Shown here: one piece after another, positions 1-64,000 of the stretch
Numbering within the stretch: position 1 is the first letter of the stretch
Layout: each line of letters opens with the position of its first letter
Assembly (NCBI GenBank): GCA_964600255.1
Contig: CAZRIX010000001.1
Location: 118,542 to 182,541 of the forward strand
Length of the DNA stretch: 64,000 bases
Direction of reading: 5' to 3'
Origin: an uncultured Candidatus Saccharibacteria bacterium
GTDB lineage: Bacteria; Patescibacteriota; Minisyncoccia; Phycocordibacterales; PALSA-1337
Notes under the pieces: model-generated
Told to the model about the DNA's origin: nothing
The model's input: the letters and a program-made list of their open reading frames with translations, nothing else
The model's database searches: none
Program-made: the position numbers and the translations under genes

Positions 1-3
1 CAA

Positions 4-1719
4 ATGCATAAGAAAGTGGAGGATACGGTACCTGCACTAGCACCAGATGCTATAAGAATAATTCCTTTGGGTGGTGTAGAAGAGATTGGAAAGAACATGA
101 CTATGGTCGAATATGGAAATGATATCGTAATTATCGATATTGGTTTCCAATTCAAAGATGAGAATACACCAGGAATCGATTACATTCTACCTAATACAAA
201 GTATCTAGAAGAAAGAAAGGATAAAATTCGTGCAGTAATAATTACACACGGGCACTTGGATCACATAGGAGGTATTCCCTACGTAATGCCAAGAATCGGT
301 AATCCACCACTATATACCCGCATGCTCACATCAGTGATGGTGAAAAAGCGTCAGGAAGAATTCACACATGTTCCACCACTAGACATCAAGATTGTTGAAA
401 AGGATGAAACCATAACCTTGGGTTCACTGAAGGTGAAATTCTTTGCCGTAACTCACACAATACCAGATGCTATGGGAGTTGTTATACAAACACCTCATGG
501 TTCAATAGTACATACAGGTGACCTTAAACTTGATCACGTTGATGGAGTTCCTACAGAACCAGAGGTTGCTGAGTACGACCGTGTATTTAAAAACGAGAAG
601 GTGCTTCTACTTATGGCAGATTCTACAAATGTAGAGAATCCTGGCTTTTCTATTCCTGAAAAAACAGTTCACAAGAACATAGAGAACATAATTAGAGATA
701 CAAAGGGTCGTTTGATCATCGCCACATTCGCTTCCCTACTAGAAAGAATGTTGAAGATTATTGAGTACTCAGAGAAGTACGGTAAGAAGGTTGTCGTTGA
801 AGGTAGAAGCATGAAGACAAATATTGAAATTTGTATGAATCTTGGCCTACTTAAACCCAAGAAAGATACCCTTATCACAGTTGAACAAATCGATAGTTAT
901 CCACCAGACAAGATCGTCGTCCTAGCTACAGGTGCTCAAGGAGATGAATTCGCAGCTATGATGAGAATGTCCAACAAGACTCACAAGTACATCAAGATTA
1001 ACAAAAGAGATACTATTTTGCTTTCATCATCTATAGTTCCTGGAAACGAGAGAGCTGTGCAGAAATTGAAGGATAACCTTTCTAGACAGGGTGCAAGTAT
1101 TATCCACTACAGAATCGCTGACGTTCACTCATCTGGTCACGCCAATCACGATGAAACTGTGTGGATTCATAAAAAAGTTAATCCTAAGTTCTTTATTCCT
1201 GTTCACGGTTATCACTACATGCTACGCGTACACGGCGACATCGCTCGTGAAGCAAATGGCCTTTCTGAAGATAAGATTATCATCCCAGACAATGGTTCAG
1301 TTATAGAAATACAGAATGCAGGTGAAAAAATCGTAAAACTAAAGGAGAAAGCGCCTTCAGGTATCGTTATGGTGGATGGATTCTCAGTGGGAGATATTCA
1401 GGATGTAGTTATTCGTGATCGTCAGATGCTAGCTCAAGATGGAATCTTTATTGTATTTGCTATTATTGATTCAAGAACGGGCAAACTAAAGAAGTCACCA
1501 GACATCATCTCTCGTGGTTTCGTTTATCTACGTGAATCACAGGAACTTCTACACCACACTAGAATTATCATAAAGAATACTATCGAGGATTCAACAAAAG
1601 GAACAAATCCTCTAAATATAGACTTTGTTAAAACAAACATCAGTGACAATGTAAGTAAGTTCCTATTACAAAAAACTGCAAAGAGACCTATTGTTATACC
1701 TGTACTTCTAACTATATAA
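4..1719 (+). CDS. rnj: Ribonuclease J (metallo-beta-lactamase / beta-CASP RNase)
   Basis: 571-aa ORF with the HxHxDH zinc motif (ITHGHLDHIGG) and later D/H motifs typical of beta-CASP RNase J. Length is typical for RNase J. Confidence 0.88.
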   Translation: MHKKVEDTVPALAPDAIRIIPLGGVEEIGKNMTMVEYGNDIVIIDIGFQFKDENTPGIDYILPNTKYLEERKDKIRAVIITHGHLDHIGGIPYVMPRIGNPPLYTRMLTSVMVKKRQEEFTHVPPLDIKIVEKDETITLGSLKVKFFAVTHTIPDAMGVVIQTPHGSIVHTGDLKLDHVDGVPTEPEVAEYDRVFKNEKVLLLMADSTNVENPGFSIPEKTVHKNIENIIRDTKGRLIIATFASLLERMLKIIEYSEKYGKKVVVEGRSMKTNIEICMNLGLLKPKKDTLITVEQIDSYPPDKIVVLATGAQGDEFAAMMRMSNKTHKYIKINKRDTILLSSSIVPGNERAVQKLKDNLSRQGASIIHYRIADVHSSGHANHDETVWIHKKVNPKFFIPVHGYHYMLRVHGDIAREANGLSEDKIIIPDNGSVIEIQNAGEKIVKLKEKAPSGIVMVDGFSVGDIQDVVIRDRQMLAQDGIFIVFAIIDSRTGKLKKSPDIISRGFVYLRESQELLHHTRIIIKNTIEDSTKGTNPLNIDFVKTNISDNVSKFLLQKTAKRPIVIPVLLTI

Positions 1720-1746
1720 TTTTTTCCAAATGTTTTTAGTGTTATA

Positions 1747-2940
1747 ATGATTCGAATGAAACACAATTCGAATACAAAAACTACTAATAGCATTATAGCG
1801 TTATGTATTATTAGTTTTCTTACCGGAATACATCTAAGTCTTCCTGTTTACTTTAACTCAGGTTTTCTCTCAAACTTCATAGATGAAAGGACTATCAGTC
1901 TTGTATATTCGATAATATCTCTAGTTACGATATTGGGGTTATTGGCAATGCATACTATTTTAAAGAAGATAGGTGCTTTTCGTACAAGTATCGCTCTCAT
2001 ATTGATACAGATGACTGTATTCTATTACTTTATAAATACAAATGACATAAATGTTATTGTCCCGCTGTTTATAGTAGCGATGAGTATTGTAAGTCTGATC
2101 GTGTTTGCAAACGATATATTTATTCAAGAAAATACAGAAGTACATCACACTGGACGGGTTCGTGGTCTTGTTATGACGGCTTCAAATGCAGCCTGGATTC
2201 TGGGACCTCTACTTGCTGGTATTCTGGTCACAACAACTGATTCTATCGAGAACTACAAGGACATATACATTGCAGCATTTGCAATACTCTTACCCTTGCT
2301 CTATGTAGTCTTCAAGAATTTTCAGAATTTCAAGGACCCAAAGTATATTGAGATCTCTACAAGAGAGACCGTTATCAGAATTCTAAAGAATAAAGACATT
2401 AGTAAAATTTTCCTTGCTAATACTGTTCTGCAGTCATTTTATGCTTGGATGACGGTCTATGTGCCGATTTATCTTCACCAAACTATTGGCTTTGATTGGA
2501 AAGAGATTAGTATCATTCTAACAATCATGCTTATTCCTTTCGTATTAGTAGATATACCGCTAGGTAAGTTAGCAGATAAAAAGTGGGGTGAGAAAGAACT
2601 AATGATTACTGGTTTTGTAATTCTAGGTGTTTCAACAGTATGTCTAACACTACTTAGTGTAAAAAGTTTGGCAGCGTGGGCTACTATTCTATTTATTACC
2701 CGTATCGGTGCAGCTACGGCAGAGATAATGATTGAGACGTATTTCTTTAAAAAAATAGATGGTAGCGATCCTGAAATTCTAAGTTTGTTTAGAATCACTC
2801 GTCCCCTAGCATACTTCGTTGCGCCTGTGATTACGACAGTGGCTCTAGTATATACAACAGATCAGTATTTATTCGTAGTTTTTGGATTATTAGCCCTTTT
2901 GACAATATACCCTATTTCAACAATTAAGGATACAAATTAG
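1747..2940 (+). CDS. MFS-type transporter (multi-pass membrane protein)
   Basis: 397 aa with about 12 hydrophobic segments and an MFS-like mid-loop (GRVRGLVMTASNAAWILGPLLAG). Confidence 0.55.
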   Translation: MIRMKHNSNTKTTNSIIALCIISFLTGIHLSLPVYFNSGFLSNFIDERTISLVYSIISLVTILGLLAMHTILKKIGAFRTSIALILIQMTVFYYFINTNDINVIVPLFIVAMSIVSLIVFANDIFIQENTEVHHTGRVRGLVMTASNAAWILGPLLAGILVTTTDSIENYKDIYIAAFAILLPLLYVVFKNFQNFKDPKYIEISTRETVIRILKNKDISKIFLANTVLQSFYAWMTVYVPIYLHQTIGFDWKEISIILTIMLIPFVLVDIPLGKLADKKWGEKELMITGFVILGVSTVCLTLLSVKSLAAWATILFITRIGAATAEIMIETYFFKKIDGSDPEILSLFRITRPLAYFVAPVITTVALVYTTDQYLFVVFGLLALLTIYPISTIKDTN

Positions 2941-3026
2941 TCTTAATGATTCCGATTGTAAGCTTTTTCACATATTTTGCATTCCCCTGCCAATTCATAT
3001 ATAATTCGCGTACAAATTATTAATAA

Positions 3027-4334
<1,308 letters not shown>

Positions 4335-4352
4335 TTAATCATTTAGATATAG

Positions 4353-4485
4353 AAAAAGAGTGGTAGTGATATCCTAGGACATTTCGACGATTCAGCAGAA
4401 TCGCGCTTGGCGCACTGCGAGCTGAGAACTAGGAAATTCTTAGTAAAGAATTTCCGTGTCCGTAGATATCATTACCACTCTTTTT
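4353..4485. repeat. Structured element bounded by a 21-bp imperfect inverted repeat (AAAAAGAGTGGTAGTGATATC / GATATCATTACCACTCTTTTT) with three internal hairpins
   Basis: Read directly. The outer 21-nt arms pair with one mismatch. Inner hairpins are GGACA/TGTCC, CGATTC-AGCAG-GAATCG, GCGC-TTG-GCGC and GGAAATTCTT-AGTA-AAGAATTTCC. The element is GC-richer than its flanks and sits in the convergent eno/gpmA spacer. Confidence 0.5.
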
Positions 4486-4722
4486 CATTAACCTAACCCC
4501 CACCATTATGCTTGTGGAGCAGGTGGTACTGGAGGTGTTGGTGCCTTTGGTCCCTTTGTCATATAATATTTTCTCAGGTTGATTAGCTCCTGAGTCACCA
4601 AATTATACAATCGATTCAAGTGCCTCCACTTTTCCCTCATTACTTTGACATAGCGTCAAAAGCTTGGGTGAAAAGACTATGAAAAATGGCACTCCCTCGC
4701 CATGGTCTAATATTTAGCAAAA

Positions 4723-4741
4723 TTACACCACTTGGGTGTAA
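4723..4741 (-). terminator. Candidate hairpin terminator for gpmA (TTACACC-ACTTG-GGTGTAA)
   Basis: 7-bp stem and 5-nt loop just past the gpmA stop, flanked by A/T runs. Confidence 0.4.
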
Positions 4742-4767
4742 TTTTGGCTATATTTTATTATGTCTAA

Positions 4768-5487
4768 TTAAAGAGGCTGCTCGGTACCGTCACTTAGTAG
4801 ATAATATCTCTTAAGTGGCTTCAGATTCTCATCTAATTCGTAGATCAATGGCACAGCATTCTTGATCTCAATACCAACAATCTCATCATCGCTTATTCCA
4901 TCAATATGCTTCACCATAGCACGGATACTGTTGTTACTTGCTGAGATTATGACTTTCTTGCCACTCTTTATCATTGGAACGATATCTGAGTTCCAGTAAG
5001 GCATTACTCGCTTTATAGTATCTTCTAGTGATTCACCTAGTGGTAGATCATTTGGATCTAAGTCTTTGTACTTTGGATCAAAACCAGGATATCTAGGATC
5101 ATCCTTGGTTAGCTGCAATGGCTTGTCAGCAAAACTTCTTCTCCACTTGTGAACCTGTTCTGGAGAATATTGAGCAGCAATATCAGTATGTTTTTGTTCC
5201 TGAAGAGCACCATAGTGTCTTTCATTCAATCTCCAAGAATAGTTTGTTTGAATATCTGAAGACCCTAATTCACCAAGTACAGTACTTAATGTATTCTTTG
5301 CTCGTTTTAATACTGAACAAAAAGCCACATCGAATTTTAGTCCGGCATTCTTTAGACTTTGTCCGGCGAGCTTTGCTTCCTCAACACCTTTATCTGTTAA
5401 TTCAACGTCCGTCCAACCACAAAATTTCTTTTCTAAATTGTATGCAGTCTGTCCGTGTCTTATTATTACTAATTTATACATAGGCAC
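4768..5487 (-). CDS. gpmA: 2,3-bisphosphoglycerate-dependent phosphoglycerate mutase
   Basis: RHGQTAYN catalytic-His motif near the N-terminus, FCGWTDVELTDKG, and a 239-aa dPGM-like length. Confidence 0.88.
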   Translation of the reverse strand: MPMYKLVIIRHGQTAYNLEKKFCGWTDVELTDKGVEEAKLAGQSLKNAGLKFDVAFCSVLKRAKNTLSTVLGELGSSDIQTNYSWRLNERHYGALQEQKHTDIAAQYSPEQVHKWRRSFADKPLQLTKDDPRYPGFDPKYKDLDPNDLPLGESLEDTIKRVMPYWNSDIVPMIKSGKKVIISASNNSIRAMVKHIDGISDDEIVGIEIKNAVPLIYELDENLKPLKRYYLLSDGTEQPL

Positions 5488-5505
5488 ACATTATACACGA
5501 AAACA

Positions 5506-6873
5506 TTATTCCCTTCTACTTTTTATTGTTGAGATAATCAATCTAATATACTTTATCAAAAGGATAATAAATGTAGTACAGAATAGTCCCAACCCTATAC
5601 CAGCAAATACATCCGACATCCAATGTACACCGAGATACACTCGACTAAATGAAACAAGGAGAGAAAGAATGACACAAATCACAATCAACACCTCTCTTAA
5701 AACAAGTGATTTGATCTTGATAACAATGAAGTAGATCAGTAGTGTAAAAAATATTGTCGCTGCTACAGCATGCCCACTAGGAAAGCTATATCCTGACTGT
5801 AAAATAAAGGCATTCTCAGGTCTTAAGCGCATTACTAAGTTTTTTATTATGAAAGTAGATAAATACCCAGTACCTAGAGAAAAGACCGTCACGATCGCAA
5901 ACGTATAACTTTTATGACGAATAAAATATATAAAGCCAGCCAAACCCAATACAGTTAGGTAGGTCGGACTCAAGATATTTGTCACAAGATTCATAAACCA
6001 AAGTAATGCTGGTGAGTTGTGAATTGTGAAATATGCATTGACGAATAAGTCGAGCTGTAATAGAAAAACTTTGTCAGTTAGCGCGTCTTGAATAGTTTTA
6101 AAGAATAAATAAAGACCAAATATGTTTAGAATCAAAGTGATAATTTCATACTTAGCAAAAATATGAAACTGCTTATTTATCAATCTATAACCCCAGGCCA
6201 TAAGTATTCCAAATACGATTACCAATACAATATATTTACCGAGTAAGGCAGATATCGTATCGTAACTTGCACCAAAAACATATCCAGCCAGCACAGCTGA
6301 AGTAGCCCATAAAACCGCACCCAAAGAATCATATATCCAAAACTTTCTTGAACTAACCCCACTAGCACCGACCACGAAAGGTGTGAGTGAACGAGTCATT
6401 GGACTGAATCTTCCAATAATAATAGTTTTTACACTATTGTCCTGTATGACTTTTCTAGGTTTATCTATGTACTCAGGTTTGATATAGCACAATGATCCAA
6501 ACCTGTACAAGAGTTCTATACCGAATTTCTTACCCAATAGATAACCTAGATAGTCCCCTAGAACCGCACATATCACAACTATTGGCAAAACTACCCTCAA
6601 ACTGAAAACATCAATTTTCGAAAGAAAACCAGCAATAATAACAATGGTTTGTCCCGGCACAAACTGACCTACAAGCGGCAATCCTTCCAATATCGTAGTT
6701 AGAGAAATAAACAAATAGCCACCGTGTTCCACCAGCATGTGCAAGTTATGTCCTATATAGTTGAATACTTGGAACATGTTGTTTAAATTAAACCGTATTA
6801 TACCACAACCAGTATTAAATTCTGATAAATTTTTTATCGTTGATTTCCACAAAGAATACGTGGATAAAAACAT
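5506..6873 (-). CDS. Bifunctional DedA(VTT)-family / PAP2 phosphatase membrane protein
   Basis: The N-terminal half shows a DedA-like pattern (LEGLPLVGQFVPGQTIV...IIGRFSPMTRSLTPFVVG). The C-terminal half carries PAP2 motifs: RLRPENAF, PSGH and SRVYLGVHWMSDV. Confidence 0.75.
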   Translation of the reverse strand: MFLSTYSLWKSTIKNLSEFNTGCGIIRFNLNNMFQVFNYIGHNLHMLVEHGGYLFISLTTILEGLPLVGQFVPGQTIVIIAGFLSKIDVFSLRVVLPIVVICAVLGDYLGYLLGKKFGIELLYRFGSLCYIKPEYIDKPRKVIQDNSVKTIIIGRFSPMTRSLTPFVVGASGVSSRKFWIYDSLGAVLWATSAVLAGYVFGASYDTISALLGKYIVLVIVFGILMAWGYRLINKQFHIFAKYEIITLILNIFGLYLFFKTIQDALTDKVFLLQLDLFVNAYFTIHNSPALLWFMNLVTNILSPTYLTVLGLAGFIYFIRHKSYTFAIVTVFSLGTGYLSTFIIKNLVMRLRPENAFILQSGYSFPSGHAVAATIFFTLLIYFIVIKIKSLVLREVLIVICVILSLLVSFSRVYLGVHWMSDVFAGIGLGLFCTTFIILLIKYIRLIISTIKSRRE

Positions 6874-6894
6874 AATTCAGTCTATAATCGACAC

Positions 6895-7566
6895 ATGAAA
6901 ATATTATTAATCGAAGACGACATTGATGTATCGTTCTTTATTAAAATGGGTCTTCAAAATGATGGTATTGTTGTGGATATAGCAAAAGACGGAGCTAGTG
7001 GTTCATTTATGTCCAGGACAAACCATTACGATGTTATGGTAATAGATTATTCTCTACCTATCAAAGACGGGCTCTCTATATGTGAGGAGATACGTGCATC
7101 ACAGATTGACACACCTATAATCTTTCTCACTGTACATACAGACACAAGGAAAAAGGTTCGAGCTCTTGAAAAGGGTGCTGATGACTATATGACCAAGCCA
7201 TTTGCGCTCGAAGAATTGAAAGCAAGGTTATTTGCATTAAAGCGGAGACCTCACCAAATCGAAAGCACCATACTAACGGTAGACGATCTAGTGGTAGACA
7301 CATACAAAAGAACTGTAAAAAGAAATGGTAAACAAATATACCTAACAAGGAAGACTTATGATCTATTGGAACACCTTATGAGAAACAAGGGTATTGTTCT
7401 TTCAAGAGGAAATATAATGGAGTATGTTTGGAACTCAGATAGTGATCCATTTTCAAATACAGTAGAGTCGCACATATCGAGTCTTCGAAAGAAGATAAAT
7501 ATTGATGGTAAAAAAGATATCCTCAAGAATCTACCAGGTAGGGGCTATATAATTATTGATTCTTAA
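6895..7566 (+). CDS. OmpR/PhoB-family two-component response regulator
   Basis: Receiver domain (MKILLIEDD...VMVIDYSLP...KPF) plus a C-terminal winged-helix trans_reg_C domain (LTRKTYDLLEHL...GRGY). Confidence 0.85.
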   Translation: MKILLIEDDIDVSFFIKMGLQNDGIVVDIAKDGASGSFMSRTNHYDVMVIDYSLPIKDGLSICEEIRASQIDTPIIFLTVHTDTRKKVRALEKGADDYMTKPFALEELKARLFALKRRPHQIESTILTVDDLVVDTYKRTVKRNGKQIYLTRKTYDLLEHLMRNKGIVLSRGNIMEYVWNSDSDPFSNTVESHISSLRKKINIDGKKDILKNLPGRGYIIIDS

Positions 7567-9805
7567 ACTTTCCTTCCTGTATTTGCTTTATATATGCATC
7601 AGTCTGAGCTTTAATTGCTGGGAACTTATTACCAGCCTTTTTCAATGTCTCAATAGCCAAACTATCCTGACCGTTTAAGATGTATGCATATGCTAGAGGT
7701 GAATATGCTTCCATGTTCTCTGGGTCTTTGTTTATCAGTGCTTGATACCCCGCTATTGCCTTTGAGTACTTCTTTGCAAACATGTATGCGTTTATTACCT
7801 TTGGATCAAAGAATATTTCCTTATCATCAGGGAAAGTCTTTATGGCCTCTGCTTCATTGTTTGTTGAAATGAGAGCGGCAACGTAGTTGGTTTTTGCGAC
7901 TATATTTTCTGGAGCGGATTCATATGCCTGCTTCATTATCTGAAGCCCTTCTGTTGTACTGCCAACGTTCATATAGTTACTAGCCAATTCATACATTATT
8001 GTCTGCTTTCCAGGAGATAGTTTGGCTGCCTTCTCAAGTAGTGGAGTTGCACTCTTTAGATCGCCTATTGAATTGTAGAATGTTCCAGCGAGGATATATA
8101 TACGTGCATCATTTGGTACATCTGCTATATGCTTCTCGATCTCTTGCTTGGCTAGACCATAGAATTCCATCTTGGTATCAAGAGGTATTGATTGGTTATT
8201 TATTACACCAGTAGCACATGAAAGAAACTGTTCCCTAGACTCTTGGTTTGAGAGAGTAAGATCATATCCGACAGCTTTTTTGAAAGGTTCAATAGATAAT
8301 GTCTTGCTACTACCACAACTTCTTAACCCATTTATCAAAGCTTTGTTTGCTAGTATTGGTCTCACATTTATAAAGTAAACAGATACAAGAAATACTATTA
8401 CCATAATAGGCAGGAATAGATAATCTCTCAAAACAATTTGATCATCAGTAGGCTTCTGATCCGCATTTCTAATCAGCATACAATCACTACCTTTTCTTAA
8501 ATTCTTTATGAAAGCGAGTACAATGAAGAACATTACATAACTAGTTTGGTTATCAAAAACGAATATATTGTGTACACCATATCCGACTAGTAAACCTACA
8601 AATGCCGCTTTCTGTCCTACAGTAAGGTCACTTTTGAATATAAAGATGAATGACAATAAATATAGGGACAAGTATGATAGTAAACCAAGTAAACCTCCAG
8701 CAATTAACCAGTCCAAATAGACGTTGTGTGCTCGGTCGAACCATTGTTCGTGCGCGTACATCTTTGGATTATAGTGTGAGTTGAATATGTAGTTGAAATT
8801 CTCTTGACCCACTCCAATAATGGCTGTTTTTGGTGTTTCAAATATACCCTTCACTGCCATTGGCCATATAAATCCTCTAGCCTGAGTCTTAGTATCTGAA
8901 ATTGAAATATTTGCCAATCTACTCAACACCTTGTTTGACTGTATCCATTTTGCATCTCGGTTTGAATAGAATAGTACACCAACAATCAAAATCAATATTA
9001 TCGCACCGCCAGCAAGTCCTCTAGTTAAATTTGATTGGCCATTCTCCTTTCTACCAAAGATCGCGTAGAATGCTGCAAATACAATGAGAGCTGCTACCCA
9101 ACCCAACATACTTCCTCTAGTAGCTGTTTGAAATAGAATGAATGAAAAGAATGCAAAAGATGCAGTATATAGAGTTGTATAAACCACTCTAGTTGGATGG
9201 AACTTTGTAATAGCCAAATACAGAGCAATAAATGCGTTGATAAGCATATATACAGCCATATATGCTGAGTTTCCCAATGATGCATCAACTCTATCTCCTT
9301 GATGTGTTGGTGATACTCCGAAAAACTGTAACAGTCCATAGAAAGCAACAATTAGTCCGGATACTAGTACAACATTAAAGAAGTTATCCCAACTTTTTCG
9401 TGTTGTAAGAACTGAACTAATCACCATAAAGAAAGCCCATAGGTGCGCTATCATGATCCATCCCTCCATTCTCTCGAAGTTAGACCAAATACTCCTTAAT
9501 GGATTCAAGCCGAACAAATCTGCTACCAGAGCAATGAATGCTAGTACCGTTATAGATATAGTAATTGGATTGATCCTAGGCGCAACACTTCTATCGGTAC
9601 CGACTACCGTAGTTCCCTTTTCCCTAAGTATCAAAACAATCCATAGCACAAACAAAATCTCAACAATTATTCTGAATGCAAATGCCTTTCCAGTTATAAA
9701 TGGAAAGAATAGTGAATTACTAACATACAATGGGATAAGGGTGATTAAAGCGAGTCCGGAAATAATAATATTCTTTATTGTATTGTTGATTGTAATGTTG
9801 TTCAT
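7553..9805 (-). CDS. O-antigen ligase/polymerase-like (Wzy_C) polytopic membrane protein with C-terminal TPR repeats
   Basis: 750 aa. The first ~450 aa have ~10-12 TM segments with a large external loop. The C-terminal ~280 aa have TPR-like A/Y/L periodicity (AYSPLAYAYILNGQ...). Confidence 0.5.
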   Translation of the reverse strand: MNNITINNTIKNIIISGLALITLIPLYVSNSLFFPFITGKAFAFRIIVEILFVLWIVLILREKGTTVVGTDRSVAPRINPITISITVLAFIALVADLFGLNPLRSIWSNFERMEGWIMIAHLWAFFMVISSVLTTRKSWDNFFNVVLVSGLIVAFYGLLQFFGVSPTHQGDRVDASLGNSAYMAVYMLINAFIALYLAITKFHPTRVVYTTLYTASFAFFSFILFQTATRGSMLGWVAALIVFAAFYAIFGRKENGQSNLTRGLAGGAIILILIVGVLFYSNRDAKWIQSNKVLSRLANISISDTKTQARGFIWPMAVKGIFETPKTAIIGVGQENFNYIFNSHYNPKMYAHEQWFDRAHNVYLDWLIAGGLLGLLSYLSLYLLSFIFIFKSDLTVGQKAAFVGLLVGYGVHNIFVFDNQTSYVMFFIVLAFIKNLRKGSDCMLIRNADQKPTDDQIVLRDYLFLPIMVIVFLVSVYFINVRPILANKALINGLRSCGSSKTLSIEPFKKAVGYDLTLSNQESREQFLSCATGVINNQSIPLDTKMEFYGLAKQEIEKHIADVPNDARIYILAGTFYNSIGDLKSATPLLEKAAKLSPGKQTIMYELASNYMNVGSTTEGLQIMKQAYESAPENIVAKTNYVAALISTNNEAEAIKTFPDDKEIFFDPKVINAYMFAKKYSKAIAGYQALINKDPENMEAYSPLAYAYILNGQDSLAIETLKKAGNKFPAIKAQTDAYIKQIQEGKFKNQ

Positions 9806-9935
9806 AGTAACGAGATAATAACACAGAATAACTTTGTTTTCTATTTATAATATTGCAATTCGTGTTGTGGTTTTACTCTGGTGGTAAATTACAATGATAA
9901 ATGATAAAATCCTATGACAAATAACAAACATCTGT

Positions 9936-10769
9936 ATGAACTCCCCAAGTAATGTACTAACTATCATAAGACCGAAAAAGTTATTCTCTGTCAAGGATAT
10001 TACCGAGGTATGGAAATATAGGGAGCTATTATTCTTTTTCACGTGGAGAGATCTTAAGGTTAGATACAAGCAAACAATGATTGGAGCTGGCTGGGCCATT
10101 TTTCAACCATTCATTACGATGGTTGTATTTTCAATATTTTTTGGAGGACTGGCAAAAATACCATCGGATGGAGTACCTTATCCAATCTTCGTATATGTCG
10201 GTTTGATATTCTGGCAATTTTTTTCTTCTGCACTATCAGATACAAGTAATACACTGATAAGTAACCAGGCTATCATTACAAAAGTATATTTTCCGAGATT
10301 GATCTTACCTATAGCTTCTGTCATGACAAAGATAGTGGATTTCTTGATAGCGTCCATCATACTTGTTGGTCTAATGATCTACTACCAGTACCTACCAAAT
10401 CTATACGGTCTACTATTACTACCTGTACTTCTACTTATAAGTTTTATGAGTGCAGTTGGTGGGGGTCTGTTTCTAGCAGCAATCAATGTGAAGTACCGTG
10501 ATGTTAGATACGCTCTTCCCTTTTTAATTCAGATAATGCTATTCCTAACTCCAGTTATATATCCAGCAAGTATTGCAGGTAAGTATTCAAAGATACTTGC
10601 TCTAAACCCAATGATGGGTGTAATACAGAACGCCAGAGCAGCACTATTGGGTACAACTCCTATAAACTGGACATTGATCCTAATATCAGTTGTTGCTTCA
10701 GCCGTACTTTTGATTGTGGGTGTATACGTATTTAAAAAAGTCGAGAGATATTTCGCAGATATTATATAA
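9936..10769 (+). CDS. ABC-2 type polysaccharide export permease (Wzm/TagG-like)
   Basis: 277 aa with 6 TM segments and an ABC-2 signature region (RDLKVRYKQTMIGAGWAIFQP), immediately upstream of an ABC ATPase. Confidence 0.8.
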   Translation: MNSPSNVLTIIRPKKLFSVKDITEVWKYRELLFFFTWRDLKVRYKQTMIGAGWAIFQPFITMVVFSIFFGGLAKIPSDGVPYPIFVYVGLIFWQFFSSALSDTSNTLISNQAIITKVYFPRLILPIASVMTKIVDFLIASIILVGLMIYYQYLPNLYGLLLLPVLLLISFMSAVGGGLFLAAINVKYRDVRYALPFLIQIMLFLTPVIYPASIAGKYSKILALNPMMGVIQNARAALLGTTPINWTLILISVVASAVLLIVGVYVFKKVERYFADII

Positions 10770-10770
10770 C

Positions 10771-12036
10771 ATGACATCAATAATAGAAGTAAAAGGAATA
10801 AGTAAGAAGTATAAAATAAACCACCAGCGTGGTGGCTACATTACCCTGCGTGATGTATTAACAAACATCATAAAGAGACCTTTCTCATACGTTAAGGTTA
10901 AGTCAAAGAAAATTGCAGGATTAGAGAAAAAGGAAGACTTCTGGGCGCTAAAGGGAGTAGATTTTGAAATAAATAAAGGAGAAGTTATAGGTATCATCGG
11001 ACACAACGGTGCCGGAAAGTCTACTCTTTTGAAGATCCTATCACAGATCACTCCACCGACCGAAGGAGAGATAATAATAAAAGGTACAGTTGGTAGTCTA
11101 TTGGAAGTTGGAACAGGGTTCCATCCAGAACTAACAGGACGCGAGAATATTTTCTTAAATGGCGCAATTTTAAATATGAGTCAAAAAGAGATAGCATCAA
11201 AATTTGATCAGATCGTCGAATTCTCAGGTATTGGCAAGTTTCTTGATACTCCAGTAAAATACTATTCAAGTGGTATGTATGTAAGACTCGCGTTCTCAGT
11301 TGCTGCACATATGGAGCCAGATATATTGCTAGTCGACGAAGTTTTGGCTGTTGGTGATGCAGAATTCCAAAAGAAATGTCTGGGAAAAATGGAGGAAGTT
11401 ACCAAGAAAAGCGGACGAACGATCATATTCGTGAGTCACAATATGGAGGCTATCTCTCGCCTATGTGAGAGATGTGTACTACTAGAGAAAGGTAAAGTTG
11501 TTGCTATTGGACCAACAGATGAAGTGATAAATAAATATATACAGTTGAAGGAATCTATACCTTCTGAGTACGTCAACAATGACCCGAGTGCTGACTCAAA
11601 GTCACATGGATATATAAAAAAGATACAGGTGGAAGACGAAGACAACGTTGCTGTAGACACGATTTCTGCCGGACTACCTTGGAAAACTAGAGTGAATTTT
11701 AAGATTAACGAGTTCACTCCTAGTTTCATTCTGGGTATGAGTATAAGAGGAGCTAACAATGTAACTGTGAGAACTACGTGGAGCAAGCCTCAAGATCTAG
11801 AACCTGGTAACTATGAAGCGGTGATTTCTGATGATGTAATCAATCTAAGTAGTAGAACATACACCCTTACTTTCGGATTATCATCTTTCAAGAAGTCATT
11901 CGAGAGTTTAGAGGATTGTGTATCGATCAAAATAGTTCCAGAAGGTGCAAACATTGATTCTGAAAGAATATTGACCGTAAGTGGTGGTGAAGTGATAATC
12001 AATCCGATGGAGATATCAATTAAGAAAATAAACTAA
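10771..12036 (+). CDS. Polysaccharide-export ABC transporter ATP-binding protein (Wzt/TagH-like) with C-terminal extension
   Basis: Walker A GHNGAGKST, signature YSSGMYVRLAF and Walker B ILLVDEVLAVGD. An extra ~190-aa C-terminal beta-rich domain resembles Wzt glycan-cap-binding domains. The start is placed at 10771 (MTSIIEVKG), directly after the permease stop, rather than at the ORF-track 10714. Confidence 0.85.
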   Translation: MTSIIEVKGISKKYKINHQRGGYITLRDVLTNIIKRPFSYVKVKSKKIAGLEKKEDFWALKGVDFEINKGEVIGIIGHNGAGKSTLLKILSQITPPTEGEIIIKGTVGSLLEVGTGFHPELTGRENIFLNGAILNMSQKEIASKFDQIVEFSGIGKFLDTPVKYYSSGMYVRLAFSVAAHMEPDILLVDEVLAVGDAEFQKKCLGKMEEVTKKSGRTIIFVSHNMEAISRLCERCVLLEKGKVVAIGPTDEVINKYIQLKESIPSEYVNNDPSADSKSHGYIKKIQVEDEDNVAVDTISAGLPWKTRVNFKINEFTPSFILGMSIRGANNVTVRTTWSKPQDLEPGNYEAVISDDVINLSSRTYTLTFGLSSFKKSFESLEDCVSIKIVPEGANIDSERILTVSGGEVIINPMEISIKKIN

Positions 12037-13424
12037 TGAAAAGACTAAAAAATTTCGCTTATAACATAGAATCACAGTGGGGCGATGACGGTGTGATAGA
12101 GGAGATTTTTAAAAGAATCGGCGAAGGTAACAAGACCTGTGTAGATTTTGGTGCCTATGATGGTCCGCATCTAAGCAATACGTGGAATCTATGGAACAAC
12201 AAAGGTTGGAATGCCCTACTTATTGAGGGTAACCCTAGTCGTATCAAATCACTAAGGGAGTATGTAGGCGATAATAAGAAGATAAAGACAGTTAACACCT
12301 TTGTAAGTACTACAGGAGAAAACAAAATAGATAATATAGTTGAAAAGAATCTCGGTTCAAACACAAAGATAGACTTGATGTCTATCGATATAGATGGTGA
12401 TGATTACTATATTCTAGAATCGATTGAGAAATTCCACCCTCGCGTAATCATCATAGAGTTTAATCCAACAATACCAGTCAACATAGACATAGTGCAAAAA
12501 CAGGGAGAGTATTTTGGATCATCAGCATTCAGTATCAACAAATTAGCTACTCAGAAAGGCTACAGATTAATAGAAATTATTGGAGCAAACTGTTATTTCA
12601 TAAAATCAGAAGAGTATTCCAAGGTGTATAGCGATGAATATACCCTAGAGAGCTTATTCCACAATGATTTTATTAGCCATGTTATAACTTCATATGGAGG
12701 TTACTCTTTTATATTGAATAAGCTTGCATTTGGATCAAAGAATAAAAAAGTAGCAAGACCTTCAATCATTTCATCATTTAAATTTATAGACTTTGGCAAC
12801 CTATTTCCACAGAAACTATCTGATATCAAGAACGATCTTAAAAAGAAGGCGTATCAGAAGTATTTAGCTCTAAGGATTAACTTCTTCAATAGAAGCCGTC
12901 CAGTACCACATGAATATAAGTCAGCCTTAATAATAAAACTAGCTAGAGAATATGGTATAAAAAGTTTTATTGAGACTGGCACATACCAAGGAAAAATGGT
13001 GTATGCACTGAGACATGTATTCAAGAAAATATATTCTATAGAAATAGACAAGACCCTATTCACACACGCAGTTGAAAGATTCAAACACTATCCTTACATT
13101 AAAATTATTAATGGCGATAGTGCTATTGAATTAGGAAAAATACTATCATCAAACAACGAGCGCTTTGTTTTTTGGTTAGATGGTCACTATTCAGCCGGAA
13201 ATACTGGTAAGTCAGATTTGAGCACTCCTATCATTAAAGAACTTGATACTATTTTCAAGACAAAAAACAAGCATGTAATTGCCATTGATGATGCGAGACT
13301 ATTCAATGGAAAAGATGATTACCCTAAGTATAGTAAAATAAAAGAAATTGCTAACAAGAACAATTATTCTTCAAAAATCAAAAAAGATATTATAATATTA
13401 CTTCCAAATGATTCAAGGAATTAA
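12036..13424 (+). CDS. Two-domain SAM-dependent methyltransferase (FkbM-like N-domain + TylF/Methyltransf_24-like C-domain)
   Basis: N-terminus VDFGAYDGPHLSNTWNL...IDIDGDDY is FkbM-like. C-terminus ETGTYQGKMVYALRH...INGDSAIELG...IDDARLF is O-methyltransferase-like. It overlaps the wzt stop. Confidence 0.6.
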   Translation: MKRLKNFAYNIESQWGDDGVIEEIFKRIGEGNKTCVDFGAYDGPHLSNTWNLWNNKGWNALLIEGNPSRIKSLREYVGDNKKIKTVNTFVSTTGENKIDNIVEKNLGSNTKIDLMSIDIDGDDYYILESIEKFHPRVIIIEFNPTIPVNIDIVQKQGEYFGSSAFSINKLATQKGYRLIEIIGANCYFIKSEEYSKVYSDEYTLESLFHNDFISHVITSYGGYSFILNKLAFGSKNKKVARPSIISSFKFIDFGNLFPQKLSDIKNDLKKKAYQKYLALRINFFNRSRPVPHEYKSALIIKLAREYGIKSFIETGTYQGKMVYALRHVFKKIYSIEIDKTLFTHAVERFKHYPYIKIINGDSAIELGKILSSNNERFVFWLDGHYSAGNTGKSDLSTPIIKELDTIFKTKNKHVIAIDDARLFNGKDDYPKYSKIKEIANKNNYSSKIKKDIIILLPNDSRN

Positions 13425-14151
13425 AAGTAGACTAAATCGCTTAGCAAAAGCCAAGAGACTTAAATCTGATTTTGATAAGTTTAATAGTATCAATAACACT
13501 CTAAAGGAGAAGAGATTTGTTCCACTTTGGGCCAATCGGGGGCTGGTGTACGAAGATACAGAAACCACTCACTTTGATACACACTATGTTTATCACCCTG
13601 CATGGGCTGCTCGAGTATTAGCACAGACAAAACCTGCACTACACATAGACATTTCTTCCACATTATACTTTTCGACAATGGTATCTGCTTTTGTGCCTAC
13701 AAAATTTTATGATTACCGACCTGCACCTCTGAAGGAATTACCTGGCCTTGAGTGTGAACGTGCAGATCTAACCAAGCTACCTTTCCAAAATAATAGTATT
13801 AAATCTATCTCATGTATGCACACTGTGGAGCATATAGGTCTTGGTAGATACGGGGACCCGATAGATCCAGATGCCGACCTTAAGTCGATTCGAGAATTGC
13901 AAAGAGTTACAGCTATTGGTGGTGATTTGATATTTGTGGTGCCTATAGGTAAATCAAAGCTAGTTTTCAATGCGCATCGCATTTATAGTTATGCTCAAAT
14001 AATGGAGTACTTCAAGGGTTTTGAGCTAAAGGAGTTCTTTTTGATACCTGACAATGCTTTCGAAAAAGGACCAATCGTAAATGCAAAGGAAATCGATGCT
14101 GATAAACAAAATTATGGTTGTGGATGTTTTTGGTTCAAAAAAACAAAATGA
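13408..14151 (+). CDS. Class I SAM-dependent methyltransferase (Methyltransf_11-like)
   Basis: LPFQNNSIKSISCMHTVEHIG motif typical of type-11 methyltransferases. 247 aa. Confidence 0.55.
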   Translation: MIQGIKSRLNRLAKAKRLKSDFDKFNSINNTLKEKRFVPLWANRGLVYEDTETTHFDTHYVYHPAWAARVLAQTKPALHIDISSTLYFSTMVSAFVPTKFYDYRPAPLKELPGLECERADLTKLPFQNNSIKSISCMHTVEHIGLGRYGDPIDPDADLKSIRELQRVTAIGGDLIFVVPIGKSKLVFNAHRIYSYAQIMEYFKGFELKEFFLIPDNAFEKGPIVNAKEIDADKQNYGCGCFWFKKTK

Positions 14152-15380
14152 TAGACAACATCAAACATATAATCAAAGTACTTATAGGTAGGAAGGATTA
14201 TTGGTGGTACCAGAGGCATTTTGAGGGCTCAATAAACAAGGAAACGTGGACTAACAGAAATAAAATACTATCCTGGGCAAATGAATGCGTTCTAAATAAA
14301 GATAAGTATGAGTCAGAGTCTCAATTCATTAGCTCAGATGATCCTGTGGTTAGACAAGGGTATGAGCTAAGAAAAAAAATACTAAACGATTTTAAGAACA
14401 AGTTATCTGGGAAAATATACGAAAGAATTCTCATCCAAGTTCCTGACTGGAAAGTTTCTCCAGCTGGCTATTCCCTATTTTCAAATATGATTGAGTCTTT
14501 AAACTATATCGGTGTGCCAAGCACGGCACTAAAATGGGGAGAAAAAATAGATAAGTATCTGGAGGATTTTAAACCAACAATATTCCTAACGGGAGATAAT
14601 AAGGTGTATACGGACACAATAGATTGGAACTTACTCAAAGAATATAAAAAGAAGAATGATTTCAGAATTGGTCTAACAGCATCACTACAGGAATACGGAA
14701 ATACACCACTTTCAGGAAGGTTGGATTGGGCCAAAGATAACGGTATTGATTTTTATTTTAGCTTCAGAGATGAAGATTACTTCAATACACGTAATGAATA
14801 CAAACCTTTTTTTGAAAGAGGATATAAAATATATTCAGTTCCGTTTGGTGCAAACCCTTTAATCCACTACCCCCTACCAAACATCAAAAAAGATACTGAT
14901 TATATTTTTATAGCATCAGTAAACAAAACAAAAGCACATAGATATCTCAAGTACATGGGTAAAATAACAAGAAAATATCTTGGCTTTATAGATGGTCCTG
15001 GATGGCAAAACACAAAAGATTTTACCTTTAATAGAGACAGAGACAGGTACATATACGCTAGAAGTAAAATTGGCCTGAATATACATCTAGAGGAGCAGAT
15101 TGACTGGGCATGTGAGACCAGCGAGAGAACCTATCAACTAGCCGCTTGCGGTATTCCCCAAGTAACAGATCATGCAAAGATTTTTGATAAAATTTTCTCG
15201 AAGGATACCCTTTTTATAGCAGACACGCCAAGGGAATATAAAAAACTATTCAAATACATAATAGAAAACCCAGACAAGATCACGGAGCGAGTATTGAGGT
15301 CACAGAGAGAGGTTTTTGAAAAATACACGACATTTCATAGGGCTGAAAAATTTGTTACAATGTTATCTAACAATAAATAA
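14148..15380 (+). CDS. Hypothetical protein, possible CgeB-like glycosyltransferase C-terminal domain
   Basis: C-terminal ACGIPQVTDHAKIFDKIF...ADTPREYKKL resembles GT1-fold (CgeB/DUF3880) proteins. The start is set at the ATGA overlap with the upstream stop. Confidence 0.35.
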   Translation: MIDNIKHIIKVLIGRKDYWWYQRHFEGSINKETWTNRNKILSWANECVLNKDKYESESQFISSDDPVVRQGYELRKKILNDFKNKLSGKIYERILIQVPDWKVSPAGYSLFSNMIESLNYIGVPSTALKWGEKIDKYLEDFKPTIFLTGDNKVYTDTIDWNLLKEYKKKNDFRIGLTASLQEYGNTPLSGRLDWAKDNGIDFYFSFRDEDYFNTRNEYKPFFERGYKIYSVPFGANPLIHYPLPNIKKDTDYIFIASVNKTKAHRYLKYMGKITRKYLGFIDGPGWQNTKDFTFNRDRDRYIYARSKIGLNIHLEEQIDWACETSERTYQLAACGIPQVTDHAKIFDKIFSKDTLFIADTPREYKKLFKYIIENPDKITERVLRSQREVFEKYTTFHRAEKFVTMLSNNK

Positions 15381-15381
15381 T

Positions 15382-16194
15382 ATGGCGCTGCTATTAAACA
15401 CAGATATACAAAGCAAAATAAAGAAAAATATTAGAGGTAAGGTTGCTAGAGTCGGTGGTAGTGTTAATCAATTAATGGATTATTCCGAAATCAAGGTTGT
15501 AGACATTAACGTTATAGACGGTGGTTTTGGATACGTTAAGCGCCTTAGAGATATAAAGTCATTACGCAATCTTGCTGGAACTATCATTAGATATGCAAAG
15601 CAGGAGTATAAAAGGATTGTCTATGGCAAGAAATTTCCACTCGATCGCAAAACAATAATATTAGACCTTCACGATGCATACAACAGACTTGATCTGAAAC
15701 ACAAGTATGACGCGTGTATGACTAGTAATGTTGTTGAGCATGCACCAAATCCTATATTCTTTTTACTAAACTGCTATTTCATAACAAAAATCGGCGGCTA
15801 CCAGTATCATGCAATTCCACACTACAAGTACACATATGATATGTATAGGAAGCCTACTCCTTTTGAACACTTTATCGAGGACTTTGAAAAAAAGACGGAT
15901 TTGGATGATAAAACACATGTTGAAGACTATACTATGTCAGCTATTGTGAAGCATGGCTGGCAGCGTAAGTTCCACTCCGCCTACCCTATCGCTTACCCAT
16001 TTATGCATCACCATGTTTATGACGAGAATGTCGTAAAGCAATTGGCAGAATATATGTTTGAGGAAGTTACAAACGACGTGTTAAAAACAAATGAATATTC
16101 AGACAACATCGTAATATTCAAGAACAAACTAAATAGCAATTTTCTAAACAAGCATAGATCACTTATTGAAGAATATTCTAAGAACTTCCTCTAA
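15382..16194 (+). CDS. Hypothetical protein, weak methyltransferase-like features
   Basis: VVEHAPNPIFFL segment like MTase post-motif II. No clear motif I. The start is chosen to avoid a 65-nt overlap. Confidence 0.3.
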   Translation: MALLLNTDIQSKIKKNIRGKVARVGGSVNQLMDYSEIKVVDINVIDGGFGYVKRLRDIKSLRNLAGTIIRYAKQEYKRIVYGKKFPLDRKTIILDLHDAYNRLDLKHKYDACMTSNVVEHAPNPIFFLLNCYFITKIGGYQYHAIPHYKYTYDMYRKPTPFEHFIEDFEKKTDLDDKTHVEDYTMSAIVKHGWQRKFHSAYPIAYPFMHHHVYDENVVKQLAEYMFEEVTNDVLKTNEYSDNIVIFKNKLNSNFLNKHRSLIEEYSKNFL

Positions 16195-16198
16195 TACA

Positions 16199-17077
16199 AT
16201 GATTACAATCAAACTACAGGGTGGACTTGGCAATCAAATGTTCCAGTATGCTTTTGCCAGAAGCCTATCTCTGAAGACGGGCATTCCCTTTCAGATAGAC
16301 AACTTGGAGCTTGAGCAAGGAAAAGATTTTGTGAAAGAGCGTAGATACGCCCTGTCAGTTTTTAATGTAAATTCTAAAATCATAGATAGAAAAGAACATA
16401 GGTATTTTACTCAAGAACGTAAGCATCCTTTTTTAATAAAAATCAAAAGACGCTTAGGAATATTTGTACCGAAGGTTGTATCGCAAGCATCTGATCTATC
16501 AACCTTCGATCCAATGTCATATATTAATGAAGACGTCTATTTTGATGGGTATTATCAGGAGGAAGGATATTTTATTGAAAATTCTGAGACTATCAAGAAT
16601 GACTTCAAGCTAAAAGTCGAACTTGGTGCTGAGGCGGCAAGGATAATAAAAGCTGTTGAGAGTTGTGAAAGTGTCATCCTTCAAGTACGTAGAGGTGACT
16701 ATGCAACAAATCCAAAAACACAAAGACACTTTGCACTGACAGGTAAAGAATATTTTGATGCCGGACTCGAATATATAACATCAAAAACCAGTAAAGAGAT
16801 AGAACTTTTTATAGTATCTGATGATATTGAATGGTGTAAGTCTAACCTAAATTTTAAATTCAAAACTAATTTTGTTTCCGGACCAGATATAAAAGATTAT
16901 GAGGAGGTAATCATTATGTCCAAAGCAAAACATTTAATAATATCGAACAGTACTTTTGGTTGGTGGGGGGCATGGTTAAATGAGAATGTAAATAAAATAG
17001 TTATTGCCCCAAAAGCTTGGTTCAAGAACCCAGCTTTAAAAGCAAAAGTTGTACCAGAAAAATGGATAAAAATATAG
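16199..17077 (+). CDS. Alpha-1,2-fucosyltransferase (glycosyltransferase family 11)
   Basis: N-terminal IKLQGGLGNQMFQYAF is the GT11 (FutC/WbsJ) hallmark. HxRRxD-like RRGDY is present. Confidence 0.8.
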   Translation: MITIKLQGGLGNQMFQYAFARSLSLKTGIPFQIDNLELEQGKDFVKERRYALSVFNVNSKIIDRKEHRYFTQERKHPFLIKIKRRLGIFVPKVVSQASDLSTFDPMSYINEDVYFDGYYQEEGYFIENSETIKNDFKLKVELGAEAARIIKAVESCESVILQVRRGDYATNPKTQRHFALTGKEYFDAGLEYITSKTSKEIELFIVSDDIEWCKSNLNFKFKTNFVSGPDIKDYEEVIIMSKAKHLIISNSTFGWWGAWLNENVNKIVIAPKAWFKNPALKAKVVPEKWIKI

Positions 17078-18012
17078 ATAAAAAACAACCAAATGTTTCA
17101 GTAATAATGGCTGCAAAGAATGTGCAGGATTATATTGCCATTGCTATCGAAAGCATCATAAATCAAACCTATACTAACTGGGAAATGATTATTGTAAACG
17201 ACGGATCTACTGACCAGACCGCAAGTATAGTACAAAAATATTCTGATAAAGATAATAGAATAAAATTAATATCAAACAAAGAGTCTGTAGGCCAAGCAAT
17301 AGCAAGAAATACTGCTGTAGAACAATCTACTGGTAAATATTTGGCAATACTAGATGCCGATGACGTTGCTATGCCAGATAGAATAGAGGTACAGGTAGAT
17401 TATTTAGATAAAAACCCTGGAATCGCCGCTATAGGAGGACATGCGGAGATAATAGACTCAAAGGGTTCAACATTGGGTATAAAGCGTAAGGCGCTCAATA
17501 TAGACGCAATACGCTTTAGTTTATTACTACAGAATCAATTTATTCACTCTACAATGATGATTCGCAGGAATGTGTTTGATGCATTTGGCGGATACGACAA
17601 TACATTCCTGTACGCTGAAGATTATGATCTTTGGTCTAAGATATTGGAGAAAAATATTGTACTAAATATAGACAAAGTTGTATCCAAATTTAGAATACAG
17701 CCAGGATCCGTTACATCTATGAGTGCAACACAAAAAGTGCAGCTTAGAAATAATATGGTGATAGTCTACAGAAATGTCCGTAATCTAGTAGATTATTCAG
17801 ATAGTCAGATACAATCCATGTACGATATGGTGAACAACTATCTAAACATCTTACAAACAATACCTGCTTTCTTTTTGTACTTTAAGCTTTCTAGAAAGTA
17901 CATAAATAGATATAATGAAAATATCGATGTAAATAGACAGTTACAGATAATACTTGTAAACCGATTAAAATATACCTTTATCAAACCCATAAAAAAGTTA
18001 CTAAAGAAATAA
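17062..18012 (+). CDS. Glycosyltransferase family 2
   Basis: VSVIMAAKN...IVNDGSTDQT...LDADD...ED GT2 (GT-A) motifs. Confidence 0.85.
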   Translation: MDKNIDKKQPNVSVIMAAKNVQDYIAIAIESIINQTYTNWEMIIVNDGSTDQTASIVQKYSDKDNRIKLISNKESVGQAIARNTAVEQSTGKYLAILDADDVAMPDRIEVQVDYLDKNPGIAAIGGHAEIIDSKGSTLGIKRKALNIDAIRFSLLLQNQFIHSTMMIRRNVFDAFGGYDNTFLYAEDYDLWSKILEKNIVLNIDKVVSKFRIQPGSVTSMSATQKVQLRNNMVIVYRNVRNLVDYSDSQIQSMYDMVNNYLNILQTIPAFFLYFKLSRKYINRYNENIDVNRQLQIILVNRLKYTFIKPIKKLLKK

Positions 18013-18013
18013 C

Positions 18014-18943
18014 ATGATCAATATTAAATGCGCACTCTGTGGAAAAGATGACTACAAAATTGTCGCAAAGGGACATGACAGATATGTTGCTGTTGATAGC
18101 ACAACTTTTCAACTCGTAAAATGCAATAACTGCAATCTATACTACCTCAGCCCTCAACCAACAAAGTCAGAGTTGGCCAAGTATTATCCAATTAGTTATC
18201 CCCCATTCACAAAGACCTCAAGTTTCCTCAATGACGGTGTAGTAACAAAAACACTGAAATCTATCAAAAATAGAATCTTCCCTAGAAAATCTCCTGAATT
18301 AGATAACTCAGATAAGCCATATAAGGTTGATAACACAAAGTTAACCGTACTAGACTTTGGTTGTGGCAATGGTAACAATCTACTTTCTATTAGATCAAAT
18401 CATCCCAATTGGTCACTATATGGCTTTGATATTGGTGAAAACACCGAGGTTAAAAATATTGGATCAGATATCACTATTATTTATGATGATTTTAATAAAC
18501 TTAGTTCATCATTCAAGAATGATTATTTTGATATGATATACATGAATAATGTTCTAGAACACATGAACGATCCAGTAAAAGTGATTGGTGATCTTTCATT
18601 ACTCCTCAAGAAAGGTGGGCAGATAATAATAGAGGTGCCAAACATCGATTCTATTAAGTTCAAAATATTTGGTAGATTCTTTTCTAGTCTAGATATACCA
18701 AGACATCTTTATAATTTTAGTCCAAAGACTCTTACCATGGTCTGTGAAAAGAATGGATTAAAAATTACCAACATAAAAATAACAGGTTCTCCAAAGAGCA
18801 CTGCACGAAGTATCTATTATATGCTCGGTATTCGTAAACAAAAAATTAATTCCCTATTTATGTATATAGTAAATAAGATTACTAAGGTTATAGGAGAGAA
18901 AAGGATTAATGATGACGTGATCATCGCCACAGTAACAAAGTAG
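18014..18943 (+). CDS. Class I SAM methyltransferase with N-terminal Cys4 zinc-ribbon
   Basis: CALCG...CNNCN pairs, motif I VLDFGCGNGNNL and post-I YMNNVLEHMNDP. Confidence 0.75.
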   Translation: MINIKCALCGKDDYKIVAKGHDRYVAVDSTTFQLVKCNNCNLYYLSPQPTKSELAKYYPISYPPFTKTSSFLNDGVVTKTLKSIKNRIFPRKSPELDNSDKPYKVDNTKLTVLDFGCGNGNNLLSIRSNHPNWSLYGFDIGENTEVKNIGSDITIIYDDFNKLSSSFKNDYFDMIYMNNVLEHMNDPVKVIGDLSLLLKKGGQIIIEVPNIDSIKFKIFGRFFSSLDIPRHLYNFSPKTLTMVCEKNGLKITNIKITGSPKSTARSIYYMLGIRKQKINSLFMYIVNKITKVIGEKRINDDVIIATVTK

Positions 18944-19972
18944 CTATTTATTAAGACCTAGGAAATCAATATATTTATCGATATTACCTTGATAGCTATA
19001 CTGTTTTACCAATTTATTCAATGAGGCTTTGCCCATTTTCTTTCGTAACTCAACATCGTTTACCAGTATCTTTATTTTTTCTACCCACTCTTCAGTAGAT
19101 GCAGGTAGGTATCCAGTAACTCCATCATCTATAAAATACATGTTCTCACCTATTGGAGAAGCAATAACTGGTATACCAGCGGCCATATAGTCCAAGATCT
19201 TTAAACTGCATCTTCCCCTATTTGATTCATTATCAACTAATGGACAGACACCAATATCAAATCTGCTATTACCTTTCTGAATTTCCCCCTCCTTACCCCA
19301 ATCCAACCTATCCACAAACTCAATATTCAATCCAGGTATAGACATGGTATCTACAACTTCTTTAGATCCTAGACTGCCAATCAATAGGAATTTAATATTT
19401 ACTTTATCTTCTACCAACTTTTGTAGAGCTGGGAGCATCACTTTTAAGTTGTGTAGACTAAGCGGTGCACCACCCATCCAACCAAGCACAACTGGTTCTT
19501 TTACCCTTTCTACCTTGTATCTCTCAGCTAGAGTATAGTCCACCAAGTTTGTCATAACCATTACAGGTTTACCTCTAAGAGGACTCCATTCCGCCAAATA
19601 GTGACTAGCAACGATAAACTTGTCAGAAAAGAAAGCTAATACTCTAGGCGCAAGCGGCTTCTGTACCCAAGTAGCATCATCAAAATCGAAAATAAACTTT
19701 GGACGAAAAATTATCTTAACGATACAGATACAGATTATGAAATAATTACTAAAAATAGGATTCTGCAAAAAAACTACATCTGTCTTTCTCAATGAAAAGA
19801 TTATTTTCAAATAATCAATTCTAGCTTTCATTCGAGTGGTCTCGGTGTGGTATACAGGTGGGATCACAAGCTCGAACTTATAACCCCGTTCTTTTAGAAA
19901 ATCAGCTATAAAAAAGGCTCGATGTCTTGACCCTCCAGCACTTCTTACGGATTTGGTAAAAATATATAACAT
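18944..19972 (-). CDS. Glycosyltransferase family 4 (GT-B fold)
   Basis: C-terminal EGIPVIASPIGEN...GYL region typical of GT4. The first gene of the coupled minus-strand array as read 3'-most. Confidence 0.65.
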   Translation of the reverse strand: MLYIFTKSVRSAGGSRHRAFFIADFLKERGYKFELVIPPVYHTETTRMKARIDYLKIIFSLRKTDVVFLQNPIFSNYFIICICIVKIIFRPKFIFDFDDATWVQKPLAPRVLAFFSDKFIVASHYLAEWSPLRGKPVMVMTNLVDYTLAERYKVERVKEPVVLGWMGGAPLSLHNLKVMLPALQKLVEDKVNIKFLLIGSLGSKEVVDTMSIPGLNIEFVDRLDWGKEGEIQKGNSRFDIGVCPLVDNESNRGRCSLKILDYMAAGIPVIASPIGENMYFIDDGVTGYLPASTEEWVEKIKILVNDVELRKKMGKASLNKLVKQYSYQGNIDKYIDFLGLNK

Positions 19973-19973
19973 A

Positions 19974-21080
19974 TTATTTAAAAACTATTACTTTATACCC
20001 GATATAATTACAAACAACTGATACAAATACAGTTGAAATCATGGCTAGGTTAGCCCACACCTGCTCATTCAATCCGTATGGGGCGCCAATGATGTTTACT
20101 AACACATGTATTATACCAATATTTACTAGAGCTACTAAGCCAGAGACCATAAAAAAGTTTCTATAATTTCTAAGTTTAATGGCTTCTTTTTTTCTAAACA
20201 CCCAGTACGCGTTTATAAAAAACGCCTGTGTAATCACCAGCACGAACGATATTAGAGAGAACACATTAATCCAACTCCCCTTTGATATACCAGATGCGAT
20301 TATAAAAAGGTTAAAAATGGCAATATTTAAAAGCGTATTATATATACCCATAAACCCATATCGTACGAACTGATAAAAAGCTCCTGTATTGAGCCTAATA
20401 TAAAGTTTAAGGAGATGATACGCCATAACCACACTATCTCTGACAAACCTCACCGATGATTCAGAATCATCAATCAGATGAACTGGAATTAATATGGTTT
20501 TCAATCCTTGCTTCTGCGCATGATAGATCAATTCCACATCAAATATAAAGCCATCTGACTTTACATCCTTAAAAATACTCTTAGCTGCATGTTTCTTAAA
20601 GCCCTTGAAGCCACATTGTGTATCCTGAACCTTATCTATCAGAATAAAGTTGGCAAGGAATGAAAAAACCTTACTTCCCAATCTTCTATCAGTAGGTCTT
20701 GTACAAGCTGACATTGAGTCTGGTAACTCCCTTGAACCTAGCACAACCTCATATCCAGACTTTAGATGATTTATCGCAGTATCTAATGCGCTTAAATGAT
20801 ACGGTATGTCTATATCAGTAAAGAAAATATAATCTCCACTAGCCACGCTAATGCCTCTTTTTACAGCGGCACCTTTGCCATGATTTGTAACCAAATCTAT
20901 TACTTTGAATGGAGCTTTTAGTTGAGATAGTATATTCATACTTCCATCTGTGCTACCGTCATTTACGAAGATTATCTCATGATCGTGCCTTGATTCGCCA
21001 AAATAGTTTAGCAAAAAGTCGACCTTTTCATTTAGCCTTTTCTCATAGTTATATACAGGAATTACTAATGAAATTTTCAT
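19974..21080 (-). CDS. Polyprenol-phosphate glycosyltransferase (GT2, GtrB/ArnC-like) fused to GtrA-like membrane domain
   Basis: N-terminus ISLVIPVYNYE...FVNDGSTDGS...FTDIDIPY is GT2. The C-terminal ~120 aa have 4 TM segments with GtrA-like pattern. Confidence 0.8.
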   Translation of the reverse strand: MKISLVIPVYNYEKRLNEKVDFLLNYFGESRHDHEIIFVNDGSTDGSMNILSQLKAPFKVIDLVTNHGKGAAVKRGISVASGDYIFFTDIDIPYHLSALDTAINHLKSGYEVVLGSRELPDSMSACTRPTDRRLGSKVFSFLANFILIDKVQDTQCGFKGFKKHAAKSIFKDVKSDGFIFDVELIYHAQKQGLKTILIPVHLIDDSESSVRFVRDSVVMAYHLLKLYIRLNTGAFYQFVRYGFMGIYNTLLNIAIFNLFIIASGISKGSWINVFSLISFVLVITQAFFINAYWVFRKKEAIKLRNYRNFFMVSGLVALVNIGIIHVLVNIIGAPYGLNEQVWANLAMISTVFVSVVCNYIGYKVIVFK

Positions 21081-22516
21081 TTTTTACTTTTGAGAATAAC
21101 GTAACTATTCACTGACTTGTACTCTACATAGTTTGAAGCTATCTGAGGATTCTCTGCAAGCTTTCTAGCGTTTATTATCAGTACATCTGGAATACCTTTT
21201 CTTAGAACCTCTATTTGTTCCGTGCCGAATCCGAGAGATTCTGTTGGTTGCAAGTACTGATAAAAATTCTGATTAGGCAAAAATATCGTAACCTCAGGCA
21301 CATCGTAGACAAAGAAAGTACTGTTTTTTGGGAGATCAGACAAAGCCCTATTTAGATCATAAGATATGTTGCTATTGTAATGAGAAGCTACCCATGAACT
21401 AAAGAATAGTTGATAACCTTGAACCAAACAGATCAATGCAACTATAGCTGTTACAAGGTATTTGGATATATTTTTGTACTTAGCAACAAGCTCAGATTCG
21501 AACAAAACATATAAGTTGTTTATAAAGAATACAATAGCCAACACCTCACCTACAAAGTAATATCTGTACCAGCCGGCAGTTCTAAGATATGCCAGTGTCA
21601 CTAGTATTGAAAATACAAATGCAATAGACTCAACTAGACTTATACTGCCCTTCCTCACGATTCTGTATATATAAGACGCAATCCATACTAGCTGGAAGAA
21701 TGCAAAATAAATTGGACTAGCTTCGTGAAAAAAACGTAAGAAGTTATTCCAAATCACGGTGGTAATATTTTGTAAACCATAAGGATTGGCGTAGTATCCT
21801 AGAATACTCAATGTATTGTCTGAAGATAAAAACTGAAACTTGAACCACAGTGCCATCGGTATAACAAATGCAACAAAACCGTAAGAGAGGAATTTCCAAT
21901 TAAAAGAGATTTCCTTTCTATGAATCAGTACAGCAACTACAACTGCGCCACCAAGTAAGAAAAATATCGGTTTGGTAGCTAAACATAGTCCTCCAAATAG
22001 GCCGGACATAATGTATGGCAAGACTCTAGAATAATTTGTTTTAACTATTGAATTAACCGATACTAGAAATGTAAATAGATAAAATAACCCTGGTATTTCA
22101 CCTAATACACTTTTACCGTTACCATAGAGTATTGGAAAAGTCACAATTAATAGCAAACTTACAAGTGCTTTATTTGTCCCAAAAAGCTGTTTGACGAGAT
22201 AATAAATAGAATACAATAACAGAAGAATAAATACCGCCATCACGATTCTAGCCTGAAATATGCCGATACCAAAGATATCGATAGAAAATGCTATAGGAAA
22301 TATAAATGGAAAGCCACCTGTTACAAAGCCGCTAGAAACCAGTATGTCTGGCGCTACCTGTATACCCTGACGACCGTACACAGCCTGACTTATGGCTATT
22401 TGGTTGTATATACCCTCATCATACCAAACAGGCGGGCTCTCAGTTAGCTTAAAGAGTGATAAATAGGCACCAAAACATAGTAGAATAGTCAGGATTATCT
22501 TTGATTTTCTGTTCAT
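21077..22516 (-). CDS. GT-C fold glycosyltransferase, family 39/83 (ArnT/PMT-like)
   Basis: 479 aa, polytopic, with an early extracytoplasmic-loop motif PPVWYDEGIY typical of ArnT/PMT enzymes. A 4-nt overlap with the GtrB-like gene. Confidence 0.7.
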   Translation of the reverse strand: MNRKSKIILTILLCFGAYLSLFKLTESPPVWYDEGIYNQIAISQAVYGRQGIQVAPDILVSSGFVTGGFPFIFPIAFSIDIFGIGIFQARIVMAVFILLLLYSIYYLVKQLFGTNKALVSLLLIVTFPILYGNGKSVLGEIPGLFYLFTFLVSVNSIVKTNYSRVLPYIMSGLFGGLCLATKPIFFLLGGAVVVAVLIHRKEISFNWKFLSYGFVAFVIPMALWFKFQFLSSDNTLSILGYYANPYGLQNITTVIWNNFLRFFHEASPIYFAFFQLVWIASYIYRIVRKGSISLVESIAFVFSILVTLAYLRTAGWYRYYFVGEVLAIVFFINNLYVLFESELVAKYKNISKYLVTAIVALICLVQGYQLFFSSWVASHYNSNISYDLNRALSDLPKNSTFFVYDVPEVTIFLPNQNFYQYLQPTESLGFGTEQIEVLRKGIPDVLIINARKLAENPQIASNYVEYKSVNSYVILKSKK

Positions 22517-22564
22517 TTCAGTATATTGTTACATGTATTATACTTATTGAGATTCAATAAATCA

Positions 22565-23452
22565 ATGAAGAAACTAATCAAAAAACCACTCAATATAATC
22601 CTATCTATCCTACCCCTTTCGTTCGCAAATTACGTTTACACAAAAATTATTGGCAAGACACCATTAATTCACTTTGTTAATAAAATCATCAAACTGACTA
22701 TCCCGAAAGAACTGAACATAGAAGAAGGTAAAATAATATTAAACCAGGACGATGTAGCGGTTTCTGGCATGCTGGCACTAGGTGCATTTGAACCATATCA
22801 AATGGCATTATTCAGAAAAACCATAAAGCCGGGAATGACAATTGTAGACATTGGAGCAAATATTGGTCTATACAGTGTAATAGCTGGCAAACTAACAGGA
22901 AAAAATGGTAGAGTGTTCTCTTTTGAGCCAGAAAAGAAGAATTTTGAATACTTAAATAAGAATGTAAATGCAAATAATCTAAAGAATGTTCAAGTAGATA
23001 CCACAGCAATTTCAAATGAGAAAGCTACTAGAAATCTATTTCTATTTTCTGATAATACAGGCTCATATTCTCTAGTGGACAATAGAAAGACAAATATCTC
23101 AGTACAGGTACAGACCGACACACTCGATAATATACTAAAATTGAAGGCAGTAGATCATGTCGATTTCATAAAAATGGATATCGAAGGAGCTGAGTATCTA
23201 GCCTTTGAAGGAATGACCGAGATTATAAATAGAAGCAAAAAACTGACAATGATGATTGAGTTCTTCCCGAATGCGATCAAGAGATTCAATAAAGAACCGC
23301 TACAATTTTTAAATAAAATAAAATCATTAGGTTTTAAAATTTCAGAGATAAGTGAAGATAATAAAACAACCATTGAGATTACTGATTTAGATAAATTCCT
23401 ACGTGATTTTCCAAAAGGTGAAGTAGCGACTAACCTTTTACTAGAAAAATAG
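22565..23452 (+). CDS. FkbM-family methyltransferase
   Basis: DIGANIGLYSV...FSFEPEKKNFEYL...MDIEGAE pattern. Confidence 0.75.
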   Translation: MKKLIKKPLNIILSILPLSFANYVYTKIIGKTPLIHFVNKIIKLTIPKELNIEEGKIILNQDDVAVSGMLALGAFEPYQMALFRKTIKPGMTIVDIGANIGLYSVIAGKLTGKNGRVFSFEPEKKNFEYLNKNVNANNLKNVQVDTTAISNEKATRNLFLFSDNTGSYSLVDNRKTNISVQVQTDTLDNILKLKAVDHVDFIKMDIEGAEYLAFEGMTEIINRSKKLTMMIEFFPNAIKRFNKEPLQFLNKIKSLGFKISEISEDNKTTIEITDLDKFLRDFPKGEVATNLLLEK

Positions 23453-23461
23453 AGTTTTGTT

Positions 23462-24694
23462 TTATTTGTACAAGACTTCGTATTCCTCAACCTGCTTTTC
23501 AATATTAAACTTCTCCACAACCCTCTCATATCCTGCATCACCAAACTTTTTTGCTAGACTGTCATCTGAAAGTAATCGATGTATATTATCCGCAAAAGTC
23601 TGGATATCAAATGGATTAATGATATAACCAGTCTCATTATCAACTACCACTTCCCTTGCACCACCAAAACAGGTTGCAATCACTGGTTTTTTGCTTATCA
23701 TAGCTTCTAGATTTACCATGCCAAATGTATCAAAGCATACAGATGGAAATACCACCAAGTCGGCAGATGAATATACCACCGGTAACTGACCTTCGTTCAA
23801 CCAACCTGTACTTATTACTTTTATATTATTACTTTGCGCCTGCTTTACAATATTCCTTGTATAGTCATCCATTTGGCCGACTATTATCAGAGCGATATTT
23901 GTTATTTTTGATGTTATAGAAGCCAAAGCATTTATTAGTTGCTCTCCTCCTTTAGCTTTCGTTAGTTTACCTGCAAAAAGGATAACCTTATCTCCTACTA
24001 TATTATTCTCCAACCTATACTTTTCAACTAGTTTTTGATCCACCTTCCAGATATCTGCATCCAGAGCGTTGTGCACAACTTGGATATTTTTAATACCGTT
24101 AACCTCAAGAGCTTTTTTTAGCTCATTACTAACAGCACATACTTTATCTACATACCTTAGATAGAACTTTATGATCGCATTTCTGAAAGGATTATATCTC
24201 TTTCTAAAAGTCTTAAGTTGAGATATTGGACTGACTTTATAGTTAAAATTGTCTAGTTTCTTTATATCACTCTCATCTATAAAGTCGGTGAACTTACCGT
24301 AGTGAAATAGCATGCAGTCATGTGCGGTTAAGATCACTTTTGCACCATAATTTTTCGAAATTCGAAGTGAATTGTATGAAATATAGTTATGGATATTGTG
24401 TGCATGTACTACATCTGGTTTGACCTCCTCTACTATTTTTTTTACAAACTTACTAGATATTGGATTGTATAAAGACAGATAACCTCTCCACTTTTCACCG
24501 TAATTCACCTTATATGCATAAATCTTTATACCGTCTATTACACTAGTGATTGCATCTTTCTCATTCCTTACAGCTGTAACAACTGAAACGTCATGTCCTT
24601 TGTGCACCATACCTCTGGCAACATTAAAAGCTACAGCAGCTGCGCCTCCTTGAGCAAATGGTGGAAAATCATCAGATAAAATTAGTATTTTCAT
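23462..24694 (-). CDS. Glycosyltransferase family 4
   Basis: MKILILSDDFPPFAQGGAA N-terminus and a C-terminal GT1 domain (FPSVCFDTFGMVNLEAM). Confidence 0.85.
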   Translation of the reverse strand: MKILILSDDFPPFAQGGAAAVAFNVARGMVHKGHDVSVVTAVRNEKDAITSVIDGIKIYAYKVNYGEKWRGYLSLYNPISSKFVKKIVEEVKPDVVHAHNIHNYISYNSLRISKNYGAKVILTAHDCMLFHYGKFTDFIDESDIKKLDNFNYKVSPISQLKTFRKRYNPFRNAIIKFYLRYVDKVCAVSNELKKALEVNGIKNIQVVHNALDADIWKVDQKLVEKYRLENNIVGDKVILFAGKLTKAKGGEQLINALASITSKITNIALIIVGQMDDYTRNIVKQAQSNNIKVISTGWLNEGQLPVVYSSADLVVFPSVCFDTFGMVNLEAMISKKPVIATCFGGAREVVVDNETGYIINPFDIQTFADNIHRLLSDDSLAKKFGDAGYERVVEKFNIEKQVEEYEVLYK

Positions 24695-25815
24695 TTTAAT
24701 AATTCATCAACAAACGGATAGACCATTTCTGGCTTTATATTATCAATATGGCTTCTGGCTATTTCTTTATTATACGTTCTAGAATTCATTATATGTATTT
24801 CTGGTTTTCTACCTTCTATATATACTAATTTATGAATATCACCTCTTGGAGGCTGCTCATTCTCATCCATTGATCCTATTATATCAATTGTTGGTACATT
24901 GAAAGCCTCTGCAACATATATCAAACCTGTATCTACAGCTATTAGCAGATTCATTTTTGAGACGAATGCTTTGATTTCTGACATATTGAACTTACTGTTC
25001 GCATTTATGACTCGGTCTTCGCCAACAAAATCACTCATGATTTTTTCACAAACTTCCTTATCTTGCTTTGCGCCTAATAGAAAAACTTTTGAATCGAAAT
25101 TCTTGAGAATGTATTTAGTAATAAGAGTGAAGTTATTAGTGTCCCAGTACTTTATTGAATTTCCTACGCCAGGTACGATTGCCACATTATATTTATGAGA
25201 AGCTCCCGAACTTCCAAGAAAACTATCAGCAGCACTCATATCTTTTGCTGAGTAAGACAGATTCTTCCTTGTAATATCGCTAGATATTCCTATTGGTTCC
25301 AACAACTTCAAATATTCTCTAGGTGCGTAATTGCCCATTATATGTGGCACGACCGTGAGTAATGGAAACATCAATCTATATGATTTTGTTTGGTATGGAG
25401 AGAATCCATTTTCAACTCTTGGTACCGTAATCACTTTTACACCAGCCAGAAAAAAAGTTGCTGATGCAATAAAGCTTGGTGTTGTTATAACGGCTGCATC
25501 ATATTTGTTTTCCCTGATTGAAGAAATATTCTTAAACAAGTCCATTTCATTCCATGAGATATAGTCGTCTACATCTGTATTACCCGCAAGCAAATCTTTG
25601 TATATAGCACCAGCACACACAGTAACTTTTATATTCCTATCGAAATCCTTAATGGCTCTATAAATAGGTGTGGCACACACCATATCACCCAGCTTGGAAG
25701 CAGGCATAACGACAATCTTTGTAACCTTACTGCCCTTTACTTTTGATCTACCGCGCACGATAGCGTACAAGTATGAAATGCCTACCAGTAATATATTTTT
25801 AATAAAATTAGTCAT
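24691..25815 (-). CDS. Glycosyltransferase family 9 (heptosyltransferase-like)
   Basis: KLGDMVCATP motif near the N-terminus and a GT9 length and pattern. ATGA overlap with the neighbour. Confidence 0.7.
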   Translation of the reverse strand: MTNFIKNILLVGISYLYAIVRGRSKVKGSKVTKIVVMPASKLGDMVCATPIYRAIKDFDRNIKVTVCAGAIYKDLLAGNTDVDDYISWNEMDLFKNISSIRENKYDAAVITTPSFIASATFFLAGVKVITVPRVENGFSPYQTKSYRLMFPLLTVVPHIMGNYAPREYLKLLEPIGISSDITRKNLSYSAKDMSAADSFLGSSGASHKYNVAIVPGVGNSIKYWDTNNFTLITKYILKNFDSKVFLLGAKQDKEVCEKIMSDFVGEDRVINANSKFNMSEIKAFVSKMNLLIAVDTGLIYVAEAFNVPTIDIIGSMDENEQPPRGDIHKLVYIEGRKPEIHIMNSRTYNKEIARSHIDNIKPEMVYPFVDELLK

Positions 25816-26947
25816 GTATAAATTTTAGAATATTTCTTGCACGAATTTCCCAAGTGTACTGTTGAACATCTATTAATGCTTGCTTTGACTTTTGATTTAG
25901 ACTTTCTACATCAGCGAGAGCCACTTTTATTGTATTACCTAGATCTACTGGATCATCAGGCTGAAAGAAAGTTGCATTCCCCTCATTTAGCACTTCACGT
26001 AAAGACGGCAGGTCTGATGCAAGTATAGGGACACCACTAGCCATGTATTCAAATAATTTTAGAGGAGATGTGTTGTACTTTGATATACGCTCCTTAGCGG
26101 AATTTGGAATCACTAGAATATCAGCCGACTTCAAATAATGCGATATCTCTTCATGCTTCTTGTAGCCTGTAATCACGATATTATCGGAATAACTCTTGTT
26201 AGCACAGAATTGCCTAAACTGTGGCAATGTATCATCAGATCCTCCAACAATAACTAGAACTATATCATCTGAAAGATTTTGGAATGAGTCTACTAAGTTA
26301 TATACTCCCTTCCAAGGAAAAAGATTGCCTAAGTACAGTACTATTTTTTTATCATTTGGTAGTCCCAACTTATTTCTGATAGTGTACTTGTCTTCTTTAA
26401 CACTATCAAACAATGTAAGATCTACTGCATCTGGTGCAATATGTATATCATCCTTATTATAGCCAATACCAATCAATTCCTCTTTTAGAAAACTTGTAAT
26501 AACAATAATTTTCTTTGCCAACCTGATCCATCGAATATAGAAAGAATCACTCTTTGAAAGGTAGTGTATTTCTAGGAAAAGTTTAGCTGTTTTTAATCGT
26601 AAAAAAAGTAGTGGTAAAATATCTCTACTATAACAAGTATCAGCTTTTTCAATCTTTAATCTAAACACAGATATAGAAAACGAAATCTTCTCAATCAAGA
26701 AAGGTATTATATCTCCTAGAAATCTGAAATGCGCAGCTTGAATCACAGGTATGTAAATCACGGAAAAATTATTAGGTATTCCATAGTAAGCATACAAATC
26801 CTCAGAAATATCAACTTCCTTAATAACTTTCTTAGGTATTACCAATGTAACCTTTTCTGTATTTGCAAAAGTACTACACATTTTGGCAACAGCATAACCG
26901 AACGCCTTCTTTGTTGGTAAGTTTGCATGTGTAATATAGTAAAGCAT
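25808..26947 (-). CDS. Glycosyltransferase family 4
   Basis: C-terminal E...FEYMASGVPILASD GT1 motif. Confidence 0.75.
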   Translation of the reverse strand: MLYYITHANLPTKKAFGYAVAKMCSTFANTEKVTLVIPKKVIKEVDISEDLYAYYGIPNNFSVIYIPVIQAAHFRFLGDIIPFLIEKISFSISVFRLKIEKADTCYSRDILPLLFLRLKTAKLFLEIHYLSKSDSFYIRWIRLAKKIIVITSFLKEELIGIGYNKDDIHIAPDAVDLTLFDSVKEDKYTIRNKLGLPNDKKIVLYLGNLFPWKGVYNLVDSFQNLSDDIVLVIVGGSDDTLPQFRQFCANKSYSDNIVITGYKKHEEISHYLKSADILVIPNSAKERISKYNTSPLKLFEYMASGVPILASDLPSLREVLNEGNATFFQPDDPVDLGNTIKVALADVESLNQKSKQALIDVQQYTWEIRARNILKFIHD

Positions 26948-26948
26948 T

Positions 26949-28004
26949 TTATTTATTAAATATGTTACTTAGATTCTTGCCCATCAATTTTGTAGAAAAT
27001 TCTTGTTCAGCTTTTGTTCTAGCATTATGCACCAACATATTTCCACTCATCTGCATATTTGCTATAGCATCAATTATACCAGTTACATCATATGGTTCCA
27101 CCATCAAAAAATGAGTGCCAGGAACACCGTAGTCTCTCAAATACGCCTTATTGGTCACGATTACGGGCAATCCGCAAGCAAATGAATCTAGTAGTACGGT
27201 TTGACCAGAACAGTCAGATCCATCAGAGTATTCATCCTTATGTGTGATAAGTAGCATCATTCGAGCTTCATTGTACTTTTCTCGCAACTCCTGTGAAGAT
27301 AGATCAAAAAAGACTTTTACATTGCTTGGTATATCTATAATTCCTTCCAGATTACGTTTACTCAACACCAATTGAAAATTCTGATTTGGCATTTGTCTAG
27401 CAACATCCACAATGGTTTTATAATCTCTACCGTTGTCCCGTCCTACCGAAAGAATATAGTCTTTTCTATTATCGAATTTTGCACCATAGAAATCCACATC
27501 GACACCTAGTGGTATATACAAAAGTTTACTTTGGTCTATGCCATGTTTTTCTCTCAGCTGATCCTGTTGAACATGTGAAAGTGACACTACCGTATCTATA
27601 CTATTGAGCAGAACTTTTGATAGCCTATATAAAAATCTATTACTTTTCTGCGACTGATTTAACAGTCTATTCAATGATATATTCAGTAGTATAAATTCCT
27701 TCTTTGATCTAAAAACCTTTTTAAAGATTACGGTGTATAACAGTGAAGATCCGAACACAATATCTACGTTCTTAGTATAAAAATACAACAACAGGTGCTT
27801 TAATCTAAAATCCAACCTTTCACCGAATATTCTGTACCAGAAAGTATCAGCGAACTCAACCGTGCTTACCTCAATAGACGAATCGATGTGATTCATACCA
27901 TAAAGCTGGGTATCTGGGGCCTTTTTTTGACCAACCTGCTCCATCATACTTTTCCTTTTTCCAGAGAAAATAAAAAGTACTTTTCTATTATTCTTGTACA
28001 TCAT
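26949..28004 (-). CDS. Glycosyltransferase (GT4-like)
   Basis: C-terminal DSFACGLPVIVTN region. Weaker match. Confidence 0.6.
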   Translation of the reverse strand: MMYKNNRKVLFIFSGKRKSMMEQVGQKKAPDTQLYGMNHIDSSIEVSTVEFADTFWYRIFGERLDFRLKHLLLYFYTKNVDIVFGSSLLYTVIFKKVFRSKKEFILLNISLNRLLNQSQKSNRFLYRLSKVLLNSIDTVVSLSHVQQDQLREKHGIDQSKLLYIPLGVDVDFYGAKFDNRKDYILSVGRDNGRDYKTIVDVARQMPNQNFQLVLSKRNLEGIIDIPSNVKVFFDLSSQELREKYNEARMMLLITHKDEYSDGSDCSGQTVLLDSFACGLPVIVTNKAYLRDYGVPGTHFLMVEPYDVTGIIDAIANMQMSGNMLVHNARTKAEQEFSTKLMGKNLSNIFNK

Positions 28005-29808
28005 AAAGTTTTGACCAGATCTGGAAAGTGATCAGGGCCCAAATCGTATTTAGATTATACTTCTTCTTACTAACATGATCGTCTAACATTTTATTTATCT
28101 CTACCCAATCAAAAACACCAGATGTGCCAGGAGCATACTCAGCTGACAGTATATTCCTCGTCATAGCCAAGAATTCAGGATGTCGGAGCCACTTTGCGGC
28201 AGGAGTGAAGAAACCTCTTTTAGGTTGCTTGAAAAGATACTCCGGTAAAGTATTCTTGAATGCACTTTTCAGTAGTTTCTTATTTGTGAAAAATGATAAC
28301 TTTCTATGTGCAGGAATGGACGATGCATAACTCACAACTTCTTTATCAAGAAAAGGAACTCTTGCTTCCAGTCCATGCGCCATAGACATAGTGTCTGACA
28401 GCATCAAAGCAAAATCTACCAACCAAACTCTCCTATCAGTTTCCATTATCGCCTCTTCAAAATTTCTCCCGACTAGATACTTGCCGAGACAATCTCCAGT
28501 AACCTTATTATCAAAATACTGAGGCTTTATAACCTTTTCGAACATGTCAGTTTTTTGAAACAAAAACTGTGTATAGCGATCTATCCATTCTCTCTTTGAG
28601 ATTTTTGCGAATCTAGAATTAATCTTTGCCAAAAGTTTCGTTACGTGTGATGGCAAAATCTGATACATGCTAGCTATGTAGCTTAGGCGATATCTATCAT
28701 AACCTCCGAATAACTCATCTCCACCGTCTCCACAAAGCACTACGGTTACATACTTCTTTGTTTCTTTGGATAGTGCGAACAAGGCACAAGCAGTGGCATT
28801 AGAAATGGGCTCATCCATATGATAGATAACTTTTTCGAGAGATTCCATCACATCCTTTGATGATATAGATATTTCGTGATGATCGGTATTATATCTCTTA
28901 GCAGTTTCGCGAGCGAGATCCAGATCCTTGTTGTACTTACCAGCATCTTCACCATCTGAAAGTGTAAATCCTACTGAAAAAGTCTTTATATTCTTGTGTT
29001 TGCGAGACATACAATCCAAAATCACACTCGAGTCTATTCCACCAGATAAATAAACACCAACTGGTCTATCTGATACTAGTTGCCTTTCAACTGCTTCAGA
29101 GACCTTGATATTGATACTCTCGATTATTTCACTAGTACCTGCTTTTGTTAGATTTGGATTATTCACAAAGTATGTTTGAATATCCAACTTACCATTTTTA
29201 AAATATGCATAGCTTCCTTGCGGAAGTTTAAGGACATCTTGGAACATAGTAAAAGGCTCTGGAACAAACAATAGTCTCAAATAGTGATTCAGACTCGATA
29301 CAGATAACTTACGAGAGATCTTTGACCAAGTCAAAATACTCTTGATCTCTGAGGAAAATATTAGATCACCATCCTTTACGGAATAGTATAAAGGTTTGAT
29401 ACCCGCATGGTCTCGAGCCAAGAAAAGTGATTGTTCTTGTTTATCCCAAATAGCCAATGCAAACATTCCATTAAACTTTTGCAAACAATCCTTGCCCCAC
29501 TTTGCATATGCCTCTATAACAACCTCGGTATCGCCGGTTGAGGTAAAATTAACTTCACTTAATTCTTTTTTAATATCTTGAAAATTATACAATTCCCCAT
29601 TGTATACAATTTCATAACGACCATCCTTGCTCTGCATTGGCTGCGATGATGCATTTGATATATCTATAATACTCAAACGATTCTGCCCTAGACTAACACC
29701 CTCTGATAACCAGAAATTACTCGCATCAGGACCACGATGTTTATTCGCATCGTTCATTTTGACGATTAAATCTTTGTCTTCAAATGTAAATCCATTTATT
29801 CCACACAT
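27988..29808 (-). CDS. asnB: Asparagine synthase (glutamine-hydrolysing) family amidotransferase
   Basis: N-terminal MCGI nucleophile Cys2 and SGGIDSS PP-loop motif. 606 aa. Confidence 0.9.
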   Translation of the reverse strand: MCGINGFTFEDKDLIVKMNDANKHRGPDASNFWLSEGVSLGQNRLSIIDISNASSQPMQSKDGRYEIVYNGELYNFQDIKKELSEVNFTSTGDTEVVIEAYAKWGKDCLQKFNGMFALAIWDKQEQSLFLARDHAGIKPLYYSVKDGDLIFSSEIKSILTWSKISRKLSVSSLNHYLRLLFVPEPFTMFQDVLKLPQGSYAYFKNGKLDIQTYFVNNPNLTKAGTSEIIESINIKVSEAVERQLVSDRPVGVYLSGGIDSSVILDCMSRKHKNIKTFSVGFTLSDGEDAGKYNKDLDLARETAKRYNTDHHEISISSKDVMESLEKVIYHMDEPISNATACALFALSKETKKYVTVVLCGDGGDELFGGYDRYRLSYIASMYQILPSHVTKLLAKINSRFAKISKREWIDRYTQFLFQKTDMFEKVIKPQYFDNKVTGDCLGKYLVGRNFEEAIMETDRRVWLVDFALMLSDTMSMAHGLEARVPFLDKEVVSYASSIPAHRKLSFFTNKKLLKSAFKNTLPEYLFKQPKRGFFTPAAKWLRHPEFLAMTRNILSAEYAPGTSGVFDWVEINKMLDDHVSKKKYNLNTIWALITFQIWSKLYDVQE

Positions 29809-29809
29809 A

Positions 29810-30574
29810 TTATTTTTGTATCCAAATATAGCTAGTATCTCCTGTACCAGGGATGATATACGCTAGCATTCTAAACAAACTAACATGCCATTTCTTAAAA
29901 TCTTTGCTGAAATGAGGTTTTGTAGTTTGTTTTGCACTCGCCTCAATTACTTTTGTATTAGCTGACTCAGCAATCATCTTTAATTCATGTGGATTGTATT
30001 CCCTCCAATGTCCATTGAAGGATTCACCATTTATATAAAATGCTTCTACATTTGCCATAGGAGCTCTACCGAAAAACATTCTAAATCTATTTAATAAATT
30101 CGAAACATTTGGTGTGGCAATATAAACCTTGCCACCTGACCCAACAAAACTCAATAGATTCTCTATGAAATTTCGCAAGTAGCGCTGATGCTCTATAACA
30201 GCAACGCTGACTACAACATCAAACTTTCTTCCATCTGGACCAGATAGTACATCGCCAGATGAAATATTTAGCTTGTTACTTTCCCAAACTTTCTTTAATC
30301 CATCAATATCCGATACATTGTATGAATTTTTTGGTTCAAATACATATTTATCTACTCCACAAACATCAAAGCCGAGATTCTTTAATGCTAATGCCAATAT
30401 TCCTATACCACAACCAACATCTATTATCCTATCTGACTTTGAAACGTGGCTCACGATAGTACTTAGATGAAATAGATTACTATCGAACTCCCACCTTTGT
30501 TTATTTGAGTACGGTGCTAGACTTTTATACGAATTATCTAGAGCTTTATAGATATCATTAGATTGGAATTCCAT
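29810..30574 (-). CDS. Class I SAM-dependent methyltransferase
   Basis: Motif I IIDVGCGIGILA and acidic motif II VCGVD. Confidence 0.75.
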   Translation of the reverse strand: MEFQSNDIYKALDNSYKSLAPYSNKQRWEFDSNLFHLSTIVSHVSKSDRIIDVGCGIGILALALKNLGFDVCGVDKYVFEPKNSYNVSDIDGLKKVWESNKLNISSGDVLSGPDGRKFDVVVSVAVIEHQRYLRNFIENLLSFVGSGGKVYIATPNVSNLLNRFRMFFGRAPMANVEAFYINGESFNGHWREYNPHELKMIAESANTKVIEASAKQTTKPHFSKDFKKWHVSLFRMLAYIIPGTGDTSYIWIQK

Positions 30575-30590
30575 GCTAAAAGATTAGCAT

Positions 30591-31820
30591 TTATAAGGCT
30601 TTTTGAAAAGAATCTATCACCTGACTTACTGTCATATCGAGCTCGGTATTTGAGAAATTCTCCCTAGAGAGTCTTAGGGCATTTTCAGACAATTTCTTCC
30701 TAAGATTGATATCCTTAAGCATTACCAGAGATTCAGAAAATTCTCGAGGATCCGAAGCAAACATCACATCGGTACCGTGACTAAATGAATACTCGCCAAT
30801 CCCTCTTTCTGAAGTAATGGTTGGAAATCCTCTAGTCAATGATTCAAAAATCTTCTGTTGCATACCTGCCCCGAACAAAGATGGGATCAGAGCTATATCC
30901 ATTTTTGACATGAATTCATCTATATTCTCAACAAAACCCACATACTCAACATTGTTGACCAAGTACTTATTAAATTCTGTTGGAAATTTATTGCCAATGA
31001 TATAGAACCTGAAGTCATCAGGGTTGGTCTTATAAATCTCTGGTGCGATCCGTAGCAAGACTTCAAGTAAAGCTTGTTTATTATGCTCAACCGTATATGT
31101 TGAACCCATGAAGAATACATTTAAAACTTTCTTGTCTTGAACTTGGTGTGGCTTGTCCAAGTAACTAGGTAGAGATCGAAGTGGTAGATTCGCAACTTTA
31201 TTTGCTCCAAGTTTCAAGTATATTTTTCTTTCCTTTGGTGTTATAGAAAATATAGCGTCGCTTTTCTTGGAAACAATGTACTCGCCTATAAATTTTGGAA
31301 TGTATTTGATCAGGTTAATAATACTTTTACCATCTTCTTCTATAAAATGATTTGGTTCAAAATTTATTGAACGTGTAACGATAGGTATGCCCGCACTCTC
31401 CACAAGATGATATAGTGGCCATAAGTAGCTATATTCAAACCATACCAGGTCCGGCCTCCAGCTATCAATCTCCCACTTTAATGCATTCTGAATACCTATC
31501 TCACTATATTCAAAAGCAGCGCCATCCACATACAGTGGATTGCCTAATTTTCTAAAAAACTTATCAAACTTATCCTTTGTAGAAAGCTTTTTATTACTAT
31601 ACTTATATGGAACTCCGATAATCTTTATATTCAACTCGTCTGCAATTTGTTTTACAAAATCAACACTCTGCCATTCGTTTGACTTAGCAATAACTCGAAC
31701 ATCATGACCCAACTTTATAAGCTGCTTTATTCCACATGCCCTATCCATCTGTTCAGCCCCTCTATAAGGAAAAGGTAGAGCCGGCATTACCATCAAAATT
31801 TTCTTTTTTGTTACTTCCAT
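30591..31820 (-). CDS. Glycosyltransferase (GT4/GT-B fold)
   Basis: N-terminal Rossmann-like KILMVMPALPFPYRGAEQ and a C-terminal E...FESLTRGFP region. Confidence 0.6.
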   Translation of the reverse strand: MEVTKKKILMVMPALPFPYRGAEQMDRACGIKQLIKLGHDVRVIAKSNEWQSVDFVKQIADELNIKIIGVPYKYSNKKLSTKDKFDKFFRKLGNPLYVDGAAFEYSEIGIQNALKWEIDSWRPDLVWFEYSYLWPLYHLVESAGIPIVTRSINFEPNHFIEEDGKSIINLIKYIPKFIGEYIVSKKSDAIFSITPKERKIYLKLGANKVANLPLRSLPSYLDKPHQVQDKKVLNVFFMGSTYTVEHNKQALLEVLLRIAPEIYKTNPDDFRFYIIGNKFPTEFNKYLVNNVEYVGFVENIDEFMSKMDIALIPSLFGAGMQQKIFESLTRGFPTITSERGIGEYSFSHGTDVMFASDPREFSESLVMLKDINLRKKLSENALRLSRENFSNTELDMTVSQVIDSFQKAL

Positions 31821-32668
31821 AGATTTAGAATATGTTTCTTGGTGTCCAAATATAAGATGGCTATATGATACCTAACTATAGTAAGTTCGATACCGATAGG
31901 CATAGAATCCTTGAATCCATATAACGCATACATTTTAGGTAGCCTATATAGTAAATAGCCGAGAATTGTCCTTAACCTTTTATATAAAGTCCAGTACATA
32001 AAGTCGCCAAACCTCCTAATAGGCGCCACATCGACTTCAAAGCCTGCATATCTACTAAAGTATGCCCATACATTGCGTACCCTCTCCTCCGGCCATATAA
32101 AGTTATAATATGATTTCATGGTACCTACAGGAAACTTCTTGGTGTCCCAGTAGAGACGATCGTGGACCTGTCCTCTAAATCTAGCTCCGACCGATCTGTG
32201 TACTAGCCTAGTTTGGTATGATGGATAGCTAGCCTCATGTTTGATTTCGACGATATTATTATTCTTCTCAAGAAAAATTCTCGTAGGCATTCTATATACA
32301 AGATGTTCTGGTTTTGGATCAGAAGTTATTTTTCTTATTTCCATAACAGCCTCGTCGGTCAAAGTATCGTCTGAATCCATAAAAAAGTACCAGTCATTGG
32401 TTGCCGCATCCATATTTCTTTGTCTGACCGTTGCCTTATCTTTTACACATCTGACATTCTTTTCATCTGTATCATATTGTCTTATAACTTTTGCACCAAA
32501 TGACTTAGCTATTTCTACCGTGTTATCCGTACTATTTCCATCACACACTATAACCTCATCAAAATCTCTGAATGACTCTAGGCACTTGGCAAGACCCTCC
32601 GCTGAATTCAGAGTCAAAATTCCAACCGAACATTTTATTTTATTACTATCCATATTATTTAATTTCAT
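31811..32668 (-). CDS. Glycosyltransferase family 2
   Basis: CSVGILTLNSAE...VCDGNSTDNT...DSDD GT-A motifs. Confidence 0.8.
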   Translation of the reverse strand: MKLNNMDSNKIKCSVGILTLNSAEGLAKCLESFRDFDEVIVCDGNSTDNTVEIAKSFGAKVIRQYDTDEKNVRCVKDKATVRQRNMDAATNDWYFFMDSDDTLTDEAVMEIRKITSDPKPEHLVYRMPTRIFLEKNNNIVEIKHEASYPSYQTRLVHRSVGARFRGQVHDRLYWDTKKFPVGTMKSYYNFIWPEERVRNVWAYFSRYAGFEVDVAPIRRFGDFMYWTLYKRLRTILGYLLYRLPKMYALYGFKDSMPIGIELTIVRYHIAILYLDTKKHILNLWK

Positions 32669-33689
32669 TCTTTAGATTATGGATTAGCTTCACTAGTGAG
32701 TGTGAATCTTCTACCATTTGTCTCAATTTTATTCTTGTTTCATTTTTATTATTATTCAAAACAAAATTCTTGAGTTCATTGGACAAGAAGATAGCATCTC
32801 CAGGTTTAAATGTTAGTCCATAAGGATAAAGTATTGGTAGTAATGCATCATTTGAACTCATTACCAGCGTTCCACATGCCATAGCTTCTAGCGCAGCTTT
32901 ATCTAGACTTCCTGTAGTACTTGTATGAATAAATAGATCTGCACTTTTTAATAATGGCACGATCTGTGTCTGGGTCTTTGGTCCAACAAAGTTTACAATC
33001 GTTTCTAGAGACTTTTCAGTAACAACTTTTTTAATATCTTCAAAATATTTCTTATCATCATTTGTTACAGGTTCCCCGACTACATCTAGACTTACATCGA
33101 TATCATTACGAATTTGTGATACGGCATTCAATATTGTCACCAAATCTTTTGATCTTGAGATTCTGCCGATAGTTATAAGTTTTAGTTTATCTGTGTATAT
33201 CTTATTTTGATCAAAAGAAAATAAGTCCAAATCTATACCATGTGACATAACCTTCAGCTTCTCAGTTTTTACTCTAAAACTTTCGGCAGATGCAGAAAAA
33301 ACTTTCTTTACAAAAAGAAGTGCGAGTTTTAGAGACGCCGTTACACTCTTGTGTGTATACCAAAGATATACATCCTTTCCAATGACCTTCCAATACAATC
33401 CGCCAAGTAGCGCGTAGATCTGGTTCATATGAATAAAGACCTTATCATAATCATTACGTTCACTTACAATGTATTTATAAAAGTTAAACACATACTTAAT
33501 TCTTGATACTCCAGCTTCCTTTCCAAGTGAGAGTACTTTTACATTCTTTGGTAGACTATATTCACCCTTATACAAACAAATTACAATAACTGATTCGAAG
33601 TTTTTTGAAAATTCCTCGATCCATCTATGGAAAAAACCGAGTACTGAATCGTTCTTATCAACTTTCTGAGTAAGGATTAATAGTTTCAT
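32655..33689 (-). CDS. Glycosyltransferase family 4
   Basis: C-terminal E...ALEAMACGTLVMSS motif. Confidence 0.75.
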   Translation of the reverse strand: MKLLILTQKVDKNDSVLGFFHRWIEEFSKNFESVIVICLYKGEYSLPKNVKVLSLGKEAGVSRIKYVFNFYKYIVSERNDYDKVFIHMNQIYALLGGLYWKVIGKDVYLWYTHKSVTASLKLALLFVKKVFSASAESFRVKTEKLKVMSHGIDLDLFSFDQNKIYTDKLKLITIGRISRSKDLVTILNAVSQIRNDIDVSLDVVGEPVTNDDKKYFEDIKKVVTEKSLETIVNFVGPKTQTQIVPLLKSADLFIHTSTTGSLDKAALEAMACGTLVMSSNDALLPILYPYGLTFKPGDAIFLSNELKNFVLNNNKNETRIKLRQMVEDSHSLVKLIHNLKNEIK

Positions 33690-33718
33690 GATGTGTATGA
33701 TAATTATAACTTAATATA

Positions 33719-34774
33719 TTATTGCAGAGTTTGAACCACCTTATCCGCTATATCCTTCGCATTCCAATCTGCAATGACCGCGTCGACTTCTTGTGCAATA
33801 CCTACATTTGTTGAGACTATTTTAAGTCCACTTGCTTGAGCCTCTTTAAAGACCATACCGTAACCCTCATACCATGATGTAACTAGTAGCACATCGGCAC
33901 CCGCATAATATGGACTTAGATCGGTTTGCCATCCTTCAAATACCACATTCTTCCCTTCATTTATCTTATATGCTTGTTTTTTTAGACTATCTATACATGC
34001 ACCTGAACCAACGACAACCATACCGCAGCTCTTATCTTTTTCATAAATATACTTCATAGCATCGATTGCCATACTTACATTCTTCTCATACTCCAACCTA
34101 GATACAACCAAGATAATTTTAGCGAATTGTGGAAACTTCTTTCGTAGATCAAAACTAGGCACCAAACTTTTGGTATATGTAGTGTTGATATCAATAGGCT
34201 TTAGAACAATCTTTGCTTGCGCAAAACCTCTATTTAATAGTGAGTCAGCAATCTTTCTTGAGACAACCCTTATAACCTGTGCATGTGGTAATGTGAATCT
34301 TGATATAAATAATCTAATGCGGTTTATCATAGCGTTCTTGATACCGATACAATTACTTACAAAATACGGACTAAACATTTCTGTATGAATTTGAATAAGT
34401 AGATCTGAATCCTTTCTAAGGTTTGCAATATATTTGCCAGCGAGCGCAGTTTCAAAAGGATCCTGGCAAGTTACCAGTAGAGGTATTTCTTTACTTATAC
34501 CCTTAAGGATTGTCTTCCCCAAGCTACAAGCATCTTTTACATAGTTTAGCCTTAAAAGAGAATTGGTTGAATATATTTTACAACCAGCTGAGATAGTAAT
34601 TGGTTCTATTTTCTTGGTAGAAAAAACAATAATATGTAATTCTTTGTACAACTTCGAATATTCAACCATTCTTGCCCTAACCTGACTTTTCTCCATAAAG
34701 ATAAGTCGGTCGGTCGATATCATTATCGCAACTGAATTGGAATAATCCTTGTACTCGGTCTTATAGTTTTTCAT
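33719..34774 (-). CDS. Glycosyltransferase family 4
   Basis: C-terminal EGYGMVFKEAQASGLKIVSTNVG motif. Confidence 0.7.
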   Translation of the reverse strand: MKNYKTEYKDYSNSVAIMISTDRLIFMEKSQVRARMVEYSKLYKELHIIVFSTKKIEPITISAGCKIYSTNSLLRLNYVKDACSLGKTILKGISKEIPLLVTCQDPFETALAGKYIANLRKDSDLLIQIHTEMFSPYFVSNCIGIKNAMINRIRLFISRFTLPHAQVIRVVSRKIADSLLNRGFAQAKIVLKPIDINTTYTKSLVPSFDLRKKFPQFAKIILVVSRLEYEKNVSMAIDAMKYIYEKDKSCGMVVVGSGACIDSLKKQAYKINEGKNVVFEGWQTDLSPYYAGADVLLVTSWYEGYGMVFKEAQASGLKIVSTNVGIAQEVDAVIADWNAKDIADKVVQTLQ

Positions 34775-35780
34775 AGAAAGAAATTATTTCTTTACCAATA
34801 TCTTCCCAAGTGTGTACCCAGTTAAAGTTTTTTATCTTGTCCGCCTGCAGAGCTCGGTTCTTTGGATCAGACATCCAAGTAATCTTTTCTATCATATCCT
34901 TTTCACTTGTTGGATCAACAAAAATAGCACAGTCCCTTACTCGGTCTGTAATACCATTCTCCTTTGTTAAAATAAACGGTGTGCCAAGTCTAATAGCATC
35001 AAAGATCATATTTGGACTAATGTCACCTATAGATGCTAGCACTACTGCATATGATCTACGCATTCTTTCTTGGAAGTTGTCGTATACAGCCTTTGTTGTA
35101 TCAAATTCTATATTGTCGAGACCAGCTTTCTTTGTATTTGACTGAGCTATTTTGAATGCTTTCTTTAGGGCATCAATGTTCTTCCAGACCAAGTCACGAG
35201 TACCAGCGACGAAGACTCTATTTTCTGGCTCAATAGGTTCCTCCTTTTTTCCACAAAAGTTCTCTACAATTCTGCTTTTTCTTTGATCCAGCTTGTAGGC
35301 ATTTTCAAAAATACCCTTTTGCCAATTTGTACTATATATTACCAATGCAGCATTCCTCAAAGAATCTCCACCGAGTTTATATATTAGTTTTTCTTTGCGA
35401 GTAAGTTTACCGAGTGATGTATTATAGAAATCCCTAAAGAGTACTAACTCACCTGTTCTTTCTACATAACTCTCCCACAAGAAATCTCCACCTGTGCGGA
35501 TAATGTATTTTTTGTTCATGAGCTTACATGCATACATTGTAGGTACAGCGGCACTCCATGTATCGAGTACCAATATTAGATCTGCATTCCAACCCTTTCT
35601 AAATATCTTCAAAAAGAAAAGAATGTGTCTAACGAATGTTGGAAATGCTCTTTCCCATCGGTATGCAGCCACCTTTACATCATGACCTTGTGACTTCCAT
35701 GTTTCGTATAGATTGCGTGCATATTGCGCTGGACCACCAATATCTGGTGGATATATACCTGTAGATATTAGTATTTTCAT
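34761..35780 (-). CDS. Glycosyltransferase (GT-B fold, family uncertain)
   Basis: N-terminus MKILISTGIYPPDIGGPAQYARNL typical of GT4/GT1 N-domains. Confidence 0.55.
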   Translation of the reverse strand: MKILISTGIYPPDIGGPAQYARNLYETWKSQGHDVKVAAYRWERAFPTFVRHILFFLKIFRKGWNADLILVLDTWSAAVPTMYACKLMNKKYIIRTGGDFLWESYVERTGELVLFRDFYNTSLGKLTRKEKLIYKLGGDSLRNAALVIYSTNWQKGIFENAYKLDQRKSRIVENFCGKKEEPIEPENRVFVAGTRDLVWKNIDALKKAFKIAQSNTKKAGLDNIEFDTTKAVYDNFQERMRRSYAVVLASIGDISPNMIFDAIRLGTPFILTKENGITDRVRDCAIFVDPTSEKDMIEKITWMSDPKNRALQADKIKNFNWVHTWEDIGKEIISFYEKL

Positions 35781-36967
35781 ATATTAGATAAGAATACCTT
35801 ATTCTTCATATCACTTGCAATGAGGCTCCATTGATACTTGTTTTTGACCATATCCAGAGCCTTCGCAACAACACGATCTCTTAGATCTTTATCATCCATA
35901 ATCTCTTCAACTTTTTTGGCTATACTTGCAGGATTGTTGACGTCACATAGTAATCCTGTCTCCCTATCAACCAGAAAATCAACGATACCGCCAACTGGAG
36001 TGGCGATAACTGGTATACCAGCCGCCATCGCTTCAATATATGAATTACCAAAACCTTCTGACAAAGATGGGCGCACGAAGATATCTGATGCATGGAGATA
36101 CTGTGGCATCTCTAGATGAGAGATATATCCCAAAAATATAACTCGCCCTTCCAAACCATTCTGCTTCACTCTCAACTTGAGTTCTTCTTCTTGATATCCT
36201 GTTCCTAGAATTAAAAATTTTACATTTGGAGGAAGTAACTTCAATGCATCGATCACATCATCAGTTGCATTTTTCTTTACAAGTCTAGATGTGGTAATGA
36301 GGAATACATCACCAGGTTTTTTACCAAGTTTATTCTTTAGATCATTTAGTTCGGTTTCACTTTTTCTATTTGAAAATAAATCTAGATCAACCGCATTTGG
36401 AACAATGGTAATAGGACATGTTGTGCCCATATGTCGAGCCCAGTCCTCAAGGAACTTTGAGATGACCTGCACGAAATCCGCGTGAGTAAATATTTTCTTA
36501 AATAGACCCCCAAAAATTCCTTCCCTTCTCTCAAAATTATCCCCCTCTTGTAGTGATAATATAAAAGGAACTTTATTATGAACCTTTTTGAATAGATACG
36601 CTGCAAATCCTGCATAACTTGCCATCATTGCCCATGTAGCATCATATCCATTTCTCTTTTGCAGTTCTAATGCTTTTATGAAAGCTTGGAATGGAAAAAG
36701 GATTTTGGATAAAGGAAAAATCTGGGAACTTTTCATATTTGCTCCAAACCACGGCAGACCAACCCTGTACACATTCACATTACCTATTTTCTCGAAACTG
36801 GAACCTTTCTTGCGCAGAGTTATCATATCGAACTGTATATCTTTGCTAGATATTCTGTCAGTAATCTCCTTTATTGCAACTTCAGCCCCACCTATCACTC
36901 TTGGATAGTATACTAGAGAAAATATCAGTACTCTCTTGGGTTTTACTGTATTAGTTTGATTTTGCAT
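35777..36967 (-). CDS. Glycosyltransferase family 4
   Basis: GGAEVAIKE N-domain and a C-terminal EGFGNSYIEAMAAGIPVIAT EX7E motif. Confidence 0.85.
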   Translation of the reverse strand: MQNQTNTVKPKRVLIFSLVYYPRVIGGAEVAIKEITDRISSKDIQFDMITLRKKGSSFEKIGNVNVYRVGLPWFGANMKSSQIFPLSKILFPFQAFIKALELQKRNGYDATWAMMASYAGFAAYLFKKVHNKVPFILSLQEGDNFERREGIFGGLFKKIFTHADFVQVISKFLEDWARHMGTTCPITIVPNAVDLDLFSNRKSETELNDLKNKLGKKPGDVFLITTSRLVKKNATDDVIDALKLLPPNVKFLILGTGYQEEELKLRVKQNGLEGRVIFLGYISHLEMPQYLHASDIFVRPSLSEGFGNSYIEAMAAGIPVIATPVGGIVDFLVDRETGLLCDVNNPASIAKKVEEIMDDKDLRDRVVAKALDMVKNKYQWSLIASDMKNKVFLSNI

Positions 36968-36971
36968 GGTA

Positions 36972-38927
36972 TTACTCTACCCTAAGAACATCTCTGAGTA
37001 CATCTTCTGGTACCTCATTTTTTGTGTCACTTTTTATCTGTGTTTTTTCAGAATTCTTCAGATTTTCTATTGGTTTTGATACTACCTTTGGTTTGTCTGT
37101 GCTCATATTTGCATCACCATTTTTTGTTAATCCTGGGTTGGCAGCGAGGATTGCTGACAATGCACTCTTTAATTCATTTACGCGAGCTGGTGAAGCGTCC
37201 TTATGATTGTTATTTTTTGGAGTATTTGTAAGTGAGCTTAGCGATACGGACTTAAGCTTAGGTAGGTTCACATTATGATGAACAAAAGGTCTTTGATTAT
37301 TATTATGTCCATGATGATTCTTATCACCGTGATGATTTACGTGCTGTCCCACATGATGACCTGTGCCATGACTGTGATGTCCATTGTCGGCTACTTTAGG
37401 TGCCGTGGCTGTGTTTGTATGCATCTGAACAGGCTCTACGTGTATTGTAGGTTGTGGATTTGATATCGTGGGCTTAGCAGTATTTACAACGGTTGGCGCA
37501 GGTGTGACTGGTTTTGGTTCAGCCGCTTTGACATCAGTTGTCTTTGATTCTTTTGGCTTATCTTCTACCTTCACTGTTGCAGACTTAGGTGGTGCTTTGA
37601 CTGGTATTATAGGGGCCATCCAGTCATCGATAGCTTTCTCAACCTCAGCTCTCCTGTTTGAGAATTGTATTCTAGACTGTTCAATAACCTTCTCTTTACT
37701 TGAACTCTCTGGTTTTTCGATTGGTGGCAAGGTGGTAGCAGAAAAAGGTGCCGAGCTGATACCATCGATCATTAATTTTAAATATATTTGGAAAATACCC
37801 AAGTTCACAATATCTTCTGCAGTAAACTGCGGAGCAAATTCCTTCTCTAGAACTTCAGCATCAAAAGCTCCTACTCGAAAGACAATCATAGTACCAACGT
37901 TACCGAATACAGCAGCTCTAACCTCCTCTTCCATTTGCTCAATATACTGATGAGCCATTGTAAGGTTCAACTTGTACTTTCTTGCCTCAGATAGAATATC
38001 TGCAAAACTTTCATTGGCGAAAGATTGGAACTCGTCTACGAATAGATAGAAGTTTGGTAGAGTCTTGAGTACTCTATCTGGAACATCCGCACGTGAAAGT
38101 GCTGCTAGATAGATCTTTGTAATCAACATTCCCCCCAGAAGATTGGCATTTGATTCTCCTATTCTTCCCTTTGATAGGTTTATGATAAATACCTTACCAC
38201 TATCCATCATCTTTCTTATGTCAAAAGATGATTTTGGCTGACCGATCATATTACGTATCAGTGCATTTGCAGTAAACTGTCCGATCTTGTTCTGGATCGC
38301 TGGCACGGCTTCAGCGGCCATTCTTTCTGTATAGTTTGCAAACTCTTGTACCCAAAAAGCTTTTACTGATGAATCTGTGACATGAGAGATTACCTGCTTT
38401 CTGAACTCTTTATCAGACAACATTCGGTTTACACCGAGCAATGTAGCATCTGGATATTCTAGTAGTGCCAGAAGAGTGTTTGTAAGGATATATTCCATTC
38501 TTGCTGACCAAGCGTCTTGCCATATCTTTTTGAAGGTACTCATCAGACCTGATACGACTAGGTGTCTTTTATCAGCATCAACATTTTCCAAAACATTAAA
38601 TGAGATCGGATTGTCTATATCGAACGGAGCAAAATACACTACATCCTTTTGTCTATGTTCCGGTACATACTCTAATAGGAGCTCAGCTGTTTTGCCGTGA
38701 GGATCGATGAAAGCCATACCCTCACCATTCTTTATATCCTGCACAGCCATGTTCTCAAGTAAGGTAGACTTACCCATACCTGTCTTTCCTATCACGTAGA
38801 CATGCTTTGTACGATCCTTTGCTTTAATACCAAAGGTTACCCTCTTATTTCTGGCATCAGTTTGTCCAAAATATGTGATCCTTTCTTCATTCATAAATAT
38901 AGAACGTTTATGTATATATTCTAACAC
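36972..38927 (-). CDS. VirD4/TraG/TraD-like (DUF87-type) P-loop ATPase with disordered Pro/Ala/His-rich C-terminal tail
   Basis: Walker A GKTGMGKST and Walker B YLFVDEFQ. TMAHQYIEQM resembles the conserved coupling-protein motif. The last ~200 aa are low-complexity (KPKESK...HHSHGTGHHVGQHVNHHGDKNHHGHNNN). No N-terminal TM segment. Only 4 nt separate it from the downstream GT gene. Confidence 0.65.
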   Translation of the reverse strand: MLEYIHKRSIFMNEERITYFGQTDARNKRVTFGIKAKDRTKHVYVIGKTGMGKSTLLENMAVQDIKNGEGMAFIDPHGKTAELLLEYVPEHRQKDVVYFAPFDIDNPISFNVLENVDADKRHLVVSGLMSTFKKIWQDAWSARMEYILTNTLLALLEYPDATLLGVNRMLSDKEFRKQVISHVTDSSVKAFWVQEFANYTERMAAEAVPAIQNKIGQFTANALIRNMIGQPKSSFDIRKMMDSGKVFIINLSKGRIGESNANLLGGMLITKIYLAALSRADVPDRVLKTLPNFYLFVDEFQSFANESFADILSEARKYKLNLTMAHQYIEQMEEEVRAAVFGNVGTMIVFRVGAFDAEVLEKEFAPQFTAEDIVNLGIFQIYLKLMIDGISSAPFSATTLPPIEKPESSSKEKVIEQSRIQFSNRRAEVEKAIDDWMAPIIPVKAPPKSATVKVEDKPKESKTTDVKAAEPKPVTPAPTVVNTAKPTISNPQPTIHVEPVQMHTNTATAPKVADNGHHSHGTGHHVGQHVNHHGDKNHHGHNNNQRPFVHHNVNLPKLKSVSLSSLTNTPKNNNHKDASPARVNELKSALSAILAANPGLTKNGDANMSTDKPKVVSKPIENLKNSEKTQIKSDTKNEVPEDVLRDVLRVE

Positions 38928-38955
38928 ATATATAGAAATGTGTTATTATGAATTT

Positions 38956-39963
38956 ATGAAAATAGACATTAAAACATTGTACAAAAGGTTTGCTGATTTT
39001 ATGAGTCCTTATTCAGTTATTTTTATATTATTCTCAATTATCACCATATTCTTTATTATCACCGAGCCTTCTGCTGTTTTTTCCAATACAGCCACACTTT
39101 TTAGAGACAATACCCTCATTAGATTAGCTGCAAAAGAGCACTTTATCTGGGGTGGTCTACTAGGTTTTGGTATACTGGCTATCACATATATAGCTACAAA
39201 CATAAAAAGGCAGTATTCCCTAAAACATGTTTTCGGTAGAATCATATCTCTAGTCTTTTTCCTCCTATGGGGTGCGATGTTATCTGAAGTTTTGTTCGTC
39301 ACTCCTGTTTTGGACAATATCGTAAAGTGGTCAGATATTTTTATGAATGCAGACAAGCAGATATTCGGTGTATACCCAGCATTCTTTATGTACAAACATC
39401 ATAATGTAGTTTTGGAATACATAGTTGTTGAGTCATATGGATACCTTACTATTGTTATCGCTTTATGGACTCTTTTCCTCGTTGCAACACAAAGAATGGA
39501 CGAATTCCTGATTTGGTCAAAAAGGATACTTCTAGCTTTTGCTATCTCTATACCACTTTGGTTTGTTTTCCCTGCAACCCAACCATCTATAATGTATATT
39601 ACAAATCTGTTCAACAAACCTGTTGCCCCTGACATAGCAGAAGTTATCAAGGTAGGACCGCCTTCACTGTATATAAACAAGGCAGTAAATGAGTACACAA
39701 CAATGTGGCTCGATCCATACGGAAAAAGATTCTCAACGTCAAACTTTCCTAGCATGCACGTAATATGGGGATTCCTTCTTTTCCTAAGTGTGGCTAGAGT
39801 GTTTAAGTCAAAGATAACAAAAACACTGTTCTTTATATTTGCAGTTACAAATACAATTGGAACAGTGTATGTTTTACAGCACTATGCGGTGGATGCCTTT
39901 GCAGGAATTGCAGTAGTGGTGCTTGTTTGGGGAGTGACGAGCGAAAGAAAGGTGGGTGTTTAA
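38956..39963 (+). CDS. PAP2-superfamily membrane protein (lipid phosphatase / phosphotransferase-like)
   Basis: Polytopic. PSMH and HYAVDAFAGI motifs near the C-terminus resemble PAP2 motifs 2 and 3. Start 38956 (MKIDIK) or 38938 is chosen to avoid overlapping the divergent ATPase gene. Confidence 0.5.
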   Translation: MKIDIKTLYKRFADFMSPYSVIFILFSIITIFFIITEPSAVFSNTATLFRDNTLIRLAAKEHFIWGGLLGFGILAITYIATNIKRQYSLKHVFGRIISLVFFLLWGAMLSEVLFVTPVLDNIVKWSDIFMNADKQIFGVYPAFFMYKHHNVVLEYIVVESYGYLTIVIALWTLFLVATQRMDEFLIWSKRILLAFAISIPLWFVFPATQPSIMYITNLFNKPVAPDIAEVIKVGPPSLYINKAVNEYTTMWLDPYGKRFSTSNFPSMHVIWGFLLFLSVARVFKSKITKTLFFIFAVTNTIGTVYVLQHYAVDAFAGIAVVVLVWGVTSERKVGV

Positions 39964-39984
39964 ATAAACACGTTATTACAGAGT

Positions 39985-40494
39985 CTAGTTACAAGTAGTA
40001 TCAAGTATTAAACCTAGAGCGGCATTACCTGCGCCAGTTAAAGCATCGTAATCGTTACCTGCACTAGTTTTGCCTCGTGAGACACCTATACTATCAATAC
40101 ACCAAAATTTTCCTGTAGATTTCAAAGGAAATGCTATTGCATAAGCTAGACCATTTAAAGTAACATTACACTGACCATCAAGATTACCATTTACCTGCTT
40201 GATGTGATTCATAGCTTTCTGCAAATTAACATTTGCAAAGATAGTTCCAGCCGTAGTCAATGTTGAGCACTGATTACTATTTATTGATGAACCTGTTGTG
40301 TTGTAGACGCCTGACAAAGCAGCACGTTGCAATTCTGCACCTGTTCTAATTTCAACCATATCACGCCTGATTGCAGCATCTACACCCTTTACTCTTGAAG
40401 AGGCTAGTGATGCAAGCACAACAGATGACAACAAACCAATTATTGAAATAACAACGAGCAACTCAATCAATGTAAATCCTTTTTTTAATGACAT
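39985..40494 (-). CDS. Type IV pilin (prepilin N-terminal cleavage/methylation domain)
   Basis: MSLKKGFTLIELLVVISIIGLLSS class III signal (G|FTLIE). C-terminal Cys pair. Confidence 0.85.
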   Translation of the reverse strand: MSLKKGFTLIELLVVISIIGLLSSVVLASLASSRVKGVDAAIRRDMVEIRTGAELQRAALSGVYNTTGSSINSNQCSTLTTAGTIFANVNLQKAMNHIKQVNGNLDGQCNVTLNGLAYAIAFPLKSTGKFWCIDSIGVSRGKTSAGNDYDALTGAGNAALGLILDTTCN

Positions 40495-40540
40495 TTTTTT
40501 AGTATTAATATTCTATTACTCTTATATATTATCATATATA

Positions 40541-40570
40541 TTGCATCACACAAACAAAAAACCACCGTTA
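40541..40570 (-). terminator. Rho-independent terminator after major pilin gene
   Basis: ACCACC-GTTA-GGTGGT hairpin followed on the minus strand by a T-run (plus-strand AAAAAA at 40545-40550). Confidence 0.6.
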
Positions 40571-40601
40571 GGTGGTATTCTGTTTCTAAAATACTCTTAG
40601 A

Positions 40602-41090
40602 TTATCTTGAATCCATTAACGCACAAGTTGCATCACCAATCAATACGTTTGCTGGTGTTCCAATGTTTATCTTCTTAGCCTCTCCAATACTATCTACACA
40701 CCAGTAGTCTCCAGCAGCTCCTCCACTAAGTGACGCTGCTACTGCGTAACCTGCAAATGATGTTGCTGTTGTACCGCACTTCATAAGTGTACCTGTTGGC
40801 ATTGCAGCCTTTAGAGTAACGAAGTTTGCATTAGCAGCTAGTGAGCCAGCAACTGCGTTTGAACAATCAACGTTTGACTGTGCTGTTCCGTATGCAGATC
40901 CAGTATCTGAATATAATATTTCAGCCTGAGAACGAATTCCTCCCATCTGTGCTTGAACCTTTCCGTCATTTCCCTTACTTCTTGCTGTTGAAAGTGAAGC
41001 CAATACTACTGATGACAAAATACCAATGATTGCGATCACAACTAGCAACTCAATCAATGTGAAACCCTTTTGTAAATATGTTTTCTTCAT
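40602..41090 (-). CDS. Type IV pilin (likely major pilin)
   Basis: MKKTYLQKGFTLIELLVVIAIIGILSS prepilin leader. Its own terminator implies high expression. C-terminal Cys pair. Confidence 0.85.
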   Translation of the reverse strand: MKKTYLQKGFTLIELLVVIAIIGILSSVVLASLSTARSKGNDGKVQAQMGGIRSQAEILYSDTGSAYGTAQSNVDCSNAVAGSLAANANFVTLKAAMPTGTLMKCGTTATSFAGYAVAASLSGGAAGDYWCVDSIGEAKKINIGTPANVLIGDATCALMDSR

Positions 41091-41203
41091 AAACGAAAAT
41101 AATTAACCTATATAAACTTATTAATAATTAACTTATGGCACAATTATATCAAACGTATGATAAATAAGGGTAAATACTATGTGGATAACTTAGGAATAAC
41201 TCG

Positions 41204-42412
41204 TTATTGTGCACTTGCAACGTTGTATATAGGTATCAAAACAGATGCAAGCAAAGTCGCTACGCCTAGACCAAGCATAACGATCATGGCTGGTTCTATA
41301 AGATCAACTAGTGCATCAACTGCAGTTGTAACTTCTCTTGAGTAGAATCTAGCTAGAGTCTTTAGAATACTTCCCAACTCTCCTGACTCCTCACCCACCT
41401 TCATCATTTGAATCATAATTCCAGGAATCTCACCGTTACCTGACAGAGACTCAGATACCGTTTTACCAGCTTTTACAGAATCCACTGCGTCTGCAAGGAT
41501 CTTGTGATAAATACTACTATTAATAACTGACGATGTTAGTTCTAGAGCTCTAATCATAGGAATACCAGCGACAAGCATGGTGTTCATGTTATCTGATAGA
41601 CGTGCCCAGTATAGCTTCCTGTATAGATTACTTAGATATGGAATACTTAGTTTTATCTGATCAAATATAACAGCACCGCTCGGTGTCCTTATGTATTTCA
41701 TAATCACGAATCCAAGAACCACAGCGACAGCTAGCATTATGATTCCATATGACACAAAGAAGTTACTTATACCCAAAACTATTTTAGTATAAATAGGTAT
41801 ATCCTGTCCTGATTCAACTAGAATAGTACTGATCTTTGGAATAACCATCGTAAACATAAGGATCATCACGGTTATAAATGTGGCCATAACGAATGCTGGA
41901 TATATCAGAGCACTTTTAGCTTTTGATACTAGTTCATATGTACGATCCATATAATCCGCAAGGTAGCTGAAAGTTTCATTGAGTTTTCCTGACTCTTCAC
42001 CCGCCTTAACCATACTTACATAAAACTCCGAAAAGGCCTTTGGATGCTTTTCTAGTGCGATAGATATTGAACTACCCGCCTGAAGATCGTCAGCGATATT
42101 TAGTAGTATGTTTCCCAAAACTTTATTCTCACTTTCAGCACCAAGTAGTCTAAATACTCTAAGCGCAGAAACCTGCGCTTCAAAAAGCGTCGCAAGTTGT
42201 CTAGATAGAATCACAACATCTTTGTTCGAGACTCTATCAAAAAACGCTAGATTCATATTGAGTATACCTCCCTTCTTGTCTGCCTCAATTATGGACGTTA
42301 TAACCAAACCACGTCTTTGAAGTGAGGCAATGGCAATATCTACATTAGCTGCATCTATTGAGCCTGTTGTATTTGCACCTGTTTGATCTACTGATTGATA
42401 GTTAAAAAGCAT
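41204..42412 (-). CDS. pilC: Type IV pilus platform protein PilC (GspF family)
   Basis: 402 aa with two GspF repeats, three TM segments, and typical T2SF motifs (ALIYPAFV..., LSxxLxxG). Confidence 0.9.
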   Translation of the reverse strand: MLFNYQSVDQTGANTTGSIDAANVDIAIASLQRRGLVITSIIEADKKGGILNMNLAFFDRVSNKDVVILSRQLATLFEAQVSALRVFRLLGAESENKVLGNILLNIADDLQAGSSISIALEKHPKAFSEFYVSMVKAGEESGKLNETFSYLADYMDRTYELVSKAKSALIYPAFVMATFITVMILMFTMVIPKISTILVESGQDIPIYTKIVLGISNFFVSYGIIMLAVAVVLGFVIMKYIRTPSGAVIFDQIKLSIPYLSNLYRKLYWARLSDNMNTMLVAGIPMIRALELTSSVINSSIYHKILADAVDSVKAGKTVSESLSGNGEIPGIMIQMMKVGEESGELGSILKTLARFYSREVTTAVDALVDLIEPAMIVMLGLGVATLLASVLIPIYNVASAQ

Positions 42413-42419
42413 ATTTGTA

Positions 42420-43478
42420 TTATATCATTCGTTCAAGATTTTTTGGGTTTGTTGAATTCACATATGCATTCTCCACAGTAATCTCACCCCTTCTTACGAG
42501 TTCTGCCAATGATCTATTCATGTCGATCATACCCTCACCAGAACTAGTCTCTATGACTGTATTGATTTCATGAATTCTTTTCTCTCTAATCAAGTTTGCT
42601 ACAGCTGTATTGTTTATAAGCAGTTCATATGCAGGAATCAAACCTCCAGATATTCTAGGGATCAATCTCTGAGAGAATATTCCCGTCAAACTTCCTGCAA
42701 GCTGTACACGTATCTGATCCTGTTGGCCAGGTGGGAACGAGTCAATAATACGGTTGATGGTTTGAGCGGCATTGTTTGTATGCAAAGTTGAAAAAACTAG
42801 GTGACCAGTTTCAGCTGCAGTTACGGCTGTAGATATAGTGTCTATATCTCGCATCTCACCCACAAGGGCAACATCCATATCTTGTCTAAACATTGCAACA
42901 AGTGCATCTTTGAAATCTGGAGTATCGAGTCTTACCTCTCTCTGATCAATTATTGATTTCTTTGAATCATAGATATATTCAATCGGATCCTCAATAGTCA
43001 TAATGTGTTCACTTCTGGTTTGATTTATGATCTCAATGAGTGAGGCTAGTGTAGTACTTTTACCTTGGCCGATAGGTCCCACACAAAGGAAGAAGCCTTG
43101 TGGCTTACGAGTAAAAGATTCTAGAATCGGTGGCAGGTTGAGTTCAGCTAGTGTTCGGACTTGTTTAGGGATCAATCTTAGCGCGACAGAAATCATTCCC
43201 TGACGATAATATGCATTACCACGGAATCTAGCGTTAGTAAGGCTATATGAAAAATCCACATCTTTGTCTTTTTCAAACATCACCTTATTTGCATCAGACA
43301 AGAACTCATTGATGTAACCTTTCATCTGTGCGGCTGTGATGACAGATTTTTTAGCTAGAGGAATCAAACTGCCAGATACACGGATTAGAGGATTTCGTCC
43401 TTCAGAAAGATGCAGATCTGATGCACCTTCATTGATTACGTTTGATACTAATTCTTCAATTTCTTTTTTATAATCCAT
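42420..43478 (-). CDS. pilT: Type IV pilus retraction ATPase PilT
   Basis: Walker A GPIGQGKST, Asp box, His box and an AIRNLIRE-like motif (AVANLIREKRIHEI). 352 aa. Confidence 0.9.
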   Translation of the reverse strand: MDYKKEIEELVSNVINEGASDLHLSEGRNPLIRVSGSLIPLAKKSVITAAQMKGYINEFLSDANKVMFEKDKDVDFSYSLTNARFRGNAYYRQGMISVALRLIPKQVRTLAELNLPPILESFTRKPQGFFLCVGPIGQGKSTTLASLIEIINQTRSEHIMTIEDPIEYIYDSKKSIIDQREVRLDTPDFKDALVAMFRQDMDVALVGEMRDIDTISTAVTAAETGHLVFSTLHTNNAAQTINRIIDSFPPGQQDQIRVQLAGSLTGIFSQRLIPRISGGLIPAYELLINNTAVANLIREKRIHEINTVIETSSGEGMIDMNRSLAELVRRGEITVENAYVNSTNPKNLERMI

Positions 43479-43480
43479 AC

Positions 43481-43870
43481 TTATTGTTTTTTAACTCCTG
43501 AATAAATTTTTTGAACTTCACTCAAAACTTCTGAAGGAATTGTGGTTGCCTTAATGATATAACCATCTACATTCAACTTCTTTGCTTTTGCAATATCATC
43601 AGGTAGACCCTGATTTGTAAGCATTATTACAACTGTATCGGTAACAAGTTTTTCTTTTCTTAATATCGCAAGGAATTCCAAACCATCCATTCCTGGCATT
43701 ACGATATCTAGCAACAATATGTCTGGATTCAAACCATCTCGAATCACCTTCAATGCTTCTTCTGGAGCTTGTGCAGTATGAATAGTGTAATTATTCTTTG
43801 AAAACTTCAAAGAATACATATCTAACAAAAATTTATCATCATCTACAAAAAGTACAGTTAATGGTTTCAT
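43481..43870 (-). CDS. Single-domain CheY-like response regulator embedded in pilus operon
   Basis: DDD...LLLDIVMPGMDG...K receiver motifs. 129 aa. Confidence 0.85.
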   Translation of the reverse strand: MKPLTVLFVDDDKFLLDMYSLKFSKNNYTIHTAQAPEEALKVIRDGLNPDILLLDIVMPGMDGLEFLAILRKEKLVTDTVVIMLTNQGLPDDIAKAKKLNVDGYIIKATTIPSEVLSEVQKIYSGVKKQ

Positions 43871-43892
43871 GTATTTATTATATCATGACAAA

Positions 43893-45608
43893 TTAAAGCT
43901 TATTCACTTCTTCAAACGGAATCTGTCTATTAAATGCTTTCAACATGGCATCCTCCTTCATGGTCAACATACCCTTCTGTCTTAATAGTCTACTGATCTC
44001 GAGTTCAGTAGGACTCTTTAGAATCGCCGCCTCGATTTCTTTATCCATTTTAAATACTTCAAACACAGCCATACGTCCACGTGTGCCCTTTGGGTATTCT
44101 GGTGTTGGCTCAATACCATATACAGTATCTGCAAAAGGAATTTCCTTTTTGTACTGTTCAGGCAAGTCGGCAAACTGTTTATCAATAATCATCTTTATAC
44201 TTCCCTCTACTGGTATTGGTTTTCCAGCGCCTGGTGGGAATGTAGAAACAAGCCTCTGTGCAATAGCACAAATCAATGTAGGCGCGATCAAATACGGATC
44301 CACACCCATATCTATTAGACGAGGAATAACTCCAGCAGAATTGTTGGTGTGAAGTGTTGAGAACACGAGGTGACCAGTCAGAGCCGCTTGCACAGCAAGC
44401 TGGGCAGTTTCTTTATCTCGGATCTCACCCACCATGATAATATCTGGGTCCTGACGCAGTGTTGTACGTAGTCCGGCAGCAAAAGTATAACCAATCTCTG
44501 GTCTTACCTGTGACTGACTTACACCATCCATGTTGTATTCAATAGGATCTTCAAGAGAAAGAACGTTCATACCTTCTCGATCAACTTCATTTAGCATTGA
44601 GTATAGTGTTGTAGATTTTCCGGATCCTGTAGGACCAGTAATAAGGATCAGACCATAAGGTCTCTGGATTGCTTCTTTTAGAATATCCAAATTCCTTTTT
44701 GTCATACTCATTTCCTCGATCTTCTTTACGCCTTTTTCTTGATCTAGAATACGCATCACCACCTTCTCTCCATAGTACGCTGGAAATGTAGAAACACGGA
44801 AGTCGATCTTTCTACCATCTATACGTGCTGAGAAACGTCCGTCCTGCGGCTTTCTCTTTTCATCAAGCTTCATATTGCAAAGAACCTTAATACGCGCAAC
44901 AACAGCACTGTGAACTTGTGATGGTAGCACCAAACTTGTATTCAGGACTCCGTCCACACGGAATCTAACTCTAACTTTGTCACGCATATGCTCGACGTGC
45001 ACGTCAGATGCATTACCCTCAGTAGCATAGCGAACTATTGTAGCCACGATCTTTACCACAGGCGCATCTTCTATAATCACTGCATCCTTTTTACTTTCAG
45101 CTTGATCAGACTTGAGATCTAAAGTGCTTGCCTTGTCGATAGACAGAACTGATTCAAGTTCAGTTAGAGCTTTTGATACCTCTCCTCCAATACCTTTGTA
45201 TGATTCTATAACTTTCTGGAAGTCATCGGCAGAAATTAGAAAGACTTTGTATGGAATATTTTTCTTTGATGCAATAAAGTTTAGAGCGTCACGAGCTTCA
45301 ATATTGTCTGGATCTACGATACCTACCTCTAGAGCACCGTCGTTTAATGCAATTGGAACGAACTTGTAGTGAGCAGCGGACTCTTCAGGAATATAATCAA
45401 GAACGTCAAATGGTACAGATGTCTCTCCTAGATTTCTAGTTGGAATATTCAAAAATTCTCCTCTTGCAGCTAGAATATCTTCAGGGTGTACTCCCTTTTC
45501 TATCAAAGCTTGATCTAGAGTTTCGCCTTGAGATACTATCTTTTTTATCTCACTAGCATCATCTTTTGTTATAAGATTTTTATTTATTAAAATATCAATT
45601 ACACTCAT
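43893..45608 (-). CDS. pilB: Type IV pilus assembly ATPase PilB (GspE family)
   Basis: Walker A GPTGSGKST and GspE N-terminal and tetracysteine-less C-terminal domain. 571 aa. Confidence 0.9.
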   Translation of the reverse strand: MSVIDILINKNLITKDDASEIKKIVSQGETLDQALIEKGVHPEDILAARGEFLNIPTRNLGETSVPFDVLDYIPEESAAHYKFVPIALNDGALEVGIVDPDNIEARDALNFIASKKNIPYKVFLISADDFQKVIESYKGIGGEVSKALTELESVLSIDKASTLDLKSDQAESKKDAVIIEDAPVVKIVATIVRYATEGNASDVHVEHMRDKVRVRFRVDGVLNTSLVLPSQVHSAVVARIKVLCNMKLDEKRKPQDGRFSARIDGRKIDFRVSTFPAYYGEKVVMRILDQEKGVKKIEEMSMTKRNLDILKEAIQRPYGLILITGPTGSGKSTTLYSMLNEVDREGMNVLSLEDPIEYNMDGVSQSQVRPEIGYTFAAGLRTTLRQDPDIIMVGEIRDKETAQLAVQAALTGHLVFSTLHTNNSAGVIPRLIDMGVDPYLIAPTLICAIAQRLVSTFPPGAGKPIPVEGSIKMIIDKQFADLPEQYKKEIPFADTVYGIEPTPEYPKGTRGRMAVFEVFKMDKEIEAAILKSPTELEISRLLRQKGMLTMKEDAMLKAFNRQIPFEEVNKL

Positions 45609-45612
45609 ATCT

Positions 45613-45981
45613 TTATCTGATTACCCTAACTGACGCTGGCGGCAATACATAACCTCCAACTGGTGCGAATGGATTTGACCTACCGACGTTTTCCTCTGGA
45701 ACCGTGATCGTGTAGTCAACCAAAGAACTATATACTGCACTCTTAAATAAATCCGTTTTGATTCTAATATCATTTACTTGGTTCAATAGAGTAACTATTC
45801 TGTCTGAAACAACCCTAGCATCTGCTGATTCCGCTGAACCACCAACAATTGCGGTATCCAAAGATCCAGTTCCATCTACAGGTTCGCCTTGGTAGTAAAA
45901 ATATATTCCTAAAGACACTACGATTATAATCGCTAGTGCAATGAAAGTTACTTTATTTGGATTGTTTTGTTGTGTATTCAT
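45613..45981 (-). CDS. Hypothetical membrane-anchored protein in pilMNO-pilB interval (PilP-position analogue)
   Basis: N-terminal TM segment then a ~90-aa domain. No recognisable motif. The call is by position only. Confidence 0.35.
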   Translation of the reverse strand: MNTQQNNPNKVTFIALAIIIVVSLGIYFYYQGEPVDGTGSLDTAIVGGSAESADARVVSDRIVTLLNQVNDIRIKTDLFKSAVYSSLVDYTITVPEENVGRSNPFAPVGGYVLPPASVRVIR

Positions 45982-45982
45982 T

Positions 45983-46531
45983 TTATTGTTTTAGCCAAAA
46001 GGTCTTAAGTTCTAATGAATAATCATAAACGCCTGTATCACTGGCCTTAAGTGATACTTTTGATATTTCCAAAATACGTAGACTTGCTTCTAGATCTTTC
46101 AAAAAGGCTAGGAACGTGCGGTAATCTGCACTCACATCAAAGTTCAGTGTTACCGTGTTGTATCCTTGATTTGTCTGAGGTGCGCCTACTTCATTATTGG
46201 AAACATTGCTCGGAGTTGTTGTTTTAATATTCTTCACGGCAAGACCATGTCTAGAAGCAACACCGTTTATATCGATGATAAGTCTAACATTATCAACATT
46301 ATTAGGTATAATTTTCTCAAGTCTCTCCTGATCTTCAACGGGTATTTGGTTGTATACGGCCAGGATAGCGTCACGATCTATTACTAGACGCTCAGAATTT
46401 TCAAGAGCGTTCTTGTATTCATCATTTACAATTTTAATAGCCTTAATCTCGTCTATTTTTACTCTAGTAAAGGTAAAATAGGTTCCGATTGCTAGCACTA
46501 TTAGAATTAATCCAGTTGCATTTTTATTCAT
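45983..46531 (-). CDS. pilO: PilO-like pilus assembly protein
   Basis: Single N-terminal TM segment, coiled-coil, then an alpha/beta domain. Third gene of the pilM-N-O order. Confidence 0.5.
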   Translation of the reverse strand: MNKNATGLILIVLAIGTYFTFTRVKIDEIKAIKIVNDEYKNALENSERLVIDRDAILAVYNQIPVEDQERLEKIIPNNVDNVRLIIDINGVASRHGLAVKNIKTTTPSNVSNNEVGAPQTNQGYNTVTLNFDVSADYRTFLAFLKDLEASLRILEISKVSLKASDTGVYDYSLELKTFWLKQ

Positions 46532-46536
46532 AAATA

Positions 46537-47208
46537 TTATTGTGTATTTTCTTCAGGCACAACATCAGCACCGATTAGTATCTTCTCGTAATTTAGATCG
46601 CTTGGATTTATACTTGCAGTAAAACTGAATGCAACATTACCTGTTGTAGGGTCTAGCTGTAGATCTGTAAGGATCGGATTCTTTATTACCTTGTTTGTAC
46701 CAAACTTTGCTGACTTACCGAATACATCTGACTGCCATGCGATAGCACTGAAACTACTACCTATACCCTTCATAGATATCTTTGCACCTCCTGAACTATC
46801 GGTTGCATTTGGATCATTGGATTTTGAAGGTGGAGAAAATTCAAATGATGTAAATCTTATTCCATCGGCTGTAAGTAGACTTATGATGTTAAAAATTTCA
46901 GAAACAGCCAAATGGTTTTTGAGTAGTTCATTTGCAGTCTCTATTTTTACACTTGCATTCTTGAGCTTTTCTATTGTTGCAATATCAAAACGTGCTTCAG
47001 CCTTTTTCAAATCATTTGCGTATTGTGTTTGCTGCTTTGTTTGTACATCCTTCCATATTACTGAAAATACAGCACCTGCCATAGAGAAGATAAAAATAAG
47101 AACGGATACGAACATAAAGATACTAGTACTACCAGAATGATGTGTAACCTTTTGGTCCATCAATATTGGTTTCTTTGGGATGAACGATGTTTGGAACTTT
47201 GTATCCAT
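46537..47208 (-). CDS. pilN: PilN-like pilus assembly protein
   Basis: Short cytoplasmic N-terminus, one TM segment and a coiled-coil. Follows pilM with a 19-nt gap. Confidence 0.5.
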   Translation of the reverse strand: MDTKFQTSFIPKKPILMDQKVTHHSGSTSIFMFVSVLIFIFSMAGAVFSVIWKDVQTKQQTQYANDLKKAEARFDIATIEKLKNASVKIETANELLKNHLAVSEIFNIISLLTADGIRFTSFEFSPPSKSNDPNATDSSGGAKISMKGIGSSFSAIAWQSDVFGKSAKFGTNKVIKNPILTDLQLDPTTGNVAFSFTASINPSDLNYEKILIGADVVPEENTQ

Positions 47209-47226
47209 TTGTTTAATTATAAGTGA

Positions 47227-48351
47227 TTAGTCTATTTCAGACAAACGACGTAATGCACACCCAATGGCAACTGCAAATTCTGGACCAGCCTGCTGGAACT
47301 GTTCTCCATAAAATGCTGGAACCTCGAGCTTTCCAAATGGATTGGCATATACTATTTCAGTCTGGAAACTAATCCTTGCAAGATCAGTAAAACCTTTTAG
47401 TAGAACTCCGCCCCCCGTTAGCACTACTTTACTAATATTCTTCGAATACTTCCTTTGATAGTTCGTCATTGCAGCATTCGCCTCGTAGAAGATATAGTCC
47501 AGGTTAACCGTTATCACCTCAGTAAGCTCCTTGTATTCTGGGCCACCCTTTAGACCATATGATCTCTTAAGATTCTCCGCCTCATTCACTGTAAGACTAA
47601 GAGATTTTGAAATCGCAAGAGTAATATCTTGAGATCCACGATTAATAATATGAGATGCGCGCAGGATACCTCTTTCAAGTATATAAAGCTTTGTTGCTTG
47701 CGCACCCATATCAAGAATCATTACAGCTTGAATACCTTGTTCAACAACGGCTCGAATAGAACTGAAAATTTCTATTTCGTAAAAAGATGGCTGTAGACCC
47801 AAACCAGCTGCGATAGCTTGATAGTTGTTTATGTATTCATTATGAATCGCCACAACTAGCACATCGAGATTTTGCTTTGTCACATCTTTCTTCTCTACCC
47901 CATCCTGGTCATCATTTGTAAGCGCGTCTTCTTTGGGTATGATCGAATAGTCGAACATAACTTCACTCATAGGCACTGGGATGTACTTGCGTGCTTCAAT
48001 AGATATAACTTCTGGTAATTGCTTCTCCTGTACCGGAGGAACTGAAATAAAAGTAATTAGACTAGAAGAAAGTGGCAAAGATATTCCACATGCTGTAGTA
48101 GTTGTTTTTGCTTCTCGCATGATATCCCTAACAGCCTCTATAATCTTTTCTTTAGGAAGATTCGTAGAACGACCAATCTCAATATTGGCATATGGACCAA
48201 GCGCTAGCTCTCCGTAGGTCTCGAGTACAGCTCTACCCCTTTTCTTTCTGATCTGGACTATTTTGATTGCAGATGAGCCAATATCAATACCCAAAACGCT
48301 CTGCACTTTGCCAGCAAACAAACCAGAAAATAACTTATTTAGAAAATCCAT
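47227..48351 (-). CDS. pilM: Type IV pilus assembly protein PilM (actin-like ATPase fold)
   Basis: GIDIGSSAIKIVQ phosphate-1 motif and DMGAQATKL phosphate-2 motif. 374 aa. Confidence 0.85.
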   Translation of the reverse strand: MDFLNKLFSGLFAGKVQSVLGIDIGSSAIKIVQIRKKRGRAVLETYGELALGPYANIEIGRSTNLPKEKIIEAVRDIMREAKTTTTACGISLPLSSSLITFISVPPVQEKQLPEVISIEARKYIPVPMSEVMFDYSIIPKEDALTNDDQDGVEKKDVTKQNLDVLVVAIHNEYINNYQAIAAGLGLQPSFYEIEIFSSIRAVVEQGIQAVMILDMGAQATKLYILERGILRASHIINRGSQDITLAISKSLSLTVNEAENLKRSYGLKGGPEYKELTEVITVNLDYIFYEANAAMTNYQRKYSKNISKVVLTGGGVLLKGFTDLARISFQTEIVYANPFGKLEVPAFYGEQFQQAGPEFAVAIGCALRRLSEID

Positions 48352-48374
48352 GAATATATTATATCATAGTAACA

Positions 48375-49007
48375 ATGCAATTCCGCAAATTTTTGACCCA
48401 CATTGTTGATTTCATATTCCCACCAAACGAGTTCGAGATGGAGCTCAGGAAAATTGATATTGATAGTGTCTTTACAAGACTACCTAACGCTAGTAAAACT
48501 GAGTTTCCATTTATTTTTTCCATATTCTCATATCAGCACCCTTTGGTAAAAGAACTAGTGTGGCAAATAAAATACAAGAAAAATAGCCATGCTTTAGCAC
48601 TAGCTGGATACTCTATATATACAAGGATAAAAGAAGTCTATGGTGTTAGCACAAAAATACTACTAGTACCTGTGCCGATATCAAAAAGTAGACGTAGAGA
48701 GCGTGGATACAATCAGTGTGAATTAATTATAAATGAAATATTGAAGTATGACACTGGAAATATATTTGAGACCGATTTCGGCCTAATACTGAGGAATCGT
48801 CATATAGAAAAGCAGACTTTCATGAATAAAGATCAGAGAATTGAGAATACGAAAGACATCTTTGATGTGACACATTCTGACAAAACAGATACCCCTGTAA
48901 TAGTAATCGATGATGTTTCAACAACAGGAAGTACGCTTTATGTAGCACGTGAAGCTTTGCTTGATGCTGGTTATAAAAACGTAATCGCATATACCCTAGC
49001 CCACTAG
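48375..49007 (+). CDS. comFC: ComF family protein (ComFC, phosphoribosyltransferase domain)
   Basis: PRT-type motif VIVIDDVSTTGSTL at the C-terminus and ComF-like N-terminal region. Divergent from pilM. Confidence 0.8.
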   Translation: MQFRKFLTHIVDFIFPPNEFEMELRKIDIDSVFTRLPNASKTEFPFIFSIFSYQHPLVKELVWQIKYKKNSHALALAGYSIYTRIKEVYGVSTKILLVPVPISKSRRRERGYNQCELIINEILKYDTGNIFETDFGLILRNRHIEKQTFMNKDQRIENTKDIFDVTHSDKTDTPVIVIDDVSTTGSTLYVAREALLDAGYKNVIAYTLAH

Positions 49008-49097
49008 TAGTTGTTTATAATTAACTTGATATTAATGCTAGCTGTAATATAGTTATACCAAGTAATTAGTATTACTTTTAATAAATTAATTAATTTT

Positions 49098-49802
49098 ATG
49101 GATAATACAACAGTTCCAGTGCCCCCAGTTGTGCAGGTTCCTCAGTCACCTACTAGTTCAGCATCAAGTTTCGTGGTTGCAAGTCTATACAAAAGACTAG
49201 GCAATATGGTATTAGACACAATCATTTCAGGTATCGCTGTAACTCTTATCTCTGCAGCTATATTTGGTTTTGGTTCTGAGTCACTAACTGCTTCTTTTGT
49301 AACAATAATACTATCAATGGCCTACTACATAGTATCTGAGGTGCTATGGCAGAAGACTCCAGCAAAGTTCATCACTGGAACAAAGGTTGTTATGCGTGAT
49401 GGTAGCAAAGCTCCATTCAAGAACATACTCGGTAGATCATTTGCGAGAATTATTCCTTTTGAACCACTTTCATACCTATTTAGAAAATATCCAGTTGGTT
49501 GGCATGACAAACTGTCAGGTACAGTTGTTGTAGACGCATCAGCAACACAGGAGCAAGTTGCAGCATTAGATTTTGTTGCACTAAAGCAGCAGAAAGCTAC
49601 AGGGGTTTCTATTCTAATACTATTAGTATCATTTGTTATTCCGGTATTAATAATTGTTGTTTTGGCAGGAGTAGTGTTCACATCAATGAACACAGCGCGC
49701 AGCCAGGGTGACGCAGCTAGAGCAAGATACGAAGCAAGCATGCAAGATATAGAGAGTCGTATCACGGATGAAGGAATGACAACTGAGGTAGAGCAATTTT
49801 AA
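49098..49802 (+). CDS. RDD-family membrane protein
   Basis: R...D...D pattern across TM helices (RLGNMVLDTIIS...ITGTKVVMRDGS...) with a long Pro/Ser-rich N-terminus. Confidence 0.55.
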   Translation: MDNTTVPVPPVVQVPQSPTSSASSFVVASLYKRLGNMVLDTIISGIAVTLISAAIFGFGSESLTASFVTIILSMAYYIVSEVLWQKTPAKFITGTKVVMRDGSKAPFKNILGRSFARIIPFEPLSYLFRKYPVGWHDKLSGTVVVDASATQEQVAALDFVALKQQKATGVSILILLVSFVIPVLIIVVLAGVVFTSMNTARSQGDAARARYEASMQDIESRITDEGMTTEVEQF

Positions 49803-49821
49803 TTCATAGTTAAGTAAACAA

Positions 49822-49844
49822 AAAACCGCCTTGTGCGGTTTTTT
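49822..49844. terminator. Bidirectional rho-independent terminator (AAAACCGC-CTTGT-GCGGTTTT)
   Basis: Perfect 8-bp GC-containing stem with A-run and T-run flanks between convergent genes. Confidence 0.75.
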
Positions 49845-49861
49845 GTTTACTATAAATTTAA

Positions 49862-52489
49862 CTATTTACTATTAATATAAGACCGGGTAACTGGCCCAAA
49901 ATACCCTACTGCAGGTTTAATTCCATTTGCTTGTTGGAACTTTATCAGTGCCTTCTGTGTCAATGGACCAAAATAGTCAGTCTCCTTTCCAACAGATCCT
50001 GCGCCGACACTCGATATAGTATATCCCTGTGAATTTAGAAACTCTTGAAGCTTCTTTACATCTTTATGAATAGCTCCTTGTTGAAGTGACCGACTGAAAC
50101 TTAATCTTATATTTTGAGCACTTACCTTACTAGTATTTGGATTTACAGATAGACCATACTGGTTTATCAACTGGTACGCTTGAGAATTTTGTCCCATACT
50201 TAGTAGATTATTTACACGACTGATTACACTACCGGAACTGCGCGAACTAGAGTTATTATTCACCATTACTTGTATACCTGAATCTGCATAATTCCCCGCT
50301 CTATCTCGTGCTGTCGCTGTAATAGTATGTACACCATAACTTACTTGATTTGAATCTAAACTAACTGTATATGGACTTGTAAGAATTTCAGAACCGATAT
50401 TAATTCCATCAATCTTGAACTGTACACCAACCACGTCTGATCCACTATCTGTACTTACAGCTGTCAGTGATACCGCACTACCAGATATAACCGAACCACT
50501 CAGAGGTGTAGTTATAGAAACAGTAGGGGCAGTATTGTCCACATAAACCATAATAACTGAAGAGGTTGCAGTGTTTGAGTTACTATCAGTAACTAGTGCG
50601 TATATGCTGTAACTACCATTTGCTACTGTGGTTGTATCCCAAGTATATGTATATGTTTCTGCAGAGGTTGTTGATGTTAAAGGTGATCCGAGAGCTATAT
50701 TGTTTAAGTAAAATTGGACTGAACTAACACTAGCAGGGCTTGTGGCACTCGTAACTGCAATTAAGTTTGTTGACGAAGAAATGTATGCACTGTTGGTTGG
50801 ATTGGTGATTGTAACTGTAGGTGATGAGATGGTTCCGTATACGTATGCACCTACATCCCAATTTGCTCCATAACTATTTTGATCAGCAAGTAGAATACCT
50901 GATGGCCAAGAATTCAACGGTGCTAAAGCATACTTATATGTCGACCCCAAATTGGCTCCGGCATTTACTGCTGGTGAGGAAGATCTAAGTGTGTAATCAC
51001 CGGTACTAGTACTCGTCAATAATGGGTTCGTAAGTAATCCATTTGTGTCAAAACCAAGCGCCTTCCATTGAGAAAAGGTGTGATATGCACCATTGTAGAA
51101 TGGTGACGCTCTAGTAGATCCGAAGTAATGATTGTAGTCTGCGGTCAGTCCCCCTGTCGGTGTATTCATATAAAAGCCTGATCCTTCTGAAATAATCAGA
51201 TTATTCTTCATATCAGCAGTTGCACCTGAGGTGAGGTAAAGAAAATCCTGTGTTCCGGTCGTGTAATACGTATTATTATAAACTTTAATACCTGTGGCTG
51301 TGCTTGCCAATTTTACAGCTGGATTAGTGAACAACGTACCGTTTATTACGTTATTATAAAACTGTGATCCTGCTCCTGCGCCACTACTTGCCGTGTATGC
51401 TCCTGACCAACCTCCAGTGATGTAGTTTCGTCGCGCAATTATAGATGTTCCAGCATCAGCACTTTCAGCGACAGCATATTGTCCAGTATTACTAAACAGA
51501 CGTGTAGGTGCCGCAAAGTTAAACAGTGAGTCTTCGACTATATTTTCATAAGCACCACCATGGGTTTGGACACCAACTGCATTCCCAAATGTATCTAGAA
51601 CGTGCACACGCCTGAAAACATTTCCTGTTGAATAAACACTGTAGAACAAAAATGTTCCACCTGCATTGTTCTTTGCAAAAAGATCTACACCCAGATTGTT
51701 TGATCCATAGAAACTCAAGCTATGGTTGGCATTGTCATAGTAGTTACAATTTTTAACGACGATATTTGAACCATAAATAATCATAGCGGACATATTTGTA
51801 TAAGACCTTACAACATCCATATCTTGAAAAACCAACCAACTTGAAGATCGATCGAACTTATCCTTGACGATGTTTGCACGGCTTGATGCCTCGTATGTTA
51901 GTCCGTTAGTAAGTGGGTTTGGATCAGTGCTTGATGAATGGAGGTAGAAAAAGCGATTATTTGAGTCATAATATACTGTCCCTGGAGTTGAAGTTGCTAG
52001 GGCAAGTGAGCTCACAGTTCTGAGTAACACACCATTTTCCCACATGGCAGCACTTGGAGGTTGTGTACCCTCAATAGTGAGAGCAACATTGTACTTATAT
52101 GTATTGTTTGGACCGTCATATACGATGAAATTAGAATTATCAATTATGTCCGAACCGATAAAAACTGGGTTAGCACCTGACCCGTATTTACCGATTGTAA
52201 TTGGATTTCCACTTGTTCCAGAAGAAGGAAATGTCAGAGATTCACGCCATTCTCCGCCAGCCTTAAATAGTACATAGTCTCCTGGACTAAATGTTGAGTT
52301 GTTAACTTTAGAAACCGTTCTCCATGGTGTAGAAACAGACGTAGGGTCAACAGAAGAATCATTTCCAGCTATAGAATCGACATAATATGTTGCAGCATCA
52401 ACAGATGTGGCGCGCATAAAAAACACAAGAAACAACACAAAAACAGATCTATTGATACTTTTTCTAGTCAAACAATTCATTTTTAACAT
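49862..52489 (-). CDS. Secreted right-handed beta-helix protein with Ig-like domains and C-terminal peptidoglycan-binding domain
   Basis: N-terminal signal peptide. A long central region of N/G/S/T/Y-rich short repeats (beta-helix-like, with NxxG/YxN rungs). Repeated ~90-aa T/S/V-rich modules (VTITNPTNSAY..., VSITTPLSGSV...) look like Big/Ig-like domains. The last ~70 aa match PG_binding_1 (LQEFLNSQGYTISSVGAGSVGKETDYFGPLTQKALIKFQ). Confidence 0.7.
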   Translation of the reverse strand: MLKMNCLTRKSINRSVFVLFLVFFMRATSVDAATYYVDSIAGNDSSVDPTSVSTPWRTVSKVNNSTFSPGDYVLFKAGGEWRESLTFPSSGTSGNPITIGKYGSGANPVFIGSDIIDNSNFIVYDGPNNTYKYNVALTIEGTQPPSAAMWENGVLLRTVSSLALATSTPGTVYYDSNNRFFYLHSSSTDPNPLTNGLTYEASSRANIVKDKFDRSSSWLVFQDMDVVRSYTNMSAMIIYGSNIVVKNCNYYDNANHSLSFYGSNNLGVDLFAKNNAGGTFLFYSVYSTGNVFRRVHVLDTFGNAVGVQTHGGAYENIVEDSLFNFAAPTRLFSNTGQYAVAESADAGTSIIARRNYITGGWSGAYTASSGAGAGSQFYNNVINGTLFTNPAVKLASTATGIKVYNNTYYTTGTQDFLYLTSGATADMKNNLIISEGSGFYMNTPTGGLTADYNHYFGSTRASPFYNGAYHTFSQWKALGFDTNGLLTNPLLTSTSTGDYTLRSSSPAVNAGANLGSTYKYALAPLNSWPSGILLADQNSYGANWDVGAYVYGTISSPTVTITNPTNSAYISSSTNLIAVTSATSPASVSSVQFYLNNIALGSPLTSTTSAETYTYTWDTTTVANGSYSIYALVTDSNSNTATSSVIMVYVDNTAPTVSITTPLSGSVISGSAVSLTAVSTDSGSDVVGVQFKIDGINIGSEILTSPYTVSLDSNQVSYGVHTITATARDRAGNYADSGIQVMVNNNSSSRSSGSVISRVNNLLSMGQNSQAYQLINQYGLSVNPNTSKVSAQNIRLSFSRSLQQGAIHKDVKKLQEFLNSQGYTISSVGAGSVGKETDYFGPLTQKALIKFQQANGIKPAVGYFGPVTRSYINSK

Positions 52490-52609
52490 TCTTTATAAAA
52501 CTTAATATTATTCGGAATAATAATAGCACACTTTCTACTTACTCCACACCACATACATTCCAGGATAATATACTCCAAACTTAACCTTGATTGGTTTGTT
52601 AATTGATAA

Positions 52610-53653
52610 TTATTTACTGACCGACACTAATTCCACTTTATAAGTCACTGATTCTCCATCATCAACCAAAATCATTGGTTCCACTCCTGTAAACCAATAT
52701 CCCTCCGAAGTCTTAAAAGTTATTTTCCTTACACCACCAACTTTCATCCCAATAACCCCAAGTGCGTAAGAATCGTAGGACTCAATATTAGTATTCAAAT
52801 TTATTTTGAAATTTTTGAACATATTTGTAAGAGTGGGATTATTTGGCATTGTTGAACTGTCATAGGTTTTACCCTTTATATCTACACCCAGTACATTAAT
52901 AACAGCCTTTTCGTTATACCGCGCCAATTCCCCCGTACCAATCTTCACATCGACAATATTTTCTGACGGGAAGTACTGATAATTCGCAGATCCAGGAACT
53001 GCCTCGAGTGATGGATCCAGATTTACATTATTAGTCATTTCTTGTAAAACCCATTTATCATGTGTATTAGTCCAATCTTTTTTGCAATCATTCCTTCTAA
53101 CAAGATAAATATATGCATCACACTCATCAAGTGAATCAAACATGGCATTATTTTTATAAATAATTTTACCTTTTACAGATAGGTCATGATAATTCATGTA
53201 TATAACAGGACAAAGAATAAAGAAAAGTAAAGCTGCAACTACCGTTGAAACAGTTAATTTATCCGTCAGTGGCTTAGTGATATTAAACACAATCAGAGCA
53301 AAAATAAAAAGTATCAGTATACATACAAGTGTTGGAAAAAACGCCAAACCCCAAGGAACAAAGTATGCTGGAATAAAACAAGCCACAATATCAACAACAA
53401 TTAAAATTCCAGCAACTTTAAAAACTTGTTTATTAAATGAACTACTTAAACCCATCCATATTGAAATAATTACACTAGCGATAAAGTAAAATACATATGT
53501 TGCAAAATCGACATCAAAAAACTCAATAGCATGACCATCACTAGTATGAGAACGATAGTGGAAATAGAAGAAAGACACTAAAGAGTATATAAGTAGAAGT
53601 GCACACCCTCTTAAAATTGATAAAGGATTTGTGAATATTTTGTTATTTTCCAT
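52610..53653 (-). CDS. Hypothetical membrane protein with possible C-terminal FKBP-like domain
   Basis: ~5 TM segments then a soluble domain. KGKTYDSS and GMKVGGVRKITF...YKVELVSV weakly resemble FKBP PPIase motifs. First of three repeat-preceded genes next to the tRNA. Confidence 0.4.
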   Translation of the reverse strand: MENNKIFTNPLSILRGCALLLIYSLVSFFYFHYRSHTSDGHAIEFFDVDFATYVFYFIASVIISIWMGLSSSFNKQVFKVAGILIVVDIVACFIPAYFVPWGLAFFPTLVCILILFIFALIVFNITKPLTDKLTVSTVVAALLFFILCPVIYMNYHDLSVKGKIIYKNNAMFDSLDECDAYIYLVRRNDCKKDWTNTHDKWVLQEMTNNVNLDPSLEAVPGSANYQYFPSENIVDVKIGTGELARYNEKAVINVLGVDIKGKTYDSSTMPNNPTLTNMFKNFKINLNTNIESYDSYALGVIGMKVGGVRKITFKTSEGYWFTGVEPMILVDDGESVTYKVELVSVSK

Positions 53654-53748
53654 GGTACTGATTATATCCCACCATTATATTCCTGAATAGCCTGGTGTTT
53701 GTATGCATTTAACAAGAATAAACAACTAAATTAATAAAAGAAATTAAC

Positions 53749-53792
53749 TGGCGGAAAGAGCGCACTTAAGCGACTTTGCTAAGTCGAGATTC
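53749..53792 (-). repeat. R1: tRNA 3'-end-derived direct repeat (minus strand GAATCTCGACTTAGCAAAGTCGCTTAAGTGCGCTCTTTCCGCCA)
   Basis: Near-identical to R3 at 55157-55200. The terminal GCTCTTTCCGCCA equals the acceptor 3' strand plus CCA of the tRNA at 55336-55425. Confidence 0.7.
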
Positions 53793-53845
53793 TATGTTTA
53801 CATATAAGAACGAGATGTGTAGTTTGGAGTAAACCAAAGACTATA

Positions 53846-54526
53846 TCAAATATTTCTGGTAGAGAAATACCTTTTAACTTTTCTAATACCCACGATTAGA
53901 CTGATGGAGAATACAATAAAGATTGTAAGGAAACTTTCATTGTCAGATGAATTGTCAATATCAAACACGAGAGGAACGATAAGTGCCAATCCCCCTACAA
54001 ATAGAGTAGCCCAGAATCTAACTCTCAAAGAAGAGAGGAAGACTTTCATAGGATGACCTCCCTCTATAACTTGAGCTACCTCATAACTTGATCTAAAAGC
54101 TGGAAACCAGGTAGTCCATACACGGTCACTTACGTGATAATCTTCGGAATGCTGGAGCATTACAATTTTACTTCGATATATTTTTGCTAAGTATATATTC
54201 ACAATACCTGAAAGACTCCAACCAATAAAGATTAGAAATAACGTCGATAAAAATACAGCGTAGCCACCTGTCCCAGATATAATTGCAATAATCATTACCA
54301 AACTTGCTCCTGGGAAAAAACTTCCTATGAAATAGAGTCCCTCGATAAATACAGAAAGAAAGGCAGCCAAGTAAATATACTTTTCATCAATGTTTGAAAG
54401 AAAATCTACCAATTCCCCCATACCTGGAATCTCTGAGTTGAGAAAAAGTAGTACACCATATACCGCAAGAGCTGCTGCTGAGATAATCCAAATTATTCCT
54501 GCATATAGTTGATTCTTATTCTCCAT
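53846..54526 (-). CDS. Hypothetical polytopic membrane protein (possible VTT/DedA-like)
   Basis: 226 aa, 5-6 TM segments. FIEGLYFIGSFFPG resembles a DedA re-entrant loop motif. Confidence 0.4.
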   Translation of the reverse strand: MENKNQLYAGIIWIISAAALAVYGVLLFLNSEIPGMGELVDFLSNIDEKYIYLAAFLSVFIEGLYFIGSFFPGASLVMIIAIISGTGGYAVFLSTLFLIFIGWSLSGIVNIYLAKIYRSKIVMLQHSEDYHVSDRVWTTWFPAFRSSYEVAQVIEGGHPMKVFLSSLRVRFWATLFVGGLALIVPLVFDIDNSSDNESFLTIFIVFSISLIVGIRKVKRYFSTRNI

Positions 54527-54564
54527 TGCATAATTTTAACCTAAATCTAATAATTAAGACACAT

Positions 54565-54630
54565 TGCTCGACTCAGCATGCTGTCGCGAAAAGAGCACAT
54601 GTTAGTGACTCGTATAATGAATCTCGATTT
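54565..54630 (-). repeat. R2: diverged copy of the tRNA 3'-end-derived repeat plus shared palindromic box (GCTCGACTCAGCATGCTG)
   Basis: Shares the CAGCATGCTGAGTCGAGCA box with R3. The tRNA-like tail is degenerated (GTGCTCTTTTCGCGACA). Confidence 0.55.
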
Positions 54631-54654
54631 AGGTAATAACCACTACTCTATAAC

Positions 54655-55092
54655 TCACAAACTAAATAAGTAAATTGAGGTTGTCAAAATAAAAAGTATC
54701 AGCCATGTGTACACATACAATCTGTGGTACTTTTTTATCTGATTGCAATATTCAGTAACAAGAGAATCAGTACGGGCATTATCATTCACACCAAGAAAAA
54801 GGCTTTTTTCCATTTTAGTCCACGAAAAAGCAGTTAGAGGATTAAATGAAACTACCTTTGAATTAATTCCGTCTTTGATTAGTGCTGGTGACCATATATT
54901 AAACTTGAAACTATTTGGATAAAGTTTATTTACTCTCCTTCTAAATTTTAGCAGATGCAAGTTAAGCTGTATTATACATATTAAACCAAAAATAAAAAGT
55001 AGAGTGTAGATACCACCCCCAACAATAATAGTGATTGAAAACAAATCTAAAGACTGTATAAATGTGAGTATACTAGTAATCATAGTTAACAT
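54655..55092 (-). CDS. Hypothetical small membrane protein
   Basis: 145 aa with two TM segments at the N-terminus and one at the C-terminus. No motifs. Confidence 0.4.
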   Translation of the reverse strand: MLTMITSILTFIQSLDLFSITIIVGGGIYTLLFIFGLICIIQLNLHLLKFRRRVNKLYPNSFKFNIWSPALIKDGINSKVVSFNPLTAFSWTKMEKSLFLGVNDNARTDSLVTEYCNQIKKYHRLYVYTWLILFILTTSIYLFSL

Positions 55093-55156
55093 AATACAAC
55101 AGATAGTAACCTGAGGCTATAGCATCTCATCGAGACATGCTCGACTCAGCATACTG

Positions 55157-55200
55157 TGGCGGAAAGAGCGCACGTAAGCGACTTTGCTAAGTCGAGATTC
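55157..55200 (-). repeat. R3: tRNA 3'-end-derived direct repeat, contiguous with GC-rich element B
   Basis: TGGCGGAAAGAGCG + 23-nt insert + GAGATTCG mirrors the tRNA 3' end TGGCGGAAAGAGCGAGATTCGAACTCGC at 55336. Confidence 0.7.
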
Positions 55201-55300
55201 GGTCATAGGTCTTCGCCTGCTGGCTCAGCCTACGACCCTGCCTCCTTCGCCTTCGCTCAGTCCGGCTTTCTCATCTCGTCTTTCTTTGCAGTCAGACGCT
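55195..55300 (-). ncRNA. GC-rich conserved element B (about 85 nt core), candidate structured RNA or recombination arm. Paralogue of element A at 62251-62347
   Basis: The minus-strand core GAGATGAGAAAGCCGGA...GAGGC.GGGTCG...GAGCCAGCAGGCGA.GAC...TGACCGAATC is conserved between the two loci. It is GC-rich in an AT-rich genome and lies immediately 3' of a tRNA and a short hairpin. Confidence 0.45.
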
Positions 55301-55335
55301 CTGTTCAGAAGCCATTCAGGCTTCTTCACAGATCG

Positions 55336-55425
55336 TGGCGGAAAGAGCGAGATTCGAACTCGCGGTTCCAATTAAGGAACGGCGGTTTAGTAAACCGCTG
55401 GTTTAAACCACTCACCCATCTTTCC
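55336..55425 (-). tRNA. Class II (long variable arm) tRNA, Ser-type identity (G73), anticodon loop UUACUAA = nominal anticodon ACU. CCA encoded
   Basis: Manual fold: acceptor GGAAAGA/TCTTTCC, 3-bp D-stem with GG in the loop, anticodon stem GCGGT/ACCGC, variable stem GTTCC/GGAAC, T-arm GCGAG-TTCGAAT-CTCGC, then G-CCA. Confidence 0.7.
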
Positions 55426-55494
55426 ATAGCTATACTATACGAAAATTGAGGACATTTTACAAATTTTTGATAATTACCATGATATAATTATCAT

Positions 55495-57144
55495 ATGCAA
55501 AATAAATTTGATTCTTTGAAAAAGGTATTTAAAGGAGACATCGATCTAACGGATGAATCACTTACAACGTACTCGAATGATGCAAGTCTCTTTGAAATTA
55601 GGCCTGAGGTTGTAGTTTTCCCCAAAGACAAGGACGATGTATCGAATCTTGTTAAATGGGTAAATGAAAACAAAGCTCAATACCCAACTCTTTCTATAAC
55701 CGCAAGAGCCGCAGGTACTTGTATGTCTGGTGGTTCTATTGGTAGTTCAATAATACTAGATACGACTAGGTATATGAATGAGATCATCGAAGTCACTGAT
55801 AACTATGCAGTCGTAATGCCTGGCTGTTACTACCGCGATTTCGACAAAGCTACAAAGAAAATAGAACGCTATATGCCAGCTTTCACCGCATCTCGAGAAA
55901 TCAATGCAGTTGGAGGAATGGTTGGTAACAATAGTGGTGGTGAAAAGTCTGTTAAATACGGTAAAACAGAAAACTATATAAAGTCACTTAAAGTAGTTCT
56001 TTCAGATGGTAATGAATATGAAGTTAAGCCCTTAACAAAAGTAGAACTAGATAAAAAATTGATCCAGAAAGATTTCGAAGGAAATCTATACCGAGAGCTT
56101 TCAAAAGTTATTGATGGAAACTATGAAAAAATAGTTGCTGCAAAGCCAGATGTATCCAAGAATTCCGCTGGGTACTATTTGTGGAATGTTTTGAATAAAG
56201 ACACAGGAATCTTTGATGTGTGTCAGCTAATAGTAGGATCACAAGGCACACTAGGAATAGTAACTGAGATAAAATTCAAGATAGTACCATTTGAGAAGTA
56301 TTCAAATATCCTAGTAGTCTTCCTCCCTTCTCTTAATGAAGTTAGTAAACTTGTTACCGAGATACTTCCATACAAACCTGATAGTCTCGAGACTTATGAT
56401 GACAAGAGTATGATCCTTGCTGTACGTTTCTTTTTCGATTTCTTCAAGCAACTAGGATTCTGGGGAGCGATAAAGCTGGGACTACAGTTTATTCCTGAAT
56501 CATTCATGATAGCAGCCGGTGGAGTTCCAAAACTTATACTAATGATCGAGTTTGCTGGACATAGTGAAGAAGAAGTAAAAGGTAAGTTAGTTGAAGTTAG
56601 AGAAAGAATAAAGCATTTTGGTTTTCATATGCATATAGCTCATTCAAGTGCTGAGGCAGACAAATACTGGAGAATCCGTCATGAAAGTTTCAACCTTCTA
56701 CGAAAGCATGTCAAAAACAAGCGAACAGCACCTTTTATAGATGACATTATAGTAAAGCCAGAGTTCCTTCCAGAATTCCTACCTCAAATCAAAAACCTGC
56801 TTGATGAATACAAGCTAGACTACACAGTTCAAGGTCATTTAGGAAATGGTAATTTCCATATCATTCCGCTTATGGATCTTAATTCACCTTTCTCAGCTGA
56901 CATTATCCTAGAGCTTTCAGCAAAAGTTTATACGCTGGTGAACAAGTATAAGGGATCTATTACCGCCGAACACAACGACGGAATAATAAGAACACCATAC
57001 CTCAAGCAACAGTTTGGTGATGACATAGTCGCTTTATTTAAAGTAACAAAAGAAATATTTGATCCATTGAATATATTTAATCCTGGAAAAAAGGTTGGAG
57101 GAACTTTTGAGGATATTAAAACAGCAATTAAAAAGAAAAACTAA
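55495..57144 (+). CDS. FAD-linked oxidase (GlcD/D-lactate dehydrogenase family, FAD_binding_4)
   Basis: N-terminal FAD-binding PCMH domain (VVFPKDKDDVSNLVKWVNE...ARAAGTCMSGGS) and a C-terminal FAD-oxidase_C domain. 549 aa. Confidence 0.8.
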   Translation: MQNKFDSLKKVFKGDIDLTDESLTTYSNDASLFEIRPEVVVFPKDKDDVSNLVKWVNENKAQYPTLSITARAAGTCMSGGSIGSSIILDTTRYMNEIIEVTDNYAVVMPGCYYRDFDKATKKIERYMPAFTASREINAVGGMVGNNSGGEKSVKYGKTENYIKSLKVVLSDGNEYEVKPLTKVELDKKLIQKDFEGNLYRELSKVIDGNYEKIVAAKPDVSKNSAGYYLWNVLNKDTGIFDVCQLIVGSQGTLGIVTEIKFKIVPFEKYSNILVVFLPSLNEVSKLVTEILPYKPDSLETYDDKSMILAVRFFFDFFKQLGFWGAIKLGLQFIPESFMIAAGGVPKLILMIEFAGHSEEEVKGKLVEVRERIKHFGFHMHIAHSSAEADKYWRIRHESFNLLRKHVKNKRTAPFIDDIIVKPEFLPEFLPQIKNLLDEYKLDYTVQGHLGNGNFHIIPLMDLNSPFSADIILELSAKVYTLVNKYKGSITAEHNDGIIRTPYLKQQFGDDIVALFKVTKEIFDPLNIFNPGKKVGGTFEDIKTAIKKKN

Positions 57145-58713
57145 ATGGACCCTAGACTTATTTTGATGAGTACCCTATATGTTTTTGGAATCATACTCAC
57201 TTTAAGTCTGGCCGTTTTTGTCTGGATCAAATCAAGAAAAAATACTCTATCAGTTTTGTTCTGTCTCATCAGTGTGGCTGTAGCTATAGTAGAACTATCA
57301 ATAGTTGGAATAATAAATGCTCCGGATGTCGATACAGCTTACAGCATATCACTTTTGAATGTTGCCAATATTTATATTGTAGTCTTTACCGCACACTGGG
57401 TACTAGAAGCGATAGGAAAAACAAAACAGAGGCAACTAGCATTGGCTGTTATACACTTGAGTGCATTGGCTCTCAATATGTATTTCATGTTTGATCCACA
57501 GAGTTTACTGTCATTACCTACTCCAAAGATGTATCTTAACTTCTATTTTGAACCAGGATATCTATATGGAGTAATGCGAATATACTTCGCAATCATTACT
57601 CTTTACTTTACAACTGAGTTGATAATAGCGTATAGAAATACGGTAGATAAACTTGTATTAAACAGATTGCGTTACGTTATTTTCGGAATAGTATATGGAA
57701 TGGTGTTTGGACATTTTGCAGTATTTCTAGTTTACGATATACCTGTAGATCCTATTTATTCTATTCTTTTCCCTCTATACACAATACCCCTCGCATATTC
57801 AATCATTCACTATGAACTAATGGAAACAAAAATAGTGGCGAAGAAAGCTCTAGAATATGCATTGACCGTATCTTTTGTCGCTGTTGCTCTACATCTAATA
57901 AATGTATTCAATGATGTACTTGTTGAAACTTTTAGCTATATCCCAAAATGGTTGATTCCATTGATAACGTCAATAATAGCTTCAAGTGCTGGACTAATAA
58001 TCTGGTCTCGAGTAAAAGATGCTGAGGTTCTAAAAAACGAGTTTATCACCATTGTAACTCACAAGTTCCGAACACCATTAACACAAATCAAATGGACGGT
58101 GGATAGTATCAAAAAGGAGGCTAGCAAATCTCCAGAGATTACTGACGGACTAAATACAATAATGGTTGCAAGTGAATCTCTAACCGAACTTACCAATGCC
58201 CTATTGAAGGCAACAGCGAGTGAAGAAGGCGATGGTAGTAAGATACTAACCAGAGAATACATACCGGAAATAGTTTCCAGAACAGTTCGTAAGTTTAAAA
58301 AGGAAATTAGCAATAAGAATATAGAATTACGTACAACAACATCAGATGATATTCCAATAACTCCAACAGATGGATCTAACTTGGCTATAGTTTTATACTA
58401 TTTGATAGAAAACGCTATACGATATACCAACGATTCAGGTAGAATTGACATAACAATAAAGAATACAAGTAAGCAGATCTTTATAATAGTAAAAGATTCA
58501 GGAATCGGAATAAGTAAAGATGAATTGGCTAGAATCTTCTCAAAGTTCTACAGGAGTCAGTCTTCTATGAGAATGGATACCGAAGGTCTAGGAATTAGTT
58601 TGTTTATCGCAAAACAGATTGCAGATAGAAATGGATGGAATCTAACCGTAGATTCAGAGGGAGAGAATTTAGGAGCTGTATTTACATTAACAATACCAAT
58701 TAATACACTATAG
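57145..58713 (+). CDS. Sensor histidine kinase with 7-TM N-terminal domain
   Basis: ~7 TM segments, H-box ITIVTHKFRTPLTQI, N-box LIENAIRYT and G-boxes DSGIGIS / GLGISL. Its start abuts the oxidase stop. Confidence 0.85.
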   Translation: MDPRLILMSTLYVFGIILTLSLAVFVWIKSRKNTLSVLFCLISVAVAIVELSIVGIINAPDVDTAYSISLLNVANIYIVVFTAHWVLEAIGKTKQRQLALAVIHLSALALNMYFMFDPQSLLSLPTPKMYLNFYFEPGYLYGVMRIYFAIITLYFTTELIIAYRNTVDKLVLNRLRYVIFGIVYGMVFGHFAVFLVYDIPVDPIYSILFPLYTIPLAYSIIHYELMETKIVAKKALEYALTVSFVAVALHLINVFNDVLVETFSYIPKWLIPLITSIIASSAGLIIWSRVKDAEVLKNEFITIVTHKFRTPLTQIKWTVDSIKKEASKSPEITDGLNTIMVASESLTELTNALLKATASEEGDGSKILTREYIPEIVSRTVRKFKKEISNKNIELRTTTSDDIPITPTDGSNLAIVLYYLIENAIRYTNDSGRIDITIKNTSKQIFIIVKDSGIGISKDELARIFSKFYRSQSSMRMDTEGLGISLFIAKQIADRNGWNLTVDSEGENLGAVFTLTIPINTL

Positions 58714-58715
58714 TC

Positions 58716-59234
58716 GTGAAAAACAAAATAGTACAAGTAAATGACAAGATGCAAACAGGTTACGAATATGAACTTGTCTGCCCTGCTGGAAAGGAATTCG
58801 ATCCAGAGTTTAATCCAGAACTAACTCCAAAAGAAATGCTCGAGCTTGGTGTTTTTGGTGGTATATACATGAGAGATTGTACCGAAGAGTTTCCTAAGGA
58901 TTGGTTTACGAATGCCAAGTTTGCTCCTAGTGGTACTGATAAGCACATAGCATCGATCAATTTGTTTGGAGTAAATGCCAGCCAAGGTCTATCAATATGG
59001 AAAAAGAATGGATGGATATACAAAGACGATCCTAGAGGATGGTTCCAATGGTACTGTAGATACTATATGGGTCGTAGAATACCAGAAGAAGATGCAAGAC
59101 AGATCAAAAGATGGAAGATGATGAAAAGACACATGGCACAGATCTATCACAACTGCAGAGCTCAAGATATATTCTGTAGACCAAAACAAAGACAGGCACT
59201 TCTGCACTGGGCTTACGATAGCAGAAAGATATAA
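58716..59234 (+). CDS. Hypothetical conserved protein (Trp/Tyr/Arg-rich, unknown function) upstream of ung
   Basis: 172 aa. Distinctive GWFQWYCRYYMGRR...RQIKRW segment. No family recognised. Confidence 0.35.
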   Translation: MKNKIVQVNDKMQTGYEYELVCPAGKEFDPEFNPELTPKEMLELGVFGGIYMRDCTEEFPKDWFTNAKFAPSGTDKHIASINLFGVNASQGLSIWKKNGWIYKDDPRGWFQWYCRYYMGRRIPEEDARQIKRWKMMKRHMAQIYHNCRAQDIFCRPKQRQALLHWAYDSRKI

Positions 59235-59243
59235 TATACGAGA

Positions 59244-59918
59244 ATGAATACTGTAACCATGAATATGAATAACGATTGGAAAGAGATACTGAATGAAGAG
59301 CTAGTAAAGGATTATTTTCTTGATCTAAATAAATTCATCGATTCTGAGTATGACTCCAAAACAATTTTCCCTCCCAAAGATTTGGTTTTCAGTGCTTTAA
59401 ATAGCTGTAGTTTTGATAAGGTTAAAGTAGTGATTCTTGGACAAGATCCGTATCATGACCTAGATCAAGCGATCGGTCTTAGTTTTGCGGTAAAATGTGG
59501 GATGAGGCTGCCACCTTCTCTCAAAAATATATTCAAAGAGATCGAGAGCGATCTAGGTATAGAGCCGCTGCAAGACGGCGATCTATCTCGTTATGCAAAG
59601 CAAGGGGTGCTATTACTTAACTCAACTCTAACAGTCGAAGCACACCGTCCTGCTTCACATAAAGATAAAGGTTGGGAAAGATTTACTGATGAAATAATTA
59701 AAGCTCTATCTGGTAGAAGAGATGGTGTGGTCTTTATATTGTGGGGAAATTTTGCCAGAGAAAAAGCTCTACTGATCGACACTAGCAAGCATTTCATCAT
59801 TCAATCCCCTCACCCTTCCCCTTTCTCAGCAAGAAAAGGATTCTTTGGAAGTAAACCTTTTAGCAAAACAAATAACTATCTAAAAGAAAAAGGTCTTGGT
59901 GAAATAGACTGGAGGTAG
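59244..59918 (+). CDS. ung: Uracil-DNA glycosylase (family 1)
   Basis: Water-activating loop VVILGQDPYH and C-terminal HPSPFSA leucine-intercalation-loop motif. Confidence 0.9.
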   Translation: MNTVTMNMNNDWKEILNEELVKDYFLDLNKFIDSEYDSKTIFPPKDLVFSALNSCSFDKVKVVILGQDPYHDLDQAIGLSFAVKCGMRLPPSLKNIFKEIESDLGIEPLQDGDLSRYAKQGVLLLNSTLTVEAHRPASHKDKGWERFTDEIIKALSGRRDGVVFILWGNFAREKALLIDTSKHFIIQSPHPSPFSARKGFFGSKPFSKTNNYLKEKGLGEIDWR

Positions 59919-59934
59919 GAAAAAACTGCTTTGT

Positions 59935-60435
59935 TTAAATTTTATTAATTAAAATGTTTCTATCTAGTTCTACCCTCTCATCTCTTAATATAAAACCTTT
60001 CTCATCTCTCACTGCCATATTTATCCATAGATTGATAATTTTTGCTGACCATAGTTTGTGAGTACTTCCTGCTGAATAGAACTCCAGAGAAACTTTTTCT
60101 TTTCCTTCTTTTTCTCTAGAAGAGTTAGCTATTTCCAAACCAGCCTCCAATTCTTTACCCTCCAGCACATGACCACCTTCACATCTTATATATACCCCAC
60201 CAAATTCTATTCTATCGAATATTACTCCAAACAGCTGACCTGTCCTTAATATATTCTGTGAATGTAGTGCTTCAATATTTGAACTCCAGTATATATTTTC
60301 TAGTTTTTCATCATATAAAAATTTAATTGGACTATTGTGTGGTGATCCATCTACATTTGTTGTGGCAAGTGCAATATGTCTACTTGTATGGATTAATTCT
60401 TTAGCTCTATTTGTTTTTGATTCTAAGATATTCAT
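59935..60435 (-). CDS. Pyridoxamine 5'-phosphate oxidase-like FMN-binding split-barrel protein
   Basis: N-terminal HIALATTNVDGSPHNSPIKFLYDE pattern typical of PNPOx-like/general stress protein 26 family. Confidence 0.55.
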   Translation of the reverse strand: MNILESKTNRAKELIHTSRHIALATTNVDGSPHNSPIKFLYDEKLENIYWSSNIEALHSQNILRTGQLFGVIFDRIEFGGVYIRCEGGHVLEGKELEAGLEIANSSREKEGKEKVSLEFYSAGSTHKLWSAKIINLWINMAVRDEKGFILRDERVELDRNILINKI

Positions 60436-60513
60436 AAATTTTTGTTAAATGGCGGATGGTTTAGCACTGGGATAACGATATATCATAAAGATAATTCTGC
60501 AAATTTTCCTAGA

Positions 60514-60978
60514 TTAATTTGAGTCCTGTGGCACACTAGCCAGCTTCTTTCTAGTGGGCCAGTTTGCGATGAAAAATATTATCAACAAATAACCGCCGAC
60601 ACCGACTATTGCATTGATACTCTGAAATGCTGTTCCCATTTCAGAATCAATATAGTTACTTCTGAATCCAAATGAGTATCCGTAAATAATAAAAAATATA
60701 CACAAACTTATGGAGATCAAGTGGAGACGATATCCGGGTAGATATTTTATGGTAACATACTTTCTCAAGACGGAACCAATCAAACAAGACAGTATAACAA
60801 CAATTCCAGTAAGTGCGGCTCCTATCACCACTTGGAAAGCTATGGCAGTAATTCCGTCATATGGAAAAGCCATGACACCAACAATGTATATAATCCAGCC
60901 CGCGATAAAGCTTACAAGTAGCGCCAAAAGCCTATATCCGTAGTTTATAATTTTTGGGCTTATTCTGAACGATTCCAT
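60514..60978 (-). CDS. Hypothetical small membrane protein (4 TM)
   Basis: 154 aa, four hydrophobic helices, no motifs. Confidence 0.4.
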   Translation of the reverse strand: MESFRISPKIINYGYRLLALLVSFIAGWIIYIVGVMAFPYDGITAIAFQVVIGAALTGIVVILSCLIGSVLRKYVTIKYLPGYRLHLISISLCIFFIIYGYSFGFRSNYIDSEMGTAFQSINAIVGVGGYLLIIFFIANWPTRKKLASVPQDSN

Positions 60979-61044
60979 AGATATAAAAATATTAGCATAA
61001 AATAGGCTTTTAGGTACCCACTAACTTCTATACTGTTAAATCTT

Positions 61045-61092
61045 TGCGGAACCGGAGGGATTCGAGCCCTCGTGACCTTTAGAGGGGCTCCA
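61045..61092 (-). pseudogene. Partial tRNA-Ser(GCU) copy (3' ~45 nt: acceptor 3' strand, T-arm and part of variable arm), att-like direct repeat
   Basis: TGCGGAACCGGAGGGATTCGAGCCCTCG matches the 3' end of the tRNA at 62403-62490 (TGCGGAACCGGAGGGATTCGAACCCTCG). No 5' half is present. Confidence 0.6.
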
Positions 61093-61241
61093 GGTACTTT
61101 TATCGCTTTTTCGTGAGGCACTCGGATCAACTTTATTCTAGTAAGGCAGTAATTTCTTTTTTTGTCATAACTTCAACATCGTTAAACATGTGAAGTATAT
61201 CGCCACTAAGTCCATAATGTAATCTTGTTGAGTTTGTGACT

Positions 61242-61781
61242 TCAATTGCCTTTACAAATAAGTCTTGAATCATGTTGGGAGTTAGTCCTATTTTTTTCAT
61301 AAAAAAAATCTATATCTCTTAAAGTTTCAACTTCAGAATGCATTAGAATCTTATCACGAACATCCTTTAATTTATTTAGTGTGTCCTCAAATCCAGCAAA
61401 CTGAATATCTAATAAGTAGTAGATAGACAAAACATCAGGAAACCTACCATTTTGTTTTTCAAAAGTTTTCGCGAGTCCTGACATACAGCTCTTTAAAAAA
61501 GATGTTCTGGTTGTTAACCAGAAAGTTTTATTTTTAACATCCTCATTATTTCTAAATGATTCTGTTATAAAATACCAGTAGCTAAACTCTCTATATGAAC
61601 TTAGTAAGTTCCCAACAAAAATGTCAAAATCTTTATTTTCCTGTTTTCTCATTTGTAAGTACCTTAAAGACCAAACTAAAATAGTCATCCAAATCAAAGC
61701 GTCTTTCAGGAAATTGGTCATTGATAGACCTAATAAAATGCCAAAGGATAAAATCCTTTTCCCATTCAGATAACTTACCAT
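61242..61781 (-). CDS. Hypothetical protein (islet cargo), possibly the 3' part of a frameshifted gene
   Basis: Overlaps the upstream ORF by 149 nt in a different frame. Confidence 0.35.
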   Translation of the reverse strand: MVSYLNGKRILSFGILLGLSMTNFLKDALIWMTILVWSLRYLQMRKQENKDFDIFVGNLLSSYREFSYWYFITESFRNNEDVKNKTFWLTTRTSFLKSCMSGLAKTFEKQNGRFPDVLSIYYLLDIQFAGFEDTLNKLKDVRDKILMHSEVETLRDIDFFYEKNRTNSQHDSRLICKGN

Positions 61782-62187
61782 TATTAATCATTGAATCTAG
61801 TTTACTATCCCAATTACTTAGTTCTTTTGATATATCTTCCTTTACCCTTTGCATCTGTTCCCTTCTAATTAGGCCCTTCTCTGCCTTAATTTTGTCGTTC
61901 ATGATTTTATAGCGTCCCAAATAAATGCAATAGGCGAGATCATTCCGATTAGTAGAAGAATTGTGCTCTATATTTTCATTTACGCTCCGAGTTACAAAAT
62001 CTCTAATCTCCTCTTTCATTTCCTCTGACACCTTAAAATAAAGATTAGGGAAAAGTTGTCCAATTTTTTCCTCACTTTTCTCGGAAAGTTTTAATTCTAT
62101 TTCGTACTTTTTACCACTATTTAGTTTTACTAGTTGATACGCAATAAAAGCCAAAACTCCAATAATTATTATAAATGCCCAATTCAT
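61633..62187 (-). CDS. Hypothetical protein with N-terminal TM anchor (islet cargo)
   Basis: MNWAFIIIIGVLAFIAYQLV anchor then a Lys/Glu-rich soluble region. No motifs. Confidence 0.4.
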   Translation of the reverse strand: MNWAFIIIIGVLAFIAYQLVKLNSGKKYEIELKLSEKSEEKIGQLFPNLYFKVSEEMKEEIRDFVTRSVNENIEHNSSTNRNDLAYCIYLGRYKIMNDKIKAEKGLIRREQMQRVKEDISKELSNWDSKLDSMINNGKLSEWEKDFILWHFIRSINDQFPERRFDLDDYFSLVFKVLTNEKTGK

Positions 62188-62250
62188 ACTTTAATTATAA
62201 CCTGAACTTGGTAATTCATGTACTCGGGTCGCTTTTATGTCGTCCTACTT

Positions 62251-62347
62251 TGCGGAAACGGAGGGATTCGGTCACGAGTCCTCGCCTGCTGGCTCGGCTC
62301 TCGACCCCGCCTCGGACACCTTCGTGTCCTCCGGCTTTCTCATCTCC
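62251..62347 (-). ncRNA. GC-rich conserved element A with tRNA-Ser 3'-end mimic tail (paralogue of element B)
   Basis: The minus strand reads GGAGATGAGAAAGCCGGAGGACACGAAGGTGTCCGAGGCGGGGTCGAGAGCCGAGCCAGCAGGCGAGGACTCGTGACCGAATCCCTCCGTTTCCGCA. It is separated from the tRNA by the hairpin GTTGACC-TCG-GTCAAC. Confidence 0.45.
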
Positions 62348-62402
62348 ACACTTCCACAATATGCTCGATTCAGTTGACCGAGGTCAACTTCATCGATCAT
62401 TG

Positions 62403-62490
62403 CGGAACCGGAGGGATTCGAACCCTCGAGGCCTTTAAAGGGCCTGCCTCTTTAGCAAAGAGGTATGTTAGACCACTCCACCACGGTTCC
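62403..62490 (-). tRNA. tRNA-Ser (anticodon GCU), class II
   Basis: Manual fold: acceptor GGAACCG/CGGTTCC, anticodon arm CCTCT-TTGCTAA-AGAGG, long variable arm GGCC-CTTTAAA-GGCC, T-arm GAGGG-TTCGAAT-CCCTC, discriminator G. CCA not encoded. Confidence 0.85.
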
Positions 62491-62526
62491 AGTTACTAGA
62501 ACTAGATTATATCGTATAATGTGGAA

Positions 62527-64000
62527 ATGCAATACGAATCGCTGATTACTGACATTTCTAGACTGATTCCACCCCAGAAAGCCGCTTTGAAGAAGTTGGG
62601 ATTAGATACTGTGCGTGATTTGCTTTACCATTTCCCCTCTCGATATGGTGACACCTCAGAAACTCGCAGTATAAACTCTCTAGAGAAGGGTGACGTTGCG
62701 GTAATTTTTGGAAAGATAACTGGCTTAAAAACAAGTAAAGGTTTCAAGACGAAAATAGCAATGGCAGATGCTTGGGTAGAAGATGAAAGCGGTAAGATCC
62801 ATTGCGTATGGTTCAATCAACCCTACTTAGCCAAGATGACACAGGAGGGGGCATTAGTACGTATTGAAGGCAAAATATCACAGAGACGTGTGAAGGTTCG
62901 TGAGAAGAACATCGGAGGAAACATTGCGCAGGATGACGGCGATTCAGCAGAATCGGCCTTGGGCCCGAGCAGGGCAAAAAGCCAGCAGGCTTTTATGCGA
63001 GTTGACGAGGATGTTGCTTCTAACGAACCTTCCGGCGAACTCTACTTCTCCAATCCAAAAATAGAAGTAGTAAACAAACTCCCAACCGGAGTTGGTGATT
63101 CCCTTTTCGGCGACGATGGCAAAGCTCATACACTATACCCAGTATATCCAGAATCACGCGGAATAACTTCAAACTGGATGTATCACAAGATAATGGATAT
63201 ATTCCGTAGTGAAGTCTTGGACAATATCAAAGATCCAATACCAAAAGAAATACTTGAGAAATACAATCTACCATCACTAAAGACTGCCCTGATCTGGATT
63301 CACACTCCAATGAAGCTAGAAGATGCACAAACCGCTAGAAAGAGATTCGCTTTCGAAGAGATCTTTTTTATACAATTAGAAAAACAAATAGCGAGAAAAG
63401 AGTACGAGAAAAACAATACCTATATAATCGATCCATCAGAAAAAAATCTACAAGAATTCATCAAACGTTTCCCCTTCCAAGCAACCGAGGCTCAGCAAAA
63501 GTCTATTGCAACAATCATCAGCAATTTCAAAAGTGGTCAGGCAATGTCACGTCTGCTCGAAGGAGATGTAGGCTCAGGCAAGACCGCAGTCGCAGCATCT
63601 ACGGCATATGCAGTGGTCACAACTACGCCCAAGGACCGCAAATTCGGTAACCTCCAAGTCGCATACATGTGCCCTACTGAAATCCTGGCAACACAACATT
63701 TCGAATCTTTCATACAATATTTCTCATACCTAGGAATTCAAGTTGGATTGATTACAGGAAGTGGTTGTAGGAAATTCCCATCAAAACTCAATCCAAAAGG
63801 TTGGACTGATATTTCACGCACGCAACTATTAAAATGGGTTGAGAATGGCGAAATACCGATCCTCATCGGAACACATGCCCTGATTCAGAAATCAGTAAAA
63901 TTCAAACACCTAGCATATGTAATCATCGATGAACAACATCGCTTTGGTCTCAAGCAACGCGCTTCGCTTGTGCAGAAGAATAAAGACGGAATAAATATGG
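62527..64000 (+). CDS. recG: ATP-dependent DNA helicase RecG (5' part, continues beyond window)
   Basis: One continuous frame from the ATG at 62527 to the window end. Helicase motif I LEGDVGSGKT and motif II IIDEQHRFG are present. It is absent from the ORF track only because no stop is reached. Confidence 0.88.
   Translation, partial: MQYESLITDISRLIPPQKAALKKLGLDTVRDLLYHFPSRYGDTSETRSINSLEKGDVAVIFGKITGLKTSKGFKTKIAMADAWVEDESGKIHCVWFNQPYLAKMTQEGALVRIEGKISQRRVKVREKNIGGNIAQDDGDSAESALGPSRAKSQQAFMRVDEDVASNEPSGELYFSNPKIEVVNKLPTGVGDSLFGDDGKAHTLYPVYPESRGITSNWMYHKIMDIFRSEVLDNIKDPIPKEILEKYNLPSLKTALIWIHTPMKLEDAQTARKRFAFEEIFFIQLEKQIARKEYEKNNTYIIDPSEKNLQEFIKRFPFQATEAQQKSIATIISNFKSGQAMSRLLEGDVGSGKTAVAASTAYAVVTTTPKDRKFGNLQVAYMCPTEILATQHFESFIQYFSYLGIQVGLITGSGCRKFPSKLNPKGWTDISRTQLLKWVENGEIPILIGTHALIQKSVKFKHLAYVIIDEQHRFGLKQRASLVQKNKDGINM

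Follow-up and report, generated by a model that had tools for sequence, protein, structure and literature searches.

The window, i.e. the whole 64-kb stretch of DNA that was analysed, contains two tRNA genes according to ARAGORN, both on the minus strand and 7 kb apart: a class II tRNA-Ser(ACU) gene at 55336..55425 and a tRNA-Ser(GCU) gene at 62402..62490. The former is identified by ARAGORN, by Rfam (RF00005), by its fold, by identical genes in relatives and by a covarying family. Its anticodon ACU (AGT on the plus strand) can be read directly from the minus strand at 55389..55391, within the 7-nt loop UUACUAA (U32 U33 A34 C35 U36 A37 A38), and ARAGORN likewise places it at gene position 35. 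A first-pass annotation of this DNA had described a long-arm class II Ser-type tRNA with a G discriminator, CCA and a UUACUAA loop at 55336-55425, with its anticodon near 55390, as well as a normal tRNA-Ser(GCU) elsewhere in the window; ARAGORN returned exactly these coordinates for the first gene, and the anticodon and the second gene were found as given above.

In the RNA sense the gene reads GGAAAGAUGGGUGAGUGGUUUAAACCAGCGGUUUACUAAACCGCCGUUCCUUAAUUGGAACCGCGAGUUCGAAUCUCGCUCUUUCCGCCA. It has a 7-bp acceptor stem (GGAAAGA/UCUUUCC), a 5-bp anticodon stem (GCGGU/ACCGC), a long variable arm that is paired over 5 bp (GUUCC-UUAAUU-GGAAC), a T arm of GCGAG-UUCGAAU-CUCGC, and a 3′-end with discriminator G73 followed by an encoded CCA; all stems are Watson-Crick and the gene is full length. 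The match to RF00005 spans the full model (1-71) with 56.4 bits, compared with 56.2 bits for the tRNA-Ser(GCU) and a gathering score of 29, and the minimum free energy of −33.8 kcal/mol (z = −3.7) was reached by none of 200 shuffled sequences. The anticodon ACU lies outside the known serine set (NGA or GCU), and the long variable arm, G73 and the acceptor pairs expected of a class II tRNA-Ser were found in the sequence. The Ser isotype stands because ACU still pairs with the serine codon AGU. The second gene encodes the canonical tRNA-Ser(GCU), the partner isoacceptor for AGY codons; its anticodon stem (CCUCU/AGAGG) and backbone are unlike those of tRNA-Ser(ACU), and the two anticodon loops, UUACUAA and UUGCUAA, differ at position 34 only.

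A consensus scan located a sigma-70-like promoter, TTGTAA-17 nt-TATAGT, at 55434..55462 on the minus strand, which ends 8 nt upstream of the tRNA 5′-end. The hexamers are invariant in two of the related loci described below (L001 and L003) while the spacer is variable, and we regard this element as the putative promoter of tRNA-Ser(ACU), with an activity that we infer from its sequence.

The window has a G+C content of 34-42% and carries housekeeping genes for RNase J, enolase, asparagine synthase, many glycosyltransferases, a type IV pilus cluster and uracil-DNA glycosylase. An exact look-up of the neighbouring FAD-linked oxidase returned no record, and its homologues were used in its place; the closest of these belong to metagenome-assembled genomes named Candidatus Paceibacter, Pacebacteria, Zambryskibacteria and Parcubacteria. 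The housekeeping genes and the oxidase homologues place the window on the chromosome of a Patescibacteria (CPR, Parcubacteria-type) bacterium. In three loci from independent metagenomes (L001 and L002 from JGI 3300045517 and Logan ERR5954481, and L003 from JGI 3300050206), the oxidase is 87-91% identical to that of the window, and a tRNA that is base for base the same as the window's lies in the same place, upstream of the FAD oxidase. The identical tRNA was also found in L024 (Taylorbacteria), L052, L124 (Paceibacteria) and L227, giving seven independent assemblies together with L001-L003. Synteny is limited to close relatives, and a serine tRNA was absent from the loci around FAD-oxidase homologues of 70-79% identity (L004-L009).

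The region downstream of the tRNA holds an array of partial tRNA copies, all on the minus strand and found by repeat search and alignment. In the first att-like copy (55157..55200), the 3′-terminal 14 nt of the tRNA, CGCUCUUUCCGCCA, are repeated exactly (55157-55170); 30 nt of element sequence adjoin them upstream, and on the other side comes the flank found immediately after the intact tRNA in L001. The second, degenerate copy (54565..54610) contains UGCUCUUUUCGCGA (54584-54597) and the same flank motif as the first. The third (53749..53792) is 44 nt long and 98% identical to the first, with the exact 14-nt match at 53749-53762. These copies lie in a strain-specific segment (49862..55335, minus strand) with four ORFs of 875, 347, 226 and 145 aa, and each partial copy precedes one of the small ORFs (145, 226 and 347 aa). 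In searches against Pfam, NCBIfam and PHROGs, the 875-aa ORF showed Ig-like and peptidoglycan-binding domains and weak endolysin-type PHROG matches, the other three ORFs gave no family match, and no integrase, recombinase or phage hallmark was found among the four. At the same site, L001 and L002 carry an adh_short gene and L003 carries other ORFs; neither these three loci nor the other relatives contain the repeats, and the sequence downstream of the tRNA differs in every relative. As judged from the sequence, the array was left by site-specific insertions at the 3′-end of the tRNA, with the full-length gene as their target, which makes the tRNA-Ser(ACU) of the window an integration hot spot.

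Three partial tRNA 3′-end copies just downstream mean that integration has happened here, and this lends some substance to the reading of the gene itself as a non-functional att remnant, or else as the product of a G-to-A sequencing or assembly error; against both stand its full length, its perfect stems, a score equal to that of the canonical tRNA, its identity in seven independent assemblies and a covarying family across more than 100 species, and we consider this reading exceedingly improbable. The first-pass annotation had raised both possibilities. The error is refuted by an A34 gene that is base for base the same in the seven assemblies and recurs in many species-level genomes, and orthologous tRNAs of relatives, a comparison suggested at that time, carry A34, not G34. 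The att-copy explanation is likewise refuted, as the gene is complete, matches a canonical tRNA-Ser in score, is preceded by a conserved promoter-like site and has a family rich in compensatory pair changes. An att-like array, as proposed, does exist, in that the last 14 nt of the tRNA recur in three partial copies; it is these that are remnants, whereas the tRNA itself is intact and was their target. The remaining proposal, a decoding oddity, is supported by an ACU gene that is intact, conserved, covarying and widespread. The tRNA-Ser(ACU) gene is thus confirmed as a real, conserved gene.

To determine its distribution, one genome per species (GTDB r232) was scanned with a class II tRNA pattern (GAGUGG D loop, YUACUAA anticodon loop, GUUCRAAUC T loop), which gave at least 120 matching loci. 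ARAGORN called tRNA-Ser(act) in 119 of the 120 matches listed, and together with L001-L003 and the window these make 124 genes in 123 sequences. By record title, most of the matches listed belong to Patescibacteria, i.e. Paceibacterota/Parcubacteria, Nomura-, Magasanik-, Falkow-, Levyi-, Taylor- and Zambryskibacteria, Minisyncoccia and 'Patescibacteria group'. Among the matches listed, a tRNA-Ser(gct) is present in the same locus (usually 8 kb) for 80 of the 124 ACU genes, in half of the cases within ∼200 bp. Based on the pattern-bound scan, which covers more than 100 species, tRNA-Ser(ACU) is a standard extra serine tRNA in many Patescibacteria (CPR).

The G+C content was checked for 15 loci, of which one was auto-labelled Saccharibacteria and fourteen were labelled as other phyla, including Planctomycetes, Verrucomicrobiota, Flavobacteriales, Polynucleobacter, Cyanobacteria and auto-labelled Gammaproteobacteria; some of these loci have 58-60% G+C. 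A few ACU copies are located in high-GC contigs labelled Planctomycetes or Verrucomicrobiota, lineages that are expected to have TadA, and this observation counts against the explanation that we prefer below.

The ACU tRNAs share the anticodon arm RCRGU-UUACUAA-ACYGY, whose stem covaries (ACGGU/ACCGU, GCGGU/ACCGC, ACAGU/ACUGU and GCAGU/ACUGC); the stems of their GCU partners are CCUCU/AGAGG or CCUCC/GGAGG. Mean pairwise identity is 0.80 within the ACU tRNAs and 0.79 within the GCU tRNAs, compared with 0.66 between the two groups, and the nearest neighbour is another ACU tRNA for 112 of 113 distinct ACU sequences. Recent G-to-A mutation of a resident GCU gene was considered as an origin and rejected, as ACU and GCU tRNAs of the same locus are only 59-80% identical (66% on average over all locus pairs) and their stems differ. 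The RNAalifold consensus of 80 sequences is a cloverleaf with a long variable arm, in which 17 of 27 pairs show double compensatory changes and the variable arm itself covaries (alignment columns 46-63). In E. coli tRNA-Ser, the identity elements for SerRS are G73, G1-C72, G2-C71 and A3-U70; these three pairs are invariant in 80 of 80 ACU-family sequences, and nearly all members, the tRNA of the window among them, have G73. Nothing is unusual about the T stem, which has G-C at 49-65, 51-63 and 53-61.

Because the genome scan demanded the ACU loop, conservation of the loop in that set is by construction. When metagenomes were scanned with an open loop on the same D-loop and anticodon-stem backbone, the matches listed included 63 UUGCUAA, 29 CUUGAAA and 28 UUACUAA loops. 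The backbone is also found with GCU and UGA loops, and hence it alone does not define the ACU family; the GCU matches have a different T arm, and the UGA matches have the GUGAG/CUCAC T arm seen in the ACU family, a hint that this family may be related to a UGA-type backbone. On the strength of sequence comparison, covariation and separate identity mark the family as a functional tRNA under purifying selection and an old paralogue, which recurrent G-to-A accidents would not yield.

Codon usage was counted in 58 ORFs of the window, giving 387 AGT, 96 AGC and 403 AGA codons. The comparison of AGU and AGC usage that had been suggested for this gene therefore gives a 4:1 lead of AGU; AGU makes up 27% of the serine codons in the window, and AGA is the commonest Arg codon. 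Of the ACU-bearing loci, 84% have more AGT than AGC, at a median share of 0.68. Codons were then mapped by aligning window proteins to solved structures of Ung (two homologues, counted twice), PilT and enolase, where AGA aligns with R in 15 cases, K in 4, Q in 3 and S in none, and AGT aligns mostly with S. The genetic code of the window is standard. Reassignment of AGA to Ser, also considered, was rejected as AGA was never aligned with S in these proteins.

We consider it likely that tRNA-Ser(ACU) functions as a sixth isoacceptor for serine, dedicated to reading AGU by Watson-Crick pairing through an A34 that stays unmodified. In this mechanism the tRNA would be transcribed from its own promoter and charged by SerRS, which would recognize the long variable arm, G73 and the G1-C72/G2-C71/A3-U70 pairs and not the anticodon. 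On the ribosome it would read AGU by a Watson-Crick A34:U3 pair, while tRNA-Ser(GCU) would cover AGC and, by wobble, AGU, and tRNA-Arg(UCU/CCU) would cover AGR. A34 would most likely stay unmodified, given that CPR bacteria are reported without the tRNA-Arg(ACG)/TadA system and that TadA should act poorly on ACU with its U36. AGC, AGA and AGG are strongly disfavoured by an unmodified ACU anticodon, so that the Arg codons of the box would not be misread. The benefit may be an added cognate capacity for AGU, which is four times commoner than AGC in this AT-rich genome, and tolerance of A34 may come from the absent inosine system together with the intrinsic specificity of ACU. To our knowledge, other AT-rich bacteria (Mollicutes and many Firmicutes) use AGU heavily without a tRNA-Ser(ACU), and codon supply alone therefore does not explain the retention of the gene here.

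If A34 were deaminated to inosine, the tRNA would read AGU and AGC and risk AGA, and the misreading of AGA had been raised as a concern in the first-pass annotation, together with the premise that A34 is confined to tRNA-Arg(ACG). Compared with the natural TadA substrate U33-A34-C35-G36, the loop of tRNA-Ser(ACU) retains three of four nucleotides (U33-A34-C35) and has U36 in place of G36, and A-to-I conversion of a split-box tRNA, Phe-AAA, has been described in E. coli (bioRxiv 10.64898/2026.05.15.725136). However, CPR bacteria were reported to apparently lack tRNA-Arg(ACG) and to use GCG instead (Shulgina & Eddy 2021, PMC8629427), and hence to be without inosine-34, so the premise fails in this lineage. 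In agreement, ARAGORN found Arg(acg) in none of the genome and assembly loci L001-L129 (among the matches listed), and the only CGN-box Arg tRNAs beside ACU genes in genome loci are two Arg(gcg), in L048 (Levyibacteria) and L088. A scan for the CDA zinc motif in 1.1 Mb of loci gave one cytidine-deaminase-like ORF, in a small sample for which about one gene per Mb is expected; tblastn with E. coli TadA against 1.8 Mb of loci, likewise a small sample with 64 kb from this genome, gave a weak match in a phage-like locus only.

Moreover, an orthogonal ACU tRNA was without detectable inosine even in E. coli, which bears TadA, and it read AGU at 9.4% and AGG at 0.36%, with AGC and AGA below detection (Schmitt et al., PMC11066159); E. 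coli tolerates an engineered Ser-tRNA(ACU) of its own and even grows better with it (bioRxiv 10.64898/2026.05.15.725136). An ICU anticodon would also be costly, because AGA is the most used Arg codon (403) and aligns with Arg; with a standard code, an inosine-34 tRNA that reads AGA as Ser would be harmful. AGC is already covered by the GCU tRNA. Deamination of A34 is thus very unlikely in our estimate, and the feared misreading of AGA finds no support; the preferred reading keeps A34 unmodified.

The ACU type is not confined to bacterial chromosomes and, judged by the pattern matches, is very common in tRNA arrays of uncultivated phages. In IMG/VR, at least 120 contigs matched the ACU pattern, and ARAGORN called tRNA-Ser(act) in all 120 listed; 52 of these 120 loci have at least 5 tRNAs, with up to 27, as is typical of phage tRNA arrays. 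In L253, with 27 tRNAs, ACU is the only AGY reader. Among the 120 viral loci listed there is one Ser(gct), so that ACU fills the AGY slot. The listed viral ACU sequences fall into 62 clusters at 88% identity, and among the matches listed no viral ACU tRNA has a GCU relative of more than 86% identity. When IMG/VR was scanned with R allowed at position 34, the first 120 matches had 91 G and 29 A, and therefore ∼24% of the sampled pattern-matching viral AGY Ser tRNAs are ACU, a share that depends on the pattern and on the scan order. In GenBank phages, blastn gave matches to Ser(UGA) or Ser(GCU) only, and megablast of 34 representative phage ACU tRNAs gave one weak match, so no cultured phage carrier was identified; the lack of close relatives in deposited phages may explain why surveys of GenBank and GtRNAdb missed the ACU type. 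The ACU tRNA of the phage-like locus L274 is 87.5% identical to that of the window, and the proteins of this locus show no similarity to those of the CPR loci. As ACU is the only AGY reader in phage arrays that cover most codon boxes, these arrays argue for a role in translation.

Phage tRNAs have been proposed to evade host tRNases through changes in the anticodon loop. An A34 tRNA could accordingly escape an anticodon nuclease or toxin that targets tRNA-Ser(GCU), so that phages keep AGY decoding and the pair of genes in CPR bacteria serves as insurance, with AGU still being read by the ACU tRNA. The replacement of GCU by ACU in arrays of uncultivated phages (120 ACU versus 1 GCU among the viral matches listed) and the ∼24% share of ACU given above, among the matches listed, are in line with such an escape. 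Other ANN anticodons are nearly absent from the viral arrays listed (AAA, AAG and AGU, one each), and this scarcity means that the special place of serine is not accounted for by an overall preference for codons ending in U. On the other hand, we identified no tRNA-Ser(GCU)-specific nuclease, here or in the vicinity of the gene, unsystematic inspection of the CPR loci revealed no tRNA-linked defence genes, and the excess of AGU far above AGC is already a sufficient reason for the tRNA. We consider nuclease escape distinctly unlikely. The boldest form of our proposal combines it with the distribution. Patescibacteria would then have had tRNA-Ser(ACU) since ancient times as a sixth serine isoacceptor of the whole clade, phage tRNA sets would have it as a major part, and the rule that excludes A34 from split boxes would be overturned; the tRNA would have been selected since A34 makes AGY decoding immune to a G34-specific anticodon nuclease. 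As a whole this is unlikely. If nuclease immunity is true, both the pairing of ACU with GCU and the copies in phages would belong to an arms race around tRNA targeting.

SerRS does not read the anticodon, and dedicated non-ribosomal tRNAs exist in some Gram-positive bacteria; both facts would suit a charged tRNA with a role outside translation, as a seryl donor for cell wall or natural product synthesis, for which the anticodon is irrelevant. Yet divergent members retain the same anticodon loop, ACU fills the AGY slot of near-complete phage decoding sets, the T stem is ordinary, and no Fem-like or similar transferase gene was found nearby, which makes such a role highly improbable. An AGU reader that acts on the ribosome thus remains the reading that we prefer.

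The absence of A34 from split boxes has been regarded as a rule. Ehrlich et al. (2021) stated that all split-box ANN anticodons except Ile are universally missing (PMC8007984), and a 2026 preprint repeated this absence, with only sporadic such genes in GtRNAdb (bioRxiv 10.64898/2026.05.15.725136); both took it as evidence of strong and ancient purifying selection, and both contain general statements on natural bacterial A34 tRNAs other than Arg. tRNA-Ser(ACU) is listed without comment in tRNA arrays of Acidithiobacillus (PMC4758250) and in a table for the chlorovirus ATCV-1 (PMC4810235); these are its only mentions in the searched literature, which contains no description of it in CPR bacteria. 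The anticodon is thus not unheard of, and it is the clade-wide conservation in Patescibacteria and the frequency in phages that are undescribed in the searched literature.

The tRNA-Ser(ACU) family is a large natural counter-example to the universal absence of split-box A34, and would allow decoding by unmodified A34 to be studied in a natural setting. It would also tie tolerance of A34 to the loss of the TadA/inosine system in CPR bacteria, and is a warning to annotation pipelines that such genes are not errors or pseudogenes. A further corollary is that the natural pair of ACU and GCU would split the decoding of AGU from that of AGC, a stepping stone for sense-codon reassignment, and a natural AGU-specific tRNA could help to split AGU and AGC in genetic-code engineering.

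Compared with bacterial tRNA-Ser(GCU), tRNA-Ser(ACU) has the same class II structure, long variable arm, G73 and G1-C72/G2-C71/A3-U70 pairs, the same loop (U32 U33 N34 C35 U36 A37 A38) and the same codon box, and it occurs in the same genomes, often adjacent; it differs in A34, in a separate backbone of 66% identity with other anticodon and T stems, and in an expected reading of AGU only. Encoded A34 is likewise kept across AT-rich clades in tRNA-Thr(AGU) of Mycoplasma and Leuconostocaceae and in tRNA-Leu(AAG) of Lactobacillales, and in Mycoplasma tRNA-Thr(AGU) it is unmodified. Those tRNAs, however, serve four-fold boxes in which misreading is harmless and they replace the GNN tRNA, whereas ACU belongs to a split Ser/Arg box and coexists with GNN. 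With tRNA-Arg(ACG) in the presence of TadA, tRNA-Ser(ACU) shares U33-A34-C35 and A37-A38, but it has U36 for G36, its lineage is reported to be without the system (PMC8629427), and ACU is not deaminated in E. coli (PMC11066159). The entries from Acidithiobacillus and ATCV-1 agree with our family in anticodon, isotype and their setting in mobile arrays or viruses, as in IMG/VR, but they are isolated annotations. Finally, the engineered ACU tRNAs (E. coli Ser-tRNA(ACU) and the M. jannaschii orthogonal tRNA) have the same anticodon and are processed, active, AGU-specific and non-toxic; they are laboratory point mutants, whereas tRNA-Ser(ACU) is a natural, old and independently evolving family.

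Downstream of the intact tRNA-Ser(ACU) gene, partial copies of its 3′ end form a direct-repeat array on the minus strand (53749-55200), with copies at 55157-55200, 54565-54610 and 53749-53792. Each repeat contains the 14 nt that close the tRNA at its 3′ end (CGCUCUUUCCGCCA), joined to ∼30 nt of a common element sequence (GAAUCUCGACUUAGCAAAGUCGCUUACGUG) that contains a 5-bp hairpin, and is followed by a small ORF of 145, 226 or 347 aa, all without family matches. Judged from this arrangement, the array looks like the outcome of successive insertions at the 3′ end of the tRNA; no integrase was found at the array when the four ORFs of the strain-specific segment were searched with Pfam, NCBIfam and PHROGs. 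The intact tRNA is separated from the first partial copy by 135 nt (55201-55335) with G+C visibly above that of the surroundings. This stretch opens, in tRNA sense, with the hairpin GAAGCC-UGAAU-GGCUUC and has no Rfam match.

Homologues of the uncharacterised 226-aa ORF (53846-54526), with 73-76% identity, sit near tRNA-Ser(ACU) in two comparison loci, L030 and L124, the latter from Paceibacteria. Thus, at least one cassette gene recurs beside tRNA-Ser(ACU) in other species. Elsewhere in the window, a 640-aa TraG/VirD4-like coupling-protein ATPase (36972-38894; domains TrwB_AAD_bind and T4SS-DNA_transf) is flanked by a glycosyltransferase cluster and pilus genes.

A tRNA-Ser(ACU) was also found in phage-like tRNA arrays on a 238-kb IMG/VR contig (L274) and a metagenome contig (L142), where it is 87.5% identical to that of the window and shares its acceptor stem and D arm. 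A comparison of proteins with the CPR loci gave no match. Among the matches listed, 120 viral loci carry tRNA-Ser(ACU) (L250-L369), and tRNA-Arg(ACG) was present in only two of them, compared with 16 of the 91 viral loci with tRNA-Ser(GCU) (L374-L464). Moreover, Phe, His, Cys and Ile(GAU) tRNAs are scarcer in the former set, and the two sets may differ in host range or array type.

By record label, tRNA-Ser(ACU) extends beyond the CPR to Planctomycetes (L014 and L034, 58-60% G+C, with copies almost identical to one another), Verrucomicrobiota (L113) and a Polynucleobacter isolate (L046). Due to two mismatches in its acceptor stem, the Polynucleobacter copy may be a mobile-element or decaying one.

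Other tRNAs accompany tRNA-Ser(ACU) in Patescibacteria loci. Since tRNA-Ile(UAU) genes were found in six of these loci (L018, L043, L063, L100, L119 and L121), gene content suggests that AUA is read in these lineages by a UAU anticodon, not by a lysidine-modified CAU tRNA. On a 3.5-kb Levyibacteria contig (L048), serine isoacceptors are amplified locally, six of the seven clustered tRNAs being serine tRNAs (ACU and UGA in two copies each, CGA and GCU in one each). The cluster is completed by tRNA-Arg(GCG) (282-355), which to our knowledge is normally absent from bacteria, and a further tRNA-Arg(GCG) gene lies in another Patescibacteria locus (L088, 5649-5721). The presence of tRNA-Arg(GCG) in these two loci agrees with the published report that CPR bacteria lack tRNA-Arg(ACG) (PMC8629427).

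Follow-up and report, generated by a model that had tools for sequence, protein, structure and literature searches.

A probable non-autonomous cassette lodged beside a structured RNA-like element behind tRNA-Ser(GCU) in a Patescibacteria genome

The stretch of DNA analyzed here (64 kb, hereafter the window) carries behind tRNA-Ser(GCU) a segment, at about 61044–62247, that is probably a small integrative cassette unable to move by itself, and for which a copy of the tRNA end closing a structured RNA-like element (X of element A) would have served as the landing site. The cassette itself is of an ordinary non-autonomous kind; the landing site is unusual. What was observed is the set of repeats, the cargo genes, the cassette family, the lack of the module in close relatives and the RNA-type covariation of the element.

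Copies of the tRNA-Ser 3' end and the cassette boundaries

The complete tRNA-Ser(GCU) gene occupies 62402–62490 on the minus strand, where ARAGORN and Rfam (RF00005, 56.2 bits) bear out its placement in an earlier, sequence-only reading of this DNA, and a 92-nt alignment with the tRNA of the relative L124 shows 100% identity. The trailer or spacer that follows (62356–62401, minus strand) contains, as read from the sequence, a GTTGACC-TC-GGTCAAC hairpin flanked by a GAAG/CUGA internal loop. The distal, attR-like repeat (61044–61092, minus strand) is a copy of the tRNA-Ser 3' half that comprises a variable-arm remnant, the T arm and the acceptor 3' strand. It aligns with tRNA-Ser(GCU) over 43 nt at 61044–61086 (90.7% identity, E 5e-9), and over 50 nt with 88% identity when extended to 61040–61089. 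A 29-nt probe, allowing up to three mismatches, detected the tRNA and the distal copy as its only sites, with 0 expected from 100 shuffles. The sequence-only reading had recognized a partial tRNA copy without a 5' half at about 61045–61092, which this alignment corroborates, and had named as the refuting case that the copy might belong to a second bona fide tRNA. This is not so, as ARAGORN and Rfam both give no tRNA call for 61044–61092, and the sequence upstream contains no acceptor 5' strand or D arm.

A third copy of the tRNA end, at 62248–62270 (minus strand), which the sequence-only reading had overlooked, closes element A and represents the proximal, attL-like repeat. It is identical to tRNA-Ser(GCU) at 20 of 21 positions and to 61042–61064 at 22 of 23, and separates, within the 1.35 kb, a 150-nt element from a 1.2-kb cassette. 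Direct repeats of the 3' part of the tRNA are thus found at both cassette boundaries (62248–62270 and 61042–61064), and the cassette begins 155 nt behind tRNA-Ser(GCU), beyond element A. The insertion bounded by tRNA-3'-end repeats that had been proposed from the sequence is retained, with this third copy as its proximal boundary instead of the tRNA gene itself, which had been taken as attL. The proximal repeat reads GTTTCC where tRNA-Ser(GCU), the distal copy and the unoccupied site of the relative L045 read GGTTCC.

Comparison with relatives, a check suggested in that reading, found the ORF module missing and the tRNA kept in L045 (96–97% nucleotide identity in the flanks) and in L001/L002 (91–96%). 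These relatives also keep element A and X, have other DNA in place of the module and are without the distal tRNA copy; homology with L001 ends at 62264, directly after GACCGAATCC, and homology with L045 reaches 62252. The relatives L124, L003 and L005 have the tRNA alone, L124 being without element and cassette, and the whole UDG-to-recG interval differs among them. The DNA after the distal repeat has no homology to the DNA after X in L045, so that what the comparison reveals is replacement of all of 60438–62251 and not a clean insertion of the cassette alone. A 154-aa multi-pass membrane protein encoded at 60514–60978 (minus strand) is absent from L045 and L001 and was not assigned to the cassette; exact look-ups of this protein, P0121 and P0125 returned no identical entry on record.

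A structured RNA-like element behind tRNA genes

Element A (62251–62355, minus strand) is composed of a 5' strand, X' (GGAAGUG..GGAG), a core with helices Pa, P1 and P2, and X, which is a copy of the tRNA end, GAAUCCCUCCGUUUCCGCA. The MFE amounts to -52.3 kcal/mol (z = -4.98), and nhmmer places the core at 62264–62345 (E 1e-17). Over the 58 homologues, 80.4% of the cells are paired, compared with 30–39% in slid controls, and double changes number 248 compared with 23–69; the observed covariation value was reached by 0 of 500 shuffles. P2 displays 77 G-U (19 without the invariant pair) as opposed to 2 A-C. Element A shows covariation of the RNA type, with compensatory changes and with G-U exceeding A-C on one strand. 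To the GC-rich element A of the sequence-only reading a second copy is added, at 55195–55275 behind the other tRNA-Ser.

Searches of Rfam at both loci, with E up to 10, and over the whole window, at the gathering score, yielded only the two tRNAs plus chance-level rows, and nothing attributable to the element. The rows that overlap the cores (sX4, Pinc, FAM13A-AS1_2 and sR17) are weak, far below gathering scores and in some cases on the opposite strand; the sole mascRNA-menRNA row falls on the tRNA gene itself (62404–62490), and no tmRNA or YrlA rows appear for the window loci. SRP RNA, RNase P RNA, hammerhead, tRNA-Sec and tmRNA were dropped as identities of element A both by eye and by Rfam. 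The group I tRNA introns of Patescibacteria, which are inserted in the anticodon loop (PMC13011429), are unrelated.

At least 82 homologous cores, mostly without cargo, were found in public data, and the family follows at least 16 tRNA species and, in one case, a tmRNA gene across many Patescibacteria metagenomes. Each copy closes with the last 17–20 nt of the preceding gene, duplicated, including CCA where that gene encodes CCA, and an inverted copy of this segment (X') lies 5' of the core. X is identical to its tRNA in 40 of 61 cases, and the spacer in other genomes contains a terminator-like hairpin. A MITE-type transposon would have terminal inverted repeats with a short target duplication and many near-identical copies; X' and X constitute an imperfect inverted repeat, but one that is copied from the neighboring gene and is not constant, and identity between the two elements of the window is only 77–78%. 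Genome-scan matches outside Patescibacteria (Pseudomonadota, Bacteroidota and others) are GC-rich, have no tRNA nearby and look like chance matches to coding sequence, and ten metagenome matches of the core were set aside as likely chance matches of the same kind. The core had no match in IMG/VR viral contigs and phage records.

Element A is not cargo of the cassette, because relatives without the ORFs keep it and because it is found behind so many tRNA species and a tmRNA gene; its inclusion in the enclosed DNA of the islet, as first read, had to be abandoned. Among the screened loci, displaced X tails behind a truncated X are confined to the window and its close relatives L001 and L056, and X as a landing site is therefore documented only in the window's lineage.

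The second tRNA-Ser locus of the window is arranged in parallel to the first. Here, tRNA-Ser(ACU) (55336–55425, minus strand; ARAGORN, Rfam 56.4 bits) is followed by a spacer (about 55286–55335) with the same layout and a different stem, and by element B (55157–55285, minus strand; core 55195–55275), which ends in a composite site, GAATCTCG-[22-nt hairpin]-CGCTCTTTCCGCCA (55157–55200). In L054, an 85-nt core is 100% identical to that of element B and occurs without the 22-nt insert. The array behind element B consists of two small cassettes (53749–55156, minus strand), parted by a degenerate copy of the site (54565–54610, 85%) and closed by a 44-nt copy (53749–53792, 98%). Their ORFs (54655–55092 and 53846–54526) both encode membrane proteins, and neither has a Pfam family.

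Cargo genes, conserved ends and the recombinase question

The cargo of the first-locus cassette comprises two genes and a fragment. ORF1 (61633–62187, minus strand) encodes an all-helical 184-aa protein with an N-terminal membrane helix, is 57% identical to a gene of L122, and has twelve homologues at 54–100% identity, among them a 100% identical copy in an NCBI record whose 381-kb contig holds P0130. It belongs to no Pfam, PHROG or PADLOC family. No relatives in the PDB were found by sequence or by Foldseek with its AF2 model (pLDDT 76), nor did a PDB sequence search find any for the AbiU2 homologue; the cassette ORFs compared with PHROGs and PADLOC gave nothing usable.

The second gene, which is HEPN/AbiU2-like (61133–61652, minus strand), is frameshifted by 1 nt in a T8 run at 61301–61308. 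Its first part (61242–61652) contains the motif RDKILMH (R-x5-H), the frame breaks 18 codons after this motif, and the second part encompasses 61133–61300. The PF18734 score is 21.7 bits as encoded and 31.9 bits after the removal of one T, with a cut-off of 26.8, and the repaired protein aligns over its full length with the intact 175-aa protein P0122 at 65% identity and with no gap at the joined junction. The ORFs that the sequence-only reading had listed, 61242–61781 and 61633–62187, were both found, but its suggestion that they form one frameshifted gene fails. The two are separate genes that overlap by 20 nt, as they also do in the intact homologous pair of L122, and an ORF1/ORF2 fusion lowers the AbiU2 score to 28.7 from 31.9 bits. 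A frameshift does exist at another place; it joins 61242–61652 to a third ORF, at 61133–61300, and not the two ORFs named in that reading. The pair of ORF1 and the HEPN (AbiU2-type) gene was probably an abortive-infection or toxin-like module.

Both ends of the module are marked by subterminal motifs. The left motif, GACCCGAGTAC (62220–62230, minus strand), is located 20 nt upstream of TATAAT in front of ORF1 and is found with the same spacing in L122 and L131; the right motif, GATCCGAGTGC (61118–61128, minus strand), has a homologous motif after the last module gene in both. The window contains 5 matches to the subterminal motif, with 0.97 expected, and two of the five flank the module. In L122, a Patescibacteria metagenome, tRNA-Ser(ACU) is immediately followed by the same module, and the 1139-nt alignment (70%) of 62270–61152 of the window with 7374–8494 of L122 begins within the T loop of this real tRNA-Ser(ACU). 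In L131, another Patescibacteria metagenome, an ORF1 homologue and a second gene of a different kind come immediately after tRNA-Ser(GGA). The right end in this cassette family consists of the GAYCCGAGTGCC motif and, after it, a sequence that mimics the tRNA-Ser 3' half, and the motifs and this degenerate half are common to all three modules. In L122 and L131, the tRNA-like piece shares only 5–9 nt with the local tRNA end, implying that long repeats are not a constant feature and that the piece travels with the module. The right-end 16-mer of the module gave only three chance matches in viral contigs.

The three ORFs of the cassette (the membrane protein and the split HEPN gene) include no recombinase. 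A crude motif (regex) screen of the 64-kb window, which is a weak test, displayed no resolvase or integrase motif, and tblastn of the L086 recombinase against the window found nothing, all in agreement with the earlier remark that the islet lacks a recombinase. In related metagenomes, genes for large serine recombinases overlap tRNA 3' ends, in L086 that of tRNA-Ser and in L125/L126 that of tRNA-Trp, and the L125/L126 recombinase element carries an ORF1 homologue as cargo. Large serine recombinases are candidate enzymes, and this ORF1 homologue is the only hint of a helper. The L125 recombinase was not found in viral contigs.

Origin of the cassette and comparison with known systems

We infer a recombination event, with its crossover point and enzyme, of the following kind. 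A site-specific recombinase encoded elsewhere would have joined the tRNA-like site of the cassette with a matching chromosomal site, the crossover being at or near the boundary between GAATCC and CTCC (T-loop/T-stem). The chromosomal partner would have been the copy of the last 20 nt of the tRNA that ends element A, 45 nt behind the tRNA, and not the tRNA gene. Integration into X rather than into the tRNA would explain that the tRNA and the RNA element stayed intact and that a 23-nt direct repeat flanks the cassette, and the single G/T difference between the repeats fits a crossover 5' of it. Excision would leave an empty site, core-GAATCCCTCCGGTTCCGCAAAG-ATTTAAC, and the excised circle would carry a junction of GAGGGCTCGAATCC with CTCCGTTTCCGCAAAGTAGG. 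The sequence-only reading of a decayed or non-autonomous integrative element is in keeping with the missing recombinase, the frameshifted HEPN gene and the homologous modules behind other tRNA-Ser genes.

Integration of a single 1.35-kb element (61045–62490) into the tRNA gene, the element supplying a replacement 3' end along with element A and the ORFs and displacing the original 3' half to 61044–61092, would account for the reach of the distal copy, which at 43–50 nt takes in the T arm and reaches the variable arm, beyond the 23-nt repeat, like a displaced 3' half. We regard this course of events as distinctly unlikely, given that the tRNA, element A and X persist in L045 and L001/L002, where the ORFs and the distal copy are absent, that element A is one of a large family of mostly cargo-free cores behind many different tRNAs, that the third copy at 62248–62270 has no role in it, and that the right-end piece in L122 and L131 is unlike the local tRNA and so travels with the module.

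The region may also have changed without any integration, the repeats arising by local duplication or gene conversion, and the ORFs being old residents that relatives lost or replaced through repeat recombination or unrelated indels in a hypervariable intergenic region. The variability of the UDG-to-recG interval among L124, L003 and L005, the flank past the distal repeat, which is also unlike L045, and the many X segments identical to their tRNA, which indicate that copying of tRNA ends occurs, are all compatible with such a history. It is nonetheless doubtful, since three tRNA-Ser isoacceptors, in three genomes whose surroundings differ, are each followed by the same module with the same subterminal motifs, an ORF1 homologue resides in a recombinase-bearing element, and other small genes at the second locus are enclosed by 44-nt sites that are 98% identical. 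The window derives from an uncultured organism, presumably through metagenome assembly, which raises the question of an assembly artefact or of chance similarity. Either is highly improbable, as the shuffles predict zero such matches, ORF1 has its identical counterpart in an NCBI record, and the same architecture recurs in independent assemblies.

Integration of a non-autonomous cassette into X, the preferred reading, shares features with several known systems. Genomic islands and prophages at tRNA 3' ends are associated with P4-type tyrosine integrases, and the T loop was reportedly described by Williams in 2002 as a sublocation of tRNA-gene integration. The cassette resembles these islands in its direct repeat, which begins at the T loop and reaches the tRNA 3' end, the cargo in between, the patchy occurrence among relatives and the defence-type cargo. 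By contrast, it has no integrase and measures only 1.2 kb, its proximal site is a tRNA-end copy on a separate RNA-like element, and the site it carries mimics 45 nt of tRNA-Ser. CIMEs and other non-autonomous elements are mobilized in trans, as in ICESt1-type accretion. Like a CIME, the cassette is bounded by att-like sites, lacks a recombinase and shares its target with a second att-bounded unit in tandem; unlike a CIME, it has no known helper and no transfer functions, and mobilization in trans is putative here. The Tycheposons of Prochlorococcus target tRNA genes with tyrosine or large serine recombinases and, in streamlined genomes, form tandem arrays that include partial tRNAs and remnants lacking a recombinase. 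By this description, the targeting of tRNA ends, the tandem arrays with partial tRNAs and the recombinase-less remnants are alike, whereas the phylum is different; to our knowledge, a structured RNA landing element is not part of the Tycheposon description.

A likeness to integron cassettes, best seen at the second locus, lies in the one- or two-gene units in one orientation behind a fixed site, with repeated sites between them. Here, however, there is no IntI gene and there are no attC-type sites, the repeats are tRNA-end copies, and each site holds one or two cassettes. With HEPN_AbiU2 (PF18734), the cargo shares a repaired protein above the Pfam cut-off, the R-x5-H motif RDKILMH and a small partner gene, but the gene has its frameshift beyond the motif, ORF1 as its membrane partner is in no described family, and no PADLOC model matches. 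Element A is comparable to the tRNA-like domain of tmRNA, the mascRNA behind MALAT1 and bacterial YrlA in that an acceptor/T-arm-like end, with CCA if the tRNA gene has it, lies next to, or is part of, a longer transcript; it differs from them in having no Rfam match, a 3' segment that is an exact copy of the end of the neighboring gene, and an inverted copy 5' of the core.

As a tentative idea that we hold to be rather unlikely, the element might represent a new Patescibacteria class of structured RNA trailing tRNA and tmRNA genes, whose duplicated tRNA end is a spare attachment site for small cassettes that spares the essential single-copy tRNA gene; or it might itself be processed into a tRNA-like RNA, possibly bearing CCA. 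The spare-site reading, if true, would amount to a cassette platform that resembles an integron and is built on tRNA mimicry. Cassettes that lack a recombinase and have conserved ends are found repeatedly behind tRNA-Ser genes, and the present one illustrates how tiny genomes with single-copy tRNA genes can gain and swap defence-type genes. Tracing its proximal boundary revealed an RNA-like family with strong covariation, at least 82 copies and no Rfam model. Should element A function as an RNA, or be dedicated to serving as a landing pad, this would be a new piece of Patescibacteria biology.

tRNA-Ser(GCU) and the copies of its 3′ end

The tRNA-Ser(GCU) gene, located with ARAGORN and Rfam at 62402-62490 on the minus strand, is accompanied by a 43-nt copy of its 3′ part at 61044-61086 (90.7% identity, E 5e-9; 88% when lengthened to 50 nt), a match of a quality not expected by chance in the window. 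Neither ARAGORN nor Rfam finds a tRNA in this distal copy, and the upstream DNA has no likeness to a 5′ half. The repeat search revealed a third tRNA end at 62248-62270, which agrees with 61042-61064 at 22 of 23 positions and with the tRNA at 20 of 21. Along the minus strand, the tRNA is followed by a hairpin-bearing trailer (45 nt), then by a GC-rich block of some 105 nt whose end is the third copy, and then by the ORF-bearing DNA (1.15 kb) and the distal copy (45 nt). The window as a whole has a G+C content of 36.6%, and the names of its homologues put it in the Patescibacteria, near Paceibacterota. The sequence-only reading had suggested here a decayed or non-autonomous integrative islet between the tRNA and a partial copy lacking the 5′ half. 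This observation is genuine and right in outline, the islet being a decayed, non-autonomous one, but its boundaries (61045-62490) require correction because the third copy divides the GC-rich block from the ORFs.

Relatives retain parts of this arrangement. L045, a locus with 96-97% nucleotide identity in both flanks, contains the tRNA, the GC-rich element and the tRNA-end copy that closes it (X; GAATCCCTCCGGTTCCGC); between X and the PNPOx gene it has 535 bp of unrelated, GC-rich sequence. L001 and L002 share this layout with an additional 25-nt insert exactly between GAATCC and CTCC. The element is absent from L124, where the tRNA is 100% identical, and from L003 and L005. Among the relatives fetched, the module of ORFs, the distal copy and the gene of a 154-aa membrane protein (60514-60978) occur in the window's lineage only; ORF1 is 100% identical in one NCBI record. 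Since the DNA past the distal repeat has no homology to that of L045, the comparison shows a replacement of 60438-62251 and not a clean insertion.

The interval from the uracil-DNA glycosylase (UDG) gene to recG is hypervariable among relatives (window 59919-62526 versus L124 2722-9000). In L124 it holds six unrelated genes, encoding an unannotated 309-aa protein, a GDSL lipase, an FtsX/ABC pair, a 181-aa protein behind the tRNA and, between tRNA and recG, a methyltransferase. The cassette slot of L001 (477-900) and L045 (560-960) holds a stretch of about 400 bp, markedly rich in G+C in genomes where G+C is otherwise low, with overlapping ORFs of 88 and 109 aa on opposite strands, neither belonging to a Pfam family. 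A 172-aa ORF, also with no Pfam family, lies at 58716-59234 (+), flanked by the histidine kinase gene and the UDG gene, in a synteny kept in L124.

The GC-rich element behind tRNA genes

A second copy of the element is found at 55195-55275, directly 3′ of tRNA-Ser(ACU), the sole other tRNA in the window, and closes with the 3′ end of this tRNA and not with that of tRNA-Ser(GCU). Homologues were sought by two pattern scans derived from conserved stretches, one of species-representative genomes, in which true copies are confined to Patescibacteria, and one of JGI metagenomes (at least 80 loci). Removal of chance matches in coding sequences left at least 82 cores. Among the matches listed, a same-strand tRNA lies 50-124 nt upstream in 61 of 82 cores, and these tRNAs comprise Ser (five anticodons), Ala (three anticodons), Tyr, Glu, Arg, Gly, Gln, Pro, Lys and Thr; the 17-20 nt past the conserved ...GUGACC reproduce the end of the core's own tRNA in 40 of the 61, with a one-base difference in 5 more. 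The copied segment extends from the T-loop GAAUC to the discriminator, plus CCA when this is gene-encoded, and the general layout is an inverted copy (X′), the core and the direct copy X. One element follows a tmRNA gene; the unusual T-loop variant of that gene recurs in the element's direct copy as CGATTCC and, 5′ of the core, in its inverted copy as GGAATCG. No match was found in IMG/VR, phage records or Rfam families, and the literature search returned no description of the element. On these comparisons, the GC-rich block is an element in its own right, separate and conserved.

Tandem arrays behind one tRNA, with two or three cores or with P2 halves repeated at 70-nt spacing, occur in L094 (1-215), L066 (7198-7520) and L106 (86-3011). 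A permuted layout in L050 (364-600) and L097 (349-480, minus strand) consists of a truncated tRNA (5′ part to T stem), a hairpin, the core, CGAATCC-NN-GGATTCGAAC and the complete same tRNA. An A at position 34 is unusual for bacterial tRNA-Ser. tRNA-Ser(ACU) is kept beside tRNA-Ser(GCU) across several Patescibacteria (window 55336-55425, minus strand; L005 5882-5971; L015 291-378; L041 4218-4305; L122 7305-7394).

X′/X duplexes are more stable in matched than in mismatched pairs (-16.3 versus -13.8 kcal/mol, p = 1e-4). In alignment A1 of element homologues (58 distinct sequences), 80.4% of cells in the proposed helices are paired, versus 30-39% with slid partners, and double-sided changes number 248 versus 23-69 in slid controls, a value attained in 0 of 500 shuffles. 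That GGGTCG, GCCAGCAGGC and TGACCGAAT are invariant is in part a consequence of the search pattern. Helix P2 has 77 G-U against 2 A-C pairs (19 against 2 without the invariant pair), and tandem G·A/A·G pairs alternate in it with Watson-Crick pairs. This pattern would be expected if the element were transcribed in the tRNA's direction and folded as RNA; a DNA palindrome would not yield it.

Cargo genes and related modules

The 184-aa product of ORF1 (62187-61633) carries a hydrophobic helix at its N terminus and is modelled by AF2 as all-helical (pLDDT 76); it has no family match and no PDB relative. The second ORF, read from Met-44 (61652), scores 21.7 bits for HEPN_AbiU2, under the 26.8 cut-off. 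Deletion of a single T in the T8 run (61301-61308) makes it continuous with a third ORF (61300-61133), and the repaired protein scores 31.9 bits, with the junction matched on both sides. It aligns over its full length with the intact 175-aa metagenomic protein P0122 (annotated PF18734) at 65% identity, gapless at the joined junction; the frameshift is downstream of the HEPN R-x5-H motif, RDKILMH. As the 20-nt overlap between ORF1 and the HEPN gene is kept in the intact homologous pair, these are two genes and not one broken gene, contrary to the single frameshifted gene initially proposed, and the T8 run is the real break.

An intact gene pair lies directly 3′ of a real tRNA-Ser(ACU) in L122/L123, with 70% nucleotide identity to the window over 1139 nt, starting inside the T loop and, on the window side, inside the third copy. 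In L131-L133, an ORF1 homologue and a different second gene (294 aa) lie directly 3′ of tRNA-Ser(GGA). The window, L122 and L131 modules share GACCCGAGTAC, situated about 20 nt past the tRNA end and, at a distance of exactly 20 nt, ahead of a -10-like hexamer. Past their last gene they carry GAYCCGAGTGCC (GACCCACATGCC in L131), then a stretch of about 35 nt and then a degenerate tRNA-Ser 3′ half. This right-end piece is unlike the local tRNA in L122 and L131 and therefore belongs to the module, of which we read it as the putative attachment site. Elsewhere, an ORF1 homologue adjoins a DUF4238 gene (L129) or resides in an element of 5-6 kb in which a large serine recombinase gene and the 3′ end of tRNA-Trp overlap (L125/L126); a related recombinase (32% identity) with the same overlap is found at a tRNA-Ser in L086.

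In L086 (2583-4378), the large serine recombinase gene lies within a 134-bp, 99%-identical inverted repeat (2616-2749 and 4245-4378), situated where the spacer hairpin of the element would be; the 3′ end of the gene overlaps the tRNA-Ser, and a duplicate of the final 45 codons is present in inverted orientation.

Proposed acquisition of the cassettes

At the second locus, the element behind tRNA-Ser(ACU) closes in a composite site (55157-55200) made of GAATCTCG, a 22-nt hairpin and CGCTCTTTCCGCCA. The site recurs at 53749-53792 (98% over 44 nt) and, degenerate, at 54565-54610 (85%), and two small membrane-protein genes lie between the sites on the tRNA strand. The 22-nt insert is missing from L054, whose core is identical. 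Short polymorphic inserts that form small hairpins (25 nt and 22-24 nt) lie at the same point of the tRNA-end copy, between GAATCC and CTCC or between GAATCTCG and C, with one strain carrying the insert and a near-identical one lacking it (L001 930-960 versus L045 1015-1030; window 55165-55192 versus L054).

The simplest reading of these sequences is that small cassettes lacking a recombinase integrated site-specifically one after another, each carrying a mimic of the tRNA-Ser 3′ part, with X, the spare tRNA end of the trailing element, as the chromosomal partner. Among the loci screened, X as a landing site is documented in the window's lineage only, and a crude motif screen of the 64-kb window found no recombinase. 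A crossover near the GAATCC-CTCC junction would fit the one difference between the repeats, GGTTCC in the distal one (as in the tRNA and L045) versus GTTTCC in the proximal one. The single element integrated into the tRNA itself, as first proposed, would account for the distal copy but is disfavoured by the third copy at 62248-62270, by relatives that retain the element without cargo, and by its widespread, cargo-free occurrence. Local duplication of the tRNA end, with loss of the module in relatives, is a less probable alternative; it leaves unexplained why the module recurs behind tRNA-Ser genes of three different kinds. Taken alone, the islet is unremarkable; more interest attaches to the element into which it would have inserted.
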